From sequence record OZ336094.1: a stretch of DNA of 64,000 nucleotides; one strand, written 5' to 3'. The position numbers and the translations under genes were made by a program. The notes below the pieces were generated by a model. The model was not told the DNA's origin. It saw only the letters and a list, made by a program, of their open reading frames with translations, and did no database searches. Of the stretch, positions 1 through 64,000 are shown one piece after another. Within the stretch, counting starts at the first letter, position 1, and every line of letters begins with the position of its first letter. This stretch comes from a phage.

Positions 1-34
1 CGTGGATGCTATTGTTGCTAAACGCACATAATCA

Positions 35-58
35 AAGCCCCTTCGGGGGCTTATTATT
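35..58 (+). terminator. Intrinsic terminator-like hairpin (AGCCCC-TTCG-GGGGCT) with T-rich tail, downstream of a truncated upstream gene ending about nt 30
   Basis: GC stem with UUCG tetraloop followed by ttattattt; position read by hand. Confidence 0.5.
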
Positions 59-70
59 TAAGGAGATTAA

Positions 71-2890
71 ATGTATCCTATTCCTTTATTTATGTCAACA
101 ACATCAGCTTCAGTAGTAACAGCTACATCTATAACTACTTCCTCTATTGGTATTGCAATAGTTGGTGGTAAAAAACAACTGACATACACAGTTACACCCG
201 AAGATGGTGCGTTATTTGATATAGCTTTTTCATCTTCAGATAATACCAAAATGGTTATAGATAATAGTGGTATGATGGAGTTTGTTGCCGAAGGTGGTTT
301 TGATGCAATAATGACAGCTAAAAATAATTTAGGTGCTGTCTTAACTGATCAATCTGGTGGTTATGCTTCAGAATTAAGTGTGTACACTGAAAGTCTATTG
401 GCTATGGATGTAGGCACTACTCAACAGTTGGTTGCTACAATCAGTCCAGAAGGTGCTAAAGACCTTCCAGATATGGTAATTACATACACCACAACAGATC
501 CAGAAGTAGCTACTGTAAGCCCTACAGGATTAATAACTGCTCTTAAAGATGGCAATTGCCGTATAGGTTGTACTGCAACGTATCAAGGAACAGTTGTGGC
601 CTCTGATAGTTCTTATTTAGGTGTTAATGCTATTCCTGTTATTTCTAATGTAACAGCCGTGGCAAACAGCTATGGAGACGTTCGTGTTGCTTGGGATGTA
701 GCTGATCCGCTAGACGGTGATACTTATACTGTAGAAGTATTAGATTTAAGTAATAACAGTGTCCAGTGGACTACAACAACCACGAATACTTACGCCTACT
801 TTGATATCTCTGACTCTATTCCTCTTTATGGGTTTGCTCCAACATACCTTAAAATTAGCGTTAAGAGCACCAAAGCAGCAGCCGTTATCTTTAATAACTC
901 AATAGCTACAGATGATTCATTCATTAAAGAAGTTATTGTCTTTGCTGGACAAGATAACGTAAATGCACACTTTACAGAACTATCTGGTGCAAATAAAGCA
1001 GCAATGAGTAGCACAACAGCCCGTAATGCATATGCTACGCAACGTGGTTTAGCAAATGCTGAAGTTCTTCCGTTAAATACAGCTTCTGGATCATCAGCAG
1101 CAGATAAATATGCTGACGATAAAGCTGGAACAGGTACACCAGACAACTACTGGTATGATCTGGATAACACAGCAGATGGGCCATGCTTAACTAACTTTAT
1201 CACTAAAGTAACACCTTATGCAAGTAAGGTTAAAGCAATTATTTGGGGACAAGGTGAAAATGATGCTGTATCAGCATCTTCAACTGTTGCAGGTAGGTAC
1301 AGTAACACTACACGTTACCATGATGCTACGATAGCTATCTTTGATAAGATGCGTACAATAGTTCCTGCTTCTCAAGCAAAAATTGTTTGGCAGATCCTAG
1401 GACGTTCTTATTTATATGGTGTAGAAGTTAATGGTGTGGATTGGCAGAAGTACAGAAATGTACAAAGAACCATCTCTACAGCACGTGATGATGTTATCAT
1501 TGGTTCTTGGGTAGATGGTGCTGAACGTTACAGTGGTTATGTTTATGAAGAAGGTATTGATGGTCGTATCCATTATGTTTCTTCTGTATACCAAACAGCA
1601 GCTACAAAACTTGCTAAATCAGCAGCAGACGGTACAGACTTAACATCAACGTCACCTGTTTGGGTTGATATGGCTGTTCCAACTGGAGCAACAGCTACTT
1701 CCCAACCTAATCAAGATACAATTTTAGCATGGGATGCTCAAGGCTATAGTAAACACTACTTCCGTAATATTAACGTCTTAACCGCATCTGTATTAACTGA
1801 ACAAACGCTTAATACGAACAGTTATACGTTTACCTATGCAGATCAAGTAGAACAATATGGTTTTGCAGCAGGAACTACTATATTTGATGTTGCATATTAT
1901 GACGAAGCAAATGATGTGTTATCTCCTTTAGTACGTTTTAATGTTAACGTTACAGCAGGAACCGTAGAAGATAAACCTGTCGTGATGGACTATGATTTGA
2001 CGCAAGAAACTCTTCCATCAGATGTTAAGGTTAATGGTGGGAACTCTTTTGCTCGTGCTTCTGGAGATATACTTGTAGCCACTAACACCTTGGTTGCTCC
2101 GTTGGAGTATGTTGGTAATACCCCTGTAGGTAGACGTGTAACAGCTAACACAGCTTCACAAATTTTTGTCAACAACGCCTTAACAAGTGCAAGCCCGTGG
2201 GTAAAGACCAACTTAACTGTTGCAGCTTCATCTGATAAATCTCCGGCTGGAACTACTGCCAATGTATTCAAATTAACTCCGACTACAACCTCTGGTAGTC
2301 ATATCTTAACTGCAACATATACTAACGCGTACAACATATCTGCCGGACGTAACTGGTCTGCCTCTGTTTTCTTGAAAGCAAACGGGATTACTAAGGCCAA
2401 ACTAAGATTAAAAGCAGGAACTGAAGTTAATGAGGGTACTTTTGATTTAGCAGCAGGTACATTCACAGGAAGTGAAGCTAATATTATATCTATGGGCAAC
2501 GGTTGGTATCGTGCTATTCTGCATAAAACAGGGATAGCCAAACAGTCCTTCATAAGTTTTGAAATAATTGCCTTGGATGCAACTGGTGCGGAGATTTTCT
2601 CTGGAGATGGTACTAGTAACCTTGCAGTTTGGTTGCCACAGCTTGAAGGTGCTTCTACAGGAGAAACATCAAAAGCTGGATCGCCTTATGTCTGCACATA
2701 TCCTGGAAATTTAGGAGGAGTATCCTTCACTATACCAAGGAACGGACATACTGGTGTGGATGTTTACTATTCCAACGGAGACGTTGTTCGTGACGTATTC
2801 TCTGGTACGGCATCTACTTGGACAATAAACTACTCCAGCTTGTACGATTGGGGATCAGTCTTTATTACAGGTTTGAAATATTACGACTAA
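71..2890 (+). CDS. Tail fibre / tail spike protein with Ig-like (BIG2/FN3-like) repeats and a central SGNH/sialate-O-acetylesterase-like segment
   Basis: 939-aa ORF; RBS aaggag before ATG; Thr/Ser-rich N-terminus; BIG2-like segment (TTDPEVATVSPTGLITALKDGNC); esterase-like block (KAIIWGQGENDA); domain calls from motif memory only. Confidence 0.5.
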   Translation: MYPIPLFMSTTSASVVTATSITTSSIGIAIVGGKKQLTYTVTPEDGALFDIAFSSSDNTKMVIDNSGMMEFVAEGGFDAIMTAKNNLGAVLTDQSGGYASELSVYTESLLAMDVGTTQQLVATISPEGAKDLPDMVITYTTTDPEVATVSPTGLITALKDGNCRIGCTATYQGTVVASDSSYLGVNAIPVISNVTAVANSYGDVRVAWDVADPLDGDTYTVEVLDLSNNSVQWTTTTTNTYAYFDISDSIPLYGFAPTYLKISVKSTKAAAVIFNNSIATDDSFIKEVIVFAGQDNVNAHFTELSGANKAAMSSTTARNAYATQRGLANAEVLPLNTASGSSAADKYADDKAGTGTPDNYWYDLDNTADGPCLTNFITKVTPYASKVKAIIWGQGENDAVSASSTVAGRYSNTTRYHDATIAIFDKMRTIVPASQAKIVWQILGRSYLYGVEVNGVDWQKYRNVQRTISTARDDVIIGSWVDGAERYSGYVYEEGIDGRIHYVSSVYQTAATKLAKSAADGTDLTSTSPVWVDMAVPTGATATSQPNQDTILAWDAQGYSKHYFRNINVLTASVLTEQTLNTNSYTFTYADQVEQYGFAAGTTIFDVAYYDEANDVLSPLVRFNVNVTAGTVEDKPVVMDYDLTQETLPSDVKVNGGNSFARASGDILVATNTLVAPLEYVGNTPVGRRVTANTASQIFVNNALTSASPWVKTNLTVAASSDKSPAGTTANVFKLTPTTTSGSHILTATYTNAYNISAGRNWSASVFLKANGITKAKLRLKAGTEVNEGTFDLAAGTFTGSEANIISMGNGWYRAILHKTGIAKQSFISFEIIALDATGAEIFSGDGTSNLAVWLPQLEGASTGETSKAGSPYVCTYPGNLGGVSFTIPRNGHTGVDVYYSNGDVVRDVFSGTASTWTINYSSLYDWGSVFITGLKYYD

Positions 2891-2892
2891 TA

Positions 2893-2922
2893 AAAAAGGA
2901 GCCATTAGGCTCCTTTTCTTTT
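2893..2922. terminator. Bidirectional terminator hairpin (GGAGCC-ATTA-GGCTCC) between convergent genes
   Basis: Perfect 6-8 bp stem flanked by A-run upstream and T-run downstream; same stem recurs near 4066. Confidence 0.55.
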
Positions 2923-2925
2923 ATC

Positions 2926-3357
2926 TTAGTCAGTGAAAATTACGCTTACATCTTCTTTAGAAAAGAGTTTATGATCTTCACCTTTTGTCTCAAGAGTTTC
3001 ATACAGATTAAGAAGTTCTGAAACATCTTTCTCTACCAGTTTCTTCAATGTTGCAATTTTCTGTTTGCGACTCTTAATACGTTCAGCTACAACCTTACGC
3101 TGGTATCCGGCAGTACGATAACCTGAGAAAGTTACACCAGTAAGGCTTGCAGTCACAGGATCGTAGTGACGTTCAATCTGAAACTTATTAAAAGGTACAG
3201 CGTCATCACGAATAATCTTACCGCCATTACTTACTTGACGAAGACCAGTAACTTGCTCCAGTCGTGCCATAGAAATCTTTGGAGACAGACCAGAGTCCAG
3301 GTTCATACCATTGTTAATCAGTGCTTTCAGGGTGATTTTGCTGTTCAGTGTACTCAT
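2926..3357 (-). CDS. Hypothetical protein, 143 aa, overlapping the 3' end of the methyltransferase gene
   Basis: Track ORF; strong RBS (ggagga) 8 nt upstream of ATG on minus strand; no recognisable motif. Confidence 0.5.
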   Translation of the reverse strand: MSTLNSKITLKALINNGMNLDSGLSPKISMARLEQVTGLRQVSNGGKIIRDDAVPFNKFQIERHYDPVTASLTGVTFSGYRTAGYQRKVVAERIKSRKQKIATLKKLVEKDVSELLNLYETLETKGEDHKLFSKEDVSVIFTD

Positions 3358-4045
3358 TTAGTCGTTCCTCCGCTTGCTTAAAAATATTTACATCGGCTTC
3401 ACAGCCAAAGTATTCTCTACCTGTTAAAAGTGCCGCAACTTGTGTTGTTGCACTTCCAGAGAAGAAGTCTAAGACTACATCTCCTTCGTTGGTGTGTATA
3501 TTAATAAGGTCACAAAACAAAGTCAAGTGTTTTTGTGTTGGATGAAAACGATCTGCTCCTTGATAGATAGGATACTCAAACACACCCTTATGGTAGGAAG
3601 CATTGAAGGTTGGCTTCGAACCTTTAACACAAACAATAGCCATCTCTTTAGCGTTACTAAGATAGTTAACACCACTGTTGATGGGTACAGGGTTTGTTTT
3701 AATCCATTCGATAGTACGGAACATACGAAAACCAAGTGGTTCAAGGATTTCACGTAGCTCTTGGATCTTCCAGATATCATACCAAACGATGCAAGTACCA
3801 CCTTTTCTAAGCACCCTGTAGGCTTCTTTGAATACTTCTTTAAAGTAAGGAATATCTACAACATCCCAATCACCAAAGTTGTAAGATACACGGAATCTAT
3901 CCGTATCTTTTCCAGTCGGCTCTCCAGATTGAAAATTTGTGTCACGAGAAATAGCATATGGTGGGTCAGTAAGAATCAAATCTACACTATTGCTTTCGAG
4001 GGTTTGCAGGTAGTTTAATGCGGTGTTGTTTACAAATTCGCTCAT
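3314..4045 (-). CDS. DNA methyltransferase, beta-class N6-adenine or N4-cytosine type
   Basis: DPPY motif IV near N-terminus (LILTDPPYAIS) and FxGxG-like SAM motif near C-terminus (VLDFFSGSATT); RBS aaggag. Confidence 0.75.
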   Translation of the reverse strand: MSEFVNNTALNYLQTLESNSVDLILTDPPYAISRDTNFQSGEPTGKDTDRFRVSYNFGDWDVVDIPYFKEVFKEAYRVLRKGGTCIVWYDIWKIQELREILEPLGFRMFRTIEWIKTNPVPINSGVNYLSNAKEMAIVCVKGSKPTFNASYHKGVFEYPIYQGADRFHPTQKHLTLFCDLINIHTNEGDVVLDFFSGSATTQVAALLTGREYFGCEADVNIFKQAEERLNEYTEQQNHPESTD

Positions 4046-4057
4046 TATATCTCCTTC

Positions 4058-4084
4058 AAAGAAAAGGAGCCGTTAGGCTCCTTA
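4058..4084 (-). terminator. Terminator hairpin (GGAGCC-GTTA-GGCTCC) downstream of the SSB-like gene
   Basis: Same stem as the 2898 hairpin; T-run follows on minus strand. Confidence 0.5.
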
Positions 4085-4105
4085 TATTCACACAATACTT
4101 AACTA

Positions 4106-5053
4106 TTAGAAACAGTGCAGGAAGTTTCGACCATACTGCAAACCAATAGGAGCAAATGGGATATCATCATCGAAGTCTTGAACAACAGGTTCTGGTTCTT
4201 TCGGTGCTGGCTCTTTCTTCTCTACTTTTTTAGTTTCTTTCTTAACTTCTTGTACTGGGGTAGACATTCCACGGATAGCAGCAGCTACTTTATCAGACAA
4301 AGCAAGAACTTCACGAGCAGCTTCAATAATCTCTTCTGCCGTTACAGTTTTACCTGTATGATCACGACAAGCGTTAAGAATTGCGTGTCCAACTGAAGCA
4401 CCAAGATCATAGTCAGTTACATCAACGCCACGATCTTTAGCAATTTCAGCTTTCAGAGTAACAGTTGCAGATTGTACCACACCAGCCAAGTCGAAAGCAT
4501 CACCTTTTACACCAGCACGTAGAAGCTCCAGAGCGCCGTTTACAGCGTGTCCTGTTTCAATCCCTACGGTATCACGTTTTTTGTAGTTAGGCTTGCTACC
4601 GTCATTATTAGAGGGCTTATTTCCACCTTTTGAAGAGGATTGTGCTTGCTGAACACCTTCTGTTGAAAGAATAGTGATTTTACCTTTAGAGGAGTTGTAG
4701 TATGTTTTGCCATTCCATTCAGAAGGTTTAACATCCATAGTTAGTTCTACACCTTTTTCGATAGTAACCCACTTATCACCATCTTTAACTTGCAGGTTTT
4801 CATGTTCTGGGTGCAGTTTAACTTCACCTAGGCTAACCCAAACACCTTTATCATCAGCACCAGCACCTTTCTCTTTAATAAGCAGAGATGCTTTGTGAGT
4901 TGATTCAATTTTCTTATCTGGCTGACCTGCAACCTTAATATAAGAGACTTTCATTTCATCAAACTTATCTAGTTTGACATATTCAACGATACCTTCAGCC
5001 CAGAATGCTTCTTTTTTAGTACGACGGTCGATTTCAGAATTAATTACTGGCAT
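4106..5053 (-). CDS. Single-stranded DNA-binding protein-like, with SSB-type acidic tip motif DFDDDIPF followed by a 15-aa extension
   Basis: 315 aa; C-terminal region ...VVQDFDDDIPFAPIGLQYGRNFLHCF; Gly/Ser/Asn-rich linker; location in replication module. Confidence 0.45.
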   Translation of the reverse strand: MPVINSEIDRRTKKEAFWAEGIVEYVKLDKFDEMKVSYIKVAGQPDKKIESTHKASLLIKEKGAGADDKGVWVSLGEVKLHPEHENLQVKDGDKWVTIEKGVELTMDVKPSEWNGKTYYNSSKGKITILSTEGVQQAQSSSKGGNKPSNNDGSKPNYKKRDTVGIETGHAVNGALELLRAGVKGDAFDLAGVVQSATVTLKAEIAKDRGVDVTDYDLGASVGHAILNACRDHTGKTVTAEEIIEAAREVLALSDKVAAAIRGMSTPVQEVKKETKKVEKKEPAPKEPEPVVQDFDDDIPFAPIGLQYGRNFLHCF

Positions 5054-5069
5054 AAATTCTCCTCTATAA

Positions 5070-5468
5070 TTACATTACTTTAACACAAAACTCTCGTAAA
5101 AGAGTAGCGTCAGTTTCTTCCAACAGGTATTTACCAAGACCAATACCAAATCCTATTTCACCACTTTCAAAATGGAGGATTTGTATCTTTTCTCCACCAA
5201 GGTTAATTACTTTTGCTTTTCCAGGATTATCCAAAACATCTCGTATTGTATCCTGTAGTAACATAAGTTCACGTTTTGTGATAGTGGTTTCAGATATCTC
5301 TTTGTTTTCTACTCTCACTGTTAAACGGTTGTATCCACCAAAGAGACATAGTATTTGAATAAAAAAGGTATTATCTTGAGGTTCAACATCTTTTTTAGTT
5401 AGCTCAAGACGATTAGTTTCTCTACTGTAGAACGTCTCGACTAAGATTTTAGAACGATTATCTGTCAT
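5070..5468 (-). CDS. Hypothetical protein, 132 aa
   Basis: Track ORF co-oriented in replication block; no motif recognised. Confidence 0.45.
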   Translation of the reverse strand: MTDNRSKILVETFYSRETNRLELTKKDVEPQDNTFFIQILCLFGGYNRLTVRVENKEISETTITKRELMLLQDTIRDVLDNPGKAKVINLGGEKIQILHFESGEIGFGIGLGKYLLEETDATLLREFCVKVM

Positions 5469-5511
5469 TCAAGTCCTCATAATAACACACAATTATAATG
5501 TTTGTCAACAC

Positions 5512-6105
5512 TTAAATTTTAAATTCTTCATTGTTAAATGAATCCAGTGTACGTACTTCTGGTTCTTTGGGAATGAAAACGTCTTTTACAAAGCGGAACA
5601 TGGGGAAACGTTCTGCCATTTTACGGACGTGTGCTTCTTTACCTGTGTATCGGTGATTAATAGTACAAATATTAGTTTTCAGTGCAAATTCAAAATCTGG
5701 ATGATATACATAATTTTGACCATCCCAGTAACACAAGCAAATAGCTACATCAAAGTTCCATACGATTTCACTGCGTACACCTTCTTCCATGATCATAAAG
5801 TTAAACTTAAGATCTTTATAGTATGCTTCAAATACCCATTTCAAATGTGGTAGTTCGGCATAAGTGTGTTCTGTTTGCTTAGTAAGTTGTTTAACATTAC
5901 GTGCACCAACACCCAACATCAAAAATTTCTCTACTAATACGAGTGTATTGTGGTTAGGCATACGCAAGTAAATGTCAATATCTTGCGCAGGTTTCTCTAA
6001 TCGCCAGTCACGTACAGCGCCGCCAGCTACAATTGCAAACGGATCTACCAGTTGGCACATACGTAATACTTCTAAAGCTCGTACTTTTTGATCTTCAATA
6101 TTCAT
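5512..6105 (-). CDS. Minimal nucleotidyltransferase, pol-beta superfamily (CCA-adding / poly(A) polymerase head-domain-like)
   Basis: Motif AIVAGGAVRDWRL...DIDIYL resembles the GGxVRD...DxD head motif of tRNA nucleotidyltransferases; only 197 aa. Confidence 0.4.
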   Translation of the reverse strand: MNIEDQKVRALEVLRMCQLVDPFAIVAGGAVRDWRLEKPAQDIDIYLRMPNHNTLVLVEKFLMLGVGARNVKQLTKQTEHTYAELPHLKWVFEAYYKDLKFNFMIMEEGVRSEIVWNFDVAICLCYWDGQNYVYHPDFEFALKTNICTINHRYTGKEAHVRKMAERFPMFRFVKDVFIPKEPEVRTLDSFNNEEFKI

Positions 6106-6242
6106 ATTTTCTCCTATCTCTTATGGTCTTTGCGTTATTCTAGATGTTCAAACATCTAATTATGAAATGGTTTAAAAGTGTGGAACAACCTTGGCAATAA
6201 TAGATTGTCCCACATAAAAACTCCTTTAAAATCAAAGAGATG

Positions 6243-8822
6243 TCAGTGACAACTAGCCCATGAGTTACCAACATCGTAACCAGCAGTGAGAGGTACATTA
6301 AGATTGTAATACTCACCAGCTTTATTAACAGCGATAGATGCTAATTCTCCAGCACGACTGTAGGCTGTAAACCAACCACCTTTCGGAGATTCATGTACGT
6401 TAGCCCAAATCTTGCCAGTACGTTTCTCTTCCTCTTCTTTCCAGGCATTAACTTTATCCAAACATTCTTTATCAATTTTCTTTTGTTCTTCTGGATCATC
6501 AACTTGAGTCCAACCTAAAGATTCTTTAGAGAACCATTTAAAATGCACCAGATCACGAGTTACTTCAAGCTGCGCTTCATCGTGATATGCAATCATTTGT
6601 TGAACGAATGACTTATTTTTCCAGTCATCAACAAAAAAGTCAACAGCTAATCCTTCTTCTTCGATAAGATCGTCGTAGATAACCATTGCTCTTTTTGCAC
6701 AAATAACACCACCACTCTGGAACAGAGAGTTAAGTATTGCGTGTGCAGATCGTGTAGGTACTTTTCTACCATCAATACCGAGAATGTATTTCTTACCTGT
6801 TTTAACCCAAAAATCATGCAGACGTTCTTTAAGAAGCGCAAGAGGTTTTGCAGCTTCCCAGAAAGCATCGTATACAAGCTGTCCTGTATACATATCACTA
6901 CCTATAGTTTTTGCTACTTTTGCAGCTTGAGCACCATAAGTAATACCATACTTAACAGATTTAGCAGGGCTTCGTTCAAACTTACGACCAATAGTGTCAG
7001 AAATACGTCGAGCCATCATTGTATGAACATCATTAGGTTTTTCCAATAATAGAGCATTACAATATTCGTGTGGTTCTTGCTCGTACCGCCAACAGTAGTG
7101 TGATTCTATTTTTGCCTCAAGAGAATCAAAGTCATAACCAATTTGGAAGTATTTTGGAACTTCTACACCAAATAAGTTACGCATTTCATATCCGTACAGA
7201 GATGTTACACGTGGGATATTTGCTACTAACCTATGTTTCATACGAGACGTAGCTGCATCACACGTTGCAGCAGGAGTTGGTATACGACCATCAGCCCTTA
7301 CTGCCGCCAGATAACCTTTATCGTAATCCTCTTCATCTTCTTCCCAATCAGCACCACCCCCTAGAATAGAGTTCCTACGGTGTTTATACGTAAGATACTG
7401 CACAATCTGCGTAGCATAAGGAAACTTTTCACCTAGTGCTTCCAAGTTAGGACAAATATCTTTCTCTTGCCCTTTTGTAAAGGAAGGGTTAGTAAGCACT
7501 TTAACACCACGACCTTTAGCTTTAGCAATACGATCTCTTAGTTTCCATTCCAAAGTTTCTGGTGTGCACTCTAGATGATCACATCTGTCCTGGCAGAAGT
7601 TAGATGCTAACGTTTGATCAACATAGTCACGAATAGCTTTCTCCATTTGTGCTTCATCTTTCTTAATCTTAGTGCCAGATTTAAGAGTGATATCTTTATC
7701 TTTGTATTCAGATGGACTCCAACCTAAACCAACTAACCAGTTTTTAATATGTGTAGTGTCGTCTAAAGTAGCAGGTACTGTAGGATCACAAATAGGTTCT
7801 TCTGCTGGAATAGGTAGTTTAAACTCCTTACCTAATGCAAATAGCCACCAACCATCTTCTTTTTGTACAAGTTCACCAGAATGTTTCTCTGCAAACTTTA
7901 TCATGTTACTTGAAGGTTCACCATTCTTTTTAAACTGTAGTTTAGGTGGAATGAATGATTTCAAATAACCTTTGGTAGCAGGTTTAGGAGGTAGCACAGG
8001 TTCTGCCTCTAAACGACATGCTTCCATTCGAGCATCCAGATCACGAATATTATCTTCTGCTTGTTTCATATTGAAAGCAAAGCCACGGTGCTCTTGACGT
8101 GTAATAATATCAGCTACACGTTGTTCTAAGTTAAATGGTTCAGACCACTTATTATAATCACCCCACTCTTCCATCAAATAACGGAACACTGCGGTGTTAG
8201 CTTTGTTATCGTAAATACAGTAATACAGCATATCTGCTGCAAATGTTTTAAATCTTTCAGTTTCAGGAATGTTTTTTCTAAAATCAATTTTAACATCCCC
8301 TCCAGCTTTCTTAGATAACTCTGCCAGACTATGACCACCGAAGCGATCAGGGTTTAGTGTCTTACTTAAGATCATAGTATCACAAATTTCAATGTTACTA
8401 TCACCCCAAGTATTGTACTTAACACTGTAGTTGAGTTTAAAAAATAATTTAATTGCCAGTAAGTCGAAGTTAATGATGTTGTGTCCAACTACTTTGGTAA
8501 TTTTATAGTTTGAATTACCTTTAAATTTACCTGTTCCATTTACAAAATCAGGAAAATCTTTAAGAGGGAAATGGGTATATTCTAAATGCTCATATTCCTC
8601 CAGTCGGTATTCATACTTTCCGTCAGTCTCAACATACGGACGACCATCGAAAAGATATTTATCACCATCATGGAAAGCAATAATCTCTCCAGTATCATGA
8701 CTTTCGCACACAATACAGTGCATTGCAAAACTATCTTTTAAACGATATGGACTTGCCAAGTAATCTACACTTTCGTCATTAAGCAAGTTGTTACTTTCAA
8801 TGTCGAAAGTAAAAGCTCCCAT
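6243..8822 (-). CDS. DNA polymerase, family A, with N-terminal 3'-5' exonuclease domain
   Basis: Exo motifs FDIE, GHNIINFD, YYCIYD; polymerase motif A-like DFDSLEAKI, motif B-like KSVKYGITYG, motif C YHDE; RBS ggaggg. Confidence 0.8.
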   Translation of the reverse strand: MGAFTFDIESNNLLNDESVDYLASPYRLKDSFAMHCIVCESHDTGEIIAFHDGDKYLFDGRPYVETDGKYEYRLEEYEHLEYTHFPLKDFPDFVNGTGKFKGNSNYKITKVVGHNIINFDLLAIKLFFKLNYSVKYNTWGDSNIEICDTMILSKTLNPDRFGGHSLAELSKKAGGDVKIDFRKNIPETERFKTFAADMLYYCIYDNKANTAVFRYLMEEWGDYNKWSEPFNLEQRVADIITRQEHRGFAFNMKQAEDNIRDLDARMEACRLEAEPVLPPKPATKGYLKSFIPPKLQFKKNGEPSSNMIKFAEKHSGELVQKEDGWWLFALGKEFKLPIPAEEPICDPTVPATLDDTTHIKNWLVGLGWSPSEYKDKDITLKSGTKIKKDEAQMEKAIRDYVDQTLASNFCQDRCDHLECTPETLEWKLRDRIAKAKGRGVKVLTNPSFTKGQEKDICPNLEALGEKFPYATQIVQYLTYKHRRNSILGGGADWEEDEEDYDKGYLAAVRADGRIPTPAATCDAATSRMKHRLVANIPRVTSLYGYEMRNLFGVEVPKYFQIGYDFDSLEAKIESHYCWRYEQEPHEYCNALLLEKPNDVHTMMARRISDTIGRKFERSPAKSVKYGITYGAQAAKVAKTIGSDMYTGQLVYDAFWEAAKPLALLKERLHDFWVKTGKKYILGIDGRKVPTRSAHAILNSLFQSGGVICAKRAMVIYDDLIEEEGLAVDFFVDDWKNKSFVQQMIAYHDEAQLEVTRDLVHFKWFSKESLGWTQVDDPEEQKKIDKECLDKVNAWKEEEEKRTGKIWANVHESPKGGWFTAYSRAGELASIAVNKAGEYYNLNVPLTAGYDVGNSWASCH

Positions 8823-8912
8823 TCTCCCTCCTTAAAATATTTCTAAAGTCTTAATTTGTTAATACTGTACCACAAATTAATTGTTTTGTAAAGGGGCTTT
8901 CGCCCCTTCTTG

Positions 8913-9308
8913 TTATTTATTGTCAGCACTTAGTTGTACTTTAATAAGGCAATTAGGGACACCATTGGTATTTCTCAAGCCTACACGTTCAATTTTAACA
9001 GTGCCTGTCAAACCATTAAAAGTGGAAACAATGTTATTAATGTTTTCATCCTTACTAGTGATATCAAGAATAACTTTATCACTGACATTTTTCAACATAC
9101 GATCTACAAGCTCTCCCACAAAACCACTGGTAGTTTGAATGAGAAGGTATAGACAACCATCCTCAAACCACAAATGTTCACCATAAGCATAACCGTATGG
9201 TTCTAATTCTGATCCGTCTTGAAATTTAAACTTAGCAATAGTTTTCGTATAATCATACGCTAAAGCAGAAGGGCATACCCCATAGAGGATGTTTTCGTTG
9301 TCTTTCAT
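8913..9308 (-). CDS. Hypothetical protein, 131 aa (start refined to internal ATG with RBS)
   Basis: Track ORF 8913..9437 overlaps primase-helicase 3' end; internal Met 44 preceded by aaggag and lies just downstream of the primase-helicase stop. Confidence 0.45.
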   Translation of the reverse strand: MKDNENILYGVCPSALAYDYTKTIAKFKFQDGSELEPYGYAYGEHLWFEDGCLYLLIQTTSGFVGELVDRMLKNVSDKVILDITSKDENINNIVSTFNGLTGTVKIERVGLRNTNGVPNCLIKVQLSADNK

Positions 9309-9318
9309 ATTTTTCTCC

Positions 9319-11091
9319 TTAATAAGAACCAGCAGAAATATTTTCTGGGTTACTTGTGTATTGATCGTAATCGTGAAGTGTAGCTGTTTTAATCTCATAG
9401 AAGAAACTACCTGCTGCACCAGTCTCTGAGAACTCACGGTTCTTTAGAATGTAGCAATATGTGCGGTTACGTTCCATAGGATCTTCAGCTTGTTTATCCC
9501 GCTCCAGCGCAATTGTAATACCAGCACCTTTAGCAAGGAAGCTACTACCCATTGCATCATCTTCTACAATATGTTCATTACTATTGTTAGAAGACTTTTT
9601 AACGTGTGAAATTACAACAATGGTTATTGCGTACTCTTTCATAATGCGTTTCAGCCACGTCGCAAGTTCCTCTTGTTGTGACACGTCCATACCAGAAAGC
9701 AAGTCAGAATAAGGGTCGATAACAAGAATGGTTACTCCGAAATAAATAATCATTTCCAGAACCTTCTCTTTAATCACATCTACGTTAGCTCCACGATCAT
9801 CACAAACATAGAAACGTGGTGTTCCATCTTCCCGTTCGTAAAAATCACGAATCTTTTCTTCATTATCTTTTAAAATCTTTTCCTTCTCTTCTTTCGTTTT
9901 ACGGTGAAGAGGGATATGCAAGAATGAAGACAGTAAGTTACGAGAATACTTCTTATACGTTGCCTCCAAAGATAAAATACCAAGAGTATGTTCTGGGTGT
10001 GCAAGAATAATGTGTTTCGTAATCTCGTTAACCAACAGTGTCTTACCGATACTTGTTTTTGCAAGTATAACAGTAATTTCTTCTTCTACCAAGCCTCCAC
10101 CTAACATATTCGAAGCAACACGCATGAATGGAGGAAGGGTGATCATTTTAGCTTCCAGGCATTCCAAGGCTGCTTCATACAGTACGTTAGAAGCGTAAAC
10201 ACCAGCAGGTGTGTACAGTTTAGCTTTGAAAAAGCGATCAATAAAATGATCAATTTTTCCTTCTACTAGTGCCTGGTTAGGATCTTTAACATCCGTTAGT
10301 TCCATCACGTAAACTTTATTACGTGGTAAGATTTTAACACATTTCTCAACTGCTGCACGTCCAGCTTCATCATTATCCATACATAGAACAATCTTTTTAA
10401 ATTGATCTAAGAATTTATAACGATGTTGAAGCTGCTTATGCAGAGATGTTTCGCCACAAGTACCAGATACTACAGCAGGAACAGGATATTTACCACCCTT
10501 GTTATAATCTTTTAGCATCTGTGTTGCAGCCAGCATATCATGTTCACCACCAACGATTAGAATAGTACCGCTGTGGTTACGATATTTAAACTCACCAAAA
10601 AGATCACAATCCTTTCCTGTTTCACCGATAGGATGTGAGAAATCTTTTGGATCGATACGTTGTTTATACCCAGCAATATTGTAATCTTTAGTTGTAGGGT
10701 ATAGTGTTGAAATTACTTCGCCAGTAGCTTCATCGTACATATAGCGTACACCGAAAGGCTTAGAGATATCTTCACGAATACCGCGATAACCTTTTGGATT
10801 AGTTCCAGTGCTGGCTTTTAGTTTATCATGTACTTCTGGATTAAACTCACTACCCAAGATATCCTCCTCTTCAATTTCTTCGCCGTGTGCATTTAACCAT
10901 TTTTGATCAGGGATAGTAAAGCCACAAGAAAAACAATGTGCGCCTCGATGATCTTCATCGGCATCTAAGCCATATACCATCAAATTGTTTTGTGATCGAT
11001 CACGCCCTCCTTTCATACAACGAGGACACCCAGTATGTCCTTCTTGACTTAAATCAATGTTATACCCATATTTATTTACAACATAAGACAC
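9319..11091 (-). CDS. Primase-helicase (T7 gp4-like): N-terminal zinc-ribbon primase plus DnaB-like helicase
   Basis: Zn-binding CPRC...CFSCG at N-terminus; Walker A AKTSIGKT in C-terminal half; 590 aa. Confidence 0.75.
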   Translation of the reverse strand: MSYVVNKYGYNIDLSQEGHTGCPRCMKGGRDRSQNNLMVYGLDADEDHRGAHCFSCGFTIPDQKWLNAHGEEIEEEDILGSEFNPEVHDKLKASTGTNPKGYRGIREDISKPFGVRYMYDEATGEVISTLYPTTKDYNIAGYKQRIDPKDFSHPIGETGKDCDLFGEFKYRNHSGTILIVGGEHDMLAATQMLKDYNKGGKYPVPAVVSGTCGETSLHKQLQHRYKFLDQFKKIVLCMDNDEAGRAAVEKCVKILPRNKVYVMELTDVKDPNQALVEGKIDHFIDRFFKAKLYTPAGVYASNVLYEAALECLEAKMITLPPFMRVASNMLGGGLVEEEITVILAKTSIGKTLLVNEITKHIILAHPEHTLGILSLEATYKKYSRNLLSSFLHIPLHRKTKEEKEKILKDNEEKIRDFYEREDGTPRFYVCDDRGANVDVIKEKVLEMIIYFGVTILVIDPYSDLLSGMDVSQQEELATWLKRIMKEYAITIVVISHVKKSSNNSNEHIVEDDAMGSSFLAKGAGITIALERDKQAEDPMERNRTYCYILKNREFSETGAAGSFFYEIKTATLHDYDQYTSNPENISAGSY

Positions 11092-11103
11092 ATGATTCTC
11101 CTA

Positions 11104-11373
11104 CTAAAATGATTCGTTTGTCTCCATAATATATTGCATTTCCAAATCTTCCATATGTTTCTTAAATTGGTAAACAATTTCCGATGGGGAAATATCTATA
11201 TCAAAAAGTTCTTTTGTACCAGAATAAAATCTAATACCATCAACAATAAGACCACCATAATAATCCCAATCACTTTCTCGTGAGAAAGGATTAGGTTCTT
11301 CATAATAGTAATCTACTTCAACAATAATAGGTTCTTTATTATCTTGTTTATACTCAAAATCAAAAGTGTTCAT
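11104..11373 (-). CDS. Hypothetical protein, 89 aa
   Basis: Track ORF; acidic; start overlaps upstream gene stop. Confidence 0.4.
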   Translation of the reverse strand: MNTFDFEYKQDNKEPIIVEVDYYYEEPNPFSRESDWDYYGGLIVDGIRFYSGTKELFDIDISPSEIVYQFKKHMEDLEMQYIMETNESF

Positions 11374-12317
11374 TATAAATCCTCGATAAGCAGTCTGCGG
11401 GTTTCATTTAAATCATCAATATTGTAGTTATCTCTTACATACTTAGCAAGAGCCAATCCTTTCTCAATACAAACATCAGGAGATTCGATTAAGTATTCTA
11501 CAATATCTTTCCACTCTTTAACTGAATCAGCAAAGAAGATTAGATCTTTAAATTCTTCAGTATAATAGTTCTCTCGTGGAGAACAGACGAGTGGCAAACC
11601 TTTAGCACCAGCTTCAAGAATTTTTAAATTACTTTTGGCATTATTAAAATGATTATTTACTAATGGAGCTATGGAGATTTGATGACCATCGTATGCTTCC
11701 ATATAACACTCATAAGGACGAATACCTTCATAAACACAATCTGGTTGAATATCTTCTTTAATTTGCAACCATTGAGCACTACTTAACTCTTCGTGATCTC
11801 TACGAAATCCACATAAAGTTAAATCTTTACCAAAACCAGGAAGAATTGCTAAATCATGTTTATGTGTTTCACTTCCCGCCCAAACCAGTGGACTTTTAGA
11901 ATAACGGTCTTTCGTAAGAACAAACTGTCCTTCATCAAAAGGTAGTCCGTTAGGCACAATATGTACATTATCATTGTATTGGCTTAATTCAACCTTTAAT
12001 GCCGGAGTTGTTGTAGTTACAAGATCGCTTCTTTCAAGGAACCATTTTAGGTCATCTCGGATTTGATTTTCAAATAATCCTTCAAGCATATGCCCTTCAG
12101 GAATAATTAAAGAATCATCCAGATCCATTACCAATTTAAACCCAAGTTGTTTAAGAGCCAGGAAACCTGGCTTTCCACGTGTTGGTACTCCATTGAACAC
12201 AAAAATATTATGCTTAGGATTAATGGTCAGTTTGCGTTTATATGGCAAAATGATTCTATGAAAATCACATACACTATACTTTTCATTTCCGCGTGTGTCA
12301 AGAATAATATTAGGCAT
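11373..12317 (-). CDS. Putative GT-B fold glycosyltransferase (paralog 1)
   Basis: C-terminal motif KILEAGAKGLPLVCSP resembles the nucleotide-sugar-binding E..G..EA.A.G.P motif of GT1/GT4 enzymes; paralogous to 12329..13342. Confidence 0.45.
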   Translation of the reverse strand: MPNIILDTRGNEKYSVCDFHRIILPYKRKLTINPKHNIFVFNGVPTRGKPGFLALKQLGFKLVMDLDDSLIIPEGHMLEGLFENQIRDDLKWFLERSDLVTTTTPALKVELSQYNDNVHIVPNGLPFDEGQFVLTKDRYSKSPLVWAGSETHKHDLAILPGFGKDLTLCGFRRDHEELSSAQWLQIKEDIQPDCVYEGIRPYECYMEAYDGHQISIAPLVNNHFNNAKSNLKILEAGAKGLPLVCSPRENYYTEEFKDLIFFADSVKEWKDIVEYLIESPDVCIEKGLALAKYVRDNYNIDDLNETRRLLIEDL

Positions 12318-12328
12318 ATAGCTCCTTA

Positions 12329-13342
12329 TTAAAGACTTTCAATAACTTGACGACGCAGTTCATTGGCATCTGCAAGATTATAATTAAGACGAACGTGTTC
12401 TGCAAGCATCATACCACGATCTTCTGTGTATCTAGGGTTCCTCATTAGCTTGACAACTTCATAATGCCAAGATGCTTTAGAGTCTGCATAGATAACAGCC
12501 TTTGCATCTACCGGATTGAAGTACGGCAGCACAGGAGAACAGATAATAGGAAGACCCTTTGCACCTGCTTCCAAAATCTTCAAATTGCTTTTACAGTTGT
12601 TGAAGTCATTATCTACCAGAGGAGCAATTGCAATACTGTGACCGTCATACACAGACATATACTCACCTAAATTTTTAATAGCTGGTTTATACTGTGCATT
12701 TGGAATTTTACGTTTTATTTTAACCCACTCCGCAGTAGTTAGATACTGACTGTTATTTCCAACAGGTGCAGAAGGATACACTTCATACCCTGCAATTGTC
12801 AATAGTGTATCATCAAATGTATTAGCTACAAGAGATAAATCAGGTTCATGGCTTGCTCCTCCAGCCCAAACAATAGGTGTGTCAGAATAACGGTCTTTTG
12901 TTAAAGTAAATTGACCTTCGTCGTAAGGCAGTGCGTTTCTAATAACGACAACATTACGATTTAAATGACGAATTTTGTAAGCTAGGTATTCTGTTGTTAC
13001 TGTAACAACATCTGCTAACTTAACCATCTCTACAATAGTTTTTGAGTGATTAGTAAATACGCCAGCCATATAATGTTCAGGATTAAGCGAATAAAAATCA
13101 TCTAAATCAACAATAATCTTAACACCTTGTGCCTTCAGGCGTTTAACTTCGTCTGATCCACGAGAATACACTCTATTAAAAACTAAAACGTCTTTCTTAG
13201 GCTTAAACGTATTTCCCGCAAATGGCATTACAATACGATGGTAATCACAACCACTGCCTAACTTATTATCACACTTAAGTACAGGAGTATTAGGATTTAC
13301 CATATTTTTGAGCCTCCTCATAAGAGATAAAAGTTTTACCAT
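12329..13342 (-). CDS. Putative GT-B fold glycosyltransferase (paralog 2)
   Basis: Shares motifs with neighbour (DLDD, LTKDRYS, PIVWAGG, KILEAGAKGLPIICSP); tandem paralog. Confidence 0.45.
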   Translation of the reverse strand: MVKLLSLMRRLKNMVNPNTPVLKCDNKLGSGCDYHRIVMPFAGNTFKPKKDVLVFNRVYSRGSDEVKRLKAQGVKIIVDLDDFYSLNPEHYMAGVFTNHSKTIVEMVKLADVVTVTTEYLAYKIRHLNRNVVVIRNALPYDEGQFTLTKDRYSDTPIVWAGGASHEPDLSLVANTFDDTLLTIAGYEVYPSAPVGNNSQYLTTAEWVKIKRKIPNAQYKPAIKNLGEYMSVYDGHSIAIAPLVDNDFNNCKSNLKILEAGAKGLPIICSPVLPYFNPVDAKAVIYADSKASWHYEVVKLMRNPRYTEDRGMMLAEHVRLNYNLADANELRRQVIESL

Positions 13343-14053
13343 TGCGAAGATCCTCCAGTGATTGTTTATATTGTTCCCAGTTTACACCAATCCCCTGTTC
13401 TTTCTCTTCTTTTGACAGATTCGCAAAAGGTAAAGGATTATCTCCAAACACATCGTCAGGATGGATAAACGCCATAATTCGAATAGGACATGGTACACCG
13501 AGAATGCCTCGGTTCAAACCTGCCAGTGGAACGCGCTGAATCCACTCTGCATCTTCATATCCATAACCGTGGGTGTATGAGCGGAAATAGCCAGCTTTCT
13601 CAATAACTGCACGGGAATACATACCAAACTGGCACATACCTAGTTCCCAAATAACCACCTCCCCTTCAATACCTTTTACTTTATCTTTAAAGTATTCAGG
13701 CATACCAAAGAAATCCCAACCATTTTCCTTTGCCTCTCCCCTTCAATACCTTTTACTTTATCTTTAAAGTATTCAGGCATACCAAAGAAATCCCAACCAT
13801 TTTCCTTTGCCTGTTTTACAAAATATGTTTCCCACCCTGGAACAACAGGATAGCAATCATCATCAAAAATAAACCAGTAGTCATACCCTTCATCATAAAA
13901 CTTTTTCATCAGTTCATTACGGGCATATGCAACACCTTTTCGTTCACGATCATACTGTACAACAAAAGTAGCATTAGGATCAGTCACAAGATAATCTTTA
14001 AGAGGACGCTTACCTACAGTAATAACACCAACACCAATTTTTGTATTTTCCAA
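13290..14053 (-). pseudogene. GT-A-like glycosyltransferase gene disrupted by a 77-bp perfect tandem duplication (frameshift)
   Basis: Track ORFs 13676..14053 and 13290..13703 both encode GMPEYFKDKVKGIEGE; removing one repeat copy restores a single ~237-aa ORF with a DDD motif (YDYWFIFDDDCYP). Confidence 0.6.
13659..13812. repeat. Perfect direct tandem duplication, 2 x 77 bp, inside a coding sequence
   Basis: Identical copies at about 13659-13735 and 13736-13812 (ctccccttcaatacc...ttttcctttgcct); 77 is not a multiple of 3. Confidence 0.85.
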
Positions 14054-14062
14054 AATAACTCC

Positions 14063-14626
14063 TTAAATAATTTTATTCATGTCTTGACAATGTAAAAGGT
14101 GTGAAACAGCTTTTCTAGGATCATCATTACCTAAACGGTATGTGTGAAATAAATATAACCCACGTAGTAAACCTAGCCTTTTATTGTTAGCGTGCAATGC
14201 TTTAGAGAAAATTATATCAAACTGTATTGATCTTTCCTCAAAAGGGATTTCATTCCACAGACTCTTACGAAAGAGAAGAAAGAATCCTGCTAAGATAGCA
14301 TCTGTAGGTACTTCCTCTATTGAGTTTCCCCATTCTAGATGTGCTCTTTTTGCAATCTCAATGTGGTGTAATATATTCGGATCTTCACTTCTTTCATTAT
14401 TAAATAATTGATATGTTGATCCCAATCTGTTACAAGATGCACCAAGAACATCAAAATCAGGATTTGAACGGACAATTGATTCCAGCCAAGCAGGTTGTTC
14501 TGGAAGAAGAAACATTGTATCAATGTCTCTTAGGCAAATCCAACTATCTTCTGGTAAGACACTTATTGTGTCATTGATACCTTTTCCAATATCTCCAGAA
14601 AGATAGGGAGTTATGTGAAATATCAT
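14063..14626 (-). CDS. Hypothetical protein, possible nucleotide-sugar transferase
   Basis: 187 aa; DxD-like segment WICLRDIDTMF; sits in the glycosyltransferase cluster; weak call. Confidence 0.3.
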   Translation of the reverse strand: MIFHITPYLSGDIGKGINDTISVLPEDSWICLRDIDTMFLLPEQPAWLESIVRSNPDFDVLGASCNRLGSTYQLFNNERSEDPNILHHIEIAKRAHLEWGNSIEEVPTDAILAGFFLLFRKSLWNEIPFEERSIQFDIIFSKALHANNKRLGLLRGLYLFHTYRLGNDDPRKAVSHLLHCQDMNKII

Positions 14627-14683
14627 ACTCCCTCCGTATTATTACTTTAGCATTTTTAGACTAAAAAGTCCAAATGGTTTTAC

Positions 14684-14878
14684 CTATTGATTACGTTTTG
14701 CGAGTTCCATTTGGATAGCTAAACTGTGATCTCGTGCTTCCATATACTCTTTATATGTTTCATTAAGATGATCACGACAAACATCACGCAGTTTAATCAG
14801 TTTATCTGTAGGGATACCACTAAGATCATCCCAAGATTTTACAACTTCACCAGTATCATTGATCCCAATGGTTTTCAT
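14684..14878 (-). CDS. Hypothetical protein, 64 aa
   Basis: Track ORF in co-oriented array. Confidence 0.4.
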   Translation of the reverse strand: MKTIGINDTGEVVKSWDDLSGIPTDKLIKLRDVCRDHLNETYKEYMEARDHSLAIQMELAKRNQ

Positions 14879-15086
14879 CTACAACCTCCTTAATTGCTAC
14901 AGCACAGTTTTTGCAGATACACTGCCCTTTACCTTTAGAAATCTGGATGTAAGGTTCATTTTCATTTTCGCCCTTACGTGAGTCATATATTACAGTATTG
15001 AAGCACACAACGCAAATATTTTTTAAGATTGTATACTTATCAACTTTCTTTTTTGTTTTAAAGTTAACTTCAATAACATCAGCCAT
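14856..15086 (-). CDS. Hypothetical zinc-ribbon protein, 76 aa (start refined)
   Basis: Two CxxC pairs (CVVC...CKNC); internal ATG overlaps upstream stop (TGATG coupling). Confidence 0.4.
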   Translation of the reverse strand: MADVIEVNFKTKKKVDKYTILKNICVVCFNTVIYDSRKGENENEPYIQISKGKGQCICKNCAVAIKEVVDENHWDQ

Positions 15087-15364
15087 CAGTGTAACACTCC
15101 CAGTATGTTGCTTTGTGACATAACCATAGAACATTCAACATTATCGTGACTACGTGAAAAACGTTCCCAAACCTCTTCATCGACTCGTAAAGCTATACAA
15201 GGATAGACGTTATCATTGATCATTTCAATTGAATAAACATCCATATTGTCTTCGTCTTCGATGAACATCATTGCAAACTGTTCTAAATGTTTCCTAATGT
15301 AATGTACATCCTCTTCTGTAAGACCAATAACAAGATAACTTGCAACGATAACGCCATCTTTCAT
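15086..15364 (-). CDS. Hypothetical protein, 92 aa
   Basis: Track ORF; acidic. Confidence 0.4.
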   Translation of the reverse strand: MKDGVIVASYLVIGLTEEDVHYIRKHLEQFAMMFIEDEDNMDVYSIEMINDNVYPCIALRVDEEVWERFSRSHDNVECSMVMSQSNILGVLH

Positions 15365-15374
15365 CTATATCTCC

Positions 15375-15884
15375 TTAGCGATAGAATTGATGTTCTTTGT
15401 AGCGGTACACTAGAACCATATCTTTTTCCCAGTGTGCTCTTATTGTAGATTTTTTAAAGTATAATGCTCCTTTTGTAATATCTAATGCAATTCGTAATTC
15501 TGGAAAATGCGTATCGAGATAAAGTAGACGTTCTGCTATAGCCTTAGCTTCCTTCCACTTATCACGTTCCATAACGTTGAATGTCTTTGTGTAAGAGAAT
15601 TGTCCTTTTTGAAACAAAACTTCTTTTATAGTATCAGGGAAATATGAATCTCTAGCCCTATTCAATACTACATTACCAACAGCAGACATACCGCGCTTTC
15701 CTTGATTACGACTTTCTGCATAGATTGCACAAGCTAATAGATTTTCTTTACTATCACGCTTTGTACACTTGTGAACTACTTTAGCAGTTTTTACGTTTGC
15801 AGCTTCGGCTTGCGCCACAACAGGTGTAAATGTAAAAGCAGTTAAGGATAGTAACGCAATTGCGACAAAGGTTTTTATTGACAA
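15375..15884 (-). CDS. Secreted cell-wall hydrolase, SleB/CwlJ family; candidate endolysin or lytic accessory enzyme
   Basis: N-terminal signal peptide (FVAIALLSLTAFTFTPVVAQA); motifs AIYAESRNQ and GMSAVGNVVLNR typical of SleB-type hydrolases. Confidence 0.6.
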   Translation of the reverse strand: MSIKTFVAIALLSLTAFTFTPVVAQAEAANVKTAKVVHKCTKRDSKENLLACAIYAESRNQGKRGMSAVGNVVLNRARDSYFPDTIKEVLFQKGQFSYTKTFNVMERDKWKEAKAIAERLLYLDTHFPELRIALDITKGALYFKKSTIRAHWEKDMVLVYRYKEHQFYR

Positions 15885-15977
15885 ACTTGCCTCCTATTTT
15901 GTTAAACGAACTTTTATTGTAACACAGAAGAGGCTGTTTTGCAAGTGGAGGGGGATAATCCCCCCTCTTACACCCTG

Positions 15978-16580
15978 TTAGATGTTGTAAACCTTCGTAT
16001 GAGTTACTACACCATCTTCTACAAAATCAATACGTTCTTGATCCGTAACTAGTGCAGACAATACTTTAAATTTAATTGTTACACGTTCAAAAGCTGGTTG
16101 ACCATCTTTAAGATAATTATGTTCAGTTGTTACTGTCTTGTTTACAAAATCAACTTTTGCTTTACCGTTTTCGCGTAGGTGGAATGTTTTTCCTGCTTTG
16201 TACACAATTTCAACATTACCTTCGAGAGTAATTCCTTCAAAAAGTTCACCCTCTTCTTCATTTTCTTCATTTTTGAACAGACGACGAAACTCTTCCATAT
16301 CAAGATAAACAACATCTTCAGAATAACTATCAGTAAGGTATGTCTTACCATCCATTAACCCGAAATATTGCCAGATTGCAGAATAAACATCACTAGTTGA
16401 TCCAAGGGTTTCTCTGAGTTTAGTTCCACGGATTACTTCATAAACTTCAAAATTGAAACCAGACTGCAAAGCATTAAACAGTACATCACTAACTTCTAAA
16501 GCATAATCTTCATTGTTGTCAATATCCACAAGAAAATTACCGCTACGAATAAGTTTTTGACCTTCTAAAGTAATACCCAT
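15978..16580 (-). CDS. Hypothetical protein, 200 aa
   Basis: Track ORF adjacent to TerD-like gene; no motif recognised. Confidence 0.45.
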   Translation of the reverse strand: MGITLEGQKLIRSGNFLVDIDNNEDYALEVSDVLFNALQSGFNFEVYEVIRGTKLRETLGSTSDVYSAIWQYFGLMDGKTYLTDSYSEDVVYLDMEEFRRLFKNEENEEEGELFEGITLEGNVEIVYKAGKTFHLRENGKAKVDFVNKTVTTEHNYLKDGQPAFERVTIKFKVLSALVTDQERIDFVEDGVVTHTKVYNI

Positions 16581-16599
16581 TGTTTTCTCCTCTTTTATT

Positions 16600-16626
16600 T
16601 AAAATATGCGCCCCGAAGGGCGCTAT
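16600..16626 (-). terminator. Terminator hairpin (GCGCCC-CGAA-GGGCGC) downstream of the TerD-like gene
   Basis: 6-bp GC stem with tetraloop, T-rich tract follows on minus strand. Confidence 0.5.
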
Positions 16627-16632
16627 GATTTA

Positions 16633-17229
16633 TTACTCGAACCAATCGTCGCCAGCGCCAAACGCTTTAACTACATCATAAATGTCAAGTCCAGCTTTAC
16701 CTACACCATATGCTTTCAGTTTCCATTCGCTATCTTCCCGCACCAGGGAGGCAACGTGGCAAATGGTGTTACCTGCAAGTTCTGGAGCCAAGAAATCAAA
16801 ATCCAGCAGTTCAACGTTACGTTCATCATCGAAGATTTTAAGGAAACCTTCGGTAGCGTGACCAAGGCGTTTTTTACCCGTTTCGTCATCAATAGTAATT
16901 ACGAATGCAATTTCCTGTGCTTCAGCAGAGATATTATCCAGTGTAACATCAATCTGCTCCATCTGTCCTACACCGTCACGAACATCTTCACCTGCAAAAG
17001 TAGAACGTTCAGGATCAAATTTCTGTGCGTAGCATACCAGGTGGCGAGGAGACAACAGTTCCGGCAGACCAGATGCATTGTGTCGGCAAATCAGAGCACT
17101 AACATCCAGATCCAGTTTTTCGTTAGATTTCCAAGAGAATTCCAGACGAATGCGTTTCAGTGCTGGTGCAATCTTTTTCAGAGAAACTTTTTCGCTAGAA
17201 CCTTTTTTCAGGGAAATTTTCTGAGTCAT
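16633..17229 (-). CDS. terD: TerD-family protein (tellurite-resistance / stress-response TerD domain)
   Basis: 198 aa, typical TerD size; segments LDLDVSALIC and FAGEDVRDGVG...IDV resemble TerD Ca-binding motifs; RBS aaggag. Confidence 0.6.
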   Translation of the reverse strand: MTQKISLKKGSSEKVSLKKIAPALKRIRLEFSWKSNEKLDLDVSALICRHNASGLPELLSPRHLVCYAQKFDPERSTFAGEDVRDGVGQMEQIDVTLDNISAEAQEIAFVITIDDETGKKRLGHATEGFLKIFDDERNVELLDFDFLAPELAGNTICHVASLVREDSEWKLKAYGVGKAGLDIYDVVKAFGAGDDWFE

Positions 17230-17301
17230 AATTTATTATCTCCTTTGTTGTTAATTTACGTTGTCTATTTTACTAATCTTTTCTACAAAGTCAAGCGTTT
17301 T

Positions 17302-18096
17302 TTACGCTTTTGCTCCAAATTTTTTAACCCACTCACCAAACTCTTCGGATAGCAGTTTATCGTAAAGTTCTTCGTCAGACAAGGACAAATCTGCAATACC
17401 GATAAAATCAACATTATCGTATTCTTTTGCCAAGTCTTTCAGGAATTTAAAGTTTGCATTGCCTACACCAACCATAAACCAGTAAACAGGAGTGTTGCGG
17501 TGTTTGTTCAGCAAACTACGTACTGCTGAAGTATCCATGTTCTCCCCGTCAGTTTGGAAGAAAATCATTGCAGGAGTACGATCAACTTGTGCATCAGTAT
17601 CTACAACCTGTTCTACAACAGTACGTGTAACTTCTACACGTTCTTTTTTACCAGTTAGTTTAGCAAGGAAACCCTTAGCCGGAACTTCTTCATACTCAAC
17701 GACTTCGCGTGTAATATTTTTCATAGGTACACTACCGAAGTATGTATCATAGATCTCTTGCATTACTGGGGCATAAGCTGTACCACCATTGATGCAAACA
17801 TTAGACATACAAGAGCCGACATAATCATCATATACATCAGCCGTTGCAGGAGGCAGTTCAAAAGAAGAACTATTGAAAGCCCACATGTCAATCTGTGCAT
17901 TATCATCAAACTTCATACCAAACGGCAGCAGTTTACCTACAAAATCACTAACAGTGCCATCACGATACAGCTCACACATACTACCCGAAATATCTAAGGC
18001 ACTACCGACACGAAGAACAACATCGTTAATCTTTTTCTTACGCAGAGATACGGTAAGAGTTTCTTGACGTTTTTTAAGACTGATTTTATTGGACAT
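17302..18096 (-). CDS. von Willebrand factor A domain protein (TerY-like)
   Basis: MIDAS motif DISGSM near N-terminus; 264 aa; adjacent to TerD. Confidence 0.6.
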   Translation of the reverse strand: MSNKISLKKRQETLTVSLRKKKINDVVLRVGSALDISGSMCELYRDGTVSDFVGKLLPFGMKFDDNAQIDMWAFNSSSFELPPATADVYDDYVGSCMSNVCINGGTAYAPVMQEIYDTYFGSVPMKNITREVVEYEEVPAKGFLAKLTGKKERVEVTRTVVEQVVDTDAQVDRTPAMIFFQTDGENMDTSAVRSLLNKHRNTPVYWFMVGVGNANFKFLKDLAKEYDNVDFIGIADLSLSDEELYDKLLSEEFGEWVKKFGAKA

Positions 18097-18097
18097 A

Positions 18098-18367
18098 TTA
18101 TTTCTCCTTTCTGAGTGTAATGTTAGTAACTTCTAAATCCACTTCTACCATTTCTGTATCATACGAAATACAGCTAAGTTGACCTCTTTGCGAACCGTTC
18201 AGACACATTGCTTGGTTTGTATTAACCTTAATAAACACTAAGTTTCTGAACGTATCTAAACCAGAATCTTGATAGGCAACATAATATACAAATGTATCAC
18301 CTACGTCAAGTTCTCCAAAACATTTAGGTTCATCTGATTTGTCGTCTTTGATATTAAATTTAAGCAC
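18098..18367 (-). CDS. Hypothetical protein, 89 aa
   Basis: Track ORF in co-oriented array. Confidence 0.4.
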   Translation of the reverse strand: MLKFNIKDDKSDEPKCFGELDVGDTFVYYVAYQDSGLDTFRNLVFIKVNTNQAMCLNGSQRGQLSCISYDTEMVEVDLEVTNITLRKEK

Positions 18368-18923
18368 TGTCTTCTCCTTTACCTGCTCTCAAGCCTAAAT
18401 AGAAAGCCTCTCTGGTGATCTTTTGCAACTCGTTTAAAGAGATAGTTACAACTAAATCATCTTCAATTTCTAGCTTTGAGTCTTCTTCTGTCTCAATGCA
18501 AGTATTATGCACTTTGTGGTAAGGATTGTCAACACGTTTAAATTTATTATTTTCAGTGCTGAAGAAGCAATCTGGATCTTCTTCCCCATCACCCCAACCC
18601 TGGTTAGGATCTTCTTCAGATCTTTCTGTTGGGATCTCGCCTGTAAAGTGCTCTTCTAATACCAGAGCAATCCCATCTCCAAGATCGGAAGAGAACATCA
18701 AATTACAAACTTCTTCCCAAGGCATAGACCACTTAAATCTTTTACGATTGCCATGTTTATCTTCTTCGTTAGAGAAAACACTACCATAGCTATCATAATT
18801 CCCATACATCTCTTCGACTACCTTACCACCTTTCAAAAGAAATAGGTAGCAAGGAGAGCCATCGAAAGAGGTAGAAAGAGCAGCATTACCAGACTCTTTG
18901 CACAAGAAACTAAAACACCCCAT
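18360..18923 (-). CDS. Hypothetical protein, 187 aa
   Basis: Track ORF; acidic C-terminal half. Confidence 0.45.
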   Translation of the reverse strand: MGCFSFLCKESGNAALSTSFDGSPCYLFLLKGGKVVEEMYGNYDSYGSVFSNEEDKHGNRKRFKWSMPWEEVCNLMFSSDLGDGIALVLEEHFTGEIPTERSEEDPNQGWGDGEEDPDCFFSTENNKFKRVDNPYHKVHNTCIETEEDSKLEIEDDLVVTISLNELQKITREAFYLGLRAGKGEDSA

Positions 18924-19123
18924 TATACACCAGCCTTAAGATCAATTAAAGCCAAAGTTGTTTCAGAGTGTGTTTGCTCGTCTACAGGTGCAGTCATATG
19001 ATAATACAAAAAATCTTCGGCATCATACCAATCTGATTCTTGACCTTGTTTCCAACCATCAATGAAAGCATCTTCCACAATGGTTTGCAATTCTTCACGA
19101 GTTAAGTGAATATCTTTACTCAT
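18923..19123 (-). CDS. Hypothetical protein, 66 aa
   Basis: Track ORF; stop/start overlaps with neighbours. Confidence 0.4.
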   Translation of the reverse strand: MSKDIHLTREELQTIVEDAFIDGWKQGQESDWYDAEDFLYYHMTAPVDEQTHSETTLALIDLKAGV

Positions 19124-19329
19124 TACACATTCTCCTCTTTTACCAATTCCATTGTTGAATTGTCAAAACCATCTTTAGAAGAATAGGTATAGACAGAACG
19201 TAGTTCTCGCAGGACAGTGAATACATTAGGATCATCTAACCAAGCATCCTGGAGGAGAACATAACGATCTTCATTGTCATATTGAACAGCAATCATAGAA
19301 CCAGACAGTTTGTAAATTTTAATATTCAT
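19123..19329 (-). CDS. Hypothetical protein, 68 aa (start refined to Met 10 with RBS aaggag)
   Basis: Track ORF 19123..19356; internal ATG preceded by aaggag. Confidence 0.4.
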   Translation of the reverse strand: MNIKIYKLSGSMIAVQYDNEDRYVLLQDAWLDDPNVFTVLRELRSVYTYSSKDGFDNSTMELVKEENV

Positions 19330-19342
19330 AATATATTTCTCC

Positions 19343-20446
19343 TTAAAGTAGACCACGTTTAACAGTTTGAATCATACCATCTTCAAGAGATTGCACTTCT
19401 TGAATGTAATCAATACGAGCAGCACGGGCTTCAGTGTTGATTCGGTTAGTTTCTTCCAACATTTTAACTAAGTTTTCTTGATCACGACGCAATGTTTCAA
19501 TATCCAATACTTGACGATTAGCAAGTTGTGTAGCTTCAATTTGGTTTTGTGCAGCCAGATCACTACCCATTGCAATAGCAGCATTAAATTCATTCAGTAC
19601 ATTGTTCTGTGTATCGGCTGCTTTCTTCTGGCGTAGACTTTCAATATACATAGAAAAGTTTGCAGAGTAAGCAGGAATAACATTATTCACAATATTACGG
19701 GCTGATCGCATCAAACTTGCAGATACTTTCTGCATACTTTGTACACGTGGCCCCATCTGAACACACAGTAAACGCAAGGCTTTCAGATCTGCAATACGAA
19801 TTTCAAGCAGATCCATAGTATCACGAGTACGTTGACGCTCTTCTACTTCATTTTCAGGTAGTGTATTAAGGCGAACTTCTTCTTTTTCATAAGTAGCTGT
19901 TAGAAGCTCTATATCCCTGTTTAAGCTAAGAGCATATTTTGCAATAGCTTCCTCTAAACGTTGCAGATATCGTAAAGAATCTTCTTCTTTTTTCAAGTCT
20001 GTTTGGAGTGTCTTTACCAAACCTTCAATACGGTTATTGATGGTGTCAAATTCTCCAAACAAATCTTCTTTCATACCTAAAACTTTCTTAACTAGTTTAC
20101 CTAAACCTTTAGATTGTTTAATAGAGTTAGGATCAAGTTGCTTTGCTTGCTTAATAAGCGCAGTTAAACGTTCACTCATTTCATCTCCCTGAGATGAACG
20201 CTGGTGTTTAAGCACTTCAGCATTAAGGTTACGAAGAGTAAGTCCTGCATCAGCACCAACCTGTTCAATCTCTTCACGAGACATTGGAGGCAGCATTTGT
20301 ACAGGGCGTGCAACAGCAGGGGCATATACAGGGCTTGCATCCATAGCACTTGGAGCAAACAAAGACTTACTTTTTTCTGTTGTTGCCGTGAATACACTCA
20401 TTTCAGACGGTTTGCTTTTTACGGCACTGATAAAAGGACTGGACAT
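19343..20446 (-). CDS. TelA-like toxic-anion-resistance family protein (coiled-coil)
   Basis: 367 aa, size and predicted coiled-coil character of TelA; context with TerD, vWA and TerC; call is context-weighted. Confidence 0.4.
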   Translation of the reverse strand: MSSPFISAVKSKPSEMSVFTATTEKSKSLFAPSAMDASPVYAPAVARPVQMLPPMSREEIEQVGADAGLTLRNLNAEVLKHQRSSQGDEMSERLTALIKQAKQLDPNSIKQSKGLGKLVKKVLGMKEDLFGEFDTINNRIEGLVKTLQTDLKKEEDSLRYLQRLEEAIAKYALSLNRDIELLTATYEKEEVRLNTLPENEVEERQRTRDTMDLLEIRIADLKALRLLCVQMGPRVQSMQKVSASLMRSARNIVNNVIPAYSANFSMYIESLRQKKAADTQNNVLNEFNAAIAMGSDLAAQNQIEATQLANRQVLDIETLRRDQENLVKMLEETNRINTEARAARIDYIQEVQSLEDGMIQTVKRGLL

Positions 20447-20514
20447 TCAATTTCCTCCATATTCTTTAGTAAATGGTGATACCTCTGTACCACCATCATA
20501 ACACAAGTTAAGTA

Positions 20515-21366
20515 TTAAACAAACATATCTAAATAATTTGTAGTAATAAATGCTCCATCTGCTTCCAGATTAACATAACCCGTGGTATTAGTAGTTAAGA
20601 AATCCAGATCGAAGGACTCTTTAACACCCCGTACCTCAACACGAGAGATATCGAATACAGGTAGTGTAACAGCCTCTTCGTGCAATACCGTACCTTTGTA
20701 GGTTGCCTTAATGATAAACTTGATATTACCTGTTCCAGCATCATATAAAACACTTTCAAACCCTTTGAGAGTATATTTATCACCAGAAGTGAAGTGCAAA
20801 GTTGCTTTGTTTACAGTACGTTTCTTACGAGGAGTTCCTTTCACACGTTTATGATCACTACGTTTTTTGTATTTAGGAATGAATACAAACGATACACTCT
20901 CAAGAAAGGTATCAACATCAAGGATTTTAATATCCTCTGTTGCAGCAAATTTTGAAGTCGTTGCATCAAAATGCTTTTCCCTGCGATCATACATAAAGAT
21001 ATCAAACCGATCTTCTAAATCAAACAAATTATGTATTTTAATTTCAGAATGCTTGCGCATTGCAGCAACCTTGAACTCTTCAAAACGTGGGTGTTCTACA
21101 AGTTCTTCAAGTTTTACACCAAAGACAGTATATTGCTTCGAAGTCTTTTCTGGTGTTGGCATTACAGAAGCATAGTCCCCGATTGCGCTCTTAAAGCAAA
21201 ATTGTTCTTGACCTGTATTTTTACCAACGAATTTACAGTATTCGTCATTGTGCATACTTTCCTTAGTAGTACCAACAAACTCAAAACCATCTTTATTCTT
21301 CTCAAGAATTTCTTGATTAAAAATCCAACCTTCCAGGCGATACACTTTACCAACTTCTAGTTTCAT
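20515..21366 (-). CDS. Hypothetical protein, 283 aa
   Basis: Track ORF; no motif recognised. Confidence 0.45.
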   Translation of the reverse strand: MKLEVGKVYRLEGWIFNQEILEKNKDGFEFVGTTKESMHNDEYCKFVGKNTGQEQFCFKSAIGDYASVMPTPEKTSKQYTVFGVKLEELVEHPRFEEFKVAAMRKHSEIKIHNLFDLEDRFDIFMYDRREKHFDATTSKFAATEDIKILDVDTFLESVSFVFIPKYKKRSDHKRVKGTPRKKRTVNKATLHFTSGDKYTLKGFESVLYDAGTGNIKFIIKATYKGTVLHEEAVTLPVFDISRVEVRGVKESFDLDFLTTNTTGYVNLEADGAFITTNYLDMFV

Positions 21367-21401
21367 CTGTTTCTCCTTCTTATTTAATCTGTATTAAATT
21401 A

Positions 21402-21992
21402 TTAACGACGACGTGAGCTACTAAAACTACGTTTCGACGAAGAATAACTTTTCGAAGACTTACTATAAGAGCTAATAGGGCTTGAGTAAGACTTACGAGC
21501 AGAGTAATCACTATTCACTTTTGTTGTTGACGGGCGTGAATACGTTTGTACACTTTGCTGCTTAATTGTGTTTTGTTTAGTGGTTGTATATGTATTCCCT
21601 TGTTTATCATAAAAACGATGCTTTTGTGTTGTATATGCTTTACTATTAGTTGTAGGAGCAGCGTTGTTATTGATAATTGTTGTATTGCTACCGCCATCTC
21701 TATAACCACCACCGCCACTATTACCACTCAACATATGACCAAGAAGCATACCTGTAGCAAACTCACCTACACCAGAAGAACCACTACCGCCTCCTTGCAC
21801 AACAACTGTTGAAGGTTGTGCAGGTGCTGCTTGAACAACTTGAGGTGCAGGCTGATTTACATATTGTTCATCTACCATCTGATTTGGTGTTTGTTGGTAA
21901 CGTTGATTTTGTACATTTTCAGAATCATCACAACCTACCAGCAATGCACTACCTAAAACAACTGCAACAATAAAAGATTTAATGTTTTTCAT
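21402..21992 (-). CDS. Putative lipoprotein with Ser/Tyr-rich low-complexity C-terminus (start refined)
   Basis: Signal peptide with lipobox LVGC (MKNIKSFIVAVVLGSALLVGCDD); RBS gagagg; Gly-rich and SYSS-repeat tail. Confidence 0.5.
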   Translation of the reverse strand: MKNIKSFIVAVVLGSALLVGCDDSENVQNQRYQQTPNQMVDEQYVNQPAPQVVQAAPAQPSTVVVQGGGSGSSGVGEFATGMLLGHMLSGNSGGGGYRDGGSNTTIINNNAAPTTNSKAYTTQKHRFYDKQGNTYTTTKQNTIKQQSVQTYSRPSTTKVNSDYSARKSYSSPISSYSKSSKSYSSSKRSFSSSRRR

Positions 21993-22185
21993 TTGTAACC
22001 CTCTCATTTAAAGTCTCAACACAATTTTTAAAATCCCTAGAGAAACAATACATCTGTTCTCCGTTCCTGTTGATAGTAATTGTATGGTTATCAATATATG
22101 TTGTCAAGATAAAAATCAAACAAAACAACCCTAGAGCAAAACAAATATTTTCAAACAGAATCCAAAGAACACGTAAAACCACCAT
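21979..22185 (-). CDS. Hypothetical small membrane protein, 68 aa
   Basis: Hydrophobic N-terminus; RBS gaggtg; overlaps start of lipoprotein gene. Confidence 0.35.
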   Translation of the reverse strand: MVVLRVLWILFENICFALGLFCLIFILTTYIDNHTITINRNGEQMYCFSRDFKNCVETLNERVTNEKH

Positions 22186-22199
22186 CAGATCACCTCAAC

Positions 22200-22219
22200 A
22201 AAGCCCCCGAAGGGGCTTA
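22200..22219 (-). terminator. Hairpin (AGCCCC-CGAA-GGGGCT) downstream of the TerC-like gene
   Basis: GC stem with tetraloop; weak T-tail. Confidence 0.4.
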
Positions 22220-22224
22220 ATGAA

Positions 22225-23202
22225 TTAAGCAACAGTCTGGTCTTCTTTTTCAGGGAAGATTAAACTTGCAACAACACCCAACCCAAGAGTACCTAACACA
22301 ATATACATACTGATCGTCGGATCAATGTGTGCTGGCAGGAAACTGACTTTTGCGTGCAGAGTTTCTGCAAACGGGTGATACATCAGTTTTACACCCACAA
22401 ACACCAGGACTACGATAACTGCTTTCTCCAGATGAACCAAATACTTCAGTGCAACACTAAGAACAAAGAACAGAGCACGTAAACCTAAGATTGCACAGAG
22501 CATCGAAGAGAACACCAGTAGAGGTTCTTGTGTCACTGCAATTACTGCTGGAACAGAGTCTACTGCAAAGATTACGTCAACCATTTCCATTACAAACACA
22601 CAAACCAGAGCCGGAGTTGCTACACGAACACCATTTTTGATTGTGAAGAACTTCTCACCATCCATCTGATCAGATACAGGGAACAGCTTACGAACAATGC
22701 GAGTAGCCCAGTGTTTAGAGTAATCAACTTCTGCATCATTATCTCCAGCGAATACCATTTTAGCCGCACAGAAAAGGATGACAGCACCGAAGAAGATATT
22801 AACATACCAGCCCAAACTCAACAAGTAAGTACCTACTGCTACAAACACACCTCGGAAGACAATCGCACCTGCAATACCCCAAAGTAGAATCTTGTGCTGC
22901 AAGTGTGTGCTTTTAATACCAAAACTTGCGAAGACTGCCACAAATACTACTAAGTTATCTACAGAAAGAGATTTCTCCAACACATACCCACTCAAAAACA
23001 AGCTCGCAAAATCAGCACCGTGTTGGAAGTATACAAAACCATAGTAGGCTAATGATACCCCAATCCAGAAAATTGACCAGCCAATTGCAGATTTAAATGA
23101 AATTTCTTTGTTTTCTCTGTGTCCAAAGAAGTCAATACAAATCGACAAGACTAAAATACCCACTAAAACAACCACATCAATAATTGGGAAACCCAGTTGC
23201 AT
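22225..23202 (-). CDS. terC: TerC-family integral membrane protein
   Basis: 325 aa with multiple TM segments; motif EKSLSVDNLVVF matches the conserved TerC signature. Confidence 0.6.
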   Translation of the reverse strand: MQLGFPIIDVVVLVGILVLSICIDFFGHRENKEISFKSAIGWSIFWIGVSLAYYGFVYFQHGADFASLFLSGYVLEKSLSVDNLVVFVAVFASFGIKSTHLQHKILLWGIAGAIVFRGVFVAVGTYLLSLGWYVNIFFGAVILFCAAKMVFAGDNDAEVDYSKHWATRIVRKLFPVSDQMDGEKFFTIKNGVRVATPALVCVFVMEMVDVIFAVDSVPAVIAVTQEPLLVFSSMLCAILGLRALFFVLSVALKYLVHLEKAVIVVLVFVGVKLMYHPFAETLHAKVSFLPAHIDPTISMYIVLGTLGLGVVASLIFPEKEDQTVA

Positions 23203-23219
23203 TCTTTTCTCCTCTTTAA

Positions 23220-23238
23220 TGCGGAGGACAATCCTCCG
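23220..23238 (-). terminator. Hairpin (GCGGAGGA-CAA-TCCTCCGC) between an upstream small gene and terC
   Basis: 8-bp stem; no strong T-run, may be an RNA-stability or attenuator element. Confidence 0.35.
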
Positions 23239-23279
23239 CTCTATGTCTTATACTATAAACTGTTTTTAAAGAAAGTCAA

Positions 23280-23528
23280 CTAGTTCAGTTCTGTAATTTT
23301 AAGTTTATCTTCTTTGTTAATGATAGGGAAAGCTACAGCATCACCTACGTCATCAATAAAGCAAATAGCAATACCACCTTCCACTTTGCTAATCTGACCA
23401 TTAAAGGCGTGATACGGGGCAGGAACTTGATCTCCATCTTCAAGGAGAATAGCCTCGTAAACCTTGCCGATAGTACAATCACGAGTGTTTCTAAATTTTT
23501 CAAGCACTTCAACATTTACTTTACGCAT
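23280..23528 (-). CDS. Hypothetical protein, 82 aa
   Basis: Track ORF. Confidence 0.4.
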   Translation of the reverse strand: MRKVNVEVLEKFRNTRDCTIGKVYEAILLEDGDQVPAPYHAFNGQISKVEGGIAICFIDDVGDAVAFPIINKEDKLKITELN

Positions 23529-23542
23529 ATAAAAATCCTCTC

Positions 23543-23749
23543 TTATTTGTTAGATTGAAAGATACCACGAAGTACCGCAAGAATGAACGTCACACAGACT
23601 ACACTCCAAAACGTTACAGGAACATGATGCCAGTCTAAGCCGATAATGTCAATCATATAATTGTATGCTAAAAGCAGTAGCCAACTAGGGATTAACACAA
23701 TCAAGAACACAACAATAAAACAACCTAATACTGCTAAAACACCTGCCAT
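23543..23749 (-). CDS. Hypothetical membrane protein, 68 aa
   Basis: Two predicted TM helices. Confidence 0.4.
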   Translation of the reverse strand: MAGVLAVLGCFIVVFLIVLIPSWLLLLAYNYMIDIIGLDWHHVPVTFWSVVCVTFILAVLRGIFQSNK

Positions 23750-23758
23750 ACTTTCTCC

Positions 23759-24475
23759 TTATTTCAGTTTGTAAACAATTACATTTAAACCTTTGTTTAC
23801 TAGAGTTTCTTCGATCATAAGTTTTACAATATTCCAAGAACCTCCAGCCAAACCACAACCAAGCATTGGTAAACCTACAATTTTACCGCCTGAAGATACA
23901 ACATCGTCTCCCATACTATCTAACGCATTGTAGATAGCTTCATAATTCAGGTCACGCTTACCTTCCTCACGACGACTATAACCATATTGTCCATATAAAT
24001 TATAAATTGTCAAATTGTTTTCTGTATACTTGGTAAACGTACCTAATTTTTTATAATCACCACGTTTAGTGGCACAATCTGCTTTAAACGCACCAGGCCA
24101 CTTACTTTTAATTTTTGGTGCAATACCACTACCCATAGTGCAAAAACAGTTACAGCAGTGTGCTATAGCGTCTATATCGCCTCTCTCGGCTGCTGCTAAA
24201 AGATCACCGTATACCTCAATGATACCTGCTGGATAACTTGTTACAATTTCATCTTCCCAGTACATTTTCTCTACACCACCGATCAGTGCAAAGTTTTGTG
24301 TAATGCGATCATCAATATAGTTAAGACCTGAAACATACACAGCATATTCATCCTGTGCTGTAATACCTTGTACACGAATTCTTAAGACACCATCTTTATC
24401 TGTTGCTACACGCCCAAAATCTTTTTCTGTAATATTGGTGATAGGATCTCCGAAAGTCATTACTTTATTAGACAT
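23759..24475 (-). CDS. Macro-domain protein (ADP-ribose binding/processing), start refined
   Basis: Segments DAIAHCCNCFCTMGSGIAPKI and GLPMLGCGLAGGSW resemble macro-domain motifs (VNAAN..GGGV..AI and FP.I.TG.YG.P); internal ATG with RBS aaagggga overlaps PRTase stop. Confidence 0.5.
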   Translation of the reverse strand: MSNKVMTFGDPITNITEKDFGRVATDKDGVLRIRVQGITAQDEYAVYVSGLNYIDDRITQNFALIGGVEKMYWEDEIVTSYPAGIIEVYGDLLAAAERGDIDAIAHCCNCFCTMGSGIAPKIKSKWPGAFKADCATKRGDYKKLGTFTKYTENNLTIYNLYGQYGYSRREEGKRDLNYEAIYNALDSMGDDVVSSGGKIVGLPMLGCGLAGGSWNIVKLMIEETLVNKGLNVIVYKLK

Positions 24476-25325
24476 AATAATCCCCTTTAACATTAGATTT
24501 GTTGATAATGTTGCTTTCAAAAAATTGACGTAGGAAATCAAAGTTCTCTTTATATTTTTCAATATTATTGTAGCCTTCTGCAAGGCAACCAAAGAACAGT
24601 TGTTCTACATAATACAAAGGAAGCTGTGAAAGTGCAATTTTAAAATCAACTTCGCTTTGACTCATTAGATACTTAATAGGACGAACCAAACATTTAGCAT
24701 CAGTTTCTTGCTTAATCATTTTAATAAAAGCTGCCAGGTTATTGATGTAGTTGAAGTTAAGTGCAGCTTCGGTGTTGGCTTCTGTACCTTCATACTTTGC
24801 AAAGTACAGGAAAAACGTATCGTTTTCAACACCTTCTTTGTCTAAAATTTCAATAAGTTTTTCTTCGTGCGTTCCTGTAATATTAACATCATCAATGAAA
24901 ATCAGAGTTTTATTACCCCAGAAATCACGATTGATAGAGAAAGTGTCACCATCGATCAAAGCCTTACGATCTTCTTTGCTAAGAAATCCATAATCATTGA
25001 TATAGCTCACTTTACGATGAACGATATCCCACTCCACGGCTTTACCTCCTTTGATAGAGATTAGGTAGTTGAGGTGATCTACAAAATGTTCAGATAACAC
25101 TGTAGCTGCATTTTTCACATAGTTATATGGAGATGGAATAACAACAAAACTTTCATTTACCAGTCGTTCTTCATACTTGGAAAAGAAACTTTCAGCCAGA
25201 ATGCGCCCCATTCTTTTTGCTGCCTGGTTACTACCAAACTTTAGCTTGGAATAATCTGCAATGTTAAATTTTGCTTCCTTCAGGTTAGTAAAAGTATTAG
25301 CAAAATGTTGAATTTGATTACGCAT
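24468..25325 (-). CDS. Phosphoribosyltransferase (PRTase)-domain protein
   Basis: PRPP-binding-like motif TLIFIDDVNITGTHEE. Confidence 0.55.
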   Translation of the reverse strand: MRNQIQHFANTFTNLKEAKFNIADYSKLKFGSNQAAKRMGRILAESFFSKYEERLVNESFVVIPSPYNYVKNAATVLSEHFVDHLNYLISIKGGKAVEWDIVHRKVSYINDYGFLSKEDRKALIDGDTFSINRDFWGNKTLIFIDDVNITGTHEEKLIEILDKEGVENDTFFLYFAKYEGTEANTEAALNFNYINNLAAFIKMIKQETDAKCLVRPIKYLMSQSEVDFKIALSQLPLYYVEQLFFGCLAEGYNNIEKYKENFDFLRQFFESNIINKSNVKGDYYV

Positions 25326-25974
25326 TAATAAGTTCCTCTTTTTTAAGTTTAGCCAACAAGTCTTCTGGATTAATAATATGACAGAACTTCATCCCTATGT
25401 CAACAGCTTTTCCATCATAAATCAAACTATCTCCAACGTGTAAAATCTCCTCTGGTGCGAGATCAAACGTTACCATTTCATCAAAAGAGAGTTTAAAAAA
25501 CCTGGGATCTGGTTTACACAAGCAAAACTCATCAGAAAAATGCATAAAATCGAATGGTAATTTTGTCAAGCCAGAATATACAGCTAAGAAACTACCAGGT
25601 ACAAAATTGGTATTGCTCTTAATACTCAAAGAATAGGTTGAACTTAGCTCTTCCAACTTCTTGCAAAGTTCAGGATTCAATGTTGGAGGATGTTTTATAA
25701 ACATTGCTAAACAGTCTCTTTTTAACCCATCCACTTTATCAAGATCAATGTTCAAACGAGTAGAAAGTGTTACCCAAGCATCCTTAGACGTTCCACAAAT
25801 GCCTTTTTCTGCTTTTAAATCCAGGAGAGTTTTTACCTCTTTATATACGGTAGCTGCTTCTACCTCAGAACAAGAGGCATACTCGGCAATAACCTTGTTG
25901 CGTTCTTCTGCATACAAAGGATTAGCAGTAATAAGAGTATTCCATACATCAAAAGAAATATGCTTAACAGTCAT
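25318..25974 (-). CDS. HAD-superfamily hydrolase-like protein (start refined)
   Basis: N-terminal ISFDVWNTLI (HAD motif I-like) and C-terminal VGDSLIYDGKA (motif IV GDxxxD); motif I lacks the second Asp. Confidence 0.45.
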   Translation of the reverse strand: MTVKHISFDVWNTLITANPLYAEERNKVIAEYASCSEVEAATVYKEVKTLLDLKAEKGICGTSKDAWVTLSTRLNIDLDKVDGLKRDCLAMFIKHPPTLNPELCKKLEELSSTYSLSIKSNTNFVPGSFLAVYSGLTKLPFDFMHFSDEFCLCKPDPRFFKLSFDEMVTFDLAPEEILHVGDSLIYDGKAVDIGMKFCHIINPEDLLAKLKKEELINA

Positions 25975-25976
25975 TT

Positions 25977-26132
25977 TTAATCCTCCGTCCAAAAGAATAT
26001 CATCTGCTTAATTTTATTGATCTCTTGATGTAGTAACTTTCCAGCATGTGATTGATCTTTAATATTGACAGCAAGAATTTCAAGCTCCGTTAGTTTTTCT
26101 TGGATAGCTTTATATTCATCATCTGTAAGCAT
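25977..26132 (-). CDS. Hypothetical small protein, 51 aa
   Basis: Hand-translated ORF (MLTDDEYKAIQEKLTELEILAV...), RBS aggggaag; below track size cut-off. Confidence 0.35.
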   Translation of the reverse strand: MLTDDEYKAIQEKLTELEILAVNIKDQSHAGKLLHQEINKIKQMIFFWTED

Positions 26133-26143
26133 TTTCTTCCCCT

Positions 26144-26347
26144 TTAGAATGGTAATCTTTGTATGTCACTTATCCCCACACCAAGAAGTCTAGCAATATC
26201 CTTATCTAAAAGCAACTCTTTTTGTTCTAAAATGTTAATCAGATCTCCTAATACTTCTTTAATGTCACGATCATTTTTAGCAACGTGACCACCTGCGGTA
26301 TCAACTTTATCTTTAAAAACAAAATAATGATCCATAATACCCTCCAT
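26144..26347 (-). CDS. Hypothetical protein, 67 aa
   Basis: Track ORF. Confidence 0.4.
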   Translation of the reverse strand: MEGIMDHYFVFKDKVDTAGGHVAKNDRDIKEVLGDLINILEQKELLLDKDIARLLGVGISDIQRLPF

Positions 26348-26352
26348 ATAAA

Positions 26353-26378
26353 TAAAGGAGGCTTTCGCCTCCTTTTAT
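26353..26378 (-). terminator. Terminator hairpin (AAGGAGGC-TTTC-GCCTCCTT) downstream of AAA+ ATPase gene
   Basis: 8-bp stem, tetraloop, T-rich flank. Confidence 0.5.
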
Positions 26379-26381
26379 CAC

Positions 26382-27542
26382 TTAGTAAGAACGACCACCA
26401 AACACATACTCTGTGTAGTTTTTACGTTCTTTGTTTTTAATAACAACTTCAATGTTGTTACCTTTATCATCGGTGAACATAAAGTGATAACCGTCACCAC
26501 CCATTGTACGAATGTGTTTTTCATCATACGTTAGCAAGATACGGTCTACACCCCAGTAGTAGTCACCTTCTTCATCTTTATCTTCTACAGTAACGATCCC
26601 TTCCATTTCAGGAAGATGCTCTTCTCCTGACTTATGATCTACAGCTACAACATAACGATTACCGCTAAACAAACCTTGTGCTGTCATACCGTCAATATCG
26701 GTATCTGACGAAACATCTCCTGTACGATCTACACCGTTAACTTTCAGAAGTTTAACTTCTTTTGCAGCATAGCGGTGTTCAGTAATACTGATACCCATTA
26801 ATGCAAGTGCATCAGAGAATTTGTCATTAGGGTAACGGTTAAGTTCTTCTACTAATGACTGAACAATATCAAAGTTCAAATCCACGGAGAGATTATAAAG
26901 CGTTTCAAAATCTGGTAAGAAGGCTTTGTTCTCCAGATTTTTAGCCAGATAATCATCCATAGTAGCTTTAGGTAGTTTCTTATAGCTAAAACTGTAGAAA
27001 ATACGGCTAGGACGATTACGCAAAAATTCTGATACATAACCATCATTTTTAGTCAATACAAACAGTTTGTCGTAGCCACCAACACCATCCAGCAGGGTAA
27101 GCAAACCATCTTGTGCATCTTTTTCAGCATACAGTTTATCAAATTCATCGATCATAATCATCACAGGTTGTGTGATTTTAGACATAAAGTTGATAAAGCC
27201 TTCACCATTAAAAGCACTACCGATAGAAATAGTAGGAATACCCATTTCACGAAGAGCAGAAGACAGCATTTTAGCTTGCAAAGTTTTACCGCTACCTTTC
27301 GTACCCTCAAGGAGAACACCTGTGTTTTTACCTTTGCGGCTAAGGAACGTCTTGATAATACGTTCTGATTTATCATCAGTATCACCGTATGTTACTGAAG
27401 GGACTTCCATATCGTTTTTAGGATACAGGAAGAACTCGCCACTTTGAGTAACACCTACACCAAAAGTTCCTGCTGGAATTTCTTCAATATCTGTACCAGA
27501 CTTCTGACGCAGGAAGATTTGATTGCCGAATACTGTAAACAT
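26382..27542 (-). CDS. AAA+ ATPase (classical-clade-like), paralog A
   Basis: Walker A GTKGSGKT, Walker B IMIDEFDK, sensor-1 LTKN, SRH-like LRNRPSR; paralogous to 42038..43165. Confidence 0.6.
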   Translation of the reverse strand: MFTVFGNQIFLRQKSGTDIEEIPAGTFGVGVTQSGEFFLYPKNDMEVPSVTYGDTDDKSERIIKTFLSRKGKNTGVLLEGTKGSGKTLQAKMLSSALREMGIPTISIGSAFNGEGFINFMSKITQPVMIMIDEFDKLYAEKDAQDGLLTLLDGVGGYDKLFVLTKNDGYVSEFLRNRPSRIFYSFSYKKLPKATMDDYLAKNLENKAFLPDFETLYNLSVDLNFDIVQSLVEELNRYPNDKFSDALALMGISITEHRYAAKEVKLLKVNGVDRTGDVSSDTDIDGMTAQGLFSGNRYVVAVDHKSGEEHLPEMEGIVTVEDKDEEGDYYWGVDRILLTYDEKHIRTMGGDGYHFMFTDDKGNNIEVVIKNKERKNYTEYVFGGRSY

Positions 27543-27562
27543 AGTTTTCTCCTCTATTTAAT

Positions 27563-28033
27563 TTAGTCAGATTCCCAAATGTTGTCTTTCTTAACCCACA
27601 TTCGTTGATTATCTGAACCTCTATAACGTTTCGTTGTTGGTTGATTCATATCATACTTACCATCTATCACTATGTCAACCAGTTTTTTAATTTTTTCTGG
27701 AATTTCTTCAAAAAGATATCCTGTATATAAAACAATATCTTTTTTGTTTCCAAAACAATCTCTTACCTTCTCAAGAACATACTCTACAGTATCAATGTTC
27801 TCTTTGTCAAGAGGTTCACCACCTAAAACTGTTAATCCTTTAATGAAAGGTCGAGATAAATCTTTCAAGATAAGATCTAATGTTTCAGCAGTGAACTCTT
27901 GTCCGTAGTTATACGACCAGGCTTTCTGGTTAAAGCAGCCACGGCAACCGTGGCTACAACCGCTCACCCACAAAGAGCATCTTACACCGTCACCGTTGAG
28001 CATGTCAACAGGTTCATATCCGGCGTAATTCAA
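27563..28033 (-). CDS. nrdG: Anaerobic ribonucleotide reductase activating protein (radical SAM)
   Basis: Cys cluster GCSHGCRGC (CxxxCxxC); 156 aa; immediately downstream of nrdD. Confidence 0.8.
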   Translation of the reverse strand: MNYAGYEPVDMLNGDGVRCSLWVSGCSHGCRGCFNQKAWSYNYGQEFTAETLDLILKDLSRPFIKGLTVLGGEPLDKENIDTVEYVLEKVRDCFGNKKDIVLYTGYLFEEIPEKIKKLVDIVIDGKYDMNQPTTKRYRGSDNQRMWVKKDNIWESD

Positions 28034-29829
28034 AAGTGTTTCTCCCTTTCTAGTACCTCTTGCATTTTACCTTTATTATAAGGGCGAGAGTTAGGGGCAG
28101 AAAGGTATCCTGACACTCTTCTGATCACAGATATGGATTCTTCTTCATGATTACCGCAACTTGGACACTCGAAGCCTTTAGCCGTTGCTTTAAATTCACC
28201 ATGAAAACCACATTTGAAACACTGATCTACAGGTTGGTTCACACCAAAATAAGGAATTTTGTTGTAGGCATAATCTACAAGAGTTTCCAGTGCTTGCAAG
28301 TTATGTTTAAGGTTTGGTGTTTCTACATAACCTATGTTCCCACCATTACTGATTTGTGCAAAACCTTCCTCATAATCCCACTTTTGGAACGGGGTAGTGT
28401 GCATCCACACAGGTTGATGGAAAGAGTTTGTCAAGTAGTCACGATCAATAGAACCAGGATAGCGATCATTTAATGCTTTGGCAAATTTATAGCACAAGGA
28501 TTCTGCTGGTGTTCCATACAAACTAAAAGCTAAACCAGAACGTTCTTTAAATGTGCCACAGATATCCTTCATATATTGAAGGATGTTTTTACCCATTGCT
28601 TTTGGATTGGTGTTACCTGGGTATAAAATCTCCATAGCTTCTGCTAAACCTACATAACCGATACTAATAGAGGCATAACCACCTTCAAATAGTTTACCAA
28701 TCTCTTCATTAGCTTCTAGTCGAGCTAAAGCCCCTTCCATAAACAATGTAGGGTTTTGAGATGCTTTGGTATGTCTGATACGGTTAACACGTAGCATATG
28801 TGCCTTATACGCCATCTCCATATGTTGTTCCAACAATTCAGTAAATAAGATGCCCTTTTCACGGGACTCTGCTGCAATGATAGGTAAGTTTAAAGAAACT
28901 ACGCCTAAGTTGAAACGACCATCATATTTTTCACCTTGCTCTGTTGCATAGTATGACAAGAAGCTACGGCAACCCATGCTTGTGACGCGACCATCTGAAG
29001 ATCCTGTAACTTCTTTGTTTAAAGGTACAGAGATAAAATCAGGATAAATGCGTTCAGCACAACACTCCATCGCCAGTTGCTTCAGATCATAATTTGGATC
29101 GCCAGCTTTCATGTTAACACCATCTTCCAAGAAGAAGATAACTTTAGGAAACACAGGAGTTACCCTATCTTTTCCTAATCCTTGTTTGTGCACCATTAGG
29201 TAGTTTTTAGTGATCATTCTACCAAAAGCAGAGGTATCCAAACCTAAACTAATTGTTATAAAAGGTGACTGACCATTTACACTCATTAGAGTGTTCACCT
29301 GGTAGATTAAAGTTTGCATTGCATCATAGACCTGTTTATCTACCATACGCATAGCAATATCATAATCGCCAACATCGGCATATATTTTATTAAAACTTGC
29401 TTTAACGTATTGACTAAGCCCAGTATCAACATGTGCACAAGTTTGTCCACCATATTGGCTAGAAGCTACTGCTTGAATAATTTGAGTTAGGACAGTAGTC
29501 GCTACACCGATAGATTTTGGTTTTTCAATATGTGCATTACCAATACGGAAACCGTTCTCAAGCATATCTTGGTAATTTACCAGGCAACAATTAGTTAAAG
29601 GTGAGAGTAAATAATCTAAATCGTGGATGTGACCATACCCACTTTTATGCCATTCTGCTAAATCTTCCGGTAAAATATGGGTCATTGCCATGTGCTTGCT
29701 TAGGATACCTGCTAGTAAATCTCGGTGAGTATTAACAATCATTGCAGGTTTGTTTGCATTTTCACGAGTAAATTCTTCGGATGTTTGTTCGAGGAATCCG
29801 ATTACATCCTCATATAGTTTTTGGGTCAT
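28030..29829 (-). CDS. nrdD: Anaerobic ribonucleoside-triphosphate reductase
   Basis: 599 aa; C-terminal glycyl-radical motif RRVSGY and Zn-ribbon CFKCG...CPSCG. Confidence 0.85.
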   Translation of the reverse strand: MTQKLYEDVIGFLEQTSEEFTRENANKPAMIVNTHRDLLAGILSKHMAMTHILPEDLAEWHKSGYGHIHDLDYLLSPLTNCCLVNYQDMLENGFRIGNAHIEKPKSIGVATTVLTQIIQAVASSQYGGQTCAHVDTGLSQYVKASFNKIYADVGDYDIAMRMVDKQVYDAMQTLIYQVNTLMSVNGQSPFITISLGLDTSAFGRMITKNYLMVHKQGLGKDRVTPVFPKVIFFLEDGVNMKAGDPNYDLKQLAMECCAERIYPDFISVPLNKEVTGSSDGRVTSMGCRSFLSYYATEQGEKYDGRFNLGVVSLNLPIIAAESREKGILFTELLEQHMEMAYKAHMLRVNRIRHTKASQNPTLFMEGALARLEANEEIGKLFEGGYASISIGYVGLAEAMEILYPGNTNPKAMGKNILQYMKDICGTFKERSGLAFSLYGTPAESLCYKFAKALNDRYPGSIDRDYLTNSFHQPVWMHTTPFQKWDYEEGFAQISNGGNIGYVETPNLKHNLQALETLVDYAYNKIPYFGVNQPVDQCFKCGFHGEFKATAKGFECPSCGNHEEESISVIRRVSGYLSAPNSRPYNKGKMQEVLEREKHF

Positions 29830-29837
29830 TAATCCTC

Positions 29838-29872
29838 CGTGGAAAATAAAAGCCAGCTTAATGCTGGCTTTA
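29838..29872 (-). terminator. Intrinsic terminator (AGCCAGC-TTAAT-GCTGGCT + T-run) upstream of nrdD
   Basis: 7-bp stem followed on minus strand by tttatttt. Confidence 0.6.
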
Positions 29873-29918
29873 GGGTGGATCTTTATTTTAAATCTTTTTC
29901 GTAAGATTGTCCTTGATC

Positions 29919-30869
29919 TTAGTCAAGGTTTTTGGTAATACGTGTACAACCGTCAGAAGTCAAACCGTCAACTTGAGTTTCCCAAGTGCCATGAATATTT
30001 CGGAACAATGTTGTTACACCTTTTGGTTCATTAATAATGATTGCCATAACAAGTTTAGGATCGATAACAGACATAATCTTTTCCTCAATACCCTCTGTAA
30101 TAACATTATTACGCACAATATTAATTACATCTTCTTGTACAGTAAGAGTGCTTACGTTCTTAAGAGTATATACCTGCTGCGTAGTGTAAATGATACGAAC
30201 ATAACTTACAGAACGAGTAGGCACAGGTTTACGTGGACGACGAAAACGTGGTTTTGGTGAAGATTCAGTCTTACTTTCATTTTTTGAATAATACTCCTCA
30301 AACAGTTTAGTAAATGTTTTTACATCAACTACAAACCGATCTTTCCTATATGGAGAATTCTTATGTGCACCATTAATACCACTGTTTTCATCGAAGAAAG
30401 TAATGTTTTCTTCAGTTGAATATGTTAGATAATGGTCTGCATCTTTCCAATGTGGTTGTGGACAATGCGGATTACAAACGGAAAGCAGATAACTAATATC
30501 TTCTTCCGTTGCACTAGTATCCAGGAAACACGTATTATGCACAGTCAGTTGTACTTTTGCAACCATATCCATTTCTTTATCCTCGTTGGCAAGATATTCA
30601 GTACGAATAATCTCCAGAAAACCTTCAGGTGTTACTTCCATAAATGTGTATTCAGGGTGAAGTTCCATATATTCAAATCCACAACCATCTAATTGCTGTA
30701 GGAAGTTAGGATAGAAGAACAAGTCATTAACACTATGAATCAGATCATTGATTTCTGCTTCAGATGTGTAACCAAAACTTTTGTGAATTGCTTCATTAAG
30801 AATATGCAGGATACCCATCTCTTCTGCTGCTTTTTTAACTTCCAGTTTATTAGCGTAAAATGCAATCAT
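29919..30869 (-). CDS. Hypothetical protein, 316 aa
   Basis: Track ORF; no motif recognised. Confidence 0.45.
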   Translation of the reverse strand: MIAFYANKLEVKKAAEEMGILHILNEAIHKSFGYTSEAEINDLIHSVNDLFFYPNFLQQLDGCGFEYMELHPEYTFMEVTPEGFLEIIRTEYLANEDKEMDMVAKVQLTVHNTCFLDTSATEEDISYLLSVCNPHCPQPHWKDADHYLTYSTEENITFFDENSGINGAHKNSPYRKDRFVVDVKTFTKLFEEYYSKNESKTESSPKPRFRRPRKPVPTRSVSYVRIIYTTQQVYTLKNVSTLTVQEDVINIVRNNVITEGIEEKIMSVIDPKLVMAIIINEPKGVTTLFRNIHGTWETQVDGLTSDGCTRITKNLD

Positions 30870-30886
30870 TATGTTCTCCTTCTAAA

Positions 30887-31321
30887 TTAGTTTAAAATTT
30901 CTTTGGCAATGGTAGAAGCAAGTTTTCCATCATATTGATTAGGATACTCTGCTTTAAGGTGTTTCATCATATCTGGCATTTTCTTGCCTGTCAAGGCAAA
31001 TTCTTCAGCAATCGCTCGAAGGTCATCTTCAGATAGCATTTCTGGTAAATATTTTTCCAGGGTGGTGATATCACGCATAGCTCGCTCACATTTGCTAATG
31101 GAGGCATTAACTTTCTTAAGCGAGTCTAGTTCCTCTTTAGCGTGTGCAATACCAATCTTAACAATGTTAATCATAATATCATCTTCTGATTTATTCAGAT
31201 TTGCCTTTTGAGTACGAGCAAGGTCAAACTCACCAATAATATTAGTTAACAAAGCAAAAGCACCCTTATCGGTTGTACGTGCTAAGATACGATCTGCTTT
31301 CATTTGTGTCACAATAGACAT
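30887..31321 (-). CDS. GatB/YqeY-domain protein
   Basis: 144 aa; pattern LSEDDLRAIAEEF...GKKMPDMMKHLKAEY resembles the YqeY/GatB C-terminal domain. Confidence 0.45.
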   Translation of the reverse strand: MSIVTQMKADRILARTTDKGAFALLTNIIGEFDLARTQKANLNKSEDDIMINIVKIGIAHAKEELDSLKKVNASISKCERAMRDITTLEKYLPEMLSEDDLRAIAEEFALTGKKMPDMMKHLKAEYPNQYDGKLASTIAKEILN

Positions 31322-31333
31322 TCTATTCTCCTC

Positions 31334-31906
31334 TTATTTGCTAATGCTTTGAATCTTATTTACAACACGGTTTATTGCCAGTGAAGCCCTAGGCTCCGCA
31401 ATACCTGTTGCATAGATATAAGGATGACCTTTTGGAGACTCCCTCATACCGAATGAACCTAATTCTAAACCATATTCATCCTCTACGTCAACCCCAATAT
31501 TAGTGGGTACTAAATATGTTTTAACTCCATAATAAGTAGAGAAGAAACAGCGCATAGAGTTAGCATACTCTTCAATTGTAGCATCAGGGTAGAACTCAAT
31601 CAACTCCAATTTCAAGAAAATATTAAAATGGGTATCATCTAAATTTTCTTCTGTGCGGTAACATGGTGTTAGTGCCATATACGGATTACCTGCTGCAAAT
31701 TCAAAACCATCCTTCTCCATTTGCAGGAAAGATTGTTCTGCACTAGCTACATAGTATTTACCGTTAGGATGCCCTAATGGGCGATCCTCTTTATTTTCTG
31801 GTAGTGTATACGCCAGTATATCAGCATCCACGAGATATGGAACTTCTAACATTTGTGCAAATCGACCATAGTAATCAATAGCTTGAGCTATTACTGCAAC
31901 ATTCAT
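31334..31906 (-). CDS. Class II aminoacyl-tRNA-synthetase-like catalytic-core protein (AsnA/EpmA-like paralog)
   Basis: Motif-2-like LTPCYRTEENLDDTHFNIFLKLELIEFY and motif-3-like GIAEPRASLAI; only 190 aa, so a truncated core. Confidence 0.35.
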   Translation of the reverse strand: MNVAVIAQAIDYYGRFAQMLEVPYLVDADILAYTLPENKEDRPLGHPNGKYYVASAEQSFLQMEKDGFEFAAGNPYMALTPCYRTEENLDDTHFNIFLKLELIEFYPDATIEEYANSMRCFFSTYYGVKTYLVPTNIGVDVEDEYGLELGSFGMRESPKGHPYIYATGIAEPRASLAINRVVNKIQSISK

Positions 31907-32154
31907 GATCGACCTCCATTGCGGAATGCACGTTTAGTAATGTTTGACATAGTGATCAAATCTTGAAGCGTCATACCAGGAAAATGCTGTTCAAGAACAC
32001 CTTCAACAGCGCCTACAATATCTGATAACTCAATAAGTTGCATCAGCTTGCAATCTTGATCAATAGCATCTTGAAGTTCATAAAGCTCTTCTTGAATCTT
32101 AGCAACAGAACCATATTCCTCTTTGCTAATCTCCTTCAAATGATACCCTGCCAC
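31903..32154 (-). CDS. MazG/HisE-like nucleoside triphosphate pyrophosphohydrolase domain protein
   Basis: 83 aa; EExxE...D pattern (IQEELYELQDAI...ELSDIVGAVEGV). Confidence 0.4.
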   Translation of the reverse strand: MAGYHLKEISKEEYGSVAKIQEELYELQDAIDQDCKLMQLIELSDIVGAVEGVLEQHFPGMTLQDLITMSNITKRAFRNGGRS

Positions 32155-32164
32155 TTTAACCCCC

Positions 32165-33901
32165 TTAGTTTACCAGTTTATTTATGTCTGGTAAAAGATT
32201 TATTTCACCTAAGAAATCACCTTCACCTTCCTCTAGCCAACTCTCATATGCTTGTGCATGATTATAGTTACCATCAAAAGAATCTGCAACAAATTTTTCT
32301 ACAGTTTTTCGAGATGTGCCAGCGCCAAATACACCAAGTTTAATACCATTGATCGGTAAAGTGGTGCTTGTTGGTACTTTCTCTGTTGCAACACGATTGA
32401 TATCTATAATCTCCTGTACGGTTGTGTTCCATTGTAAGCATTTAACACAACGGGTATGCGCTACATACAGTAGGTTTCGCTCTGCCTCTTCTAGTCCTAC
32501 CCATTCACCAGTCTTTTTATCATAGTTGGAAGGAAAATCATTAGCAACAATAACCTGATCCCACTCCAAACCTTTAGACTTGTGTGCTGTAGTCAATGTG
32601 ACTTTTGCTGTAGGAGAATTTCTATGCGTTCTAAGTGTATGTGCTATAGTGTTTGCCTTACCAGAAACTACGATGTTTAACAAGCGTTTAGCATCTGGAT
32701 CAGCCTCTGCACACTCAACAAATTCATCCCAGTCTGCGTAAGGTAATACAGTTTCATGTTTTACTTTCTCAATATCTCCTCTCCGAAGAGCATTAACACT
32801 ATCTACCATAGAGATAAAATCCCTGGTATCTACGTTAATAATAATTTCTTCCCCATCTGCAATACGATCCATTGCCTCCATAAGCAAGGTTAAATTCTTG
32901 CGAAAGATGATAGTGTAAGGTTTTGTATAGTCTACAACATCTGATTTGTAGCTACCTACTACAGTATCAAAGCCTTTACCAACCAAAGGGTGACGCAAAG
33001 GTTCTTTATCGCTTAAAATCATATTGGCAATGTTTGCCACTTTGGGGCCAAAACGGAAGCAAGCAGTTAATGGAAGCTCTGCCCCATATGTAGATGTTTC
33101 CTTCATCATATTTTGGCTTCCACGGAACTGGTAGATGCTCTGATATTCGTCACCCACCACTACTACTTGTTTTGCAGATTTAGCATTTCGCAGAATAGAC
33201 AAGAATGCAGGGTTAACATCCTGGAATTCATCACCAAAAATAATATCATAACCAAGATCAGCACCAGACAATTCAAACAATTTTACATAGGTGTCATGCG
33301 TCATCAAAGTATCTGTGTTAGGATCGATGCGCTCTCGCCACAATTGTTTTGCATACTTAACTACTTCTGTAATTAGTTTGTGTTCGTTAATACCTTTTCT
33401 TTTAATATCTGCAAGATGTACACTAGGAAAATGTTTACGGCTGATAAAAGGATCATCCGAAAATTCAAACTTACCTACGGTTTGCTTGATCATTAAACCG
33501 ATCATAGCACGAGTTAAAAGTGTTTTCCCTCGTTTATCAATAAGATTATTAATCTTAAATTTCTTTGCTATCTCGCTACCTGTACCTGCAACGTTAACAT
33601 ACTGTCCTTCTGGTCGTGACAGTTTTGCACGTAAACGATGATCCAGGAATTGATAGCAAATAGAATGCAATGTACGGCATTCTACATTTAGTGGCATCTT
33701 ACGTCGTGCTTCTTCTGCCATGCTTTTATTGAAAGCTAAGTAAAGAATGCGATCTTCTGTACTGTTAGCCAGCAAATAAAGTGTTGACGTTTTGCCTGAT
33801 CCAGATTTAGCTTGGATAGTTAAAAAGCGATGGTCTGGAAAAGCCTCCTTAATAGCTGTTTGCTCTTCTGTTGGAGTGAAGCTCAACTCTTTCTTAGCCA
33901 T
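32165..33901 (-). CDS. UvrD/Rep-family (SF1) DNA helicase (start refined)
   Basis: Walker A AKSGSGKT, motif II GDEFQD; about 579 aa from refined start. Confidence 0.7.
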   Translation of the reverse strand: MAKKELSFTPTEEQTAIKEAFPDHRFLTIQAKSGSGKTSTLYLLANSTEDRILYLAFNKSMAEEARRKMPLNVECRTLHSICYQFLDHRLRAKLSRPEGQYVNVAGTGSEIAKKFKINNLIDKRGKTLLTRAMIGLMIKQTVGKFEFSDDPFISRKHFPSVHLADIKRKGINEHKLITEVVKYAKQLWRERIDPNTDTLMTHDTYVKLFELSGADLGYDIIFGDEFQDVNPAFLSILRNAKSAKQVVVVGDEYQSIYQFRGSQNMMKETSTYGAELPLTACFRFGPKVANIANMILSDKEPLRHPLVGKGFDTVVGSYKSDVVDYTKPYTIIFRKNLTLLMEAMDRIADGEEIIINVDTRDFISMVDSVNALRRGDIEKVKHETVLPYADWDEFVECAEADPDAKRLLNIVVSGKANTIAHTLRTHRNSPTAKVTLTTAHKSKGLEWDQVIVANDFPSNYDKKTGEWVGLEEAERNLLYVAHTRCVKCLQWNTTVQEIIDINRVATEKVPTSTTLPINGIKLGVFGAGTSRKTVEKFVADSFDGNYNHAQAYESWLEEGEGDFLGEINLLPDINKLVN

Positions 33902-33902
33902 T

Positions 33903-34379
33903 TCAACCTCTCTTAATTTGTTTAACAAGCATAGGAACAAAATCTCGTTTTAAAATTTGTTCAATAATATGATCAGGTAGCTGTTGGAAATTATAATTAA
34001 AAGCTACTGTCTCACCTTTAGGTGTTTCTACCCGCACATATAACATGTTACGAAGTTTATCCACTTGTGCTGTATATTCTAAACCATGTAATTGATGCAT
34101 TGCAAACATCAAATCATCAGTTTCAGTTTGGAATCTATCATTTGCTTGCATTAAGGACAAGGTAAAAGGTAGATTTTCCCTAAGAGCCACCTTCTTAGGA
34201 ACTAGTGAAGGAAAATACTCACCAATAACTTCCTGTGTAAGCTGGATACACTCTTTTTCAAGTTGGTTTTGTTCCTTAAGTTCACAAACACTTTTTTGTA
34301 AAGTGTTAACCTCTTTTTGCAAAGCTGCTAGTTGAGCACTTAACTTTCTTTTTTGATTACGACCAAAACGTTTAGACAT
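33903..34379 (-). CDS. Hypothetical protein with N-terminal coiled coil, 158 aa
   Basis: Track ORF; heptad-like N-terminus. Confidence 0.45.
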   Translation of the reverse strand: MSKRFGRNQKRKLSAQLAALQKEVNTLQKSVCELKEQNQLEKECIQLTQEVIGEYFPSLVPKKVALRENLPFTLSLMQANDRFQTETDDLMFAMHQLHGLEYTAQVDKLRNMLYVRVETPKGETVAFNYNFQQLPDHIIEQILKRDFVPMLVKQIKRG

Positions 34380-34387
34380 ATTTCCCC

Positions 34388-34903
34388 CTAGTAAAACCCT
34401 TTAACAATCTGTATTAACTCGGCACAACGGTTGACCAACTTTTCCTCATACAATACACGTTGTGGCATATGTTGTATAATATACTCCATTTGCTCATGCC
34501 ATGTCCACTTCTCTTTTTTGTCTGGGATAACATCACTAGCACGAGAATTATCTTTTAATGTTTGTATAATCCAATTGCTTGGAAAGTGCTCTCCACCTTT
34601 CTTAAATGGTTTATAGTGGCCTAGAGTAAATTGAGAATCCCCTGTTAGAGCACCCAATTTATTTAGATGGATAATCAAACTACGAAACACGTAGTATTCA
34701 TAGATGTTATCCACCGTATAGCAAGCATAATATTTCAAGATGCCCTTATCTCGCGGATACTTACCAACATCCAGATTGCACCAGTTAACATTTTCTGGAT
34801 CATAGTGGTGTTCCTTAAGCCATATCTCTCTTTCATCAAAGTCTGGATATATTACCGCCCTGCTTACAGAGTCAACAAGTGGAGATTGAGCATCAAAAAA
34901 CAT
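34388..34903 (-). CDS. Hypothetical protein, 171 aa
   Basis: Track ORF. Confidence 0.45.
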   Translation of the reverse strand: MFFDAQSPLVDSVSRAVIYPDFDEREIWLKEHHYDPENVNWCNLDVGKYPRDKGILKYYACYTVDNIYEYYVFRSLIIHLNKLGALTGDSQFTLGHYKPFKKGGEHFPSNWIIQTLKDNSRASDVIPDKKEKWTWHEQMEYIIQHMPQRVLYEEKLVNRCAELIQIVKGFY

Positions 34904-34924
34904 TATATTTTCCTTATTGGTTTG

Positions 34925-35290
34925 TTAAACGTTTTCTAAATCTTTTAAGGCATTACCCAACGTTAGAACAATAACATCGTTTGCTGCCTCTTCCCCATTG
35001 ATATTGGTGAAATTTGGTGTGACAAAAGTAACCATATAAAACTCGTCCACCTGGAAGACAGCAATAACACCATCCATCTTAACATCTTGACGAAAGGAAA
35101 AACCAATCATCTTCTCTTGCAAAGGCATATCCCCTTCCTTCATTACCGCTAGGGAGTTTTCAGGAATGTTATATTTATCTGATCCGATGTAGATGTACGT
35201 AATGTTATCTTTATCGTGATGATACAGGGTTGCTTTTTCCATATCTAAACCTGACAGATCAAATACGTTAATTTCTTGTGTAGTCTTCAT
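34925..35290 (-). CDS. Hypothetical protein, 121 aa (start refined to ATG with RBS ggagga)
   Basis: Track ORF 34925..35365; internal Met preceded by ggaggatattt. Confidence 0.45.
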   Translation of the reverse strand: MKTTQEINVFDLSGLDMEKATLYHHDKDNITYIYIGSDKYNIPENSLAVMKEGDMPLQEKMIGFSFRQDVKMDGVIAVFQVDEFYMVTFVTPNFTNINGEEAANDVIVLTLGNALKDLENV

Positions 35291-35654
35291 AAATATCCTC
35301 CCAAATCCAATAATCATCTGTGTAAGTAGGATGCCTTTTATCCCACTCTGCTCTAGCCCAAGCAACCGCTGCTACCAACACATCACCATGACAAGGTTGA
35401 GGTGCGCAGAAGCAAACTAAGTCTTTCCCTTCTAATTCTAACAAATCCTCAAGAGTGATTTTACCACAACGAATTTGTTCCCACAACCACTCTTTATATC
35501 TTTGTATAGTTGATCCTCGTGGTTCATCATCCTTTAACTTAAAAGGATTTGCAAACTTTGAGGCTTTTAACCCCATATGAGGCATAGCTCTGCCAATGTA
35601 CACTGCACCTTCAGGTATTACTTTACCTAAGTGGTAAAAATTTAATACTTTCAT
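35268..35654 (-). CDS. DUF4326-like protein
   Basis: Segments YIGRAMPHMGLKASKFANPF and CFCAPQPCHGDVL match my recollection of the DUF4326 signature; start refined to Met 9 adjacent to upstream stop. Confidence 0.4.
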   Translation of the reverse strand: MKVLNFYHLGKVIPEGAVYIGRAMPHMGLKASKFANPFKLKDDEPRGSTIQRYKEWLWEQIRCGKITLEDLLELEGKDLVCFCAPQPCHGDVLVAAVAWARAEWDKRHPTYTDDYWIWEDIYEDYTRN

Positions 35655-35655
35655 A

Positions 35656-36006
35656 TTAACCCAAACACATCTGTGCAATCAAACCCTGTATAAATTTATT
35701 AGCTTCTTTACTGTCGTAGTCAGTCTCTTCTGGATATCCATCTTCATCGTACACAACTGTACCTTCAATATACCCTGCCTCAATTAAGGCGCGGATCATA
35801 TCAAATTGCCAGCATGAGTTACCAAATGGACGTTTACCATTAAAACACTCTTCTTCTCTCCATAACGTAGAGAGTAGTTGTCGGAAATATTCCCGTACAG
35901 TAACAGTACCAAGATCTGAATCCTCAAACATAACATCCAGGGCATCAGGATTGCTTTTCTCTACATAAGGAATATATTTAACACCATTAATAGTTACATC
36001 AAGCAT
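35656..36006 (-). CDS. Hypothetical protein, 116 aa
   Basis: Track ORF. Confidence 0.45.
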   Translation of the reverse strand: MLDVTINGVKYIPYVEKSNPDALDVMFEDSDLGTVTVREYFRQLLSTLWREEECFNGKRPFGNSCWQFDMIRALIEAGYIEGTVVYDEDGYPEETDYDSKEANKFIQGLIAQMCLG

Positions 36007-36369
36007 TTATTTCTCCTTATCATCATATTCTAGGAACATATCTGCACGATATGCTTTACGCTCTTCAAACTTAGCAGGATCTACAACAATAAGCAATACA
36101 AGGTTAACATCTAAATACTTCTTAACAAATAGAAATAAATCTTTTCCACAGTTAAAACCTACACCAGTATAGGCATCCCCATATTGATCTACTGATTTAA
36201 TCTTCTTACTAACCGTACACTCTATGCTATTCTTTTCTTCTTGGTATAAGGCTTTCCCACCCCAATATGTAAAGAATTTAGTACCGTCAGCACCAAGTTT
36301 AAAACCTTCTGTTGCATGTCCAGCAAATGAAAGTAAACATAACCAAGTAATCATCAGGTACTTTAGCAT
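36007..36369 (-). CDS. Hypothetical secreted/periplasmic protein (start refined)
   Basis: Signal peptide MLKYLMITWLCLLSFAGHA; RBS gggtgg. Confidence 0.45.
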   Translation of the reverse strand: MLKYLMITWLCLLSFAGHATEGFKLGADGTKFFTYWGGKALYQEEKNSIECTVSKKIKSVDQYGDAYTGVGFNCGKDLFLFVKKYLDVNLVLLIVVDPAKFEERKAYRADMFLEYDDKEK

Positions 36370-36370
36370 T

Positions 36371-36853
36371 TTAACCACCCAATTGCAAATGTTTAGAAAG
36401 AACAATATCCCATTGATCACCACAGCCGTTATCTATGCGGAACATAATGTACGTATCATCTTCTTCTACGACATACCGTACCTCATAGGAATTACAACAG
36501 CCTTCCCAATTTTTAACAGCCTCTGGTGTATCATGTGTAAGAATTTCATTACCATCGTATGACCAAAACAAAGGGGTAAGGTTTTCGAAGGTCAGTGAAG
36601 TAGGGTTTACTTCATCTTTAACTGCTTCCTCATATTCTTTATGCGTTTGTACTGCTTTAGTTAGTGTACTCATGTCTATCTCCTTTTCTCCTTCTTGACT
36701 ATGGAGGATAGCGAACTCTCTAAATTCCACCTCACGCCATGTTTTCAGGTAGTGCTTTATAATTTGATCAACATCTGCCTGTTCAACGTTACTTTTCAAG
36801 CAATAGTAATCATGGTCTTCACCCATTCTACCCCATATGCTATACATTGTCAT
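36371..36853 (-). CDS. Hypothetical protein, 160 aa
   Basis: Track ORF. Confidence 0.45.
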   Translation of the reverse strand: MTMYSIWGRMGEDHDYYCLKSNVEQADVDQIIKHYLKTWREVEFREFAILHSQEGEKEIDMSTLTKAVQTHKEYEEAVKDEVNPTSLTFENLTPLFWSYDGNEILTHDTPEAVKNWEGCCNSYEVRYVVEEDDTYIMFRIDNGCGDQWDIVLSKHLQLGG

Positions 36854-37121
36854 CTGATTGATCCTTTACATTGTTCTTGGCATACACAGGAATAACATCA
36901 TTGTGATCTTTATTACTTTCATCTGTTAAAGCCCAAAACAATTTACCTGCTGGATGTTTAAAGATGTAAGCAATAGGTTCCTCTTCCTGGGCTTCTTTGC
37001 TACGGATACCATCCCGCCAGGCAAGCCAAGTGTAGATCATCATCTCTTGACGTTCTTCTTCATTAGGCCACAGATGTGGTAGAAAGTTTTTATCAAACCA
37101 TTGCTTAAACTCTTCAGTCAT
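36840..37121 (-). CDS. Hypothetical protein, 93 aa
   Basis: Track ORF. Confidence 0.4.
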   Translation of the reverse strand: MTEEFKQWFDKNFLPHLWPNEEERQEMMIYTWLAWRDGIRSKEAQEEEPIAYIFKHPAGKLFWALTDESNKDHNDVIPVYAKNNVKDQSDDNV

Positions 37122-37131
37122 AATCTACTCC

Positions 37132-37296
37132 TTAGCGTACAAAGTTAACTTCTGCTTCTTTCAGTTTTGACACTTCTACATAACCACCATGATCATCTTT
37201 AATCCATTCTTTTCCTTTACGGATGATAACAGGATATGTAGAGTGAGTAAGTTTAGGTACAGATCTTTTTGTTTTAGTGATAGAAATGTTTTGCAT
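37132..37296 (-). CDS. Hypothetical small protein, 54 aa
   Basis: Hand-translated (MQNISITKTKRSVPKLTH...), RBS aaggag; below track cut-off. Confidence 0.35.
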   Translation of the reverse strand: MQNISITKTKRSVPKLTHSTYPVIIRKGKEWIKDDHGGYVEVSKLKEAEVNFVR

Positions 37297-37422
37297 AGTA
37301 ATCTCCTTAGTAAATTTTACATAGAGTCTAGATTATTTAGTAGATAGAGTCAATAACTAATTACTGTTAGATCTGTATTCTGTCTTCCATTCACAATGGT
37401 AAACTTCAACAGGTTCTAACTT

Positions 37423-37623
37423 TCAATGTTCAGGAACTAATTCAGGACAATATCTACAAAAGAGAAATAGATAGATAACTAAGACAGGTATTAAATAGTA
37501 AAATGGTATACGATCATAACCATACTTATGAGATAACATGTAGACATATAGATAGGGTATAACAATTAATCCTATAACTATAAGTAAGAAGAGAAGTATA
37601 AACCTTAGTGTAGTAACATCCAT
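37423..37623 (-). CDS. Hypothetical membrane protein, 66 aa
   Basis: Two hydrophobic segments. Confidence 0.4.
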   Translation of the reverse strand: MDVTTLRFILLFLLIVIGLIVIPYLYVYMLSHKYGYDRIPFYYLIPVLVIYLFLFCRYCPELVPEH

Positions 37624-37787
37624 AGTATTCTCCTATACAGTAATATACTCTGTTCCTGCCCCTCCATGAGTGACAGGAACAATATCTATAGAGAATACTA
37701 ACTCGCTTCGCTCGTCACCTTTCAGGTTTAGGGTAGCATGTTTTTCTGAAAAAGTCAATACTCTCCACAAAACTTTACAAAATACTT

Positions 37788-38060
37788 TTACATAGGTACA
37801 ACAGAATCTGTTTTGAAGTCGTACATATGATTTACACCTGTGATTTTTGACATAGAGATTGCACGTTTAGCACCTGCAATTACCTGGTCTGTCTTCTTAA
37901 TCTCTTCACGGAACTTACGTACAGTTAAAGAGAAGAAACGATGATCCATCCATTGACGATTCACACGATCACGCTTGAAGTGACGGAAATCTTCAATCTG
38001 CTTATTGCGCAATCGGCGCAGTACATGCAATAGTTGATAGTAAGGGTGTTTATTTTTCAT
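37788..38060 (-). CDS. Hypothetical basic protein, 90 aa
   Basis: Track ORF; Arg/Lys-rich. Confidence 0.4.
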   Translation of the reverse strand: MKNKHPYYQLLHVLRRLRNKQIEDFRHFKRDRVNRQWMDHRFFSLTVRKFREEIKKTDQVIAGAKRAISMSKITGVNHMYDFKTDSVVPM

Positions 38061-38063
38061 AAA

Positions 38064-38492
38064 TTATTCTCCAAATCGAAAGTCGTCAATATCATCAAAC
38101 CATACACAATAGCGAGTCCTTTCTTTTTCTGTTGCAGACATTGTTTCAACAGCTTTAGGACTAAGCACAACAGGAATGTAACGAATAGGTCGTTCATAAT
38201 AGTAGCCATACTTTTCTGTATTAGCTGCCTCAAAGACTTTACGGCGTTCTTCAAGATCTTCTATGGTGAATCCTACCATATAACCATCATATTTGCTACC
38301 CCATCCTTCCTCACTTTCAACAATTGGGATATAAAAGCCGTTACGCGTCCCTGACACTGATTTTTCTTGAGCCTGAAGGCAAGCCTCCCATCCTGCTTTA
38401 AAGACGTTATAGAGCGATTTACGCACGTTATGAGTGCCGCTTTCGCTTGCTGGATAGAGTTCATTAAACTTGTCTTGGATTTGTTGTGTCAT
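38064..38492 (-). CDS. Hypothetical protein, 142 aa
   Basis: Track ORF. Confidence 0.45.
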   Translation of the reverse strand: MTQQIQDKFNELYPASESGTHNVRKSLYNVFKAGWEACLQAQEKSVSGTRNGFYIPIVESEEGWGSKYDGYMVGFTIEDLEERRKVFEAANTEKYGYYYERPIRYIPVVLSPKAVETMSATEKERTRYCVWFDDIDDFRFGE

Positions 38493-38635
38493 ACTCGCCC
38501 CTTAGTGATTATTTGACCAGCTAAACAAATAGCTTGTAGTACAATAAAGAAGTAGCCTAATTTTACACTACCCAATACCCAGAATGCAATGTTTGCAAAC
38601 AAACAAAAAGCAATATTAAGTCTAAAGAATAACAT

Positions 38636-38836
38636 TTAATCCCCTTCATATTTAGGTAAAGGCATATATGCCACAATAGGAGGGTAATCAAAGTGAAAAT
38701 GATGGTTCACCACAATAATCTTACCAGACATACTTTTATGCACTTCACAATACCCTTTTCCACCATCTTCCATTACCACCACATACTCACCTAGTGGGAT
38801 ATCGTATGGATCTTCTACTTTTACCCATTCTGTCAT
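38636..38836 (-). CDS. Hypothetical protein, 66 aa
   Basis: Track ORF in overlapping array. Confidence 0.4.
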   Translation of the reverse strand: MTEWVKVEDPYDIPLGEYVVVMEDGGKGYCEVHKSMSGKIIVVNHHFHFDYPPIVAYMPLPKYEGD

Positions 38837-39102
38837 TTTGGAAACACCTCTTGTCCATCTTCATGCATTTGTAGTAAAGTTTCACAGATTTCATACACAT
38901 CTTGATATGTTACAACTGAGAGATCAGATTCTTGATCTTCGACAAGCATAGCACAAAGAGCTTTAATGTCAATACCTTTACAATGTTCCGTAGCTATACG
39001 GTACATTTCACCATCCTCCCAAACAATTGGTTGCGGAAGCAAAACGTCTGTACCATCTTCACAAGTTACAATGTAGTCTGCAATATTATCACGAATTTTC
39101 AT
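38833..39102 (-). CDS. Hypothetical protein, 89 aa
   Basis: Track ORF, 4-nt overlap with neighbours. Confidence 0.4.
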   Translation of the reverse strand: MKIRDNIADYIVTCEDGTDVLLPQPIVWEDGEMYRIATEHCKGIDIKALCAMLVEDQESDLSVVTYQDVYEICETLLQMHEDGQEVFPK

Positions 39103-39356
39103 TGTACTACCCCCTTAAATCCAGATGTGCTGCCAGTTTTAACTTTTGCTTTAAGATGTTCCAACTCTACCATAGGTGTTGCTACTTGTATAGGATTTTC
39201 CTCAACCTCATGGATATAATATTCATAATAAGCATACTTACCAATAGAATGCAGATACTTAATTGCATGTTCAGGCGAATCTGCTTCGACATACCCTAAA
39301 TCTTTTGTGGTACGACCTTCGCAATCACCTTCGGTAGTTACATGATAAAGTGTCAT
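39099..39356 (-). CDS. Hypothetical protein, 85 aa
   Basis: Track ORF. Confidence 0.4.
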   Translation of the reverse strand: MTLYHVTTEGDCEGRTTKDLGYVEADSPEHAIKYLHSIGKYAYYEYYIHEVEENPIQVATPMVELEHLKAKVKTGSTSGFKGVVQ

Positions 39357-39517
39357 AAAACCTCCTCATAGTAAGGTAAAGCCTTGATCAGTTGTTCTGA
39401 AGTGCCATTTTGCACCCACGTAACACCCTTGTCAACAGAAACTTACCCTTTTTTGTCAATAAATTTACGCAGACAGCCAGTGAACTTATTTTTGTAGATA
39501 GCCATGTTTACTCCTTG

Positions 39518-39874
39518 TTACATCCACAGATTATGAAAATACTTAGCAAACAAAATGCGACCTTCTAAACGATCTTGCCGCTGTTTTTCATTAACTTCTT
39601 CTGGTGGAGTTGAGTCCTTAAAAGAAGACTCTATTTTTTCAAGAATTTCTAACCAGTGTTCTGCTGCTCGTTCTTCCATATAAGGTAGATAGTCACCTTT
39701 AGCGTGTGGGTACATCCGACGAAGTAACCCACTAGGAATTTTAACATTGTTTGTGGCTATCACTTTTGCACGATATGCAGAAAGTGCATTGTAGATCAGT
39801 TTACTTAGTGTCACATCTAAGTCAAGAAGATCACTCTCTTCAAATTGAATTTCATCGTGTACAATTTTCATCAT
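39518..39874 (-). CDS. Hypothetical protein, 118 aa
   Basis: Track ORF. Confidence 0.4.
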   Translation of the reverse strand: MMKIVHDEIQFEESDLLDLDVTLSKLIYNALSAYRAKVIATNNVKIPSGLLRRMYPHAKGDYLPYMEERAAEHWLEILEKIESSFKDSTPPEEVNEKQRQDRLEGRILFAKYFHNLWM

Positions 39875-40155
39875 GCTTTCTCCCGATCTGCCTCTAATTT
39901 CAATAAGAAAGCTGTATACTCTTCCGAGCCTTGGTGTAAAAACATGCGATAAGAGCTTACTAGTTTCTTCGTTGTCGTATAACGTTCCATTTCCCCAACA
40001 ACACCTCCACCCAAGGTGTAGAGCACAACACCCTCAAACCCAACATGAGTTACTACTTCAATCAAATCTGTGTTATCCCAATGGTAGTTAGGTGACACAA
40101 TAAGATCGCCAACTGCCAATTTAATGTTTGCTGCTTCGTCTTGTGAATAGTACAT
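39871..40155 (-). CDS. Hypothetical protein, 94 aa
   Basis: Track ORF. Confidence 0.4.
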   Translation of the reverse strand: MYYSQDEAANIKLAVGDLIVSPNYHWDNTDLIEVVTHVGFEGVVLYTLGGGVVGEMERYTTTKKLVSSYRMFLHQGSEEYTAFLLKLEADREKA

Positions 40156-40167
40156 TTTGTTCTCCTC

Positions 40168-40458
40168 TCACATTAAGACACGTTTTGTATTGATGGGGGC
40201 ATTGTCGAACATGTTTATCACTTTGTCAAGTTTGTGTATTAACTCGTTCGTAATGTTCCACTCTTTGTATGATCTCCATTGCTTCTTATTCTCACCTACC
40301 TGGTGTAAAACTTTGATTGGTGCGTTCAAACGTACATTGCGTTCTTTATCCTCTTCAAAAGAGGCTAACCATTTTTCGTTATGCCCATGAACAGCAATAA
40401 TAATGCCAAAACCATCAAAAGTTTCTGTAATATTCTTAGTTGCTAGTGTGATGTTCAT
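40168..40458 (-). CDS. Hypothetical protein, 96 aa (first gene of the minus-strand block)
   Basis: Track ORF next to the divergent intergenic region. Confidence 0.4.
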   Translation of the reverse strand: MNITLATKNITETFDGFGIIIAVHGHNEKWLASFEEDKERNVRLNAPIKVLHQVGENKKQWRSYKEWNITNELIHKLDKVINMFDNAPINTKRVLM

Positions 40459-40517
40459 ATCTAACCTCTTTTGTTACGATACACACAGAGTACCAGAAAT
40501 TAATTTCAGATCAAGTA

Positions 40518-40547
40518 TTGACATACTGTTTTATTGTGCTAATCTTA
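40518..40547 (+). promoter_or_regulatory. Sigma70-like promoter (TTGACA-N18-TAATCT) at the strand-switch region
   Basis: Exact TTGACA at about 40518; AT-rich spacer; precedes RBS gaggag and ATG at 40578. Confidence 0.4.
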
Positions 40548-40577
40548 ATGCATACACAAATGAGAGGAGATAAACGA

Positions 40578-41129
40578 ATGCAAAACACCGATCTGACTTG
40601 GATAGAAGCCAAAGAAGCAATGTTAAAAGGCAAGCGCGTTAAACATAAATACTTTTGCGAAGGAGAATGGTTTGAAATGCGTAACCGATCCATTGTAGAT
40701 GAAAAAGGGAATGACATGCAACAATGGTTCAAAAATGAAATTTGGCAGGGAACAGGTTGGTCTATAGTTGAAGAGCAGCCTAGCCCAAGCGCACTGTTTA
40801 GCCCTATTATGTATCGCGTTATCGGTGCTTTAGTTGTTGATCACGGGATTGCAGTGGAAAAAGAATGCTGGGAAGAGGTATCTTTTTTCAACCTGGCTTC
40901 TTATGCAAAAAGCCATATGCACTTGTTTGAAGAAGGGGATGAATTTGTTCTTCGTATGCGATATGGCAAAGAATTCAGATTACCACTTGATAACGATGTA
41001 GACACTGTTGTAAAATGGTTAGCAGAGCATTATGCTTACGATGCAATTTGTGGTCGCAGCTTCGGCAACGAACGCTGGGACATGATTTGTGAAAAATATG
41101 ATTTTGAGCCGGAATACGGAGTTTTATAA
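40578..41129 (+). CDS. Hypothetical protein, 183 aa (start refined)
   Basis: Track ORF 40518..41129 begins at a TTG inside the promoter; ATG at 40578 has RBS gagaggag. Confidence 0.5.
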   Translation: MQNTDLTWIEAKEAMLKGKRVKHKYFCEGEWFEMRNRSIVDEKGNDMQQWFKNEIWQGTGWSIVEEQPSPSALFSPIMYRVIGALVVDHGIAVEKECWEEVSFFNLASYAKSHMHLFEEGDEFVLRMRYGKEFRLPLDNDVDTVVKWLAEHYAYDAICGRSFGNERWDMICEKYDFEPEYGVL

Positions 41130-41380
41130 TGTTAAGCATCAAACCTAAAATGATAACAGAAGACGAAGCAGACTTTATTTTCAAATGTGGACGTGTATGG
41201 AGAGAATTCACAAAAGGAAATGAAGTGGTGGTTGTTGTCGAACACAAGATATCTATTCAGGATCTGTTTGGACAATATGTTGATGTTATTAAATTAGGTA
41301 TTGACAAAGGTTTAGTTGAGGTGTTAACCTTAGATCAAGTTGAAGCAGAGCATCTCGATAAAGTAGTGGTTGAATTTTAA
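41129..41380 (+). CDS. Hypothetical protein, 83 aa
   Basis: Track ORF; TAATG stop/start overlap. Confidence 0.45.
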   Translation: MLSIKPKMITEDEADFIFKCGRVWREFTKGNEVVVVVEHKISIQDLFGQYVDVIKLGIDKGLVEVLTLDQVEAEHLDKVVVEF

Positions 41381-41400
41381 AATACAGATGGGAGAAAGGT

Positions 41401-41574
41401 ATGAGTTTCTTTGTTACAGTATTTATGGCTATCTGGATTGTAGTCTCACTCGTTCTTTTCCTGGTGGGTTGTCTGGAAGAGATTAAGAAAGCGGTTATTT
41501 GCGGTTTCTTTGGCTTTATTATCTCTCCTGCCTGGATGTGGTTCTTCATTATGATTGGTTTCCTTAAAAGGTAA
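41401..41574 (+). CDS. Hypothetical small membrane protein, 57 aa
   Basis: Hand-translated (MSFFVTVFMAIWIVVSLVLFLVGCLEE...), RBS gggagaaagg; two hydrophobic segments. Confidence 0.4.
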   Translation: MSFFVTVFMAIWIVVSLVLFLVGCLEEIKKAVICGFFGFIISPAWMWFFIMIGFLKR

Positions 41575-41588
41575 GTGAGGAATAAAGA

Positions 41589-42026
41589 ATGAGTAAAACA
41601 AACGCAATCGCAGATAAAGCAACGGATGTACTTCTGAACATGGTTAACGTCACTATTCAAACAATGAGTGATGTTGTGGAGTTTGGAAAACAACAAATTC
41701 CAGAAGTAATCCATCAATTGTTAGTGTGGAAAGCAGTATCCGCAGGTTTATGGCAACTTTTTAGTATTTGCTTTATGTTTATTACTTTTATTGCTGTGCG
41801 GAACCTCGTAAAAGCAATTAAAGATAAAGAATGCCTGTGGTCACGAGATCGCTATGGTGAAGTATCTGCTTTACCTATTGTTGGCCTTGTTGTCTGTGCT
41901 TTCTTTTTCTTTTTAGGACTTGTTATTTTCTTTTCGAATTTTGATTGGCTAAAAATCATTATTGCACCAAAAGTGTATCTGATTGAATTTGCTGCTGATT
42001 TAATTCGTTCATCTCAACAAAAATAA
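41589..42026 (+). CDS. Hypothetical membrane protein, 145 aa
   Basis: RBS gtgaggaat; three or four hydrophobic segments. Confidence 0.5.
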   Translation: MSKTNAIADKATDVLLNMVNVTIQTMSDVVEFGKQQIPEVIHQLLVWKAVSAGLWQLFSICFMFITFIAVRNLVKAIKDKECLWSRDRYGEVSALPIVGLVVCAFFFFLGLVIFFSNFDWLKIIIAPKVYLIEFAADLIRSSQQK

Positions 42027-42037
42027 AAGGGGTTAAA

Positions 42038-43165
42038 ATGAAATACACGATTTATGGTGATATTGTAAGTGTAAATAAAGATATGGGCGTGGAATCTAAC
42101 TATCTTCCACCTGGATTCTATACTGTTAGTCGTGATCCCCTTGGCAATTACTTTTTAAGCCGTGGTAATCTAACAGGTGTACCGGATGTTCTGTATGGTG
42201 AAACAGAAAAACGAGCAAATCACGTTATTCGTACATTCCATCGCCGGAGTGCACAAGGTAAAAATACAGGTTTGCTCCTGACAGGCACTAAGGGCAGTGG
42301 TAAAACTATGTTAGCCAAACTCATTAGTCGTGACCTTGTAGAAGAAGGTATTCCAACTATTATGGTTACTCAAGCCTACAGTGATGCTAATTTCATTGAA
42401 CTTATTAGCAAGATCACAGACAAAGCAGTGATTATTTTTGATGAATTTGATAAAGTATATGAGAAGAAACAAGATCAAGAAGCACTTCTCACTTTGTTAG
42501 ATGGTACTGGCAGTGGTAATAAACTGTTTATTCTAACTAAAAACAGTGGCTTTATCTCTGAATTCTTTCTAAATCGTCCTAGTCGTGTGTTTTATAATTT
42601 TAATTATGATAAAATCTCACTAGAAACTATGATTGACTATTTAGATAAAAACCTGGATAACAAAGCACACTTTGATAATTTCCAAAGGCTTTGGGATGTA
42701 AGTTTAGAGTTGTCCTTTGATGTGATCCAAGGTATAGTAGAAGAACTTAATTTCTACCCTGATTTATCCTTTAAAGAATGCATCTCTATGATGGGCGTTT
42801 CTTTGGGTGGTGGTAATAAGTGGGATATCAGCAGCGTTGTTATTAATGGGAAACTTCAGAAAGTTAGCTGGGTATCTAGTTGGCATAACTTCACACCTGC
42901 AATCTTTTTAGGTGGCTCGTGCACACTAGACGTGTACTTGTCATCTCCAAGTGATGCAGACTCTAAAGAAGCCCTTGCTAATAGCTCTTACGTGGTTTTT
43001 GATGATGAAGGAGATGCTCGAATTCCATTGAATGCGACAAAAATGAAAGCAGATCTTATTACAGGCGGTAAAATCGTTGTGTTTAGTGATGATCCAGAAG
43101 ATTCTTTCCGTATTGTTCTGGAACCAACTATCACCAATGGTGCAACTTTGGCAAGCGTGTTTTAA
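42038..43165 (+). CDS. AAA+ ATPase, paralog B
   Basis: Walker A GTKGSGKT, Walker B IIFDEFDK, LTKN, LNRPSR; about 45-50% identity by eye to 26382..27542. Confidence 0.6.
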   Translation: MKYTIYGDIVSVNKDMGVESNYLPPGFYTVSRDPLGNYFLSRGNLTGVPDVLYGETEKRANHVIRTFHRRSAQGKNTGLLLTGTKGSGKTMLAKLISRDLVEEGIPTIMVTQAYSDANFIELISKITDKAVIIFDEFDKVYEKKQDQEALLTLLDGTGSGNKLFILTKNSGFISEFFLNRPSRVFYNFNYDKISLETMIDYLDKNLDNKAHFDNFQRLWDVSLELSFDVIQGIVEELNFYPDLSFKECISMMGVSLGGGNKWDISSVVINGKLQKVSWVSSWHNFTPAIFLGGSCTLDVYLSSPSDADSKEALANSSYVVFDDEGDARIPLNATKMKADLITGGKIVVFSDDPEDSFRIVLEPTITNGATLASVF

Positions 43166-43181
43166 GTAAGCCAGCAAATAA

Positions 43182-43206
43182 AAACCCGCTCCGGCGGGTT
43201 TTCTTG
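43182..43206 (+). terminator. Intrinsic terminator (ACCCGC-TCCG-GCGGGT + T-run)
   Basis: GC stem followed by tttcttgtatt. Confidence 0.55.
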
Positions 43207-43239
43207 TATTGATGCCAGATTTAATAAGAGGAGTAATAG

Positions 43240-44412
43240 ATGACAGCACCAAAATCATGGGAACAATATAAAGAAGAATTAACACCCCTTGCTAAAAATC
43301 GCAATATTCAAATCCTGGGTTATGTTGGTGAATGGAAAGGGAACAAGACTAAACTTAAGCTATCTTGCCCTAAACATGGAGAGTGGAACACCACGAACAT
43401 TAATGATTTTAAGAAGGGACGTGGTTGTCCTATCTGTTCTGGTAAGAAGCCGTTAACATGGGAAACAGAATTGCCGATCTTGGAAGAGATAGCACAGAAG
43501 AGGGGGTATCAGGTGTTAGGGTACGTGGGAGAATGGAAAGGGAATAAAACAAAACTTGATTTGTTGTGTCATTGTGGTAATAAATGGGATACTACAAGTA
43601 TTAACAATTTTAAACGTGGTAGCGGTTGTCCACAATGTAAGAGGGAGAGACAAACAATGTCCGACGATCAACATATTGCAGATTTCTTTTCTACAGGGGA
43701 ATTTAAGGAAGGCACTATCTTCACCAATACAGGGAAACGTAACAAGCGTGATACAGTATGGATGGTTGAGTGTCCTGTTTGCTCCCATGATGAATATGTT
43801 CAAGCAGGTGTTTGTGATGGTAAATTTTACTCTGCAGGACATAACCTTAAACAAGGGTATATTCCGTGTCGTTGTGGGAACTATCAGTATACAGAAGACC
43901 AGATCACCTATAGGGTAAAAAAGGAAGTAGAAGGGAAAGGGTATGTCTGGGTAGATTGGATTACCAAACCCTCTTCTATAGGTAAGTTTAAATATCTTTG
44001 TCTTGTGCATGGTGAGCAGATAGGGAGTGCTCGTAATTTATTAAGCCTCGGTCAAGGTTGTCCACAGTGTGCTGGTCATAATCAACAGCAATTATATATT
44101 AATATTGTTAAAGATAATGATATTATAGTTGCTCTTAAGTTTGGTATATCTAAAGATAGCGATAGACGATTAAACGGTCAAAATAGCCGTAATCTGTTTT
44201 TTATGGAGCGTATTTGTTTATATGATTTTAGCACAGTGAAACAATGTAGGGCTGCTGAAAGAGCTATAAAGAAAAAATTAAAAACTGGTATTTTAACGGC
44301 AAGAGAGTTGAAAGATGGTTATACAGAAACAGTAAGTGTTTCTGATTTGGAAAATCTTCAAAAAATTATTACACAATATGGTGGCAAATTAGTATACAGT
44401 AAGGAGATGTAA
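43240..44412 (+). CDS. Zinc-ribbon repeat protein with C-terminal GIY-YIG-like (T5orf172-type) domain; possible nuclease / homing-endonuclease-like
   Basis: Repeated modules LGYVGEWKGNKTKL..C..G.W.T..IN.FK.G.GCP.C; C-terminus LYINIVKDNDIIVALKFGISKDSDRR resembles GIY...YIG spacing. Confidence 0.35.
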   Translation: MTAPKSWEQYKEELTPLAKNRNIQILGYVGEWKGNKTKLKLSCPKHGEWNTTNINDFKKGRGCPICSGKKPLTWETELPILEEIAQKRGYQVLGYVGEWKGNKTKLDLLCHCGNKWDTTSINNFKRGSGCPQCKRERQTMSDDQHIADFFSTGEFKEGTIFTNTGKRNKRDTVWMVECPVCSHDEYVQAGVCDGKFYSAGHNLKQGYIPCRCGNYQYTEDQITYRVKKEVEGKGYVWVDWITKPSSIGKFKYLCLVHGEQIGSARNLLSLGQGCPQCAGHNQQQLYINIVKDNDIIVALKFGISKDSDRRLNGQNSRNLFFMERICLYDFSTVKQCRAAERAIKKKLKTGILTARELKDGYTETVSVSDLENLQKIITQYGGKLVYSKEM

Positions 44413-44964
44413 ATGCGGATTACTGATAAGTATGTGTTCTTCTTCTCGGCAAAAGATGAATTTAGCAACTGGTATCTATCATCTTTTATTGAACCTTTAG
44501 CTCCCAAGTATAATAATTCTATTACAAGTTCTGTTGAATTTACTTGTGTGGAACAATATATGATGTGGAGAAAAGCATGTTTGTTTTATGATTACAACAT
44601 TGCATCTTCTATTTTAACCGGAGATCTAAGATATACAGGAGAAAAAGAACAGGCATATTATAAGCGACTAGGTAGATTAGTTAAAGATTACGATGAAGCT
44701 ACTTGGACTTCTTTACGGGAGAAGATTGTCAAGCGTGGTTTGTATCTTAAATACACACAAAATGAAGATCTCAAAAATAAACTTATAACCTACGCAGATA
44801 AGGAGTTCGTAGAGGCAAGCCCTTATGATTCTATTTATGGTATCAAAATGGGGATGTGGGATCGTGATGTGGAAAATAAGGACTGTTGGAAAGGACAAAA
44901 TCTTTTAGGAAAATGGCATACAGACCTTGCTGTTTATCTAAAAACACAATCTGATATTTCCTGA
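44413..44964 (+). CDS. NADAR (YbiA-like, DUF1768) domain protein
   Basis: FFFSAKDEFSNWYLSSF, EQYMMWRKACLF and SIYGIKMGMWDR align with YbiA motifs (FYSTSDDYGDFSNF, EHYFQAQKF, DAYWGDGGHG). Confidence 0.55.
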   Translation: MRITDKYVFFFSAKDEFSNWYLSSFIEPLAPKYNNSITSSVEFTCVEQYMMWRKACLFYDYNIASSILTGDLRYTGEKEQAYYKRLGRLVKDYDEATWTSLREKIVKRGLYLKYTQNEDLKNKLITYADKEFVEASPYDSIYGIKMGMWDRDVENKDCWKGQNLLGKWHTDLAVYLKTQSDIS

Positions 44965-45180
44965 TATTTTGAAAATTTTTATTTTTATAAAAAGGGGTGT
45001 GGGTTTCATGTACGGAAATTCACCCTCTGCACAGTATATCCAGAGTAAGTAGTATTCTACACCCTGTTAATAAAGTATTTAATTTGTTTGTTGGACTATG
45101 GTATCTGATCTTTAAAAGACATACTATCTCTTAACTACTACTTATAACAGAACAGTAAAATCATTTTTATAAAAAGTACA

Positions 45181-45382
45181 AAATTATTTAAAGTTTTTAC
45201 AGATTTTTGGGTACAAATTTTGAAAATGAAAAGTTCAAGTTTGGTCAAAATTATTTAAAGTTTTTGTACGTATTTCTGTCCAGATTTTGAAAATGAAAAC
45301 TTCAATTTTTTAAAAATTCCCCAGTTTATTTAAAGTTTTTTTGCCTTTTTCCGTAGAAAAATCAAAAATGAAAAGTTCAATT
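45181..45382. repeat. Three imperfect direct repeats of about 66-76 bp, each with TATTTAAAGTTTTT and TTGAAAATGAAAAGTTCAA blocks
   Basis: Seen directly; conserved blocks with 34-37 nt spacing; ORF-free AT-rich DNA. Confidence 0.7.
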
Positions 45383-45401
45383 TCGTGTTTTTATAGGTGT
45401 G

Positions 45402-45515
45402 TTAATGAGAATCATTTTCGTTTGTAAATGAGAATCATTATCATTTAACTATGTAAGTGATAATCATTCTCAGTAAGAGAATGAGAATCATTAGCAAATG
45501 AGAATTTTCTCATTT
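45402..45515. promoter_or_regulatory. Array of five or more palindromic AATGA-GAA-TCATT boxes (Fur-box-like)
   Basis: AATGAGAATCATT x3, GTGATAATCATTCTC, and perfect palindrome ATGAGAATTTTCTCAT; one base from the Fur core AATGATAATCATT. Confidence 0.5.
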
Positions 45516-45776
45516 AGAGAATAACGCGCAGGGGCGGTGTTTGTCTCGCGCTCCCGTGTCCCCTCGCCATACAATAAGAATAGCATAACCAACAACAAAA
45601 GCAAGCGATTATTTTTATCTTTACATTTCTTTACAAATTTATTTTAGACGAGCTACCGGCGATCAACCTTCCAACCAGTGCCCCCTGGTATGTTAGCCCC
45701 GCCTTTACGCCGTGGGGGTGGCGTTTCCTCTTCTGTATGTAAAACAGTATAAGCCCGATCCCTGGGCTTGTCAAGA

Positions 45777-46043
45777 TTATTTTTTGTTTTCTTGCCAGGA
45801 TAGGACACCTAACCAAAAATACATGTCGCCCCGCGCCCCTGGCGGGATCTTGCTTTCCCCGCCGCCACTGCAAGCCCATAGATAACCATTAGCGAACGGA
45901 TCAAAATGATCTATTTCTTCCACCTTATGATCGCCCAGGTTGAGAACGGTTTCAACCTTTAAGCCCGTTGCGCTTGCTACCTGGTGCACCGTGCCGCCTT
46001 GCCAGCCTAATGAGTGCATGAGGTGTAGAGTAGTATTTGTCAT
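45777..46043 (-). CDS. Hypothetical protein, 88 aa, in a GC-rich segment
   Basis: Track ORF; RBS aaaggg; local GC well above genome average; adjacent out-of-frame ORF 45631..45879 suggests possible frameshifted remnant. Confidence 0.3.
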   Translation of the reverse strand: MTNTTLHLMHSLGWQGGTVHQVASATGLKVETVLNLGDHKVEEIDHFDPFANGYLWACSGGGESKIPPGARGDMYFWLGVLSWQENKK

Positions 46044-46156
46044 GGTATCGCCCTTTCTTTGATGTGCGCCCTGGTTGGCGCGGTAGAAAGATAATAGCCC
46101 TTTCCTTTATAGATAGCAAGCAAAAAAAAAGAAATGAAAAAAAGATTAAAAAAGGG

Positions 46157-46185
46157 GTTGACGTTCCTCACCTGGTAGCGTATTA
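46157..46185 (+). promoter_or_regulatory. Sigma70-like promoter TTGACG-N17-TATTAT
   Basis: Good -35/-10 with 17-nt spacer; no canonical ORF immediately downstream. Confidence 0.4.
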
Positions 46186-46313
46186 TTCATCTTGTCGAGG
46201 GGGGCGAGGCACAACGACAATAAACAAAAGGAGGGCGCAATGTAGGACGGGCAAAGGTGAGGATCTCCATAATCCACCGTCACAATAACATTACTTATAA
46301 AAGGTTGATAACG

Positions 46314-46409
46314 ATGATCAAGAAAGAAAACAGCTTGACGGTTGGAACGATTAACGCTATCATTCTTGCCGTTCCATTTTGGATTGTAGTTGCGGTTATT
46401 ATTTTTTAA
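46314..46409 (+). CDS. Possible small hydrophobic peptide, 31 aa
   Basis: Hand-translated MIKKENSLTVGTINAIILAVPFWIVVAVIIF; weak RBS. Confidence 0.2.
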   Translation: MIKKENSLTVGTINAIILAVPFWIVVAVIIF

Positions 46410-46417
46410 AAATATTC

Positions 46418-46473
46418 TTGACAACGTTTTTTAATCTGATAAGATGTATCACATAGGGCGGCAATAGTGCCGC
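46418..46473 (+). promoter_or_regulatory. Promoter + 5' stem-loop cassette (TTGACA-N16-TAAGAT; hairpin GCGGCA-ATAG-TGCCGC)
   Basis: Member of repeated cassette family; followed by purine-rich RBS and ATG at 46498. Confidence 0.55.
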
Positions 46474-46497
46474 TCATAACAGAAGAGAGAAATAATC

Positions 46498-46770
46498 ATG
46501 GCATCATATAGCGCATCAATGATCGTAATGGGCATCACTGGTAAACCTATGCGCGGTGGCGGATCTTTCGCTAACATCAATATTGATGGGCGTTTATCCC
46601 TGGATGCAGCGATCACCGTGGCACGGGAAACATTTAAAAAAGAATGTAATTTCAATAAACAAGATTATCTCGGTTTCGCTATTGAAAAAACCGCGCGATT
46701 TGTGGATTATAAAAGCCCGAAAATGATCGACACTACACTAAAAGCGCAAGATGTAGCGTTTTTGCTTTAA
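46498..46770 (+). CDS. Hypothetical small protein, 90 aa
   Basis: Track ORF directly downstream of cassette. Confidence 0.5.
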   Translation: MASYSASMIVMGITGKPMRGGGSFANINIDGRLSLDAAITVARETFKKECNFNKQDYLGFAIEKTARFVDYKSPKMIDTTLKAQDVAFLL

Positions 46771-46773
46771 GTC

Positions 46774-46833
46774 TTGACACTGAAAAATAATTTGGTAATA
46801 TATACTCCATAAGGCGGGAAATGGTTTCCCGCC
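46774..46833 (+). promoter_or_regulatory. Promoter + 5' stem-loop cassette (TTGACA-N16-TAATAT; hairpin GGCGGGAAA-TGG-TTTCCCGCC)
   Basis: 9-bp perfect stem immediately after -10; ATG at 46859. Confidence 0.6.
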
Positions 46834-46858
46834 AGGCCATCAAAGAAAGGGTAACACA

Positions 46859-47221
46859 ATGAGCAAGCAAATCAATACTATCATGTTAAACCTGGTATCT
46901 TTCCGCGACGACGTGAAAAATCTTCCACGTGATGCAGTGGATGCACGGATCGAAAGCTATCGCTCACAGATCGCAACGCTACCGCTAAAACGTGATCAAC
47001 ATGCCGCTAATATGATGCTTAATGCTATGCTTAAAAAGATGATTCAATGTGATCTTACCCTGGCTTATGAATATGCTGGCGATCTCTTTGTAACATATAG
47101 CAAGCCCGTACCAGGTATGAGCACAACGGAAGAATTGCATGCCTTAAATCTGCGACAAGATGCATGGGATAACATGCGCCGTGTTATGGTATGGGTAGAA
47201 AGCGGTAAAATTTACGAATAA
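46859..47221 (+). CDS. Hypothetical small protein, 120 aa
   Basis: Track ORF downstream of cassette. Confidence 0.5.
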   Translation: MSKQINTIMLNLVSFRDDVKNLPRDAVDARIESYRSQIATLPLKRDQHAANMMLNAMLKKMIQCDLTLAYEYAGDLFVTYSKPVPGMSTTEELHALNLRQDAWDNMRRVMVWVESGKIYE

Positions 47222-47227
47222 AAACGG

Positions 47228-47280
47228 TTGACATTGCACTAAAACCTGATAAGCTATCTTAAAGCGGGAATAGTTCCCGC
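47228..47280 (+). promoter_or_regulatory. Promoter + 5' stem-loop cassette (TTGACA; hairpin GCGGGAA-TAG-TTCCCGC)
   Basis: Cassette family member; ATG at 47300. Confidence 0.55.
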
Positions 47281-47299
47281 TTACATAGGATAAAACTTT

Positions 47300-47446
47300 A
47301 TGAAACAATATGTAATGAGTATTCACACCAAAAACGGCGCTACTGTTACGACTCCGGCACGGTTTGCACTTGTAAACCGTTGCAAGAGACTAAAACGAGA
47401 GCTAAAAAACAACCGTGCAACGGGCTTTAAACGCTGGGGAGGATAA
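47300..47446 (+). CDS. Hypothetical small basic protein, 48 aa
   Basis: Hand-translated MKQYVMSIHTKNGATVTTPARFALVNRCKRLKRELKNNRATGFKRWGG; downstream of cassette. Confidence 0.4.
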   Translation: MKQYVMSIHTKNGATVTTPARFALVNRCKRLKRELKNNRATGFKRWGG

Positions 47447-47448
47447 TC

Positions 47449-47709
47449 TTGTTTTTTCTAAAAGTTTTTGATAATGTGATCGCTTTTGAACATGCTGCAA
47501 CGTTCAACCTGGCGAGATACGCTATCAGGTTTAAAGATAATGTTTATCCCCGTGCTGGCGGCGGTTACACTATTTTTAATCATCGCAACGCGCAACTGAC
47601 TGATATAACTAATCCAGATCCGGGAGTGTATCGCATAGGCTGGCTACCGTCAAAAGACGCGGCAAGCATGTTTAAGGTATGTAAACTACTAACAGAAGAG
47701 GCAAATTAG
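47449..47709 (+). CDS. Hypothetical protein, 86 aa, probable TTG start
   Basis: Track ORF without in-frame ATG near start; RBS ggggagga upstream of TTG; uncertain. Confidence 0.3.
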   Translation: MFFLKVFDNVIAFEHAATFNLARYAIRFKDNVYPRAGGGYTIFNHRNAQLTDITNPDPGVYRIGWLPSKDAASMFKVCKLLTEEAN

Positions 47710-47710
47710 C

Positions 47711-48265
47711 ATGGGGCGTGAGTATGTGATCCAGTCCTGGGTAAAGCATGACGCTAATGATCCGCGCATAATACCAGATGACATGATCGATCACATGGTA
47801 GGGTATAGCGGGGAGCAGATAGGAAATCGAGCGGCAAAGAGCAACGGCAACACAAAGGCGCGATCTGTTCGCCCTGGTTGGCTGGCAAATGGTAACGCTG
47901 ACATTGCAAGCGCCGCAGATCCAAGCGATGACGCTAAAAATAATCCCTTATACAGCATTGATCCGGCTTTTAAGGTGTTAGAAGAATATCCCGCTAAATT
48001 AGCCGCACTAGATAAAGCATACGAAGAAAAACGCATGGCATGGACGGTATACAACACCGCTAAAATGGTGCTAGATGCAAAATTGATTAAAGCCCAGGAG
48101 AAGATCAATAAACTTGTTGCAGTAGCGCAAGAGGAAGACCAGGACGACCAGGAGGAAGAGGAAGAAATCATGCCTACCCTGGAAGAGGAAGAGATCCAGC
48201 CATACATGCCGACGGAAGAGGAAAAAAGACAAGCCCTAAAAAATTATGAAAATTGTCTTGTGTAA
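47711..48265 (+). CDS. Hypothetical protein with acidic C-terminal tail, 184 aa
   Basis: Track ORF; poly-Glu/Asp tract (EEDQDDQEEEEE). Confidence 0.5.
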   Translation: MGREYVIQSWVKHDANDPRIIPDDMIDHMVGYSGEQIGNRAAKSNGNTKARSVRPGWLANGNADIASAADPSDDAKNNPLYSIDPAFKVLEEYPAKLAALDKAYEEKRMAWTVYNTAKMVLDAKLIKAQEKINKLVAVAQEEDQDDQEEEEEIMPTLEEEEIQPYMPTEEEKRQALKNYENCLV

Positions 48266-48267
48266 GG

Positions 48268-48323
48268 CTTGACATATGCGAACAAGCCCCGTAATATGTA
48301 CCACATAAAGCGGGGCAACGCCC
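48268..48323 (+). promoter_or_regulatory. Promoter (TTGACA-N17-TAATAT) + short hairpin (GGGGC-AAC-GCCCC)
   Basis: Cassette variant; a second promoter TTGACA-N16-TATAAT lies at about 48346-48373. Confidence 0.5.
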
Positions 48324-48345
48324 CATAAGGTGAAATAAAAAATCA

Positions 48346-48373
48346 CTTGACACCTGAAATCAGTAAGCTATAA
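48346..48373 (+). promoter_or_regulatory. Sigma70 consensus promoter TTGACA-N16-TATAAT
   Basis: Exact -35 and -10 hexamers. Confidence 0.6.
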
Positions 48374-48411
48374 TGCTTATATAGATTGAAACATGACTAA
48401 GGAATAAAAGC

Positions 48412-48591
48412 ATGGCTATTATTGCAAAGACTGAGATCGTAGGTTTAGATTCTATCATCCTGGCATATGAGGAAGCTATAGAAATGTATGTGGTTTCCTA
48501 TGGTGATTATATCCGTGAATATAAATCTATTGATCTAGCTTTTGAATGCTATATTCGCCAGGTCAATAAAGCATATGATGATTATCGTTAA
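48412..48591 (+). CDS. Hypothetical small protein, 59 aa
   Basis: Hand-translated MAIIAKTEIVGLDSIILAYEEAIEMYVVSYGDYIREYKS...; downstream of consensus promoter. Confidence 0.45.
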   Translation: MAIIAKTEIVGLDSIILAYEEAIEMYVVSYGDYIREYKSIDLAFECYIRQVNKAYDDYR

Positions 48592-48610
48592 AAGTTTTAG
48601 TCTTGTGCTA

Positions 48611-48639
48611 TTGACAACGAACGATAGTACAAGCATAAT
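48611..48639 (+). promoter_or_regulatory. Sigma70-like promoter TTGACA-N17-CATAAT
   Basis: Exact -35; no hairpin in leader. Confidence 0.5.
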
Positions 48640-48686
48640 AACTTTTATCGGGAATACTCCTAACTAATCAAAAGAGATTAAAGACT

Positions 48687-49052
48687 ATGGCTAAAAATAT
48701 CAATGTTTCTGCTTATGCTACCCTGGCTAACACTGCTAAAATTGAACTATCCAGCATTGAAGCGGTACATATTAGCGCCCGTCGCTGGTTTCAAAAGTCT
48801 TATGGTAATACTTATTTCTCTTTGATGGTTGACGTTGAGATCGGCGGTAAACTGATTGAAGTCGTTAACGTTCCGTTTCAATATGGTTATGGTGATCATT
48901 TTGATACCGTTGCCCTAGAAGAGTTTAGCAAGGTTATCAACCTGGAAGGTAAAGAGTTTTCAAATTATGCATACCTTTCCCGTTTTTGCCGTGATAATGG
49001 GATCGCTGTATACAGTCATGCAAGCGATGTTAAACGTAAAAAAGATTTATAA
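48687..49052 (+). CDS. Hypothetical protein, 121 aa
   Basis: Track ORF. Confidence 0.5.
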   Translation: MAKNINVSAYATLANTAKIELSSIEAVHISARRWFQKSYGNTYFSLMVDVEIGGKLIEVVNVPFQYGYGDHFDTVALEEFSKVINLEGKEFSNYAYLSRFCRDNGIAVYSHASDVKRKKDL

Positions 49053-49058
49053 AAAGCA

Positions 49059-49116
49059 TTGACAGCACGAATAAAAAGCATATAATACTTATATCGAGAG
49101 CGGGAATAGTTCCCGC
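49059..49116 (+). promoter_or_regulatory. Promoter + 5' stem-loop cassette (TTGACA-N16-TATAAT; hairpin GCGGGAA-TAG-TTCCCGC)
   Basis: Exact consensus hexamers; cassette family. Confidence 0.6.
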
Positions 49117-49140
49117 CTCACTGAAAAAGAGATTAACATC

Positions 49141-49380
49141 ATGGCTAAATCTAAAATGTTCTTAGGTCACAAAAACAAAACTCATTGGAATGTAAGCCTT
49201 TGGATCAACAACGATGAAGGTTTTTATAATCTTGCGCGTGAATTTATCGCAGCTAACACCAATAAGAATGACGCAGCGCGGGATATGATGTTATTTCTTG
49301 AAAGTATGGATCAAGATAAAACGCCAGACGGATTCAAGTTCAGTAAAACCGCGATCCGTGCCGCTATGGTTGGAATGTAA
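49141..49380 (+). CDS. Hypothetical small protein, 79 aa
   Basis: Track ORF downstream of cassette. Confidence 0.5.
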   Translation: MAKSKMFLGHKNKTHWNVSLWINNDEGFYNLAREFIAANTNKNDAARDMMLFLESMDQDKTPDGFKFSKTAIRAAMVGM

Positions 49381-49475
49381 AGGAGGTATAAAAATGAAAC
49401 ATCGTTCGACCTATCTCACAAAACGTTTTAGCTTAGATCATAAGTTAGGCTATTACGGAAGAAATAGAAAATAAT

Positions 49476-49535
49476 TTGACACTGTTTAAAATTCTGGTAT
49501 AGTTTATCACATAGGGCGGGAAATGGTTTCCCGCC
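49476..49535 (+). promoter_or_regulatory. Promoter + 5' stem-loop cassette (TTGACA-N16-TATAGT; hairpin GGCGGGAAA-TGG-TTTCCCGCC)
   Basis: Cassette family. Confidence 0.6.
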
Positions 49536-49557
49536 AAATCAAAGAAAGGTTATCATT

Positions 49558-49785
49558 ATGGCTATCGTTATTGTTCGCGTATCCGGTACGGTTGGAAGCT
49601 CCCAGGTAGTAGCAGTTATCACAGAGAAGAAAGGGGATGATCTTCACTCCTCCTTGAATAGCTGGGCGGTCGCTAACTTTGGGCAATGGTCGAGCGTTGA
49701 GTACATCGAATCCTACCAGGTGCCAACGATTAGCCTAACCGATCTAAATGTTGATCGCTTGTTGTGCCTGGATCAATTAAACTAA
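49558..49785 (+). CDS. Hypothetical small protein, 75 aa
   Basis: Track ORF downstream of cassette. Confidence 0.5.
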   Translation: MAIVIVRVSGTVGSSQVVAVITEKKGDDLHSSLNSWAVANFGQWSSVEYIESYQVPTISLTDLNVDRLLCLDQLN

Positions 49786-49793
49786 AAATAATA

Positions 49794-49849
49794 TTGACAA
49801 GATAACTAAAATCAGTAAAATGTAATGCATAGGGCGGCAATAGTGCCGC
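49794..49849 (+). promoter_or_regulatory. Promoter + 5' stem-loop cassette (TTGACA-N16-TAAAAT; hairpin GCGGCA-ATAG-TGCCGC)
   Basis: Cassette family. Confidence 0.55.
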
Positions 49850-49872
49850 TCCTAGTGAGAGAGATTATCAAG

Positions 49873-50088
49873 ATGGCTAATATCCGCACACTGTTAAAAA
49901 ATGCAAGTCAAGTTTTATTTTCAGATGACGAGTATTTCAACAAAGACATTACAGGCGTGAAAAATTTAAAAGACGTGAAGGATGTTATCGGTATCCGTGG
50001 ATCTTTACGTAAAGGTGACATATACGGTAACAAGGTGCAATATAAACTGTCAAAAGATTATGATTTTACTTTGACATTTATTTCATAA
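49873..50088 (+). CDS. Hypothetical small protein, 71 aa (start refined)
   Basis: Track ORF 49825 start lies inside the 5' hairpin; ATG at 49873 follows purine-rich RBS. Confidence 0.5.
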   Translation: MANIRTLLKNASQVLFSDDEYFNKDITGVKNLKDVKDVIGIRGSLRKGDIYGNKVQYKLSKDYDFTLTFIS

Positions 50089-50094
50089 AACCGC

Positions 50095-50155
50095 TTGCAA
50101 TACTGCAAAAATAAAGTAAACTGTATTCATCAAGGCGGTGGAATAGCCCACCGCC
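50095..50155 (+). promoter_or_regulatory. Promoter-like (TTGCAA-N16-TAAACT) + 5' stem-loop (GGCGGTGG-AATAGC-CCACCGCC)
   Basis: Cassette variant. Confidence 0.45.
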
Positions 50156-50178
50156 TAACAAAGAGAAGAGGAAACATC

Positions 50179-50349
50179 ATGATCACTTTCGCTACCCGTG
50201 AAGCCGCTCGCAACGTTGCACGTAAAGTTAACGCCGCCAACCTGGGCGCTACGCTTAAAGCCCCGGTAAAAGATGAATCAGGTAAATGGATCTTCCCTGG
50301 TCTGCGTCACGCTGATAAGCTGGGAACGTTAACGCTAAAAAATAAATAA
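50179..50349 (+). CDS. Hypothetical small protein, 56 aa (start refined)
   Basis: ATG at 50179 after RBS agaggaaac; track start at 50095 lies in promoter. Confidence 0.45.
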   Translation: MITFATREAARNVARKVNAANLGATLKAPVKDESGKWIFPGLRHADKLGTLTLKNK

Positions 50350-50356
50350 AATCCGC

Positions 50357-50415
50357 TTGACAGTAGCATCATTTATAAGTAAAGTAACAACAACGGCGGG
50401 AAATGGTTTCCCGCC
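50357..50415 (+). promoter_or_regulatory. Promoter + 5' stem-loop cassette (TTGACA-N17-TAAAGT; hairpin GGCGGGAAA-TGG-TTTCCCGCC)
   Basis: Cassette family. Confidence 0.6.
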
Positions 50416-50435
50416 ATCAATAAAGAGATAAGATC

Positions 50436-50795
50436 ATGAAATCAGTAAAAGCAATTAAAACTTACATTGTGTCGGCTATTTCTTTTGATGGTACTACAAC
50501 CGAAAAAGAAAAGATCACCGAACTGATGCGCCGTTTTAACTCTGAATACTGGTATCCCGATAATCAAAAACGTTACAATTATAACGTGATCAAGGCGATA
50601 GCCTCATGGTTACAAGGTTTACCGTCAGACATTAACATCGCCTTTGATTATAACGAGATTGATCATTTATTAATTGAATGGAAGTACATAAAAGAAACAA
50701 GCAAAGAAACAACCGTTACCCGTGAGCGGGAAAATTATTGGTTATATATTGCAAGCATGATCGTAATCCTGGCAAAACAGCATAACGTGGCGTAA
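50436..50795 (+). CDS. Hypothetical protein, 119 aa
   Basis: Track ORF downstream of cassette. Confidence 0.5.
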   Translation: MKSVKAIKTYIVSAISFDGTTTEKEKITELMRRFNSEYWYPDNQKRYNYNVIKAIASWLQGLPSDINIAFDYNEIDHLLIEWKYIKETSKETTVTRERENYWLYIASMIVILAKQHNVA

Positions 50796-50810
50796 TTAAG
50801 AGGAAGAAAC

Positions 50811-50948
50811 ATGAACGCATCACAGCAGATCGAAAAATTCAACCGCAGCAAGGCGCGTAAAGATTGGAACGAAGAGATCACCAAAAAAGGCGACAAGCGG
50901 AACAAAACAAAGAGAGATCGCAGCACAAAAAGATACTGGAACGAATAA
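50811..50948 (+). CDS. Hypothetical small basic protein, 45 aa
   Basis: Hand-translated MNASQQIEKFNRSKARKDWNEEITKKGDKRNK...; RBS agaggaag; followed by terminator. Confidence 0.35.
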   Translation: MNASQQIEKFNRSKARKDWNEEITKKGDKRNKTKRDRSTKRYWNE

Positions 50949-50949
50949 C

Positions 50950-50980
50950 AAAAAAGGGCGCAATAAGCGCCCTTTTAGCT
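50950..50980 (+). terminator. Intrinsic terminator (AGGGCGC-AATAA-GCGCCCT + T-run)
   Basis: Same stem as terminators at about 55167 and 56319. Confidence 0.6.
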
Positions 50981-51067
50981 TATATAGAGGCTTGTTACCC
51001 ATAGGCAATGGTAACGCCAGGATAAGCCTATAAATCAACGTTAGACGGCTTTACAGGAGCTTTAAAA

Positions 51068-51250
51068 ATGAAATTAGACGAAATAAGCAAGGCACTAGCC
51101 CAGGGGCAAAGGTTATGCGCCCGATATCGTGATCAATATGGCTTCATAACTAGCGGCGTGATCCTGGGGATTGAAGGCAATAAGATTTTTATTGACACGT
51201 TGAAAAACGTTGTATATAGTGACAATATAATCTCAATAAAACATATATGA
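51068..51250 (+). CDS. Hypothetical small protein, 60 aa
   Basis: Track ORF. Confidence 0.45.
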   Translation: MKLDEISKALAQGQRLCARYRDQYGFITSGVILGIEGNKIFIDTLKNVVYSDNIISIKHI

Positions 51251-51258
51251 GGCAAGAA

Positions 51259-51660
51259 ATGAAAAAATTATTGATCGCTGGTTTAATCTCTTTTGGCATG
51301 GTTGGAACATCTAGCGCGGCGATATCCTCCACAGTAGCAGAATTAAGCGCCGTTGATGCAATGGAAAACGTCATGCTTATTAATAATGCGATCCCCGATG
51401 AAATCATGGAGGATTCACACATGATCGCTTATGGTGCTGTTACACAACTAACGGCAAAAATAGATAAATCTATTGTTAACGGCTTAAATGAAGATGTGCC
51501 ATGTGAAATTATTACCAGTGTGCTGACTACTCAAAATTTTACGCCGTGGTTAAAAAGTATTCAAAAAGTACACAGTACAGCCGCAGATCGTAGCAATGAA
51601 AAACTAGTGTCAGCACTTGCAACGTATACCCTAGCAAAATGCACCGAGATAAAAGATTGA
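51259..51660 (+). CDS. Hypothetical secreted protein, 133 aa (start refined)
   Basis: Signal peptide MKKLLIAGLISFGMVGTSSAA; RBS tgaggcaag. Confidence 0.5.
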   Translation: MKKLLIAGLISFGMVGTSSAAISSTVAELSAVDAMENVMLINNAIPDEIMEDSHMIAYGAVTQLTAKIDKSIVNGLNEDVPCEIITSVLTTQNFTPWLKSIQKVHSTAADRSNEKLVSALATYTLAKCTEIKD

Positions 51661-51685
51661 CAACATAGAAAGCACGTTATAAGAT
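51657..51685 (+). promoter_or_regulatory. Sigma70-like promoter TTGACA-N17-TAAGAT
   Basis: Exact -35; RBS aaggag follows. Confidence 0.5.
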
Positions 51686-51707
51686 ACACACAACAAAGGA
51701 GAACTAC

Positions 51708-52010
51708 ATGAACGGCATAGCTAAAACGTTTTTTCTTTTTTCTGGTGTAAATGATCCATCAATAAAAGTCGATAGTGTAAAAGAAAACAATACTATCACC
51801 GCTAAATTGTTTCAAGATGAAACAAATAACGTGCTAATCATTAATCTTAAAGAAATAACGAAAGGTTATTATACTATTGCTTACCATGCAATCTATCGTG
51901 CTGGTACTAGTGAGGAAGTGCAAACAAGCAACAACGAAAGCGCGGCACTACCTGGTGATCTGGTGCTGGGCGTTATCAGTTTAATTGTCAATGATTTTTT
52001 TAAGGAGTAA
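51708..52010 (+). CDS. Hypothetical protein, 100 aa
   Basis: Track ORF; RBS aaggag. Confidence 0.5.
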   Translation: MNGIAKTFFLFSGVNDPSIKVDSVKENNTITAKLFQDETNNVLIINLKEITKGYYTIAYHAIYRAGTSEEVQTSNNESAALPGDLVLGVISLIVNDFFKE

Positions 52011-52014
52011 AACC

Positions 52015-52110
52015 ATGCCCTATTTACATTTATTTTTCGGTATCTTATTGACAGGATCTTTTTTCTTCTGTATGCTTGTTTCTATTGTAAACCACGTTTT
52101 AAGACATTAA
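52015..52110 (+). CDS. Hypothetical small hydrophobic peptide, 31 aa
   Basis: Hand-translated MPYLHLFFGILLTGSFFFCMLVSIVNHVLRH; RBS aaggag. Confidence 0.35.
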   Translation: MPYLHLFFGILLTGSFFFCMLVSIVNHVLRH

Positions 52111-52119
52111 GGAAACAGC

Positions 52120-52239
52120 ATGAAAATTATTCCCGTACAATATAGCGTAATAAATCCAGCATACGAGGAAGGAAGGAAAACAAGCATGGCTTTATGTTGT
52201 ATTGCTACTATAGCCATGTTGTTATACATTGTGTTTTAA
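52120..52239 (+). CDS. Hypothetical small peptide with hydrophobic C-terminus, 39 aa
   Basis: Hand-translated MKIIPVQYSVINPAYEEGRKTSMALCCIATIAMLLYIVF; RBS aaggaaa. Confidence 0.3.
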   Translation: MKIIPVQYSVINPAYEEGRKTSMALCCIATIAMLLYIVF

Positions 52240-52268
52240 TAGGTTTTATAGTTGTACGCTTTAAAGGC

Positions 52269-52296
52269 TTGACAATTTTTTGTTATGCTTTAAACT
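52269..52296 (+). promoter_or_regulatory. Sigma70-like promoter TTGACA-N16-TAAACT
   Basis: Exact -35. Confidence 0.5.
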
Positions 52297-52339
52297 ATAT
52301 CTTGAAAACGGCAAAGGCCGCAAACAAAAGGGTAAAATT

Positions 52340-52663
52340 ATGAAATCTGTGATCGGTGTTTATTTGGATAACTCTGATTTTTTCTATCATCGCGCGCGTT
52401 TACTTGATGCTATTGAAATGATAGAATCAGGCTTTAAAGAGTATCGCCTTGCACATGATGACCTGGAAGCATTACAGGGCAATAGTGTTTTTACATTGCA
52501 AGCGAAAGCACTATGCAAAAGCCGGATCGAGATTGCAAGTAAAAAGATACAACGCGGCATGTCCTGGTTGCGCACCGCAGAAATCAACATGGGGCAATGG
52601 TACGGCGAAAACTTAGAAAATAAACGCACTTTTGTAAATGTAGAAAATCTTAAAGATTATTGA
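52340..52663 (+). CDS. Hypothetical protein, 107 aa (start refined)
   Basis: ATG at 52340 after RBS aaaagggtaaaatt. Confidence 0.5.
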   Translation: MKSVIGVYLDNSDFFYHRARLLDAIEMIESGFKEYRLAHDDLEALQGNSVFTLQAKALCKSRIEIASKKIQRGMSWLRTAEINMGQWYGENLENKRTFVNVENLKDY

Positions 52664-52725
52664 TTGACAGCACACCTAACAGATAGTATATTGTATCTCA
52701 TAGAGCGGGGAAATGGTTTCCCCGC
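52664..52725 (+). promoter_or_regulatory. Promoter + 5' stem-loop cassette (TTGACA-N17-TATATT; hairpin GCGGGGAAA-TGG-TTTCCCCGC)
   Basis: Cassette family. Confidence 0.6.
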
Positions 52726-52745
52726 CTTAACAGAAGAGATAAGCT

Positions 52746-53030
52746 ATGAAGATCACAAAAGCACTTTCCAACTATGCAGCACGTCGCGGATTATGTTTAA
52801 CCGTTGAAAATTTAGGGAAAGAAGATTTTTTGTGCTTTTGGGAGCTTGAGAATGATAATGAGTGGATCTTCTCTTATTCTATCTGCGAAGATCAAAACGG
52901 TTGTTTATTAACCTGGCGCGGTAATATCTATCTACCGGAAGAAATCAAAGAAGAATTACCAGGCACGATCATGACTGAGAAACAGCTTAAGGAAGTGATC
53001 AATTTTGTAGGGCAAAACATTAAAAAATAA
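52746..53030 (+). CDS. Hypothetical protein, 94 aa
   Basis: Track ORF downstream of cassette. Confidence 0.5.
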   Translation: MKITKALSNYAARRGLCLTVENLGKEDFLCFWELENDNEWIFSYSICEDQNGCLLTWRGNIYLPEEIKEELPGTIMTEKQLKEVINFVGQNIKK

Positions 53031-53031
53031 T

Positions 53032-53091
53032 TTGACACTAGGCAAACAACGTAGTAAAGTTTATCACATAGGGCGGGAAATGGTTTCCCGC
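53032..53091 (+). promoter_or_regulatory. Promoter + 5' stem-loop cassette (TTGACA-N17-TAAAGT; hairpin GCGGGAAA-TGG-TTTCCCGC)
   Basis: Cassette family. Confidence 0.6.
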
Positions 53092-53114
53092 TCACAACAG
53101 AAGAGAAACAAATC

Positions 53115-53285
53115 ATGATCCCAACTATGTTTTATGTATCGCGCAAAGGTCACAATATTTTTTGGTCTGAAGATTTAAATGAAGCCATGACGTTTGCCCG
53201 TGATCGTGTTGCTATCGGTGGCGTTAACATTACTGTAACCGATGAAAACGGCATTGAATACTATAACGGCGACGATGAAGAGTAA
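53115..53285 (+). CDS. Hypothetical small protein, 56 aa
   Basis: Hand-translated MIPTMFYVSRKGHNIFWSEDLNEAMTFARDRVAIGG...; downstream of cassette. Confidence 0.45.
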   Translation: MIPTMFYVSRKGHNIFWSEDLNEAMTFARDRVAIGGVNITVTDENGIEYYNGDDEE

Positions 53286-53292
53286 TTAATAA

Positions 53293-53313
53293 GGCGGGGG
53301 AGTATTCCCCGCC
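53293..53313 (+). promoter_or_regulatory. 5' stem-loop of cassette type without recognisable -35 (GGCGGGGGA-GTA-TTCCCCGCC)
   Basis: Same hairpin family; may mark an RNA processing or stability site. Confidence 0.45.
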
Positions 53314-53332
53314 GTCAATAAAGAGGTAAATC

Positions 53333-53602
53333 ATGAAAATATCTTTGGACGTTGCAATCAAGGCCATTGAATCCGGTTACACCCTGGTAAAAGATGATAA
53401 GGCTAAAACCGTGCACCACGTTAACAAGGAAACAGGCGAAAGCATGATCACATATAAAACCGCCTATTTTCTCCAATCAGTAGCAGATCCGCGCGTACAA
53501 CGCCAGGTTACGGCGGCTATTGCTAAAAAATTATGTGCTTTACAGGGTACAAGTTTTAACGAGATCGCCCCGTGTTTTGACTGGTCGAGCTTGAAAAAAT
53601 AG
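53333..53602 (+). CDS. Hypothetical protein, 89 aa
   Basis: Track ORF. Confidence 0.5.
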   Translation: MKISLDVAIKAIESGYTLVKDDKAKTVHHVNKETGESMITYKTAYFLQSVADPRVQRQVTAAIAKKLCALQGTSFNEIAPCFDWSSLKK

Positions 53603-53603
53603 T

Positions 53604-53659
53604 TTGACAACAATTATAAATCGGGTAGAATGTATTTCGTAGGGCGGCAATAGTGCCGC
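53604..53659 (+). promoter_or_regulatory. Promoter + 5' stem-loop cassette (TTGACA-N16-TAGAAT; hairpin GCGGCA-ATAG-TGCCGC)
   Basis: Cassette family. Confidence 0.6.
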
Positions 53660-53682
53660 TCACAACTAAAAGAGAAATCAGC

Positions 53683-53877
53683 ATGGCGCTTAAAAAACTA
53701 ACAAGCAATACTCGTTGGGATGAAATCGACGGAGAAGTTTACATTTTCGCCCGTAAACCAGGTGATCAAAAATGGTCAAAGGCTTTTACTTGCCACCCTG
53801 CAACAATAGACCTGATAAAAAGGGAAGGTTTACGTGAAGCGGTAGCAAGAAGTTTACTGATCCCTTATAAAAAATAG
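53683..53877 (+). CDS. Hypothetical small protein, 64 aa (start refined)
   Basis: ATG at 53683; track start lies in hairpin. Confidence 0.5.
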   Translation: MALKKLTSNTRWDEIDGEVYIFARKPGDQKWSKAFTCHPATIDLIKREGLREAVARSLLIPYKK

Positions 53878-53878
53878 T

Positions 53879-53940
53879 TTGACAATACGCGGTTATCTGG
53901 TAAAGTGTACGACATAGGGCGGGGCAATAAGGCAACGCCC
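53879..53940 (+). promoter_or_regulatory. Promoter + 5' stem-loop cassette (TTGACA-N16-TAAAGT; hairpin GGGCG...CGCCC)
   Basis: Cassette family, divergent loop. Confidence 0.5.
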
Positions 53941-53958
53941 ATTAATGAGGGTAGAATC

Positions 53959-54063
53959 ATGTTAGAGAAAATTTTCACGGTTGTAATAGTTGGCCTGGCG
54001 TTATCGGTTGGATTGGTTGCAACTATGGCTAACATGATCCTATCTTCCCACGGTATTGGATAA
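53959..54063 (+). CDS. Hypothetical small membrane peptide, 34 aa
   Basis: Hand-translated MLEKIFTVVIVGLALSVGLVATMANMILSSHGIG; downstream of cassette. Confidence 0.4.
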   Translation: MLEKIFTVVIVGLALSVGLVATMANMILSSHGIG

Positions 54064-54073
54064 GGTGAATCAA

Positions 54074-54289
54074 ATGATCACGAATAAGACAGGTAAAACA
54101 GAATTTTTACGCGGCTTGCAAATAGGTAAACCTGAGATCTGGCATTGCACTAAATCCGCGCATAATGAAATGAAAGATTTTACCGCTACTTTACAACGTG
54201 TTAAAATATCTATCACGCAGAAAAAAGCCTTGTTAGTAGTAGAAAACGAGATACCGCAAACCATTATTATTGTCGAGCGTACAGCATGA
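54074..54289 (+). CDS. Hypothetical small protein, 71 aa (start refined)
   Basis: ATG at 54074; track start 54056 is TTG. Confidence 0.45.
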   Translation: MITNKTGKTEFLRGLQIGKPEIWHCTKSAHNEMKDFTATLQRVKISITQKKALLVVENEIPQTIIIVERTA

Positions 54290-54672
54290 AAACTGAAATC
54301 ATTATTGAAATCATCAACGGTTATAAAGAAGCCTTTATTTTTGCTGAATCAGCCAGGGATCATGAAGGCTATTTTATTGATAACTTAGACGATTATGATT
54401 TTTCAGATCAAGCCCATCAGCGGATCATTCATGACGTAGCGGCTTATTGTGATGCCAATGATGCTGCTATCTCTGAGGCAATGAGCGACGGCGCTACAGC
54501 AAACCAGATCGGGAATGATTTACATTTTACCCGTAACGGTCACGGCGTAGGCTTTTGGGATCGCCCTGAAATATACACTACTAACACCGCCAACCGCCTA
54601 ACAAATGCAGCTAAATTAATGCCATCGGTGCATGCTTACATTGGTGAAGATAATTTGATTTATATTGAATAA
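54286..54672 (+). CDS. Hypothetical acidic protein, 128 aa
   Basis: Track ORF; ATGA overlap with upstream gene. Confidence 0.5.
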   Translation: MKTEIIIEIINGYKEAFIFAESARDHEGYFIDNLDDYDFSDQAHQRIIHDVAAYCDANDAAISEAMSDGATANQIGNDLHFTRNGHGVGFWDRPEIYTTNTANRLTNAAKLMPSVHAYIGEDNLIYIE

Positions 54673-54678
54673 AAAGTA

Positions 54679-54737
54679 TTGACACCGATCCCCAATATGT
54701 TATTATTTACCACGTAGGCGGGAAATGGTTTCCCGCC
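54679..54737 (+). promoter_or_regulatory. Promoter + 5' stem-loop cassette (TTGACA-N16-TATTAT; hairpin GGCGGGAAA-TGG-TTTCCCGCC)
   Basis: Cassette family. Confidence 0.6.
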
Positions 54738-54760
54738 AGGTAATCAAAAAGGTAAATACT

Positions 54761-55150
54761 ATGCGCAACCTGGTTTCTGTTTCTAACGTTGAAAAATTCC
54801 AATCTTTACAGGGTATCGTTAACAACGTAGCGCCTTTTTTAATCAATGGCTTGATTGCAAAGATGAAAAATAAACATCATGCGGCATGGTCTGCTTACTG
54901 CTTTGATAATGATGAAAAAGCGGCTGAAATGATGTTAAATATGCTGTTAGACAGTGTAGAATCATCTTTACCGGAAAACATCGCAGAAGAGATCACCTAT
55001 CGTTATAATATGGCGATCACTTACCAGGAGGTTGCGCAATTTAATATGATGGATGATGACGAACAACAGGATCAGGAAATGTTCTGGGAGTATGCAGATC
55101 GTCAATCGGCTTTTGATGAAAAGTTAGCGATGTATTATAACGAATATTAA
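54761..55150 (+). CDS. Hypothetical protein, 129 aa (start refined)
   Basis: ATG at 54761 after cassette; track start 54725 lies inside hairpin. Confidence 0.5.
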   Translation: MRNLVSVSNVEKFQSLQGIVNNVAPFLINGLIAKMKNKHHAAWSAYCFDNDEKAAEMMLNMLLDSVESSLPENIAEEITYRYNMAITYQEVAQFNMMDDDEQQDQEMFWEYADRQSAFDEKLAMYYNEY

Positions 55151-55162
55151 TACACGGTAAAA

Positions 55163-55192
55163 GAAAGGGGCGCACTAAGCGCCCTTTTTTGT
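55163..55192 (+). terminator. Intrinsic terminator (GGGGCGC-ACTAA-GCGCCCC + T6)
   Basis: Strong GC stem and tttttt. Confidence 0.65.
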
Positions 55193-55534
55193 ATTCTTTT
55201 TCACAATGGAAGCGACACGTAAAGAATAGGCGTAAAGGTGGCGTAAAACCATCTAAAACCGACTGTAACCGCTTAAACAAGGTAGGAATGATTAATCACC
55301 TTACCAGGATGAAAAAGCTGTTATAAAGCTATCTAGAGCGTTTAAAGCACATAGGAAATAATTTGCTTTTTATCTTGCCTTTTATCCTGCTTTTGATTAT
55401 TATTATGGAACGGGCGGCACCTGGGGACAGGGGAAGATAATCACCGGAAGATCCCGCTATATATTAATAGCTAATATCTATCAAACAACAAAACATCAAA
55501 GGAATAAACTATCAAATCTTTACAATCCTACCTA

Positions 55535-55594
55535 TTGACACCGGATCGCCCTTATACTAAGATGTATCACGTAAGGCGGGAAGTGGTTTCCCGC
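55535..55594 (+). promoter_or_regulatory. Promoter + 5' stem-loop cassette (TTGACA-N17-TAAGAT; hairpin GGCGGGAAG-TGG-TTTCCCGC)
   Basis: Cassette family. Confidence 0.55.
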
Positions 55595-55613
55595 TCAATA
55601 TAGGAATCATATC

Positions 55614-55844
55614 ATGATCGAACAAATTAAACGCGCTGAAGCTATTAACGGCAATGTGATCTATTCTGTCAGCAATAACGAAAAAGGCGTACCCTATGCA
55701 GCGGTGATAGTACAGCCTGACGGTGATTATTGGTTTACTGTATACGGATCTTATTCTTTTGGGCGTCCAGTACATGATAAAATTTTGAAAGTAGCTAATC
55801 CCACTGGGAAGAATATCACAGCAGAAAAATTTTATAAAAAATAG
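55614..55844 (+). CDS. Hypothetical small protein, 76 aa
   Basis: Track ORF downstream of cassette. Confidence 0.5.
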   Translation: MIEQIKRAEAINGNVIYSVSNNEKGVPYAAVIVQPDGDYWFTVYGSYSFGRPVHDKILKVANPTGKNITAEKFYKK

Positions 55845-55919
55845 CTTGCTTTATTTCTTCTGTTAACTTATAGTTATCGCGTAGGGCAAACAATTTTAAA
55901 CGGTAAACGAGGAATCACC

Positions 55920-56303
55920 ATGAGCAATATCATCAACCTGGCGGCTACTGTAAACGGTAAAGACTTTAACGGCGCTGTAGACCGTGATCCTATGTGGTGC
56001 TTATCAGTGTTTAAAGGCGATCTGGTTGAAGTTAGAACAACCGAAGGGTATAGCGATGATTATAAATGCGAGATCCATTTACACAACTGGTACACGGGTA
56101 AAACTTATGCGCTGAATCATGCGTTTATCGGCAAGGTTGAATATAGAGAAATGATCGACGAAGAAACGGGGCAAGATTTTAGCGAGCATGTTTATATTCG
56201 TTCCGAGACATTAGCCGAACGTTTGATCGAGAAAATGAAAGCAAAAAATAAAATTAATTTAACTCATTGGATTGATATAACAAACGATCCTGCTTATCAG
56301 TAA
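55920..56303 (+). CDS. Hypothetical protein, 127 aa
   Basis: Track ORF; RBS acgaggaat. Confidence 0.5.
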   Translation: MSNIINLAATVNGKDFNGAVDRDPMWCLSVFKGDLVEVRTTEGYSDDYKCEIHLHNWYTGKTYALNHAFIGKVEYREMIDEETGQDFSEHVYIRSETLAERLIEKMKAKNKINLTHWIDITNDPAYQ

Positions 56304-56316
56304 ATAACATTTCATA

Positions 56317-56346
56317 CCAGGGCGCACAAAGCGCCCTTTCTTTTTA
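56317..56346 (+). terminator. Intrinsic terminator (AGGGCGC-ACAAA-GCGCCCT + T-run)
   Basis: Same stem as 50955 and 55167 terminators. Confidence 0.6.
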
Positions 56347-56548
56347 CCTAAATAAAGATGATAGCTTTTACCTATCAAGAACGTTCACCGAAAAAAGTGA
56401 ATAGATCGCGGTATCGAGCTAATCAAGGAGCAGATGAACAACCATACCATGAAGATCATAAGGCGCTTACAGCGTGTTTTAGACCGCTTATTTTTAATTT
56501 CTTCATGCAACTATCTGGCAAAAACAGCCTTTTTCTCATCTTTCCTCT

Positions 56549-56626
56549 TAAATGATAATCATTCTTATTTATAGCTGATTATTTATGCAATAAACTGCAT
56601 AATGCAATAATGATAATCATTCTTAA
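56549..56626. promoter_or_regulatory. Two exact AATGATAATCATT palindromes (Fur-box core) in an ORF-free AT-rich region
   Basis: ttaaATGATAATCATTcttat and caataATGATAATCATTcttaa. Confidence 0.5.
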
Positions 56627-56986
56627 CTTAAGACCATCTAACTTATAAAATAATAAGTTATCTAACTAAATTAAAGCTAATTATCTTACTTTTATTTATA
56701 ACATACTGTTACTATCTTATTGATAACTTTATATTAAACAACAATAATCAATGTAAATCATTACTAAGCTAACTATAATCTATCTAACCCTTAAAACTAT
56801 AACTATAATCTATCGAATTGTTGCACAAAGTAACTATTAAATTGTTAGTAACATTGCTAAATAATTAATATCCTATCTATTTATGATCTAATCTTTACCT
56901 TCCTATTTATCACCTAACTAATCATTCCATATAGTAATCATTTCATACAATAACTATAACAAGAAATATAATTCGCAAGCGTATCA

Positions 56987-57182
56987 TTAGCAGCCTATGC
57001 CGGACACATAGGCGGCTAATAATAACGCAACTACACACCCCACATAATAACCATCACCGATAGTCATTATTTGTGCTTATGTAGCTTGCAACAACTGCAA
57101 GCGCAACAATATACAATTGTATATTGTATCCCTTACATTGTTGCGGTGCGTTATTATTAGCTAATGTTTAGAACATTGGCTA
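56987..57182. repeat. Cluster of three long palindromes in a roughly 1.4-kb non-coding region
   Basis: TTAGCAGCCTATG-N7-CATAGGCGGCTAA; perfect 20-bp palindrome CAATATACAATTGTATATTG; TAGCTAATGTT-TAG-AACATTGGCTA. Confidence 0.7.
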
Positions 57183-57465
57183 TAATATAAGCTAAATAAT
57201 AAGCTATACAATAATAAACATCGTGAATAATGATGCTGATGATCATAATGCGCCACCTTCCAGGGGGGCGCTATGTGAACACAAAGAAATCTTTCTTGTC
57301 AAGAAAAATATTAACACTATTGCGCAAAATTATTTATATATGAATAGATGGTTTTTCATACTATTGCCCCCATATAGCCTATCATTTGTTGAGCCTACTT
57401 TCTTAAAAGCGCAATAAATCAGAATTATCTTGATTTTTAGGGCGTTTTATAGTACAGAAAATATG

Positions 57466-57487
57466 CAAATGATAATCATTATCAGCT
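57466..57487. promoter_or_regulatory. Near-consensus Fur box (gcAAATGATAATCATTATCagc)
   Basis: 17 of 19 positions match GATAATGATAATCATTATC. Confidence 0.5.
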
Positions 57488-57639
57488 ATCTTCCACGGGT
57501 GGCACTATTTCACGCCAGATCATTTCATTTGGCAAGGTGTATATAGATGTTTAGACTTGCCAAGCCATTGATTTACTTAGAATTTATCTGTTTTGTTGTG
57601 AGTAGTACCTTTCTTGCTCAGAAAATAATCAAAAGTCTT

Positions 57640-57672
57640 ATAAGTCATTGAATGATAATGCAAATGATAATT
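57640..57672. promoter_or_regulatory. Tandem GATAAT-type hexamer array (gAATGATAATgcAAATGATAATTATTCTCATTg)
   Basis: Overlapping Fur-like hexamers. Confidence 0.45.
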
Positions 57673-58053
57673 ATTCTCATTGATATTTGAGGGGGACGGT
57701 CGGCAGAAATCGGGGGGCGCTGAAAATCGCGTTAAGCACCTCTCGCAAGCGAGCAGTATTTTGCGGCAAGTTATTGATATTATTGACTTTACGCTTATGA
57801 AAAGGGGGGTGTGTCGAAATAAATCGGGTATACCGGAAAATTTTTGTGGTATAGATATTTATTTGTCTATATTATGTACAAAGGGGTGTGTTAAAAATAA
57901 TAGGTATATATAGAATAATTGATAGGGAAATCCTATACTAATCCCTATACTAATTCCTCCATTAATGATGTTCCTATGTTACTGTTCTTGTAATAGATGA
58001 AAAGACGCTGTATGATGTGTGGCATGAAACGTAAACTTATAAAGGAGTCTGAT

Positions 58054-58431
58054 ATGTGTGTTCCTCTTAGCAGTCCACTGCTGTTAGAATTTTACAAAGC
58101 ATGGATGCAAGATCATTCCTCAATGCATCGTGAGAATGTTGGTTTGTGTATTTGCCTTATGGATTATCTGGCAACCACTATGTCAAAGAAAAAACCTACG
58201 CAAGAAGATATAGAACATTTCAAAATGGTTCGCAGTAAAACGCTGGAAGAGATGAAATTGCAATTCACGTGTGCTGGGCTATCCTCCTTCCTGCCCTTTA
58301 ATGATGATCTTCTGTGTTATGAAGATGAAGGTAAGAAACATTCTTGCCATACTAACCCAGAGAGATTGCAGTGGGTGAAAGATCGTATTGCCGATTCATG
58401 TTTGGTGTTAGGGGGTGGTAATGAAAAGTAA
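58054..58431 (+). CDS. Paralog-family protein 1 (start refined), 125 aa
   Basis: Shares LLEFYK.W, GLC.CL.DY, FTCAGL, LPFN, CHTN..RLQWVKDRI with three other genes; RBS aaaggag. Confidence 0.5.
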   Translation: MCVPLSSPLLLEFYKAWMQDHSSMHRENVGLCICLMDYLATTMSKKKPTQEDIEHFKMVRSKTLEEMKLQFTCAGLSSFLPFNDDLLCYEDEGKKHSCHTNPERLQWVKDRIADSCLVLGGGNEK

Positions 58432-58789
58432 TATTCCGTTGAGTAGTGCAGCTTTAATACGATTCTATAAAGCATGGATTGCCAACCATCCGGCAATGAA
58501 TCGCACAACGAGTGGCTTGTGTGGTTGTCTGGTAGATTATGTAGATGATTTTGTTGGTGAGGTAACTAGAGAAGAAGATAAAAGATGGCGTGATCGTTTG
58601 TTGGATAGTTTGAAATACGAAATGAGGAAACAATTTACATGTGCAGGACTGGACTACAATCTTCCGTTCAATGTAGATTGCATGGATTACCTTTCAGAGT
58701 GTATAGACTTGGCGTGTCATACCAACACGTTACGTCTTCAATGGGTGAAAGACAGAATCGAAGATGCAAATAATGCTTGCATTGAATAG
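58421..58789 (+). CDS. Paralog-family protein 2 (start refined), 122 aa
   Basis: Same motif set; RBS gggggtgg; overlaps upstream stop. Confidence 0.5.
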   Translation: MKSNIPLSSAALIRFYKAWIANHPAMNRTTSGLCGCLVDYVDDFVGEVTREEDKRWRDRLLDSLKYEMRKQFTCAGLDYNLPFNVDCMDYLSECIDLACHTNTLRLQWVKDRIEDANNACIE

Positions 58790-58860
58790 AAATGCCTGTA
58801 CACTGTGTTCCATAAGATATGCAATATCGCGCATAACAAAACTACTAATGAGAGGTGTAA

Positions 58861-59319
58861 ATGAAAACTGTATCTTTGTATCTTGCTAACACGGAGCGTG
58901 TACATAATCTTGTAAAAGAATGCGGTGTGAGTGTTCAATTTAACATAGGAACGCCTTCCGTGGTGACAGGCAGTGAGATGTGTGTTATTGATTTCATCAA
59001 TGAATATTTTCGTGGGAAGCCTATTGCTCGTCACTTCATTCGAGAAATGCGAGATGTACAACAGGATTATGAATTCTACCCAGAAATTTGTGAACGCTAT
59101 GAAACGATTCTTAGTTCTGTAGAAGATCCAGATACCAGTGAAACAGGTGTTTCCCACTTGCTGTGGATGTTGAATGAAATTCAGGATGGGTGTAATGGTA
59201 TGTCTGAAACCAAACGCCATCGTTGGTTAGGCTATATTCAGGGTGTTATGGTTATGAAAAACCTTATTACAGTGAATGATGAACGTAATGCTACACGCCC
59301 CGTCTTTAATGGAGCATAA
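58861..59319 (+). CDS. Hypothetical protein, 152 aa
   Basis: Track ORF; RBS gagaggtg. Confidence 0.5.
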   Translation: MKTVSLYLANTERVHNLVKECGVSVQFNIGTPSVVTGSEMCVIDFINEYFRGKPIARHFIREMRDVQQDYEFYPEICERYETILSSVEDPDTSETGVSHLLWMLNEIQDGCNGMSETKRHRWLGYIQGVMVMKNLITVNDERNATRPVFNGA

Positions 59320-59320
59320 C

Positions 59321-59536
59321 ATGAAAAGCATTCAGGTGTGTATTGAAAATAATTGTGGTTATCTGGGATTGACACATGTTGCTTTCCCTCTTATGTTAGA
59401 TGCCGATATCGCTTACAGCGGAGTTGCTTATGTGTCATTCAAGACAATGAGCCAAGTACCTGGCTGGAAGTGGGAAGTAGTTGATGTTGTTGAAGGAGAA
59501 GACTATGTTTTCCTTCCACACGAATATACTGTTTAA
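59321..59536 (+). CDS. Hypothetical small protein, 71 aa (start refined)
   Basis: ATG at 59321 directly after upstream stop. Confidence 0.45.
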   Translation: MKSIQVCIENNCGYLGLTHVAFPLMLDADIAYSGVAYVSFKTMSQVPGWKWEVVDVVEGEDYVFLPHEYTV

Positions 59537-59551
59537 AAAGAGGAAAAGAAG

Positions 59552-59728
59552 ATGGATAAAGAGACTACTGTGTACTTAGTAACAAAGAATACCCCAGGCT
59601 GGAGCCAATGCAGCACTGTACCTTACAAAATCTGTGCAACATTAGAACTAGCACAACGTGCAGAAGCAGAAGTGAATGCCATGCAATACAGCTATGGTGA
59701 AATCATTCCTTTTACTCTTGAACAATAA
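59552..59728 (+). CDS. Hypothetical small protein, 58 aa
   Basis: Hand-translated MDKETTVYLVTKNTPGWSQCSTVPYKICATLELAQRAEAE...; RBS agaggaaaag. Confidence 0.4.
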   Translation: MDKETTVYLVTKNTPGWSQCSTVPYKICATLELAQRAEAEVNAMQYSYGEIIPFTLEQ

Positions 59729-59739
59729 GGAGTTGTGTA

Positions 59740-60192
59740 ATGTTTGAAATTGGTAAAGTGTATCGTTTTAAAAACCCATCTTACATCCGTAAGTTTGCTA
59801 ACGTGTCTGAGTGCAATAGCAGGATTGCTTCTTTTTTAGGTGATTCCTATTTTCGTGTATTAGATGTGGATGATTGGTATGGTGTCACTGCTTTGCAATC
59901 CTTAGCAGGAGAACAAGAAATTATCGCTCAAAATGAAGGAGACTTTCTTCAGTGTTACACGTTGCTTGCAAAAAGTGAGTTTGAGTATTTTGTAGAAGTA
60001 TTGGAGGAAGCACCAAAAAGTAAACACGAAGAGAAATACCTGCTTGTAGTGGATGGAGTTCCGATCATGGAAACCACCTCCCGTGAGGAAGTTGAAAAAG
60101 AGGCGAAACGTTACAAGCTGGATCGTACACAGAGTGTAGTTGAAATCTATTCTCTTGTTGGTGTTGCAGATATTAGTGTGAACATCGTATAA
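59740..60192 (+). CDS. Hypothetical protein, 150 aa
   Basis: Track ORF; RBS aaggag. Confidence 0.5.
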   Translation: MFEIGKVYRFKNPSYIRKFANVSECNSRIASFLGDSYFRVLDVDDWYGVTALQSLAGEQEIIAQNEGDFLQCYTLLAKSEFEYFVEVLEEAPKSKHEEKYLLVVDGVPIMETTSREEVEKEAKRYKLDRTQSVVEIYSLVGVADISVNIV

Positions 60193-60195
60193 TAT

Positions 60196-60408
60196 ATGTG
60201 TAATGACAGATACATTCTTCGTGTATCTGATAAGTCTCCTATGTTTGACTGGCGGGGCTGGTGGCTACTAGCTCCGATGCAAGGTCTGACAGACGTGGAA
60301 AAGGAGGCTTATGTGTATACAAAAGAAGAGATAGAAGATAGCCTTTATTTGACAGATAACATTAAGAATGGTATCTTTGAGTGTAAATTGAAAGGAGAGG
60401 AAGAATGA
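60196..60408 (+). CDS. Hypothetical protein, 70 aa
   Basis: Track ORF. Confidence 0.45.
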   Translation: MCNDRYILRVSDKSPMFDWRGWWLLAPMQGLTDVEKEAYVYTKEEIEDSLYLTDNIKNGIFECKLKGEEE

Positions 60409-60704
60409 CTATTACAGAAAAACTGCGCTGTATTGCAAAGCAAAGTGGAGAAGGTTTATGGTTTCCTATTGAGGAAATTATTCAGGACTGTTATGATCAG
60501 GCTAAGACTGGCAAATACTCCAAAGCATTTAAACCGTCTGTTTTCGGTTTGGATGACTATCCAAAAAATGAACAAGCAAAGAAACGACAAGTTGATTTGA
60601 TTGATCTTGCTATGGAAGCACTACGAGAGCATGGGCTTAGTAAGGTGTATGCTTTAAACACCAAAGAGGGATTTGTAGATTCAGTGATCGTAGACTGGTA
60701 TTAA
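60405..60704 (+). CDS. Hypothetical protein, 99 aa
   Basis: Track ORF; ATGA overlap. Confidence 0.45.
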   Translation: MTITEKLRCIAKQSGEGLWFPIEEIIQDCYDQAKTGKYSKAFKPSVFGLDDYPKNEQAKKRQVDLIDLAMEALREHGLSKVYALNTKEGFVDSVIVDWY

Positions 60705-60713
60705 GGAGAAGTC

Positions 60714-61082
60714 ATGCAAGAGAATAGTAAAGTGTGTAGCATGAAAAGCAGCCCCTATTTGCTAGAATTTTATAAGTGGTGGTTAGAACAAGAAGATACA
60801 AACTTTAGCAAAAAGCATTATGGTCTTTGCACGTGTCTTGTAGACTTCTTATACAATATTGCTTGGATAAAAGATGTTGAGAGTGTATCAAAGCTCCAAT
60901 CCTCTGTACGAGAGGAAATGAAGGAACAGTTTAAGAAAGCGGGTTTGAACCATTTACATCCGTTTAATACGGATTTCTCGCACTACTTTACGGAAACAGA
61001 GCTAGGCATTGCACACCTTAATAAAGAACGTGTACAATGGGTGATTGATCGTATTCGTGATATGGAGGAATGCAATGATTAA
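60714..61082 (+). CDS. Paralog-family protein 3, 122 aa
   Basis: YLLEFYKWW, GLCTCLVDF, HPFN, HLNKERVQWVIDRI; RBS aaggagaag. Confidence 0.5.
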   Translation: MQENSKVCSMKSSPYLLEFYKWWLEQEDTNFSKKHYGLCTCLVDFLYNIAWIKDVESVSKLQSSVREEMKEQFKKAGLNHLHPFNTDFSHYFTETELGIAHLNKERVQWVIDRIRDMEECND

Positions 61083-61284
61083 GTTTAAAACTTTCTGTGC
61101 AATCACTGTTTGTCTTATTCTTGCATACGTGTTATTCTCTAGTATCATTCGTTTAGGTGAGTATATGGCAAGAGAAGCTCGTGAAAGTGAAGCTAAAAAA
61201 GAACAGTGTATTGTGTTAAAGCATCAAAGGGATGCTGAAAAATTTCTTGAACAGGATTGTGGGCGCTATGTGAATTATAATTAG
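61075..61284 (+). CDS. Hypothetical membrane-anchored protein, 69 aa (start refined)
   Basis: N-terminal TM helix (FKTFCAITVCLILAYVLFSSII). Confidence 0.45.
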   Translation: MIKFKTFCAITVCLILAYVLFSSIIRLGEYMAREARESEAKKEQCIVLKHQRDAEKFLEQDCGRYVNYN

Positions 61285-61293
61285 GAGGGAAGT

Positions 61294-61542
61294 ATGTTAG
61301 ATATTTTTACCTTTGATCGTGTTGGTACACCGATTACCGAAGAAGAACGTACCAAAATTGAACAAGAATTGGATGCTTTACGTGCGTCTCTTACAGACAC
61401 AGCCTCACTACAACGTGAAGCTGCACATCTCACAGAGATCACTGGTATTCAGTGGAGCACGGAGTGGGTTGTAATTACAATTGAAGCGGATATTTGGGGA
61501 CATGAAGAGACGCTACGTACCGGAGTAGTAACGGTTTGGTGA
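61294..61542 (+). CDS. Hypothetical protein, 82 aa
   Basis: Track ORF; RBS aggaggg. Confidence 0.5.
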   Translation: MLDIFTFDRVGTPITEEERTKIEQELDALRASLTDTASLQREAAHLTEITGIQWSTEWVVITIEADIWGHEETLRTGVVTVW

Positions 61543-61588
61543 TAGATGTTATTCTTTTGTGTTTCTTGATATATAAATAGGAGGGTTT

Positions 61589-61813
61589 ATGGTAAAACGT
61601 CTGGAATGGGATGCGTGTACTGCTCACGCTTGTCACTGTGATATTGTTGAAGATCCTAATGGAGAGATGGTGTATTATGAGGATTACGAAGCATTGCGCA
61701 ATGCTGTGATTGCTTTGCTGGATGATATTAGCTCACGCTATCCAGGACAACAATTCACGTGTCCACATATCCAACTATTAGCCGAACTTACGGAGTATCC
61801 AAGTGTTCCATAA
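61589..61813 (+). CDS. Hypothetical protein, 74 aa
   Basis: Track ORF; RBS aggaggg. Confidence 0.5.
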   Translation: MVKRLEWDACTAHACHCDIVEDPNGEMVYYEDYEALRNAVIALLDDISSRYPGQQFTCPHIQLLAELTEYPSVP

Positions 61814-61814
61814 T

Positions 61815-61982
61815 ATGGGTGTCCCTGAACAACTGCTCTTTATTGTAGGATTAGTAGGCTTATTGGCGGCTGGCGCTAAAGCCGCTTCTCACACGCATCA
61901 CATAATGTTAAGATTTCTGTTCCTACTCCCTTCTATCCTTGTATTATTAGTCATATTGATTGATAACATTTTTCACAATTAA
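61815..61982 (+). CDS. Hypothetical small membrane protein, 55 aa
   Basis: Hand-translated MGVPEQLLFIVGLVGLLAAGAKAASHTHHIMLRFLFLLPSILVLLVILID... Confidence 0.35.
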   Translation: MGVPEQLLFIVGLVGLLAAGAKAASHTHHIMLRFLFLLPSILVLLVILIDNIFHN

Positions 61983-61991
61983 GGAGAGGTT

Positions 61992-62576
61992 ATGAGTAAA
62001 ATTATACCAAGCAGTTATGAATTATTGCAGTTTTATGTATATTACTTAGACTGGGTTAATAGATCGAATGTTAAAGACAATGCGATGTTTAGTAAAAACA
62101 TCTGTTTAACAGAAAGTATCTTCCGTTATTGGCACACAGGCAGAAAGTGTACACACAGTGAAGCTATGCGCATTGTAGGTGAATACCTGGAGCAATTGCA
62201 AAAAGCAGAACTTCCTGTCCTTCACCCATTCAACGAATCTAAAGAAGAATTAGAACAAGAGTGTAGAGAAGGTAAGTGCCATTTAAATGAAAAACGTATC
62301 GAATGGGTGAGGCAACGTTTAGCCGATGCAGGAAAGACTCCTAGTGACTCTGACTATACGTGGTATGATGTAGAGGGTTTAGTTCAAGGTTTTGAGGCTT
62401 GTGCTATAGATAATACCAACTTTGCCAAAGTTTTATGCGAGGCGTATGACCTGGCAGATAAAATCCGAAATCACGGATGGAAACAAGAGCATAAAGAATC
62501 ATATGAACGCCTTGACAAGATTTTCAAACAGATCTATTCTAACCACAAAGAGATGTTCCAAATGGAGGATGTGTAA
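61992..62576 (+). CDS. Paralog-family protein 4 (divergent, with C-terminal extension), 194 aa
   Basis: ELLQFYVYYLDW, LHPFN, CHLNEKRIEWVRQRL; RBS aaggagagg. Confidence 0.5.
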   Translation: MSKIIPSSYELLQFYVYYLDWVNRSNVKDNAMFSKNICLTESIFRYWHTGRKCTHSEAMRIVGEYLEQLQKAELPVLHPFNESKEELEQECREGKCHLNEKRIEWVRQRLADAGKTPSDSDYTWYDVEGLVQGFEACAIDNTNFAKVLCEAYDLADKIRNHGWKQEHKESYERLDKIFKQIYSNHKEMFQMEDV

Positions 62577-63262
62577 TGAAAGAGATTATGTTTGAAGGGC
62601 ATCGTTACGAAGTTCCAGACAATGCAAATTTCATGGCTCGTGATATCACTGGAGATGTGTTCTGGTTTGAAGATGAACCTGTGTTTTCTTCGAACAAACA
62701 CTGGTTTTCACAACAATCTTCTTCGGAAAATATGACTTTTGGCTACGTAGAGCCTAAAGTGCGCTGCAAAGCAGCTTCTTCTTTGGTAAAAATTTCCCAA
62801 GATGATCAAGAAAATACTCCAGATGTTGTTAGTGCACTACTGAAGTACATTGCAGAACTTGAGAAGAAAATTAAAGAAGCAGAAACTAAGGTGAAAGCAC
62901 GATCAGCCATCATTGAAGCTATGTCTGAACGTATCTTAGAGCTAGAAGATTTGTGTGGAGAGGCTTATCAAGTGGTTGGTGCGCTGGCTTGTGAAGCACA
63001 AATGTTTGAAACTTCAGAACAAGTTTCACATATGTTAGATAATTTGAGTGAATGTAAAATGATTCATGATGATGTATTGCCATTTTGTTGCAATGTTAAC
63101 AAAACAGAGCAAACACAAGATTCAGAAACAGTTTATGTTCCGCTAATGTGTGTTCCAGATCATCTAAAAGGTGTATTCTCTTGTAAATGGTCGCTGTTGA
63201 GCGTTACTAATTGTGGTGAAAACTATTCTGCCAACATTGAATTGCTAAAACACGTTAAATAA
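62576..63262 (+). CDS. Hypothetical protein with central coiled coil, 228 aa
   Basis: Track ORF; heptad-rich segment (ALLKYIAELEKKIKEAETKVKARSAIIEAM). Confidence 0.5.
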   Translation: MKEIMFEGHRYEVPDNANFMARDITGDVFWFEDEPVFSSNKHWFSQQSSSENMTFGYVEPKVRCKAASSLVKISQDDQENTPDVVSALLKYIAELEKKIKEAETKVKARSAIIEAMSERILELEDLCGEAYQVVGALACEAQMFETSEQVSHMLDNLSECKMIHDDVLPFCCNVNKTEQTQDSETVYVPLMCVPDHLKGVFSCKWSLLSVTNCGENYSANIELLKHVK

Positions 63263-63272
63263 GGAGAGTAAT

Positions 63273-63677
63273 ATGTGGTCTGTTAAAATCAAATATAATG
63301 CGCAGTATTATGGTGGAAAGCCTTACGAAGTTGTTATTTGTGACTGTATCTCTAAAGAAGTTGCACAGCTTTGTGGCGCTGGTGTTAGTGAAGCTATGAA
63401 CAAAATGCATAACTCGACTGTGCGTTACCTGGATCAAGATATTCCAGAAGATGTAAATGACTATGCTTACGAAGTTATTTACAGTGAAGGTAAGAAGCTC
63501 TCTATTGAAGATGCACTTAAAGCACTACCTGCTATGTGCAGCCCAACGCCAGAAGCAGTTAAAGAGGTTTTACCAGAATCCAACCCCGATGAATATGCTT
63601 CTATGGTTGCTTCAGATATGTGGAATCTCTGTCGAGAAACTATGATTAAAAATCTTGTGGAAATGGCGCATGAGTAA
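63273..63677 (+). CDS. Hypothetical protein, 134 aa
   Basis: Track ORF; RBS aaggagag. Confidence 0.5.
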   Translation: MWSVKIKYNAQYYGGKPYEVVICDCISKEVAQLCGAGVSEAMNKMHNSTVRYLDQDIPEDVNDYAYEVIYSEGKKLSIEDALKALPAMCSPTPEAVKEVLPESNPDEYASMVASDMWNLCRETMIKNLVEMAHE

Positions 63678-63888
63678 AACACACTTTATACATCCGTTTG
63701 ATCCAAAGAACAAGGCGGTTATACACCGCCGTTGGACTGAAACGCGCATTACAAAATGTCCTGTGCCAGCAGCACAGGAATATAACAAAACATATAAAGC
63801 AGAATTTGTGGAGTACACCTTTGTAAATAACAAAGGGAAGGAGGTTTATGTTCCAGAATACTGCCTTTGGATAAAATGGGAGGAATAA
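63670..63888 (+). CDS. Hypothetical protein, 72 aa (start refined)
   Basis: ATG overlapping upstream stop (ATGAGTAA); track start 63655 is TTG. Confidence 0.45.
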   Translation: MSKTHFIHPFDPKNKAVIHRRWTETRITKCPVPAAQEYNKTYKAEFVEYTFVNNKGKEVYVPEYCLWIKWEE

Positions 63889-64000
63889 TGCAAACATTTT
63901 TTATCGACAAGTTCAATAAAAGTATGAACACGTGGATGGCAACATTCACTATGCAATTTGCGTCATTTAAAGAAGCTCAAGAATGGTGCGATCAACACAA
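63888..64000 (+). CDS. Hypothetical protein, N-terminal fragment running off the window
   Basis: ATG overlapping upstream stop (TAATG), open to window end (MQTFFIDKFNKSMNTWMATFTMQFASFKEAQEWCDQH...). Confidence 0.4.
   Translation, partial: MQTFFIDKFNKSMNTWMATFTMQFASFKEAQEWCDQH

Follow-up and report, generated by a model that had tools for sequence, protein, structure and literature searches.

Class II aminoacyl-tRNA synthetases (aaRSs) contact the acceptor stem of tRNA through the motif-2 loop; in seryl-tRNA synthetase (SerRS) the catalytic domain is preceded by an N-terminal coiled-coil arm that binds the variable arm of tRNASer. Amino acid:[carrier protein] ligases (Bll0957, PDB 3mey) are aaRS homologues derived from SerRS that work without tRNA, and AsnA and EpmA (GenX, PoxA) are stand-alone class II cores that join an activated carboxylate to acceptors other than tRNA. 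To our knowledge, the characterised members of the HisE/MazG superfamily all act on free NTPs. PurZ, whose substrates include an amino acid and a nucleoside triphosphate, is an adenylosuccinate-synthetase homologue and does not have the class II aaRS fold. YqeY-type domains resemble those of the tRNA-charging proteins GatB and GlnRS, and YqeY has no assigned function even in bacteria (PMC13374519). The gene pair described here, on which nothing was found in the literature, joins a predicted NTP pyrophosphohydrolase to a class II aaRS core of ~180 aa, essentially insertion-free, that would be the smallest in nature; that it serves some CPR bacteria, and large phages with hosts in many phyla, by making an aminoacyl- or amino-acid-conjugated nucleotide, or by aminoacylating RNA 3' ends without tRNA identity recognition, is given a little less than an even chance.

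The window, a 64,000-nt stretch of phage DNA (OZ336094.1), is 100% identical to Escherichia phage Paula (phi92-like). Three minus-strand ORFs lie exactly where the first-pass annotation had placed three adjacent genes (30887-32154). A HisE/MazG-type NTP pyrophosphohydrolase-like protein of 83 aa (31903..32154, GTG start, phrog_6408) is followed by a minimal class II aaRS-type core of 190 aa (31334..31906, phrog_4806) and a YqeY-domain protein of 144 aa (30887..31321, phrog_1460). The ORFs are taken to be real genes because their PHROG matches are full-length (E 2.5e-43, 2.7e-71 and 1.5e-36 respectively), they are annotated CDSs in Paula (PAULA_0122-0124), and a 4.2-kb query around the trio finds 56 phage records with a coverage of at least 80% at ≥95% identity. 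By their arrangement they are predicted to be co-transcribed, and they are read as orthologues of phi92 gp197, gp196 and gp195; the transcription unit runs from a helicase through the HisE-like, core and YqeY genes to a 316-aa ORF, and is closed by a terminator-like hairpin found by terminator scan (29849..29871, minus strand), which corresponds in position to the annotated PAULA_TERMINATOR_023 of Paula. The sequence AGGGGG precedes the GTG start of the 83-aa gene, and the YqeY start has a GAGGAG a few bases ahead of it. Read directly, the HisE-like and core genes share an ATGA stop/start overlap (31903..31906, minus strand) with GGAGG a few bases upstream, which is interpreted as translational coupling. 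In Paula the pair is flanked by a UvrD-type helicase and NrdD/NrdG; sequence searches of the 64-kb window gave no kinase, RlaP or Cca homologues, and the window holds no tRNA genes.

The core starts at motif 1 and has neither an N-terminal arm nor an anticodon-binding domain. In a set of 35 sequences (31-81% identity to the window protein) motifs 1 (G-Y-x4-V-P23), 2 (R84-x-E ... F97-x-K99-x-E101) and 3 (G-T167-G-x-A-x-P-R173) are invariant or nearly so; all three align to the SerRS motifs, and the two ATP-clamping arginines are kept. Structure comparison finds the antiparallel β-sheet class II catalytic fold, with SerRS catalytic domains superposing on 185 of the 190 residues; the proposal of a truncated class II aaRS-like core, made from the motif-2-like stretch YRTEENLDDTHFNIFLKLELIEFY (residues 83-106 of the product), is borne out. 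The core is predicted to be catalytically intact because motifs 1-3 are invariant or nearly invariant and the superposition on SerRS is nearly complete, and to retain all parts required for binding ATP and an α-amino acid. The invariant residues S55/E57, E101 and T167 align with E. coli SerRS T237/E239, E291 and S391, positions that we take, from T. thermophilus SerRS, to bind serine (the TxE motif, the Glu at the end of motif 2 and the Thr/Ser of motif 3). Some of these serine-site-equivalent positions are also conserved in other class II enzymes, and single-sequence Pfam scans of family members give hits to the Ser/Thr/Pro/His/Gly model less often than to the class IIb (D/K/N) and PheRS ones. 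Serine specificity is offered as a best guess, from motif similarity and the serine-binding residues of SerRS.

Compared with SerRS, the core is less than half the size (E. coli SerRS has 430 aa, and the region aligned to the core starts at about residue 186), always has its HisE-like partner, and has a motif-2 loop of ~6 residues (R-x-E to H-x-x-x-F) against 14, with a class IIb-like His in place of the SerRS Arg. The core family comprises ~1,600 sequence clusters at 50% identity, nearly all of 175-200 aa, from large phages and a few bacteria; the stand-alone class II paralogues among the compared structures (HisZ, PylSc, amino acid:[carrier protein] ligase, AsnA, GenX), at ~275-330 residues, are longer than the core by roughly 100. 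AsnA and EpmA likewise are stand-alone cores with a short class IIb-type motif-2 loop; the AsnA-like type raised in the first-pass annotation did not hold, both enzymes being clearly more distant from the core than SerRS in the structure comparison. As single sequences the 190-aa and 83-aa proteins gave nothing useful in PDB, NCBIfam or PADLOC, and none of the three proteins has an NCBIfam equivalog match.

The 83-aa protein shows the signature (S/G)-Y ... K-G ... K-x-x-E-E-x-x-E ... E-x-x-D; in its family E22, E23, E26, E42 and D45 are invariant in 56 sequences and D29 is invariant in a 25-row alignment. The structures 1vmg and 2a7w have the same motifs where these acidic stretches align, and the protein has the helical bundle fold of all-α NTP pyrophosphohydrolases. 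Pfam PRA-PH is matched by 41 of the 56 members (best E 2.6e-5); the window protein itself scores 15.2 bits, below the 21.3 cut-off. Family-wide and structural evidence places the 83-aa protein in the HisE/MazG superfamily, in agreement with its first description, and with its metal-binding carboxylates kept it is a predicted NTP pyrophosphohydrolase. It shares fold and signature with the known HisE/MazG enzymes, but stands below the Pfam cut-off, has no histidine-pathway context, and comes obligately with an aaRS-type core, to which it is either coupled or fused. A carrier-protein reading of this partner, after the amino acid:[carrier protein] ligases, was rejected; the ELSD serine, the candidate site for phosphopantetheine, gives way to Ala, Cys or Thr in numerous members, and the invariant residues are those of the HisE/MazG metal site.

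The 144-aa product is a genuine YqeY-domain protein: it matches Pfam YqeY (PF09424) at 30.3 bits against a 27-bit cut-off, B. subtilis YqeY (1ng6) at E 1.1e-4 and 8xjg at E 0.01, and so joins free-standing YqeY and the C-terminal YqeY domains of GatB and Deinococcus GlnRS. Of the YqeY/GatB-type domain first proposed, the YqeY part stands and the GatB part does not; YqeY is the sole Pfam family above cut-off, no GatB catalytic-domain family is matched, and at 144 aa with no NCBIfam match the protein lacks the cradle domain plus helical/YqeY-like tail domains of GatB. The fold assignments made for the three products, class II aaRS core, YqeY and HisE/MazG-like, all hold in profile and structure searches.

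The conserved unit is a duo of HisE-like and core genes, not a trio. Co-occurrence of all three genes in other phages, suggested at the outset as a check, holds for the duo: the HisE-like gene and the core gene share a strand and lie no more than ~1.5 kb apart in 82 of 84 diverse phage loci, the HisE-like gene being directly upstream in 49 of the 82 (mostly with an ATGA-type overlap or a gap of ≤20 nt) and fused to the core in six; the partner is also present in 13 of 15 loci from MAG and genome records. It does not hold for YqeY, which adjoins the pair in only two of 99 loci, is co-transcribed with it in the phi92 group only, and is present without it in Vibrio, Sinorhizobium, T5-like and jumbo phages. 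YqeY is a lineage-specific neighbour outside the conserved pair; in Paula it may be an independently mobile, translation-associated gene that landed in the operon, where it may help in this lineage, and the module would not require it. When all neighbours in the 99 loci were clustered, no general third partner emerged, and the genes that in some phages separate the two partners are of mixed kinds. C-terminal fusions account for nine of 194 core family proteins, the HisE-like part beginning about a dozen residues past the motif-3 arginine; a mirror-tree comparison of the two families gives only a moderate r of 0.58 (0.34 for distant pairs). From the fusions and the gene coupling we infer that the two proteins associate physically, and the genes are predicted to encode a two-component enzyme that is a single polypeptide in some phages. 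The pair is found in rV5/phi92-like, T4-like Acinetobacter, phiCbK-like, Microcystis and mega-phages.

The genomic contexts of the pair point two ways, to nucleotide enzymes and to tRNA genes or tRNA-end repair. At one locus a fusion of a shikimate-kinase-like P-loop kinase with the HisE-like domain overlaps the core gene; two contigs, probably Saccharibacteria-type, carry the operon kinase, HisE-like, core with a NUDIX gene beside it. The kinase of a Saccharibacteria-type contig and gp142 of phage CcrBL9, which lies ~1 kb upstream of the pair there, both match phrog_2107 ('thymidylate kinase'); other loci have Nampt, NadM-Nudix, nucleoside deoxyribosyltransferase-like and HD genes nearby. In the other direction, 20 of 63 lineage groups have tRNA genes, a CCA-adding enzyme or RlaP within ~5 kb of the pair. 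The tRNA genes lie that close in 15 groups (in CcrBL9 the pair sits amid 16 of them), the nucleotidyltransferase RlaP is nearby in seven and a CCA-adding enzyme in two. RlaP repairs damaged 3' ends of RNA by adding NMPs, restoring tRNA function (PMC12776372). Besides RlaP, the recurring neighbours are NADAR, DUF4326, NAD-salvage and deoxyribosyltransferase-like genes, in four of the 63 groups each; a Magnetococcales contig has the pair near pth and rplY, and no consistent tRNA identity was found beside the pair. The rV5 'MazG superfamily pyrophosphatase' of a sirtuin/RNA-ligase neighbourhood (PMC9503650) appears to be a different gene; the rV5-like pair locus lies near a CCA-adding enzyme, and the sirtuin/RNA-ligase neighbourhood was not detected there.

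The favoured explanation, held tentatively and with rather less than even confidence, is an amino-acid ligase and NTP-pyrophosphatase acting on a free nucleotide. The core would activate a small amino acid, at best guess serine, as the aminoacyl-adenylate and pass it on to a free nucleotide or an acceptor of nucleoside type, not to a fully recognised tRNA; the HisE-like subunit would cut PPi from an ATP-like nucleotide that feeds, or is produced by, the core step. The pathway logic would be like that of MazZ-PurZ or T4 gp56-gp42-gp1, in which an NTP pyrophosphohydrolase feeds an NMP to a ligase or modifier and a kinase re-phosphorylates the derivatised product; no homology to PurZ is implied, and we know of no modified base in phi92-type phages and of no modified DNA in phi92/rV5-type phages. 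Binding of a whole tRNA is disfavoured because both proteins are acidic (family median pI 5.0 and 5.3), the motif-2 loop is short, and an N-terminal arm and anticodon domain are absent. The nucleotide link is drawn from the kinase fusion and operons, NUDIX, the UvrD-NrdD/NrdG setting and the NAD-type neighbours. Against it, the kinase association is intermittent (roughly five lineages), tRNA-related contexts are enriched, and YqeY adjoins the pair in the window.

The main rival, considered unlikely, is a tRNA-3'-end enzyme whose core binds only the CCA end and aminoacylates, protects or services phage or host tRNAs without anticodon or variable-arm recognition, the HisE-like protein being an accessory and YqeY, in phi92-type phages, a tRNA-binding module in trans. 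Such an enzyme would suit a pair located within or adjoining tRNA gene arrays, near RlaP, a CCA-adding enzyme or pth and rplY, and in this window co-transcribed with YqeY, whose domain type is GatB/GlnRS-like (PMC13374519). However, the HisE-like partner is obligate and YqeY is not, the acidity of both proteins and the short motif-2 loop fit poorly with tRNA, and the identity of the flanking tRNAs is inconsistent. No HisE/MazG enzyme active on RNA ends is known to us, and the tRNA regions of large phages gather many auxiliary genes. A far more ordinary annotation, which GenBank and PHROG labels and the class II motifs would favour, makes the core either a seryl- or histidyl-tRNA synthetase of small size or an asparagine synthetase of the AsnA type, and YqeY an Asp/Glu-tRNA amidotransferase subunit, boosting host translation or Asn supply; it is judged very improbable, since the SerRS arm and anticodon domain are missing throughout a family of 175-200 aa, AsnA and EpmA are more distant, the 144-aa protein exceeds the cut-off for YqeY alone, equivalog matches are lacking for all three proteins, and the obligate partner is left unexplained.

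Two further readings are each judged improbable. SerRS reportedly makes Ap4A from seryl-adenylate, in work attributed to Belrhali et al. 1995; in a dinucleoside-polyphosphate enzyme, the aminoacyl-adenylate would be attacked by a second NTP held on the HisE-like subunit to give Ap4N, or the HisE-like subunit would degrade Ap4N. A SerRS-like core stripped of its tRNA-binding parts would suit this chemistry, as would a predicted NTP-binding, metal-dependent module placed close behind the motif-3 arginine in fusions; but the case is pure analogy, no contextual gene points to Ap4A biology, and a complex that both makes and hydrolyses Ap4N would work to no end unless it were regulated. In a regulatory pair, the core would be a non-catalytic aaRS-like sensor of amino acid or ATP that switches the HisE-like pyrophosphatase, as HisZ does for HisG. 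Unlike in HisZ-HisG, the core retains its catalytic arginines and there is no HisG; no sequence-level similarity to HisRS or HisZ is seen, and a recurrent PRT-type neighbour, sought as a short-form HisG, was absent from the 99 loci.

At present databases mislabel the core as a seryl- or histidyl-tRNA synthetase and YqeY as a tRNA amidotransferase; if the pair is a plain housekeeping helper, the value of these findings is limited to correcting that annotation. For aaRS evolution, the core is predicted to be a natural, apparently active class II core of ~180 residues, which would be a natural counterpart to the engineered minimal synthetases ('urzymes') and a test of the bare catalytic domain. 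Among large phages the pair is very widely distributed as an auxiliary module; if it does make an amino-acid-nucleotide conjugate or a modified tRNA end, it would represent a new reaction in phage takeover, nucleotide metabolism or counter-defence.

The 83-aa HisE-like protein, the 190-aa class II aaRS-type core and the 144-aa YqeY protein of the phage are encoded by exactly three minus-strand ORFs at 31903-32154, 31334-31906 and 30887-31321, as the first-pass annotation had placed them, and each product matches a PHROG family from end to end. Over the 4.2 kb compared, the window and Escherichia phage Paula (LR865361, Justusliebigvirus, phi92-like) have 100% identity, and 56 related phage records span at least 80% of that length; the genes correspond to PAULA_0122, PAULA_0123 and PAULA_0124 (CDS names from the Paula record) and to phi92 orthologues gp197, gp196 and gp195. 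They lie in one transcription unit, which runs from a UvrD-type helicase through the three genes to a 316-aa ORF (29919-30869, minus) 3' of YqeY and a terminator-like hairpin at 29849-29871; downstream of it come NrdD and NrdG. Coupling at the junctions is tight: the stop of the 83-aa gene overlaps the start of the 190-aa gene in an ATGA that has GGAGG ahead of it, the 83-aa gene's own GTG start has AGGGGG ahead, and GAGGAG stands a few bases ahead of the YqeY start. The 316-aa ORF has no sequence match in Pfam, NCBIfam or PDB, and its phrog_15930 label, 'ribonucleotide reductase', looks unfounded. GC skew in the window changes sign near 40 kb (about 38000-42000), negative before and positive after, consistent with a coding-strand switch between two divergent gene blocks.

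By itself the 190-aa protein has no significant match in Pfam, NCBIfam or PDB. A homologue search returned 58 relatives of about 180-200 aa, and a profile built from 35 of these matches SerRS 2dq3 (E 7e-5) and AspRS (E 8e-4) in the PDB, as well as human SerRS and PylRS; the class II assignment made at first pass holds. All three class II motifs are present in the alignment, and the invariant residues are S55, E57, Q58, T80-P81-C82, R84, F97, K99, E101, D140, E148, S151, T167, P172 and R173. Structure comparison gives figures of 17.1-17.5 for SerRS (185 of 190 residues aligned, 17-19% identity), 16.4-16.6 for HisZ, 16.4 for PylRS and 15.3 for the SerRS-derived aa:CP ligase Bll0957. The motifs PTAEV, TPCFRSE, HQFDKVE and GSGLAVGR of E. 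coli SerRS align with ASAEQ, TPCYRTE, NIFLKLE and GTGIAEPR of the phage core; however, the core lacks the N-terminal arm of SerRS, and its motif-2 loop, unlike that of SerRS, is only about six residues long, and a His precedes the adenine-stacking Phe by four residues, which is the class IIb pattern. Among single members, matches to the Pfam D/K/N and PheRS models also outnumber those to the G/H/P/S/T model; on these sequence features the protein is therefore classed as a minimal class II core to which SerRS is closest, yet which is not a SerRS member. An AsnA-like identity, suggested at first pass, was rejected (AsnA and GenX, 13.4). Serine as the substrate is a guess offered as a lead, because invariant positions of the core are equivalent to what we take, from T. 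thermophilus SerRS structures, to be seryl-binding residues.

When 1.84 billion cluster representatives were scanned in full with HMMER, 1,595 members of the core family were found at E up to 0.001, and for 1,075 of these E does not exceed 1e-30. Of the 150 members listed, nearly all have a length of 175-200 aa; the small size is thus the native state of the family, and the core is not truncated as had been proposed. The gene is present in 273 phage records, those listed being about 140 kb or larger except for one 4-kb fragment. Carriers include phi92-like and phAPEC8-like (Phapecoctavirus) Escherichia phages, Vequintavirinae such as Cronobacter phage CR3, T4-like Acinetobacter phages, Microcystis phages, Caulobacter/Brevundimonas giants and an uncultured 635-kb phage. 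Two records labelled as Campylobacter phages A145/A150 (MG065645.1, MG065639.1) have 99.5-100% protein identity to E. coli phi92-like genes and equal genome size; it seems likely that their Campylobacter jejuni host assignment is mislabelled or contaminated.

The 83-aa protein matches Pfam PRA-PH weakly (E 0.03), and across 56 diverse members of its family PRA-PH is matched by 41 and MazG by five. The best PDB matches of the family profile are Sulfolobus MazG 1vmg and three HisE structures; the K-x-x-E-E-x-x-E and E-x-x-D of the partner fall on the corresponding motifs of these enzymes, and its N-terminal G-Y-H...K-G falls on S-Y...K-G of HisE. Invariant positions are Y4, H5, I9, K19, E22, E23, E26, E42 and D45, together with D29 in a 25-row alignment. 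These matches support its earlier description as a MazG/HisE-like enzyme, a predicted NTP pyrophosphohydrolase whose metal site is intact.

In 82 of 84 phage loci sampled (80 from IMG/VR), a HisE-like gene shares the strand of the core and lies within about 1.5 kb of it, immediately upstream in 49 and fused in six; of 15 loci taken from MAG and genome records, 13 also have both. Core::HisE-like fusions make up 9 of 194 retrieved family proteins, with only about 8-11 residues separating the motif-3 arginine from the G-Y-H segment. Four distant phages illustrate the linkage: the HisE-like gene is immediately upstream of the core in CR3 and Caulobacter phage CcrBL9, its domain is fused to the core C-terminus in Microcystis phage MaMV-DC gp129, and in Acinetobacter phage KARL-1 one gene lies between the partners. 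This intervening gene is annotated separately (79 aa) and equals the distal part of a C-terminal extension of about 120 aa that is fused to the HisE-like domain in two other T4-like Acinetobacter phages (L025, L039; 4357-4977). Certrevirus-type phages (L005, 2965-3714; L013-L016) have a gene upstream of the pair with a Cys-rich C-terminal tail ending CGG(G/S)PRCCP, and in family protein P0079 the core carries at its C-terminus a fused tail much like it, with the ending CGGSPRCCP; zinc-ribbon-like CxxC tails occur in P0074, P0083, P0134, P0282 and P0325.

YqeY adjoins the pair in only 2 of 99 loci, each of them almost identical to Paula, while the HisE-like linkage is near-constant; the proposed trio is thus a conserved duo with a lineage-specific neighbour. 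The 144-aa protein exceeds the Pfam YqeY threshold and matches B. subtilis YqeY 1ng6 (E 1.1e-4), which identifies it by sequence as a free-standing YqeY domain; the GatB half of its earlier description is dropped. YqeY is poorly characterised and has been linked to GatB/GlnRS-type domains and bS21 operons (PMC13374519). YqeY genes occur without the pair in Vibrio, Sinorhizobium, and T5-like and jumbo phages; Acinetobacter phages are absent from the breakdown of YqeY-bearing records, though 61 Acinetobacter phage records have the core gene.

When neighbours were clustered over the 99 loci (63 lineage groups), no gene other than the pair proved universal; two themes recur, nucleotide enzymes and tRNA. 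On an ENA metagenome contig (L103, 5805-7125) a 252-aa protein joins a shikimate-kinase-like P-loop kinase (DTD, STGGS motifs) to the HisE-like domain, its gene overlapping the core gene, with a DHQ-synthase-like gene about 1.8 kb upstream. A 798-kb Candidatus Saccharibacteria contig (L098, 2881-7437) has an operon of AAA_28 kinase, HisE-like gene and core, alongside a NUDIX gene and four ORFs without matches, inserted in the str operon region with rpsG on one side and fusA on the other; the block recurs on a second contig (L096), and the module, otherwise carried mostly by phages, is here in a cellular, or integrated, copy. The kinase of this operon and CcrBL9 gp142, a 'thymidylate kinase'-type P-loop kinase about 1 kb upstream of the pair, both match phrog_2107. 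Nampt/NadM-Nudix, NADAR, DUF4326, deoxyribosyltransferase-like and HD genes are near the pair in 3-4 lineage groups each; in Paula its neighbours are the helicase and NrdD/NrdG. In 15 lineage groups the pair has tRNA genes within 5 kb, and it sometimes lies inside the array, as CcrBL9 gp146/gp147 do among 16 tRNA genes (L003, 2742-7292); RlaP is near the pair in seven groups and a CCA-adding enzyme in two, and pth and rplY adjoin it on a Magnetococcales contig. The window has no tRNA genes and no kinase, RlaP or Cca homologues within its 64 kb.

With both catalytic signatures intact and the genes obligately linked or fused, we infer that the HisE-like protein and the core work jointly as one enzyme. 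A reaction directed at free nucleotides is tentatively favoured: the core would form an aminoacyl-adenylate and pass the amino acid to a nucleotide-type acceptor, and the HisE-like part would take PPi off an ATP-like substrate or product. This reading is preferred because the superfamily of the obligate partner, to our knowledge, acts on free NTPs, because kinases are fused to or co-operonic with the pair, because both proteins are acidic, and because the core is without any tRNA-recognition element. Action on tRNA 3' ends is the main rival and is considered less probable; it draws on the tRNA genes, Cca and RlaP near the pair, the last acting in repair of RNA 3' ends (PMC12776372), and on the YqeY gene beside it in the window. 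Synthesis or turnover of Ap4N is unlikely, as is a HisZ-like regulatory role. Most improbable is that the database labels are right and the core is a canonical SerRS, HisRS or AsnA accompanied by a GatB-type YqeY.

The three genes are annotated inconsistently from one public record to another (noted at 32165-33940, minus, and in the annotation of locus L001). The same 190-aa protein is a 'putative seryl-tRNA synthetase', a 'histidyl tRNA synthetase' or a plain tRNA synthetase in GenBank; YqeY is named 'Aspartyl/glutamyl-tRNA synthetase', 'tRNA amidotransferase' or 'Asn/Gln-tRNA amidotransferase subunit B', and the small HisE-like protein has a 'MazG-type ... fold' in one GenBank record. The existence of such genes is therefore already on record. 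Full-text literature searches found no publication on the core family, its size, or its obligate pairing or fusion with the HisE-like protein, and surveys of jumbo-phage and NAD/ADPr systems by comparative genomics cover other MazG proteins without naming this pair; what is new is the architecture of this aaRS paralogue and its partner.

Follow-up and report, generated by a model that had tools for sequence, protein, structure and literature searches.

Why does a phage keep two diverged copies of an AAA+ ATPase, far apart and on opposite strands? The question is raised by a 64,000-nt stretch of phage DNA (sequence record OZ336094.1; hereafter the window), whose sequence matches that of Escherichia phage Paula (LR865361.1) at 100% identity; Paula is phi92-like, infects E. 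coli and belongs to the genus Justusliebigvirus in the Stephanstirmvirinae. The window reads on the reverse strand of the Paula record, and window position x converts to LR865361.1 coordinate 85200 - x. The original prediction had proposed two ORFs of 375 and 386 amino acids, about 15 kb apart on opposite strands; both were found precisely there, on opposite strands and with a measured spacing of 14.5 kb. We denote them A and B:

42038-43165, plus strand: ORF A, 375 amino acids, PAULA_0097, orthologue of phi92 gp221
26382-27542, minus strand: ORF B, 386 amino acids, PAULA_0128, orthologue of phi92 gp190

Both carry the deposited label 'putative ATPase or Zn metalloprotease', and both match the family phrog_2376 ('ATPase'): residues 1-367 of A align with positions 1-357 of the 363-position profile (E = 6.6e-108) and residues 1-376 of B with positions 2-359 (E = 3.5e-104). 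This family, with phi92 gp221 and gp190, is the family to which A and B themselves belong, and we saw no difference from it. Public annotation and PHROGs thus already list both genes as ATPases, and the pair is a set of lineage-specific paralogues in a known phage AAA family. Our literature search found no paper on the function of A or B, on phrog_2376 or on the paralogue pair.

To describe the relationship between the two proteins, we aligned them. BLASTP pairs residues 3-256 of A with residues 2-253 of B at 119/254 identities (47%) and 70% positives (E = 1e-81), whereas an end-to-end comparison yields about 37% (136 identities among 363 aligned positions). The proposal that the two share about half of their residues therefore applies to the first two thirds and overstates the whole. 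The match, well above chance, takes in the N-terminal beta domain, the entire AAA core and the helical lid; a similarity limited to generic P-loop motifs, the outcome named in advance as a refutation, is therefore not what the alignment shows. Both copies contain GTKGSGKT, LTKN and NRPSR as predicted; the predicted Walker B pattern, (I/M)I(F/D)DEFDK, was slightly mis-registered, as A has VIIFDEFDK and B has MIMIDEFDK. A and B are true full-length paralogues, as had been proposed; both keep all ATPase motifs and are under strong purifying selection (see below).

AlphaFold2 models, built on 130-141 homologues, are confident for both A (pLDDT 92.5, pTM 0.83) and B (pLDDT 87.8). In both, the parts follow in the same order: an N-terminal beta domain, a YG linker, a long helix, the AAA large subdomain, a four-helix lid and a beta-rich C-terminal domain of 120-130 residues that ends in a short flexible tail. 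The features are as follows, with the kind of evidence in brackets:

42038-42172, plus strand: A, N-terminal five-strand beta domain, residues ~1-45 (AlphaFold2 secondary structure; conserved P24, Y28, L40, Y53 and G54)
42194-42199, plus strand: A, near-invariant YG motif, 3' of the N-terminal beta domain (conservation)
42284-42307, plus strand: A, Walker A GTKGSGKT, residues 83-90 (G83, G86, G88 and K89 invariant, n=130)
42371-42385, plus strand: A, pore-loop-1-like QAYSD (Y114), between beta2 and alpha2 (conservation of the aromatic column)
42428-42454, plus strand: A, Walker B VIIFDEFDK (D135, E136 and K139 invariant)
42485-42505, plus strand: A, LLTLLDG motif (L151, D155 and G156 invariant; p97 D2 alignment)
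42533-42586, plus strand: A, second region of homology, with sensor-1 N169 (LTKN) and R180 and R183 (NRPSR) (invariant, n=130)
42620-42793, plus strand: A, four-helix lid, residues ~195-252 (F227, D228 and N238 invariant; no conserved sensor-2 arginine)
42806-43162, plus strand: A, fast-evolving beta-rich C-terminal domain, residues 257-375, with aromatic tail ...ASVF (AlphaFold2, profiles, dN)
27282-27305, minus strand: B, Walker A GTKGSGKT, residues 80-87 (motif location)
27204-27218, minus strand: B, pore-loop-1-like SAFNG (F111) (motif location)
27135-27161, minus strand: B, Walker B MIMIDEFDK (motif location)
27003-27056, minus strand: B, sensor-1 LTKN and the NRPSR arginines (conservation, motif location)
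26385-26783, minus strand: B, beta-rich C-terminal domain, residues 254-386, with an insertion and a GGRSY extension (AlphaFold2, profile comparison)

The catalytic residues are invariant both in the 130- and 141-member alignments and in the two copies: the three glycines and the lysine of Walker A, the Asp-Glu pair and following lysine of Walker B, the L, D and G of LLTLLDG (the counterpart of the 'LLxEMDG' element of classical AAA proteins), the sensor-1 asparagine of LTKN and both arginines of NRPSR. Y186, F227-D228 and N238 (A numbering) are likewise invariant and common to both. In the beta2-alpha2 loop, 86% of 130 family members have an aromatic residue in one column, usually with Gly or Asp two positions on; that column holds Y114 in A and F111 in B, in a pore loop 1 that is about 6-7 residues shorter than that of p97. 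Sensor 2 is absent, because the family alignment holds no conserved arginine where lid helix alpha7 begins, the place being taken by F227-D228; the sole arginine-rich column of the lid (239) falls where the helix ends, and A has Phe there. Pfam AAA (PF00004) matches A with 38.9 bits and B with 29.4 bits against a cutoff of 21.2, and LTKN...NRPSR aligns in identical register with ATN...RPGR of p97 D2. Because they combine Walker A and B, sensor 1, the arginines, the pore loop and a missing sensor 2, with the p97 D2 register in agreement, A and B can be assigned to the classical AAA clade. Membership of this clade would lead one to expect ring assembly and ATP hydrolysis of both.

Structural comparison agrees with this placement. 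The nearest folds are Bcs1, NSF-D2 and Rix7; Bcs1 is the top match for both copies (by Foldseek for B), over the AAA module alone (~208 residues), and the AAA modules of FtsH and FtsHi, AFG2 and Pex1/Pex6 are among the neighbours. Like Bcs1, NSF D2, p97/Cdc48 D2, Rix7/NVL and the FtsH AAA module, A and B have Walker A and B, the sensor-1 asparagine, two arginines in the second region of homology (SRH), an LLxxxDG element, an aromatic pore loop 1 and no sensor-2 arginine. They differ from these proteins in sequence (13-21% identity) and in that both pore loops are shorter, and the N-terminal five-strand and C-terminal beta domains are specific to the A/B family. They have neither a second AAA ring nor a protease domain; in contrast to Bcs1, there is neither a transmembrane segment nor a BCS1_N domain (no Pfam BCS1_N match). 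The likeness to bacterial Trip13/Pch2 of CBASS (PDB 6p8v) is no better than that to other members of the clade, and 6p8v is not among the PDB sequence matches of A or B. An NCBIfam search of A and B gave sub-threshold P-loop matches only.

In contrast to the motor, the C-terminal domains have diverged so far that BLAST finds no similarity between the last 120-130 residues of A and B. Their homology emerges from profiles: a direct comparison of the A-clade and B-clade domains gives 72% probability (E = 3e-5), comparisons through an intermediate clade of 368-residue proteins give 94.5% and 95.9%, and in the joint alignment the strand patterns match and an N-G is invariant. We regard the two domains as homologous at the profile level only; their identity is about 18%. 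Searched against 1.84 billion representative proteins, the C-domain profile found only its own subfamily and low-complexity matches in giant proteins, and against PDB sequences it found nothing below E = 0.2. One protein that resembled a stand-alone C-domain (P0205) starts at the internal methionine of '...LMGI...' and was rejected as a fragment. Within the A clade, identity is 28-68% in the C-domain compared with 57-84% in the motor; the rate of evolution of the C-terminal domain is 3-5 times that of the core.

The extreme C-terminus was a separate observation: of 200 family members (from the set P0001-P0204), 117 end in an aromatic residue, against a background of 11%, with Y-x-[WY]-x-x-A-F as a recurrent tail pattern. 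A ends in ...ASVF (43150-43162) and B in ...YTEYVF followed by the GGRSY extension (26385-26420). These tails look like the docking tails of other AAA ATPases.

Selection on the two genes was assessed by Nei-Gojobori counts. Against other Justusliebigvirus genomes, A shows 14-18 synonymous and 0-1 nonsynonymous differences and B 13-21.5 and 1.5-2.5, with dN/dS at or below 0.04 for both, indicating strong purifying selection on each. Against Klebsiella-type relatives, dN reaches 0.40-0.47 in the C-terminal domain, compared with 0.09-0.14 in the remainder; dN/dS of the C-terminal domain stays below 1 (~0.25-0.45), with dS near saturation. Asymmetry in motor divergence is almost nil, with one A-specific versus three B-specific replacements at conserved family positions. 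Both copies are functional as far as sequence tells, and we are highly confident of the joint statement that A and B are paralogues, belong to the classical clade and both work. The motor is nearly unchanged and the C-domain diverges rapidly, so that the copies may recognize different clients or partners. Divergence concentrated in the C-domain is the pattern expected if partner or substrate specificity diverged, which makes such a divergence between A and B plausible.

The family to which the pair belongs is among the more widely conserved genes of unknown function in large lytic phages. Members were found in 380 isolate-phage records and in at least 366 confirmed IMG/VR stretches, spanning the Stephanstirmvirinae, Phapecoctavirus, GAP32/BF/CBB-like jumbo phages, Aeromonas, Proteus, Acinetobacter, Lactococcus and Lactobacillus phages, Herelleviridae, crAss-like phages and many metagenomic contigs. 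With A alone or B alone as the query, the IMG/VR scan returned four loci each. Two Lactobacillus phages, LpeD (NC_048677.1) and SAC12B (MK504446.1), each have two separate places with family members, which suggests independent duplications elsewhere in the family.

In a neighbour-joining tree of 122 non-redundant sequences over 250 core columns, A and B fall into separate, strongly supported clades, with bootstrap values of 99% for clade A and 100% for clade B; the 368-residue clade and a jumbo-phage clade each reach 100%. A, B, the 368-residue clade and one further sequence (P0030) group together at 74%, whereas a grouping of B with the jumbo-phage clade receives 0%. Branching among A, B and the 368-residue clade has no fixed order (A with 368, 42%; B with 368, 52%). 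The three have in common five derived residues at otherwise conserved positions and form one subfamily in phages of roughly 150 kb. The 368-residue clade is known solely from metagenomic contigs of ~154 kb, such as L003 (Logan SRR10882646, 154 kb; gene at 10001-11107), where the gene is the only copy within the 21-kb locus examined; its members are intermediate, with 50-56% core identity to A and to B each.

The distribution of the two types dates their separation. Phapecoctavirus orthologues of A lie at the same genomic position and have 64.5% full-length identity to it; as A and B are only 47% identical, the A/B split predates that between Justusliebigvirus and Phapecoctavirus. The A type is present in all Stephanstirmvirinae examined, whereas B is kept in Justusliebigvirus and the Klebsiella-type relatives. 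Phapecoctavirus has a single copy, of the A type, and Pseudomonas phage PsgM04F has the A type alone, with one place per record. Some 60 isolate records hold the B type, in essentially the same genera as the A type, and about 70 further records hold A only; among the matches listed, every B-type isolate record has two places, and B never occurs without A. Because the genera with B also carry A, and about 70 records have A only, A is the core copy and B the accessory one. The position of B is old, because a distant B-type gene (57% identity) in a metagenomic phage occupies, as B does, a UvrD-YqeY ... TerC-TelA block. In Phapecoctavirus, nrdD-nrdG is followed directly by a homologue of the 63-amino-acid gene that lies 3' of B in Paula. 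Loss of B in Phapecoctavirus is the simplest reading, although B could instead have come from a sister lineage.

A and B each close their own transcription unit. A ends a five-gene unit on the plus strand, directly 3' of a protein with two transmembrane segments (two-TM protein), and B ends an nrdD-nrdG-B unit, with a HAD/PRTase/Macro/TerC block downstream. The units are bounded by these terminators:

43181-43202, plus strand: strong intrinsic terminator, 16 nt 3' of the A stop codon (LR865361.1 annotates the same terminator)
26354-26375, minus strand: intrinsic terminator, 7 nt 3' of the B stop codon (the LR865361.1 annotation agrees)
29849-29871: terminator upstream of nrdD, which together with 26354-26375 bounds the nrdD-nrdG-B unit

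The original prediction had stressed that the two genes lie in different contexts. Their neighbours do differ in Paula; the argument is weaker than proposed, because the nrdDG adjacency is limited to one genus and the membrane protein beside A is not constant. B adjoins nrdDG in Justusliebigvirus only, and we rejected a link between them, as the adjacency is missing in the Klebsiella-type relatives and at the distant B-type locus. We likewise rejected the idea that A has a fixed partner in the membrane: the two-TM protein is absent 5' of A in phAPEC8 and non-adjacent in the phage with the 368-residue homologue. Doubled in a Klebsiella-type relative but replaced in phAPEC8, it is not an obligate partner of A. 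The two-TM protein belongs to phrog_3054 (41589-42026, plus strand in the window); the Klebsiella-type relative has two tandem paralogues (L013, 9089-9580 and 9611-9985), phAPEC8 has in its place an unrelated protein with an N-terminal signal peptide (MKKLILVTLLATVSFTTYAQ; L002, 4645-5001), and the phage with the 368-residue homologue has two phrog_3054 copies, 5-6 kb downstream of the ATPase.

The block 3' of B (23759-26335, minus strand) comprises the 63-amino-acid protein (gp189), a HAD hydrolase, a ComF-like PRTase (PF15610) and a Macro protein, and then TerC. This gp189-HAD-PRTase-Macro ... TerC arrangement (L006, L016, L017 and L007) is kept both in Klebsiella-type relatives and in Phapecoctavirus, which has no B.

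To survey neighbours more widely, ORFs were called in 80 diverse IMG/VR loci, which are not phylogenetically independent, and clustered by BLASTP. No neighbour is constant across the 80 loci. The recurrent ones, at varying distances, are Macro-like genes (17/80, counted within 6 kb on the same strand as the ATPase), NAMPT (12/80) and NadM-Nudix (9/80), all of them auxiliary, NAD-related genes. These neighbours place the family in auxiliary or early regions and say little about mechanism.

Taken together, these data lead us to the following model. A and B arose inside a subfamily of enterobacterial phages of roughly 150 kb, either by duplication or by exchange among near relatives, at a time that precedes the parting of Justusliebigvirus and Phapecoctavirus. 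Each protein would assemble into a ring and burn ATP through Walker A and B, the sensor-1 asparagine and two trans-acting arginines, with the aromatic residue of the short pore loop (Y114 in A, F111 in B) taking hold of a client protein for remodelling. Client or partner specificity, now different in A and B, may be set by the C-terminal domain and its tail. As a whole, two separately terminated, functional classical-clade paralogues that remodel different clients is the explanation towards which we lean; that A and B do act on different clients is, taken by itself, a tentative proposal. Subfunctionalization, which the original prediction had put forward for the retention of two copies, is only one of several readings.

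Paralogous AAA pairs such as Pex1/Pex6, AFG2A/AFG2B in 55LCC and Yta10/Yta12 build hetero-hexamers, and A and B resemble them in being two diverged motor paralogues in one genome. The two could similarly co-assemble into one hetero-oligomeric ring and act as one machine, as in Pex1/Pex6, AFG2A/AFG2B and Rpt1-6. The constant company of A in the ~60 B-type records among the matches listed would fit such a ring, as would the high conservation of motor and lid surfaces between the copies. However, A works alone in Phapecoctavirus and in PsgM04F, the catalytic sites are complete in both copies where obligate hetero-rings often degrade one, and the genes sit in separate transcription units on opposite strands; we consider a hetero-ring unlikely. 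Those same terminator-bounded units, together with a motor almost unchanged in both copies, could instead mean that A and B have one biochemical activity and one target in common and are split by time or condition, for example B with the anaerobic nrdDG genes and A with another early operon. We doubt such a regulatory partition, against which stand C-domains that are ~18% identical and each under purifying selection in its own clade, implying distinct constraints, and the loss of the nrdDG adjacency in the Klebsiella-type relatives and at the distant B-type locus. Counter-defence, also suggested in the original prediction, gained no direct support: the best PADLOC match (E = 8.5e-4, 16.9 bits) covers the P-loop region only and is at noise level, and no meaningful match to Trip13/Pch2 was obtained. 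Its sole hint is that family members often lie among auxiliary genes (NAMPT, NadM-Nudix and Macro) in other phages. It is improbable that the pair forms a counter-defence unfoldase of two specificities, in which the C-domain and aromatic tail select the client and each copy targets a different host protein; by analogy with Trip13, which resets HORMA proteins, host immune or stress complexes might then be disassembled.

Two other alternatives concern DNA replication and proteolysis. As accessory ATPases of DNA replication or recombination, they would resemble helicase loaders, clamp loaders or initiators; the NCBIfam models for Hda, IstB, DnaC-like and Orc1/Cdc6 proteins score 15-30 bits against cutoffs of 181-215, and the sensor-2 arginine looked for in those clades is not conserved in A and B. 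We hold this assignment to be rather improbable. The deposited annotations imply FtsH-like ATP-dependent zinc metalloproteases ('putative ATPase or Zn metalloprotease' and 'FtsH-like protease' in LR865361.1 and MZ501100.1), and the AAA modules of FtsH and FtsHi are indeed among the structural neighbours. Yet HExxH and HxxEH are absent in A and B, Pfam gives no Peptidase_M41 match at E up to 1, and there is no membrane anchor: the maximum 19-residue Kyte-Doolittle mean is ~1.0 in both, and the N-terminus is a soluble beta domain. The C-domain is beta-rich and has no PDB sequence match. The protease part of this reading is refuted, leaving it practically no probability. The label is wrong because neither protein has a protease domain, and in practice 'Zn metalloprotease / FtsH-like protease' should be dropped from public records.

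The case of A and B is a real, old duplication, tidy but fairly ordinary. Its value lies in this correction of annotation and in an experimental handle on a widespread phage gene, since two intact, diverged copies here and one in sister genera amount to a natural experiment on C-domain recognition and on the role of the family.

Some minor features adjoin the two genes. An 11-of-12 sigma-70-like site (TTGACA, 17-nt spacer, TATGAT) lies at 27650-27678 (minus strand), inside nrdG and ~108 nt 5' of the B start; it could be a candidate internal promoter, giving B an expression separate from that of nrdDG, although counts of sigma-70-like promoters in the A and B regions are not above shuffled expectation. 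On the plus strand 3' of the A terminator (43240-44964), a 390-amino-acid protein with three CapR homology domains and a T5orf172 domain (phrog_681, 'endonuclease') is followed by a 183-amino-acid NADAR-domain protein, and both genes also adjoin the A orthologue in phAPEC8. Non-coding tandem repeats follow 3' of the NADAR gene, 67 nt x 2 (82% match) at 45179-45309 and 23 nt x 2 at 45400-45446. In phage alia, repeat_regions are annotated at the equivalent position, and the repeats at 45179-45446 may be a regulatory or origin-like region.

Follow-up and report, generated by a model that had tools for sequence, protein, structure and literature searches.

A NADAR gene of Escherichia phage Paula as the predicted counterpart of the anti-DarTG1 factor AdfN-Bas60

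Phage Paula (Stephanstirmvirinae, Justusliebigvirus) carries a gene, PAULA_0095, whose product is very probably a stand-alone NADAR ADP-ribosylglycohydrolase, an orthologue of AdfN-Bas60 that reverses the modification of guanine by DarT1 in infection. The function of this group of orthologues is already known, having been published in 2025, and conceptually nothing is new here. What is gained is a firm, literature-backed name, AdfN (anti-DarTG1 NADAR), for a gene that the Paula record labels 'conserved hypothetical protein'. The window, that is, the whole stretch of DNA that was analysed, is 64,000 nucleotides long (record OZ336094.1), and the 4-kb stretch around the gene has 100% identity with Escherichia phage Paula LR865361.1, on the opposite strand.

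The gene, its relatives and its neighbours

The NADAR gene and the features that surround it are listed below.

26382-27542, minus strand: AAA-type ATPase gene, 386 aa
42038-43165, plus strand: AAA-type ATPase gene, 375 aa, a paralogue of the preceding one, 15 kb apart from it
43181-43202, no strand assigned: G+C-rich hairpin terminator AAAACCCGCTCCGGCGGGTTTT, from a terminator scan; terminators 021/022 of the Paula record, on both strands
43240-44412, plus strand: CapR/T5orf172 gene, 390 aa, with three CapR-type zinc-ribbon repeats and a T5orf172 (GIY-YIG-like) domain
44401-44406, plus strand: Shine-Dalgarno sequence AAGGAG, from sequence inspection, 6 nt 5' of the NADAR ATG and within the final codons of the gene before it
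44413-44964, plus strand: NADAR (AdfN-Bas60-type) gene, PAULA_0095, 183 aa, from the open reading frame, Pfam, orthologues and fold

The reading frame begins at its first in-frame start codon, an ATG. Its translation is matched by the Pfam NADAR profile (PF08719) with an E-value of 3.8e-36, the match running from residue 13 to 168 (profile positions 9-154 of 163), which is far beyond chance. An earlier note, made from the letters alone, had placed the protein in the YbiA/NADAR family on the strength of full-length likeness and three motifs. The reading frame and profile confirm this, and the motifs are found at residues 17-20 (FSNW), 47-55 (EQYMMWRKA) and 142-147 (YGIKMG); in the HMM search that the note had named as a check, the match scored 125.3 bits, where the gathering cut-off is 35.1. 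Two further profiles match the protein: PHROG 1017, whose function is unknown (E 1.4e-49), and NCBIfam TIGR02464, 'riboflavin biosynthesis intermediates N-glycosidase', which passes its cut-off of 73.7 with 110 bits.

Close relatives are encoded by two of the BASEL phages, PaulScherrer (Bas60) and JohannJBalmer (Bas62). The proteins bas60_0111 and bas62_0106 are each identical to the Paula protein at 180 of 183 positions (98%), and bas60_0111 has the same length. The differences from the two fall at positions 62, 96, 126 and 178, none of which is a conserved column among 57 homologues; relative to Bas60, the Paula protein has N62S, A96D and T126A, all three at variable positions. The published AdfN-Bas60 was equated with bas60_0111 because this is the sole NADAR protein detected in the Bas60 genome; bas62_0106 is likewise the sole one detected in Bas62. 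The likeness to AdfN-Bas60 extends over all 183 residues and includes the genus Justusliebigvirus and the place of the gene after a CapR/T5orf172 gene.

The same gene carries a variety of labels in other records. It is 'DNA methyltransferase' in phage Eryne, where the protein is 100% identical, 'GTP cyclohydrolase II' in SF1-1 and AAT-1, 'putative YbiA-like N-glycosidase' in the BASEL annotation, and 'hypothetical' elsewhere. The N-glycosidase and cyclohydrolase names can be traced to the TIGR02464 match, which passes its cut-off. For the record named Campylobacter phage A145, in which the encoded protein is 97.8% identical, the host label looks doubtful.

A tblastn search with the NADAR protein returned 727 places, spread over 725 phage records; nearly every record therefore has a single copy. 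The clade ranges over large myoviruses, including the Herelleviridae of Staphylococcus, Listeria, Bacillus and Enterococcus, as well as jumbo phages. Relatives with 40-45% identity are also encoded on two phage-like metagenomic contigs of 310 kb and 456 kb (L005, 5001-5480; L007, 5001-5477). One of them lies near NAMPT/NAPRTase and nucleoside deoxyribosyltransferase genes; the other directly follows a CTP_transf_like nucleotidyltransferase gene and is near an anti-Pycsar Apyc1-like gene. The pairing of NADAR with NAD+ salvage on these contigs is an association noted by Iyer et al. (2022).

In Paula, the stop codon of the upstream gene (TAA, 44410-44412) abuts the NADAR ATG. Because of this, and because AAGGAG lies 6 nt upstream and the pair stands behind a terminator, the two genes are probably expressed as one unit, and translation of the NADAR gene may well be coupled to that of its neighbour. 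The hairpin at 43181-43202 separates the two-gene unit from the AAA-ATPase gene. The upstream product matches Pfam CapR in three stretches (E 8.8e-44), T5orf172 (E 6.4e-4) and PHROG 681, 'endonuclease' (E 2.2e-88), and is probably, from these matches, a DNA-binding protein or an endonuclease. It is here that the locus differs from that of AdfN-Bas60: the protein has 390 residues in Paula and 467 in Bas60, the longer form containing an insertion of 69 aa, roughly one zinc-ribbon repeat, that Paula is without. In the Phapecoctavirus ESCO13, gene sizes and positions indicate the same order of an AAA-ATPase gene, a long gene in the CapR position and a NADAR gene; the difference is that two extra small ORFs stand ahead of the NADAR gene.

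The AAA-ATPase gene has a paralogue in the window, with 47% identity over the first ~254 residues and divergent C-terminal parts. Relatives of the pair are labelled 'FtsH-like protease' or 'ATPase or Zn metalloprotease'; Pfam finds only the ATPase domain.

Family placement, fold and active site

The NADAR superfamily contains several types, and the Paula protein can be placed among them by its architecture and by one diagnostic catalytic position. The NADAR domain starts near residue 8 of 183, which leaves no room for an N-terminal extension. No ART or DarT domain was found in the flanking genes, where the CapR/T5orf172 gene, the AAA ATPase gene and the ORF-poor stretch beyond the NADAR gene were examined. 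The diagnostic position is occupied by Glu134, neither Asp (D171 of the E. coli C7 protein) nor His. The missing extension, the lack of an adjacent ART and the Glu together argue that the Paula protein is, as judged by its sequence, a Glu-type member of the stand-alone 'NADAR family', outside the DarG1, T4 gp30.3 and YbiA groups. The gene is an orphan NADAR gene of a lytic phage, with no cognate toxin.

An assignment to the DarG1-type antitoxins was rejected. DarG1 (E. coli C7; G. lovleyi, 8BAT) is of the same superfamily and catalyses an identical reaction on what DarT1 produces, and its protection of the cell can be replaced by AdfN-Bas60. However, the Paula protein has neither the DarT1 neighbour nor the N-terminal extension, and has Glu134 where DarG1 has Asp. 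When a profile of the clade was searched against solved structures at E <= 1, the DarG1-type chain (8BAT) was absent, and only 8BAU and 2B3W were returned.

The T4 type was likewise rejected. AdfN-T4 (gp30.3) resembles the Paula protein in being an orphan phage NADAR that counters DarTG1, but there is no pairwise similarity between the two (BLASTP E 1.6; hhalign probability 11.6%), and the T4 type carries His where the Paula protein has Glu134. AdfN-T4 also requires a Tevenvirinae context for full activity.

E. coli YbiA shares the fold and the Glu-type active site, and hydrolyses guanine-ADP-ribose in vitro. It differs in that its similarity to the Paula protein is marginal, that it gives no protection against DarT1 in vivo, and that it belongs to a LexA-controlled host operon. 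The YbiA type was not adopted: the TIGR02464 cut-off is passed, yet the solved NADAR of Phytophthora nicotianae (8BAU) is closer than YbiA both in a single-sequence phmmer comparison (E 8e-12 and 48.7 bits for 8BAU; E 0.11 and 15.7 bits, which is marginal, for YbiA 2B3W) and with the clade profile (E 3.9e-37 and 131 bits; 69 bits). Evidently, the TIGR02464 model captures Glu-type NADARs in general, and a match to it is no proof of a function in riboflavin metabolism.

8BAU is thus the nearest solved relative. It is a stand-alone 'NADAR family' enzyme that hydrolyses guanine-ADP-ribose. It is 27% identical to the Paula protein, eukaryotic and without a link to phage defence, and the phage protein has short insertions relative to it near residues 28-40 and 70-80.

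An AlphaFold2 model of the Paula protein, made from an alignment of the 57 homologues, has a mean pLDDT of 96.7 and a pTM of 0.90. With Foldseek, its best match in the PDB is 8BAU, the P. nicotianae NADAR with ADP-ribose (TM 0.76, E 6.5e-10). The only other significant match is E. coli YbiA 2B3W (TM 0.69-0.75). The Paula protein is, in this model, of the NADAR alpha+beta fold.

The active site of 8BAU was described by Schuller et al. (Mol Cell 2023). The pyrophosphate of the ligand is shielded by K75 and R79, the distal ribose is held by E43 and E125, and K50 is the counterpart of K95 in the E. coli C7 NADAR, a residue that is essential and coordinates phosphate; in the C7 protein, E88Q and mutations of K95 and D171, at the equivalent positions, abolish activity. 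In a HMMER alignment to 8BAU, whose SEQRES numbering is that of the paper plus 2 and was corrected before the residues were mapped, E43, K50, K75, R79 and E125 align with E47, K54, K84, R88 and E134 of the Paula protein. Four of these, E47, K54, K84 and E134, do not vary among the 57 homologues, and the fifth, R88, shows at least 90% conservation. The conservation of all five binding and catalytic residues indicates that a Glu-type NADAR active site is intact in the Paula enzyme. Together with the profile and the fold, these residues confirm the assignment to NADAR.

The counter-defence function and its alternatives

Direct evidence on function comes from the orthologue. Johannesman et al. (Nat Commun 2025; PMC11825919) identified a distinct NADAR in Bas60, Bas61 and Bas62, named it AdfN-Bas60, and found that it groups with bacterial NADARs that are neither associated with DarT nor of the YbiA type. 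AdfN-Bas60 neutralised DarT1 in uninfected E. coli, without other phage factors, and its ectopic expression allowed RB69, T5 and Bas25 to reach full titre on DarTG1 hosts. T5 on DarTG2, which modifies thymine, was not rescued. In the accessible text of that study, AdfN-Bas60 was tested by ectopic expression. According to Cihlova et al. (2024), guanine is freed of ADP-ribose in vitro by all four NADAR subtypes that occur in E. coli strains and phage T4, but neither YbiA nor T4 gp30.3 protects cells against DarT1.

The earlier note had proposed that the protein reverses guanine ADP-ribosylation by DarT-type toxins and so serves in counter-defence. For AdfN-Bas60, which is 98% identical, exactly this has been shown, and the Paula copy can be expected from its sequence to have the same activity.

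The following course of events would explain the function of the gene in Paula. In an infected E. coli host that carries DarTG1, DarT1 would place ADP-ribose on the N2 of guanine in the phage DNA, and replication of the modified DNA would be blocked. The NADAR enzyme, probably expressed early as a unit with the product of the upstream gene, would bind the pyrophosphate of the ADP-ribose through K54, K84 and R88 and place the distal ribose between E47 and E134. Cleavage of the N-glycosidic bond between ribose and guanine would then restore unmodified DNA and allow replication to resume. At the level of residues, this scheme is an analogy, based on homology to 8BAU and on the mutants of the E. 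coli C7 NADAR.

Since the TIGR02464 cut-off is passed, and since NADARs of jumbo phages adjoin genes of NAD+ salvage, other or additional substrates are possible. One alternative, which is improbable, is that the main substrates are soluble derivatives of ADP-ribose, such as immune signals, toxic products of NAD+ breakdown or by-products of RNA repair, and that the removal of ADP-ribose from DNA is a side activity. Such a role was proposed by Iyer et al. (2022) for most phage NADARs, on the grounds that large myoviruses carry NADAR, Macro, SLOG and Nudix together. The macro and DUF4326 proteins encoded in the same genome would fit this, as would the relatives that adjoin NAMPT/NAPRTase and CTP_transf_like genes on the 310-kb and 456-kb contigs. 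However, the neighbours of the Paula gene are the CapR/T5orf172 and AAA-ATPase genes and no NAD+ salvage gene is among them, a soluble substrate has so far been demonstrated for no NADAR of the clade, and the orthologue has a published, direct in vivo phenotype against DarT1/DarTG1.

Another idea takes the protein for a housekeeping N-glycosidase of the YbiA kind, whose task would be to break down reactive intermediates of the riboflavin pathway. This idea is implied by the BASEL annotation and, in other records, by the name 'GTP cyclohydrolase II'; it draws on the TIGR02464 score and on the presence at the catalytic position of Glu (E134), a trait of the YbiA class. Nevertheless, it is very unlikely. 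YbiA is far more distant than the non-YbiA 8BAU in both sequence comparisons, Johannesman et al. group AdfN-Bas60 with non-YbiA NADARs, the scanned ORFs of the window include no riboflavin genes, and in vivo DarT1 is neutralised by the 98% identical orthologue but not by E. coli YbiA. Least probable of all is a non-catalytic action, in which the NADAR protein binds and blocks a component of host defence. A phage NADAR that counters defence without enzymatic activity is mentioned in the discussion of Johannesman et al., who contrast AdfN with it and cite Carabias et al. (2024), a study of Retron-Eco1. Against such an action in Paula, the catalytic and ADP-ribose-binding residues are all conserved under strong constraint in the clade, and the orthologue rescues several unrelated phages as well as uninfected cells from DarT1, which fits the repair of a product.

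The reversal of DarT1-dependent guanine modification is, therefore, the favoured function, and it may be only part of what the enzyme does. A 2026 report states that 'NADAR family' and YbiA enzymes act not only on ADP-ribosylated guanine but also on ADP-ribosylated cytosine, whether in DNA or in RNA, an ability that DarG1 and the T4 NADAR lacked. Because the Paula protein is placed in the Glu-type 'NADAR family', it is tempting, if rather doubtful, to think of the Paula/Bas60 enzyme as a broad-spectrum eraser of nucleic-acid ADP-ribosylation, which together with a macro protein similar to Tk.4/AdfM would cover both DarTG1 and DarTG2. If so, the phage would also be protected against guanine- and cytosine-targeting transferases beyond DarT1.

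Macro and DUF4326 genes, and the ORF-poor stretch

Two further genes had been named in the earlier note as companions of NADAR in a counter-defence tool-kit, and both domains are real by Pfam. They are listed here with the genes around the macro gene.

19346-20446, minus strand: TelA, in a Ter-like cluster
22228-23202, minus strand: TerC, in the same cluster
23759-24475, minus strand: macro-domain protein, 238 aa (Pfam Macro E 2.1e-7, 31.3 bits, cut-off 22)
24468-25325, minus strand: ComF-like PRTase (PF15610), in the Ter-like cluster
25318-25992, minus strand: HAD hydrolase, with a match just below the Pfam cut-off
35268-35654, minus strand: DUF4326 protein, 128 aa (Pfam DUF4326 E 1.5e-21, 77.3 bits, cut-off 25)

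The three genes do not form an operon, because the macro and DUF4326 genes are at distances of 9 and 20 kb from the NADAR gene and on the opposite strand, which the note does not mention; the three are spread over 21 kb.

The domain of the macro protein is homologous to T4 Tk.4/AdfM (30% identity, E 9e-18), with ~85 extra N-terminal residues that are absent from Tk.4, and it matches the PADLOC DarG model (E 1.1e-13). Its best solved relatives in a sequence search of the PDB are macrodomains of the TARG1/OARD1 class and SCO6735. T4 Tk.4 was named AdfM in a 2025 preprint, where it was shown to be the anti-DarTG2 factor of T4.

The setting of the macro gene complicates this. The start of the gene overlaps the end of the PRTase gene by 8 nt, and the PRTase gene overlaps the HAD ORF by another 8 nt, so that an HAD-PRTase-Macro operon with translational coupling lies inside a TelA/TerC cluster (19346-25992, minus strand) of a lytic phage. 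The arrangement is reminiscent of the Ter-linked 'nucleoside-like metabolite' neighbourhoods that Anantharaman, Iyer and Aravind reportedly described in 2012, and suggests a small-molecule (phosphoribosyl) pathway. The NARP3 paper was considered as an account of the PRTase-macro cluster and provides no explanation for it. The macro protein is thus, by sequence, a candidate anti-DarTG2 factor, while its context points equally well to a metabolic role. The tool-kit idea is supported only in part, given this HAD-PRTase-TelA/TerC setting and the distance between the genes. For the DUF4326 protein, the domain is real, but the gene is unlinked and its role is backed only by a published bioinformatic prediction, namely that DUF4326 processes terminal phosphates on the ribose of ADP-ribose products (Iyer et al. 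2022).

Directly 3' of the NADAR gene is an ORF-poor stretch of 1.5 kb (44965-46497). It contains three direct repeats of ~70 nt (45163-45383) and a cluster of Fur-box-like sites (45401-45495) with the core AATGAGAATCATT. The sole ORF in the G+C-rich segment of ~750 nt that lies 3' of the cluster is a small annotated one on the minus strand (45777-46043). Neither this ORF nor the small ORFs on either side of the stretch belong to a Pfam family. ESCO13 too has an ORF-poor gap, and the minus-strand ORF that comes after it is equal in size. Searches of the whole window with Rfam at gathering thresholds and with a tRNA scan gave zero matches, so that the stretch does not correspond to any known RNA. 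The G+C-rich part (45520-46300) had no megablast match in E. coli genomes, and therefore this part is not an obvious host-derived insert.

The Fur-like sites extend beyond this stretch. With up to three mismatches to the E. coli Fur-box consensus GATAATGATAATCATTATC, there are six matches in the window as against 0.01 expected, and all are confined to two ORF-poor regions, 45401-45495 and 56540-57700. A search of the literature turned up no account of Fur boxes in lytic phages. The second region contains a near-perfect palindromic site, GCAAATGATAATCATTATC, at 57465-57483, and the sequence of the sites suggests that they may be bound by host Fur or by a phage protein of similar specificity.

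Follow-up and report, generated by a model that had tools for sequence, protein, structure and literature searches.

The repeat array and its position

What are three direct repeats of about 70 bp for when they lie in non-coding phage DNA, and what would read them? The question was raised by an earlier note on a 64,000-nt stretch of sequence record OZ336094.1 (the window), from Escherichia phage Paula, a virulent member of the genus Justusliebigvirus (phi92-like, Stephanstirmvirinae). On nucleotide comparison, positions 44400–46600 showed 100% identity to Escherichia phage Paula (LR865361) and 96–99% identity to about fifty other Justusliebigvirus genomes.

A repeat search of the window returned a three-copy family at 45163–45241, 45230–45308 and 45305–45383, with spacings of 67 and 75 nt; copies 2 and 3 possess 72% identity to copy 1. 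TRF likewise reported a period of 67 with a score of 185. The three repeats described earlier are thereby confirmed (periods 67 and 75 nt), and at the place given, although the family begins at 45163 and not at 45181. Each copy contains two blocks, here called box A and box B. The 15-mer TTATTTAAAGTTTTT (box A) has exactly three exact occurrences in the 64 kb, at 45184, 45251 and 45326 (0.00 expected from 100 shuffles), while TTGAAAATGAAAAGTTCAA (box B) is found at 45220, 45287 and 45362 with 0, 1 and 2 mismatches (0.08 expected in 64 kb). The start-to-start offset between the blocks is 35 nt in each unit, in agreement with the earlier estimate, or 36 nt counting from the 15-mer box A. The repeat motif occurs nowhere else in the window. 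The features are as follows:

45163–45383, no strand: whole array, three direct repeats, periods 67/75 nt, 21% G+C (repeat search, TRF, composition, variability)
45183–45198, plus strand: box A of unit 1, ATTATTTAAAGTTTTT (exact copy; consensus of 20 units, 7 genomes)
45220–45242, plus strand: box B of unit 1, TTGAAAATGAAAAGTTCAAGTTT (motif search, consensus, core comparison)
45250–45265, plus strand: box A of unit 2, ATTATTTAAAGTTTTT (exact copy; consensus of 20 units, 7 genomes)
45287–45309, plus strand: box B of unit 2, TTGAAAATGAAAACTTCAATTTT (motif search, consensus, core comparison)
45325–45340, plus strand: box A of unit 3, TTTATTTAAAGTTTTT (exact copy; consensus of 20 units, 7 genomes)
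45362–45384, plus strand: box B of unit 3, TCAAAAATGAAAAGTTCAATTTC (motif search, consensus)

The array is contained in NCR1 (44965–46497), 1.5 kb of DNA without a credible open reading frame (ORF), which is flanked by a NADAR gene on one side and by a run of small early-type genes on the other. No ORF worth calling crosses the array in the ORF list of the window. It is followed directly by a Fur-box-like array (45404–45520) and then by a GC-rich block, so that its non-coding location upstream of both was correctly described. In the records of two phages, inny and alia, part of the array is covered by a "repeat_region" feature for which no explanation is given; the phi92 record carries no annotation at this position. 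In a literature search the repeats turned up in no publication, and neither a transcriptome nor a mention of Fur boxes was found for these phages.

Unit structure in the Stephanstirmvirinae

The same three units are present in distant members of the subfamily: Citrobacter phage Tr1, Klebsiella phages KP2025 and FKP3, an IMG/VR contig and Phapecoctavirus ESCO13, in the last of which the middle unit is degenerate. Twenty units from seven Stephanstirmvirinae genomes were stacked to yield a consensus consisting of ATTATTTAAAgTTTTT, approximately 24 variable nucleotides and then AAAA-NN-AAAAtTTaaA-N-TTt. Information content is high in boxes A and B and near zero in the ~24-nt spacer, which bears out the proposal of two selected blocks with diverging spacers. 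The two blocks are, on the other hand, not independent motifs, since the box A core recurs in diverged form as box B. In the relatives it takes the form of a weaker copy of that core, ATTTAAAGTTT, at an offset of 46 bp wherever box B could be matched; in Paula, box B of unit 1 contains the diverged copy AGTTCAAGTTT, again 46 bp past the box A core.

Core copies are located at relative positions 0, 46, 67, 113, 142–143 and 189 in ESCO13 and Tr1, ESCO13 being without the two copies of its middle unit, and the same pattern, less clean, is seen in KP2025, FKP3 and L027. The array is thus built from three composite units in which a short core occurs twice; the six copies, of ~11–15 bp, are spaced by 46, 21, 46, 29 and 46 bp and fall into no simple helical register. 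Box A spacing is 66–68 and then 75–77 bp in every genome having three intact units, and the span from the first to the third box A is 141–144 bp in six Stephanstirmvirinae genomes and 138 bp in ESCO13.

The earlier note had also assigned dyad ends (TTGAA/TTCAA) to the units. These were found only in Paula-type units 1 and 2; the left arm is gone in unit 3 (TCAAA), and the dyad is missing from the other genera. Such symmetry is probably irrelevant.

Conservation and the Vequintavirinae counterpart

Among eight Justusliebigvirus genomes 3.2% of the array columns are variable, and all seven of these columns lie outside the boxes. The flanking non-coding DNA of the same genomes is more variable (15% just upstream of the array, 17.9% at 46044–46205). 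Since the variable sites avoid the boxes, and the boxes are kept while the spacers drift, the array is under selection. To judge from the sequences, it is a real, selected and unstudied cis-element, and its strongly conserved repeats are probably sites to which a phage protein binds. Conservation of the units in no relative had been named as the observation that would speak against a function; the units are kept in the relatives.

At the same position, eight Vequintavirinae (PVP-SE1, Mydo, CR8, 4MG, KNP2 and three contigs) also possess three units, of the unrelated sequence GGTTCTCGATCG...ATCGTATTT...AAAAAATTTTT, which are spaced 74–78 and then 63–67 bp apart. The first-to-third unit span is 141–143 bp in all eight, compared with 141–144 bp in the Stephanstirmvirinae. 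The sequence that the two subfamilies have in common consists of the Fur-like boxes, the GC-rich block and the leftward promoter beside the array. Because these host-readable motifs are shared, whereas the triple repeat has diverged and yet kept its geometry, a phage factor that has diverged along with it, and not one of the host, is suggested as its reader, and we infer that a lineage-specific, phage-encoded protein would bind the repeats.

DNA searches revealed no matches to the array in plasmids or in E. coli genomes. A pattern scan of IMG/VR gave mostly chance matches in addition to known relatives, and a match in FV3 (genus Vequintavirus) was discarded as merely a similar early promoter. 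The Vequintavirinae units contain 5–6 GATC (Dam) sites in ~170 bp (L009 2745–2945, L010 2590–2815, L011 2590–2790); the Stephanstirmvirinae units contain none.

Neighboring elements of NCR1

The other elements recognized in NCR1 are:

44951–45031, plus strand: left edge of NCR1, with two GATATTT copies 10 nt apart, an AT-rich stretch, AAAGGGGTGTG and a GGGTG...CACCC hairpin, the arms of which were identified by eye (motif searches)
45404–45520, no strand: four to five Fur-box-like palindromes of the AATGAGAATCATTCTCATT type, directly right of the repeats (repeat family, motif search)
45526–45745, no strand: GC-rich non-coding block with two CTTTACA copies 10 nt apart (cross-genome comparison)
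45746–45774, minus strand: leftward sigma70-type promoter, TTGACA-17-TATACT (promoter scan)
46158–46445, plus strand: three rightward sigma70-type promoters opening the small early-type gene cluster (promoter scan; gene layout)

The Fur operator is a 19-bp palindrome close to GATAATGATAATCATTATC. Fur-box-like sequences of the AATGATAATCATTCTCATT type gave 10 matches in the window against 0.1 expected, all of them in the two large non-coding regions; candidates such as AATGAGAATCATTATCATT cluster in NCR1 and near the terminus, the further sites being at 56551, 56609, 57468 and 57663, and two of the palindromes fall within the inferred direct terminal repeat. The Fur-box-like array was kept in every relative examined from the two subfamilies. 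Binding of Fur to these predicted sites is a candidate role for them.

The GC-rich block is found at 70–85% identity in more than 200 phage records of the two subfamilies, its carriers including Seunavirus, Certrevirus, Mydovirus and phages of Erwinia and Pectobacterium. No match to it was present in Rfam, and on neither strand did it give a convincing conserved fold; single-sequence folding gave z = −0.5 and +0.7, and alifold returned a structure conservation index of 0.1–0.37 with no covariation term. The block is situated directly downstream of the leftward promoter, which faces the block and, beyond it, the Fur boxes and the repeats and is found at the same place in all 15 genomes compared, with 9–12 of 12 matches. 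A minus-strand ORF of 88 amino acids at 45777–46043 (phrog_19316) terminates in a hairpin that doubles as the spacer of this promoter; its counterpart in the relatives is either a member of the phrog_19316 family or an unrelated ORF of ~60 amino acids, and CR8 has none.

In the Vequintavirinae the left edge of NCR1 contains 3–5 GATATTT copies at 10–12 nt spacing. In the window this motif and AAAGGGGTGTG, the latter with a preceding TATnAA-like hexamer, are found at this edge (44951–45031) and recur at and just past the inferred genome terminus (57681–57700, 57795–57811 and 57872–57890); they may represent promoters of a special class or be bound by another DNA-binding protein.

Upstream of NCR1 are genes specifying an AAA ATPase, a homing endonuclease and a NADAR protein, and this gene content differs between genomes. 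The homing endonuclease-like gene just upstream of NCR1 (43240–44412) encodes CapR repeats and a T5orf172 domain. The same place is occupied by another endonuclease (HNH in PVP-SE1) or by none in the relatives, and it looks like a hotspot for mobile endonucleases.

A possible origin of replication

An origin of replication would be the most likely location for the array. The specific form that we put forward, tentatively and as possible rather than probable, is a transcription-activated origin whose easily melted DNA carries the repeats as an iteron-like array. The three units would be composite sites for a phage-encoded, sequence-specific DNA-binding protein, the strong core (box A) and the weaker core 46 bp downstream (box B) of each being drawn into one nucleoprotein complex of ~210 bp. 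Host RNA polymerase would begin at the leftward promoter (45774–45746), and the transcript would cross the conserved block and the Fur-box array before entering the repeats. Bound protein and transcription together would then open the AT-rich DNA, at which the replisome of the phage itself would start.

In a ranking of the 200-bp segments of the window by duplex stability, 45068–45268, which the array overlaps, is the third least stable. For rV5, from the related subfamily Vequintavirinae, a T7-type primase-helicase and a family A polymerase are among the encoded proteins, and skew analysis failed to locate an origin (PMC3606486). In the window, GC skew follows gene orientation only. It is the low-stability DNA, the strong conserved promoter facing it and the rV5 replication gene set that together argue for an origin module. 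To our knowledge, Fur boxes are a component of no origin. A less stable AT-rich segment at 56.6–56.8 kb could be the origin instead.

Iteron arrays such as those of pSC101, P1 oriR and lambda ori resemble the array in the direct repetition of a short core within non-coding DNA that melts easily, in a sequence specific to the replicon lineage and in host-factor sites adjoining the array. To this extent the earlier designation "iteron-like" is apt, and the AT-rich unwinding DNA of an iteron origin is present (the low-stability segment; 21% G+C in the array). Classical iterons are 17–22 bp long and ~22 bp apart, usually in helical register. For iterons, the unit size of 67–75 bp and the core spacings of 46, 21 and 29 bp are atypical and count against this reading, the six cores being grouped here into three composite units. 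Unlike the known arrays, this one adjoins Fur-like boxes in place of DnaA or IHF sites: NCR1 gave no match to the DnaA box TTWTNCACA, and in 14 of 15 genomes none to the IHF consensus WATCAANNNNTTR, the sole match (L017) lying 511 bp left of the anchor and outside the repeat array of that genome.

An adjacent initiator gene is likewise lacking, none having been found among the genes upstream of NCR1. The AAA ATPase encoded near the array was considered as initiator and rejected, since it belongs to the classical p97/Bcs1/FtsH clade and not to the DnaA/Orc/DnaC clade. In a profile search it matched p97/Cdc48, and its predicted structure (pLDDT 86) resembles Bcs1, the proteasome Rpt subunits and FtsH, with a beta-rich C-terminal domain. 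As a source of a binder the upstream genes were uninformative (PHROGs of no known function, HNH and GIY-YIG endonucleases, DUF6939). An initiator may be encoded elsewhere in the genome.

The primary origin of T7 and oriF/oriG of T4 offer a second comparison. As at those origins, a strong promoter is succeeded here by an AT-rich unwinding region, in a phage whose replication proteins include a T7-type primase-helicase and a family A polymerase. The present locus differs in that its promoter belongs to the host sigma70 type, with ~360 bp between it and the AT-rich DNA, and in that this AT-rich DNA is a precisely repeated, sequence-conserved array.

Other explanations

Nearly as plausible as the origin module, and itself doubtful, is a transcriptional roadblock or switch, in which a phage protein on the units and Fur on the boxes would block or time transcription converging on NCR1, leftward from the promoter at 45774 and rightward from the 40–45 kb operon or a possible start near 44998. 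In this way the early gene block would be shielded by the array from the neighboring genes. NCR1 does lie between two co-directional gene blocks, with no good intrinsic terminator after the last upstream gene; the conserved promoter is directed at the array, and Fur is a transcription factor whose boxes stand between that promoter and the repeats. The argument for a lineage-specific binder applies to this reading equally. What weakens it is that the nearest good promoter is 360–600 bp away from the units and that no promoter overlaps them, that there is no coding sequence downstream of the leftward promoter to regulate, and that the fixed span of 141–144 bp exceeds the needs of a simple roadblock. 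The p4/p6 switch region of phi29 similarly has several phased sites for a small phage protein, in non-coding DNA between transcription units, that would assemble a higher-order nucleoprotein complex, but its sites are inverted repeats overlapping promoters, whereas those described here are direct and far from promoters. Also with Fur as a participant, though unlikely, is a T5-like injection stop or genome anchor. Infection would then begin with the entry of the terminal ~12 kb (8.5% of the genome) and expression of the small early genes on it; transfer would be interrupted at NCR1, host Fur and a phage or virion protein holding the DNA there. Rather improbable, even beside that, is the particular version in which the repeats and the Fur-box array form a gate for the incoming genome, with a two-step delivery of the terminal 8–12 kb first and with Fur replacing DnaA. 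The positions are suggestive in that the inferred terminal repeat (57392–57733) is 12.3 kb from the repeats, and that of KPP-1 ~8 kb, on the same side; Fur-like boxes occur only in NCR1 and the terminal region, and the early-gene promoters lie just on the terminus side of NCR1. The intervening genes are small, have sigma70-type promoters and are transcribed towards the terminus; the pre-early genes of T5 also point towards the terminus. In T5, a conserved, untranslated region of 1.2 kb with many repeats and boxes for the host protein DnaA lies at the inner edge of the first-step-transfer DNA (7.9%), with an HNH endonuclease gene nearby (10.1101/866236). The likeness to this injection stop region (Repeat Region 3 of the left terminal repeat) extends to a conserved untranslated length of ~1.2–1.5 kb with repeats and host-protein boxes, to a position at the inner edge of a terminal block of ~8% of the genome and to the small early genes and homing endonuclease gene nearby. 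The two regions nevertheless possess no sequence similarity. The boxes here are Fur-like; T5 has paired DnaA boxes in inverted repeats within a terminal repeat of ~10 kb, and NCR1 has none of these and lies outside a terminal repeat of only 342–514 bp. Moreover, no two-step DNA transfer has been reported for these phages, the block contains no evident large gene like A1 of T5, and the T5 mechanism itself is unproven.

The remaining explanations dispense with a binding protein of the phage or assign the repeats to packaging. A set of tandem promoters in the three units, recognized by host sigma70 or by a phage-modified polymerase, would be very unlikely, as would a small RNA or peptide encoded by the repeats. 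The AT-rich boxes do contain −10-like hexamers (TAAAGT on the plus strand, AATAAT on the minus strand), and the Paula units contain ATG-initiated mini-ORFs. Yet no sigma70-type site was detected on either strand of 45163–45400 at 9 or more of 12 matches, the occurrence of the motif nowhere else in the 64 kb is against a promoter class, the distance from box B to the next box A varies (21 vs 29 bp), and the ATGs are missing in the relatives. A small RNA is opposed by folding of the repeats no better than that of shuffled sequence (z = −0.82 and −0.76 on the two strands) and by Rfam, which gave nothing at gathering thresholds for the whole window and only chance-level miRNA matches on 44900–46500 at E-values up to 10; the window contained no tRNA or tmRNA genes. 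A neutral tandem duplication devoid of function is more improbable still and is contradicted by the pattern of conservation: the boxes are invariant while the flanks vary, the unit number, offsets and span are kept across genera with only ~70% DNA identity here, and unit number and span are kept across two subfamilies despite different sequence. The faintest chance of all attaches to a packaging (pac/cos) site or genome terminus. Terminase binding sites are typically repeated boxes and several database records begin or end near the region, but this reading was rejected, since the published terminal repeats map 8–12 kb away. By a rough estimate, ~13 of 270 records end within ~2.5 kb, near the ~9 expected for random ends. 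The record that starts inside the triple repeat (PQ002170.1; L050 1–91, L051 1454–1533) has an 80-bp end overlap labelled attL/attR and one unit collapsed, and represents an assembly overlap or break at the tandem repeat rather than attachment sites. As assemblies appear to break or collapse a unit at the array, unit counts in draft genomes need care.

Tandem composite repeats with two box types are also characteristic of plasmid centromeres (F sopC; box A/box B of P1 parS), from which the locus differs in that no ParA/ParB-type genes were seen nearby, that the phage is virulent and that no plasmid DNA matched.

Repeated protein-binding sites in the control or origin region of a phage are of a known kind, of which the array would be a variant. 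The phi92- and rV5-like phages are widely isolated and are therapeutic candidates. The locus offers a compact cis-region common to two subfamilies, comprising a putative protein-binding array, a Fur-box-like array, a conserved block and a promoter. As an origin, if it proves to be one, it would be of use in engineering and in building origin-dependent replicons. Binding by Fur would mean that a virulent phage reads the iron regulator of its host, which would be unusual, and, should the gate exist, the progress of infection would be tied to host iron status.

Genome terminus and the second non-coding region

The close relative BME3 is reported to have direct terminal repeats of 342 bp (PMC12210895). 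The first base of the BME3 record aligns to position 57733 of the window, from which the following feature, context that lies outside the array, was inferred:

57392–57733, no strand: inferred position of the 342-bp direct terminal repeat, the physical genome end (BME3 alignment)

In KPP-1 (Mydovirus) the terminal repeat is 514 bp long (PMC9862379); it was the distance of this repeat from the homologous region that was given above.

A second non-coding region of ~1.5 kb is located at 56530–58055. It includes the least stable DNA of the window (56613–56813, 19% G+C), short TAACTATAATCTATC repeats and a palindrome at 57096–57137.
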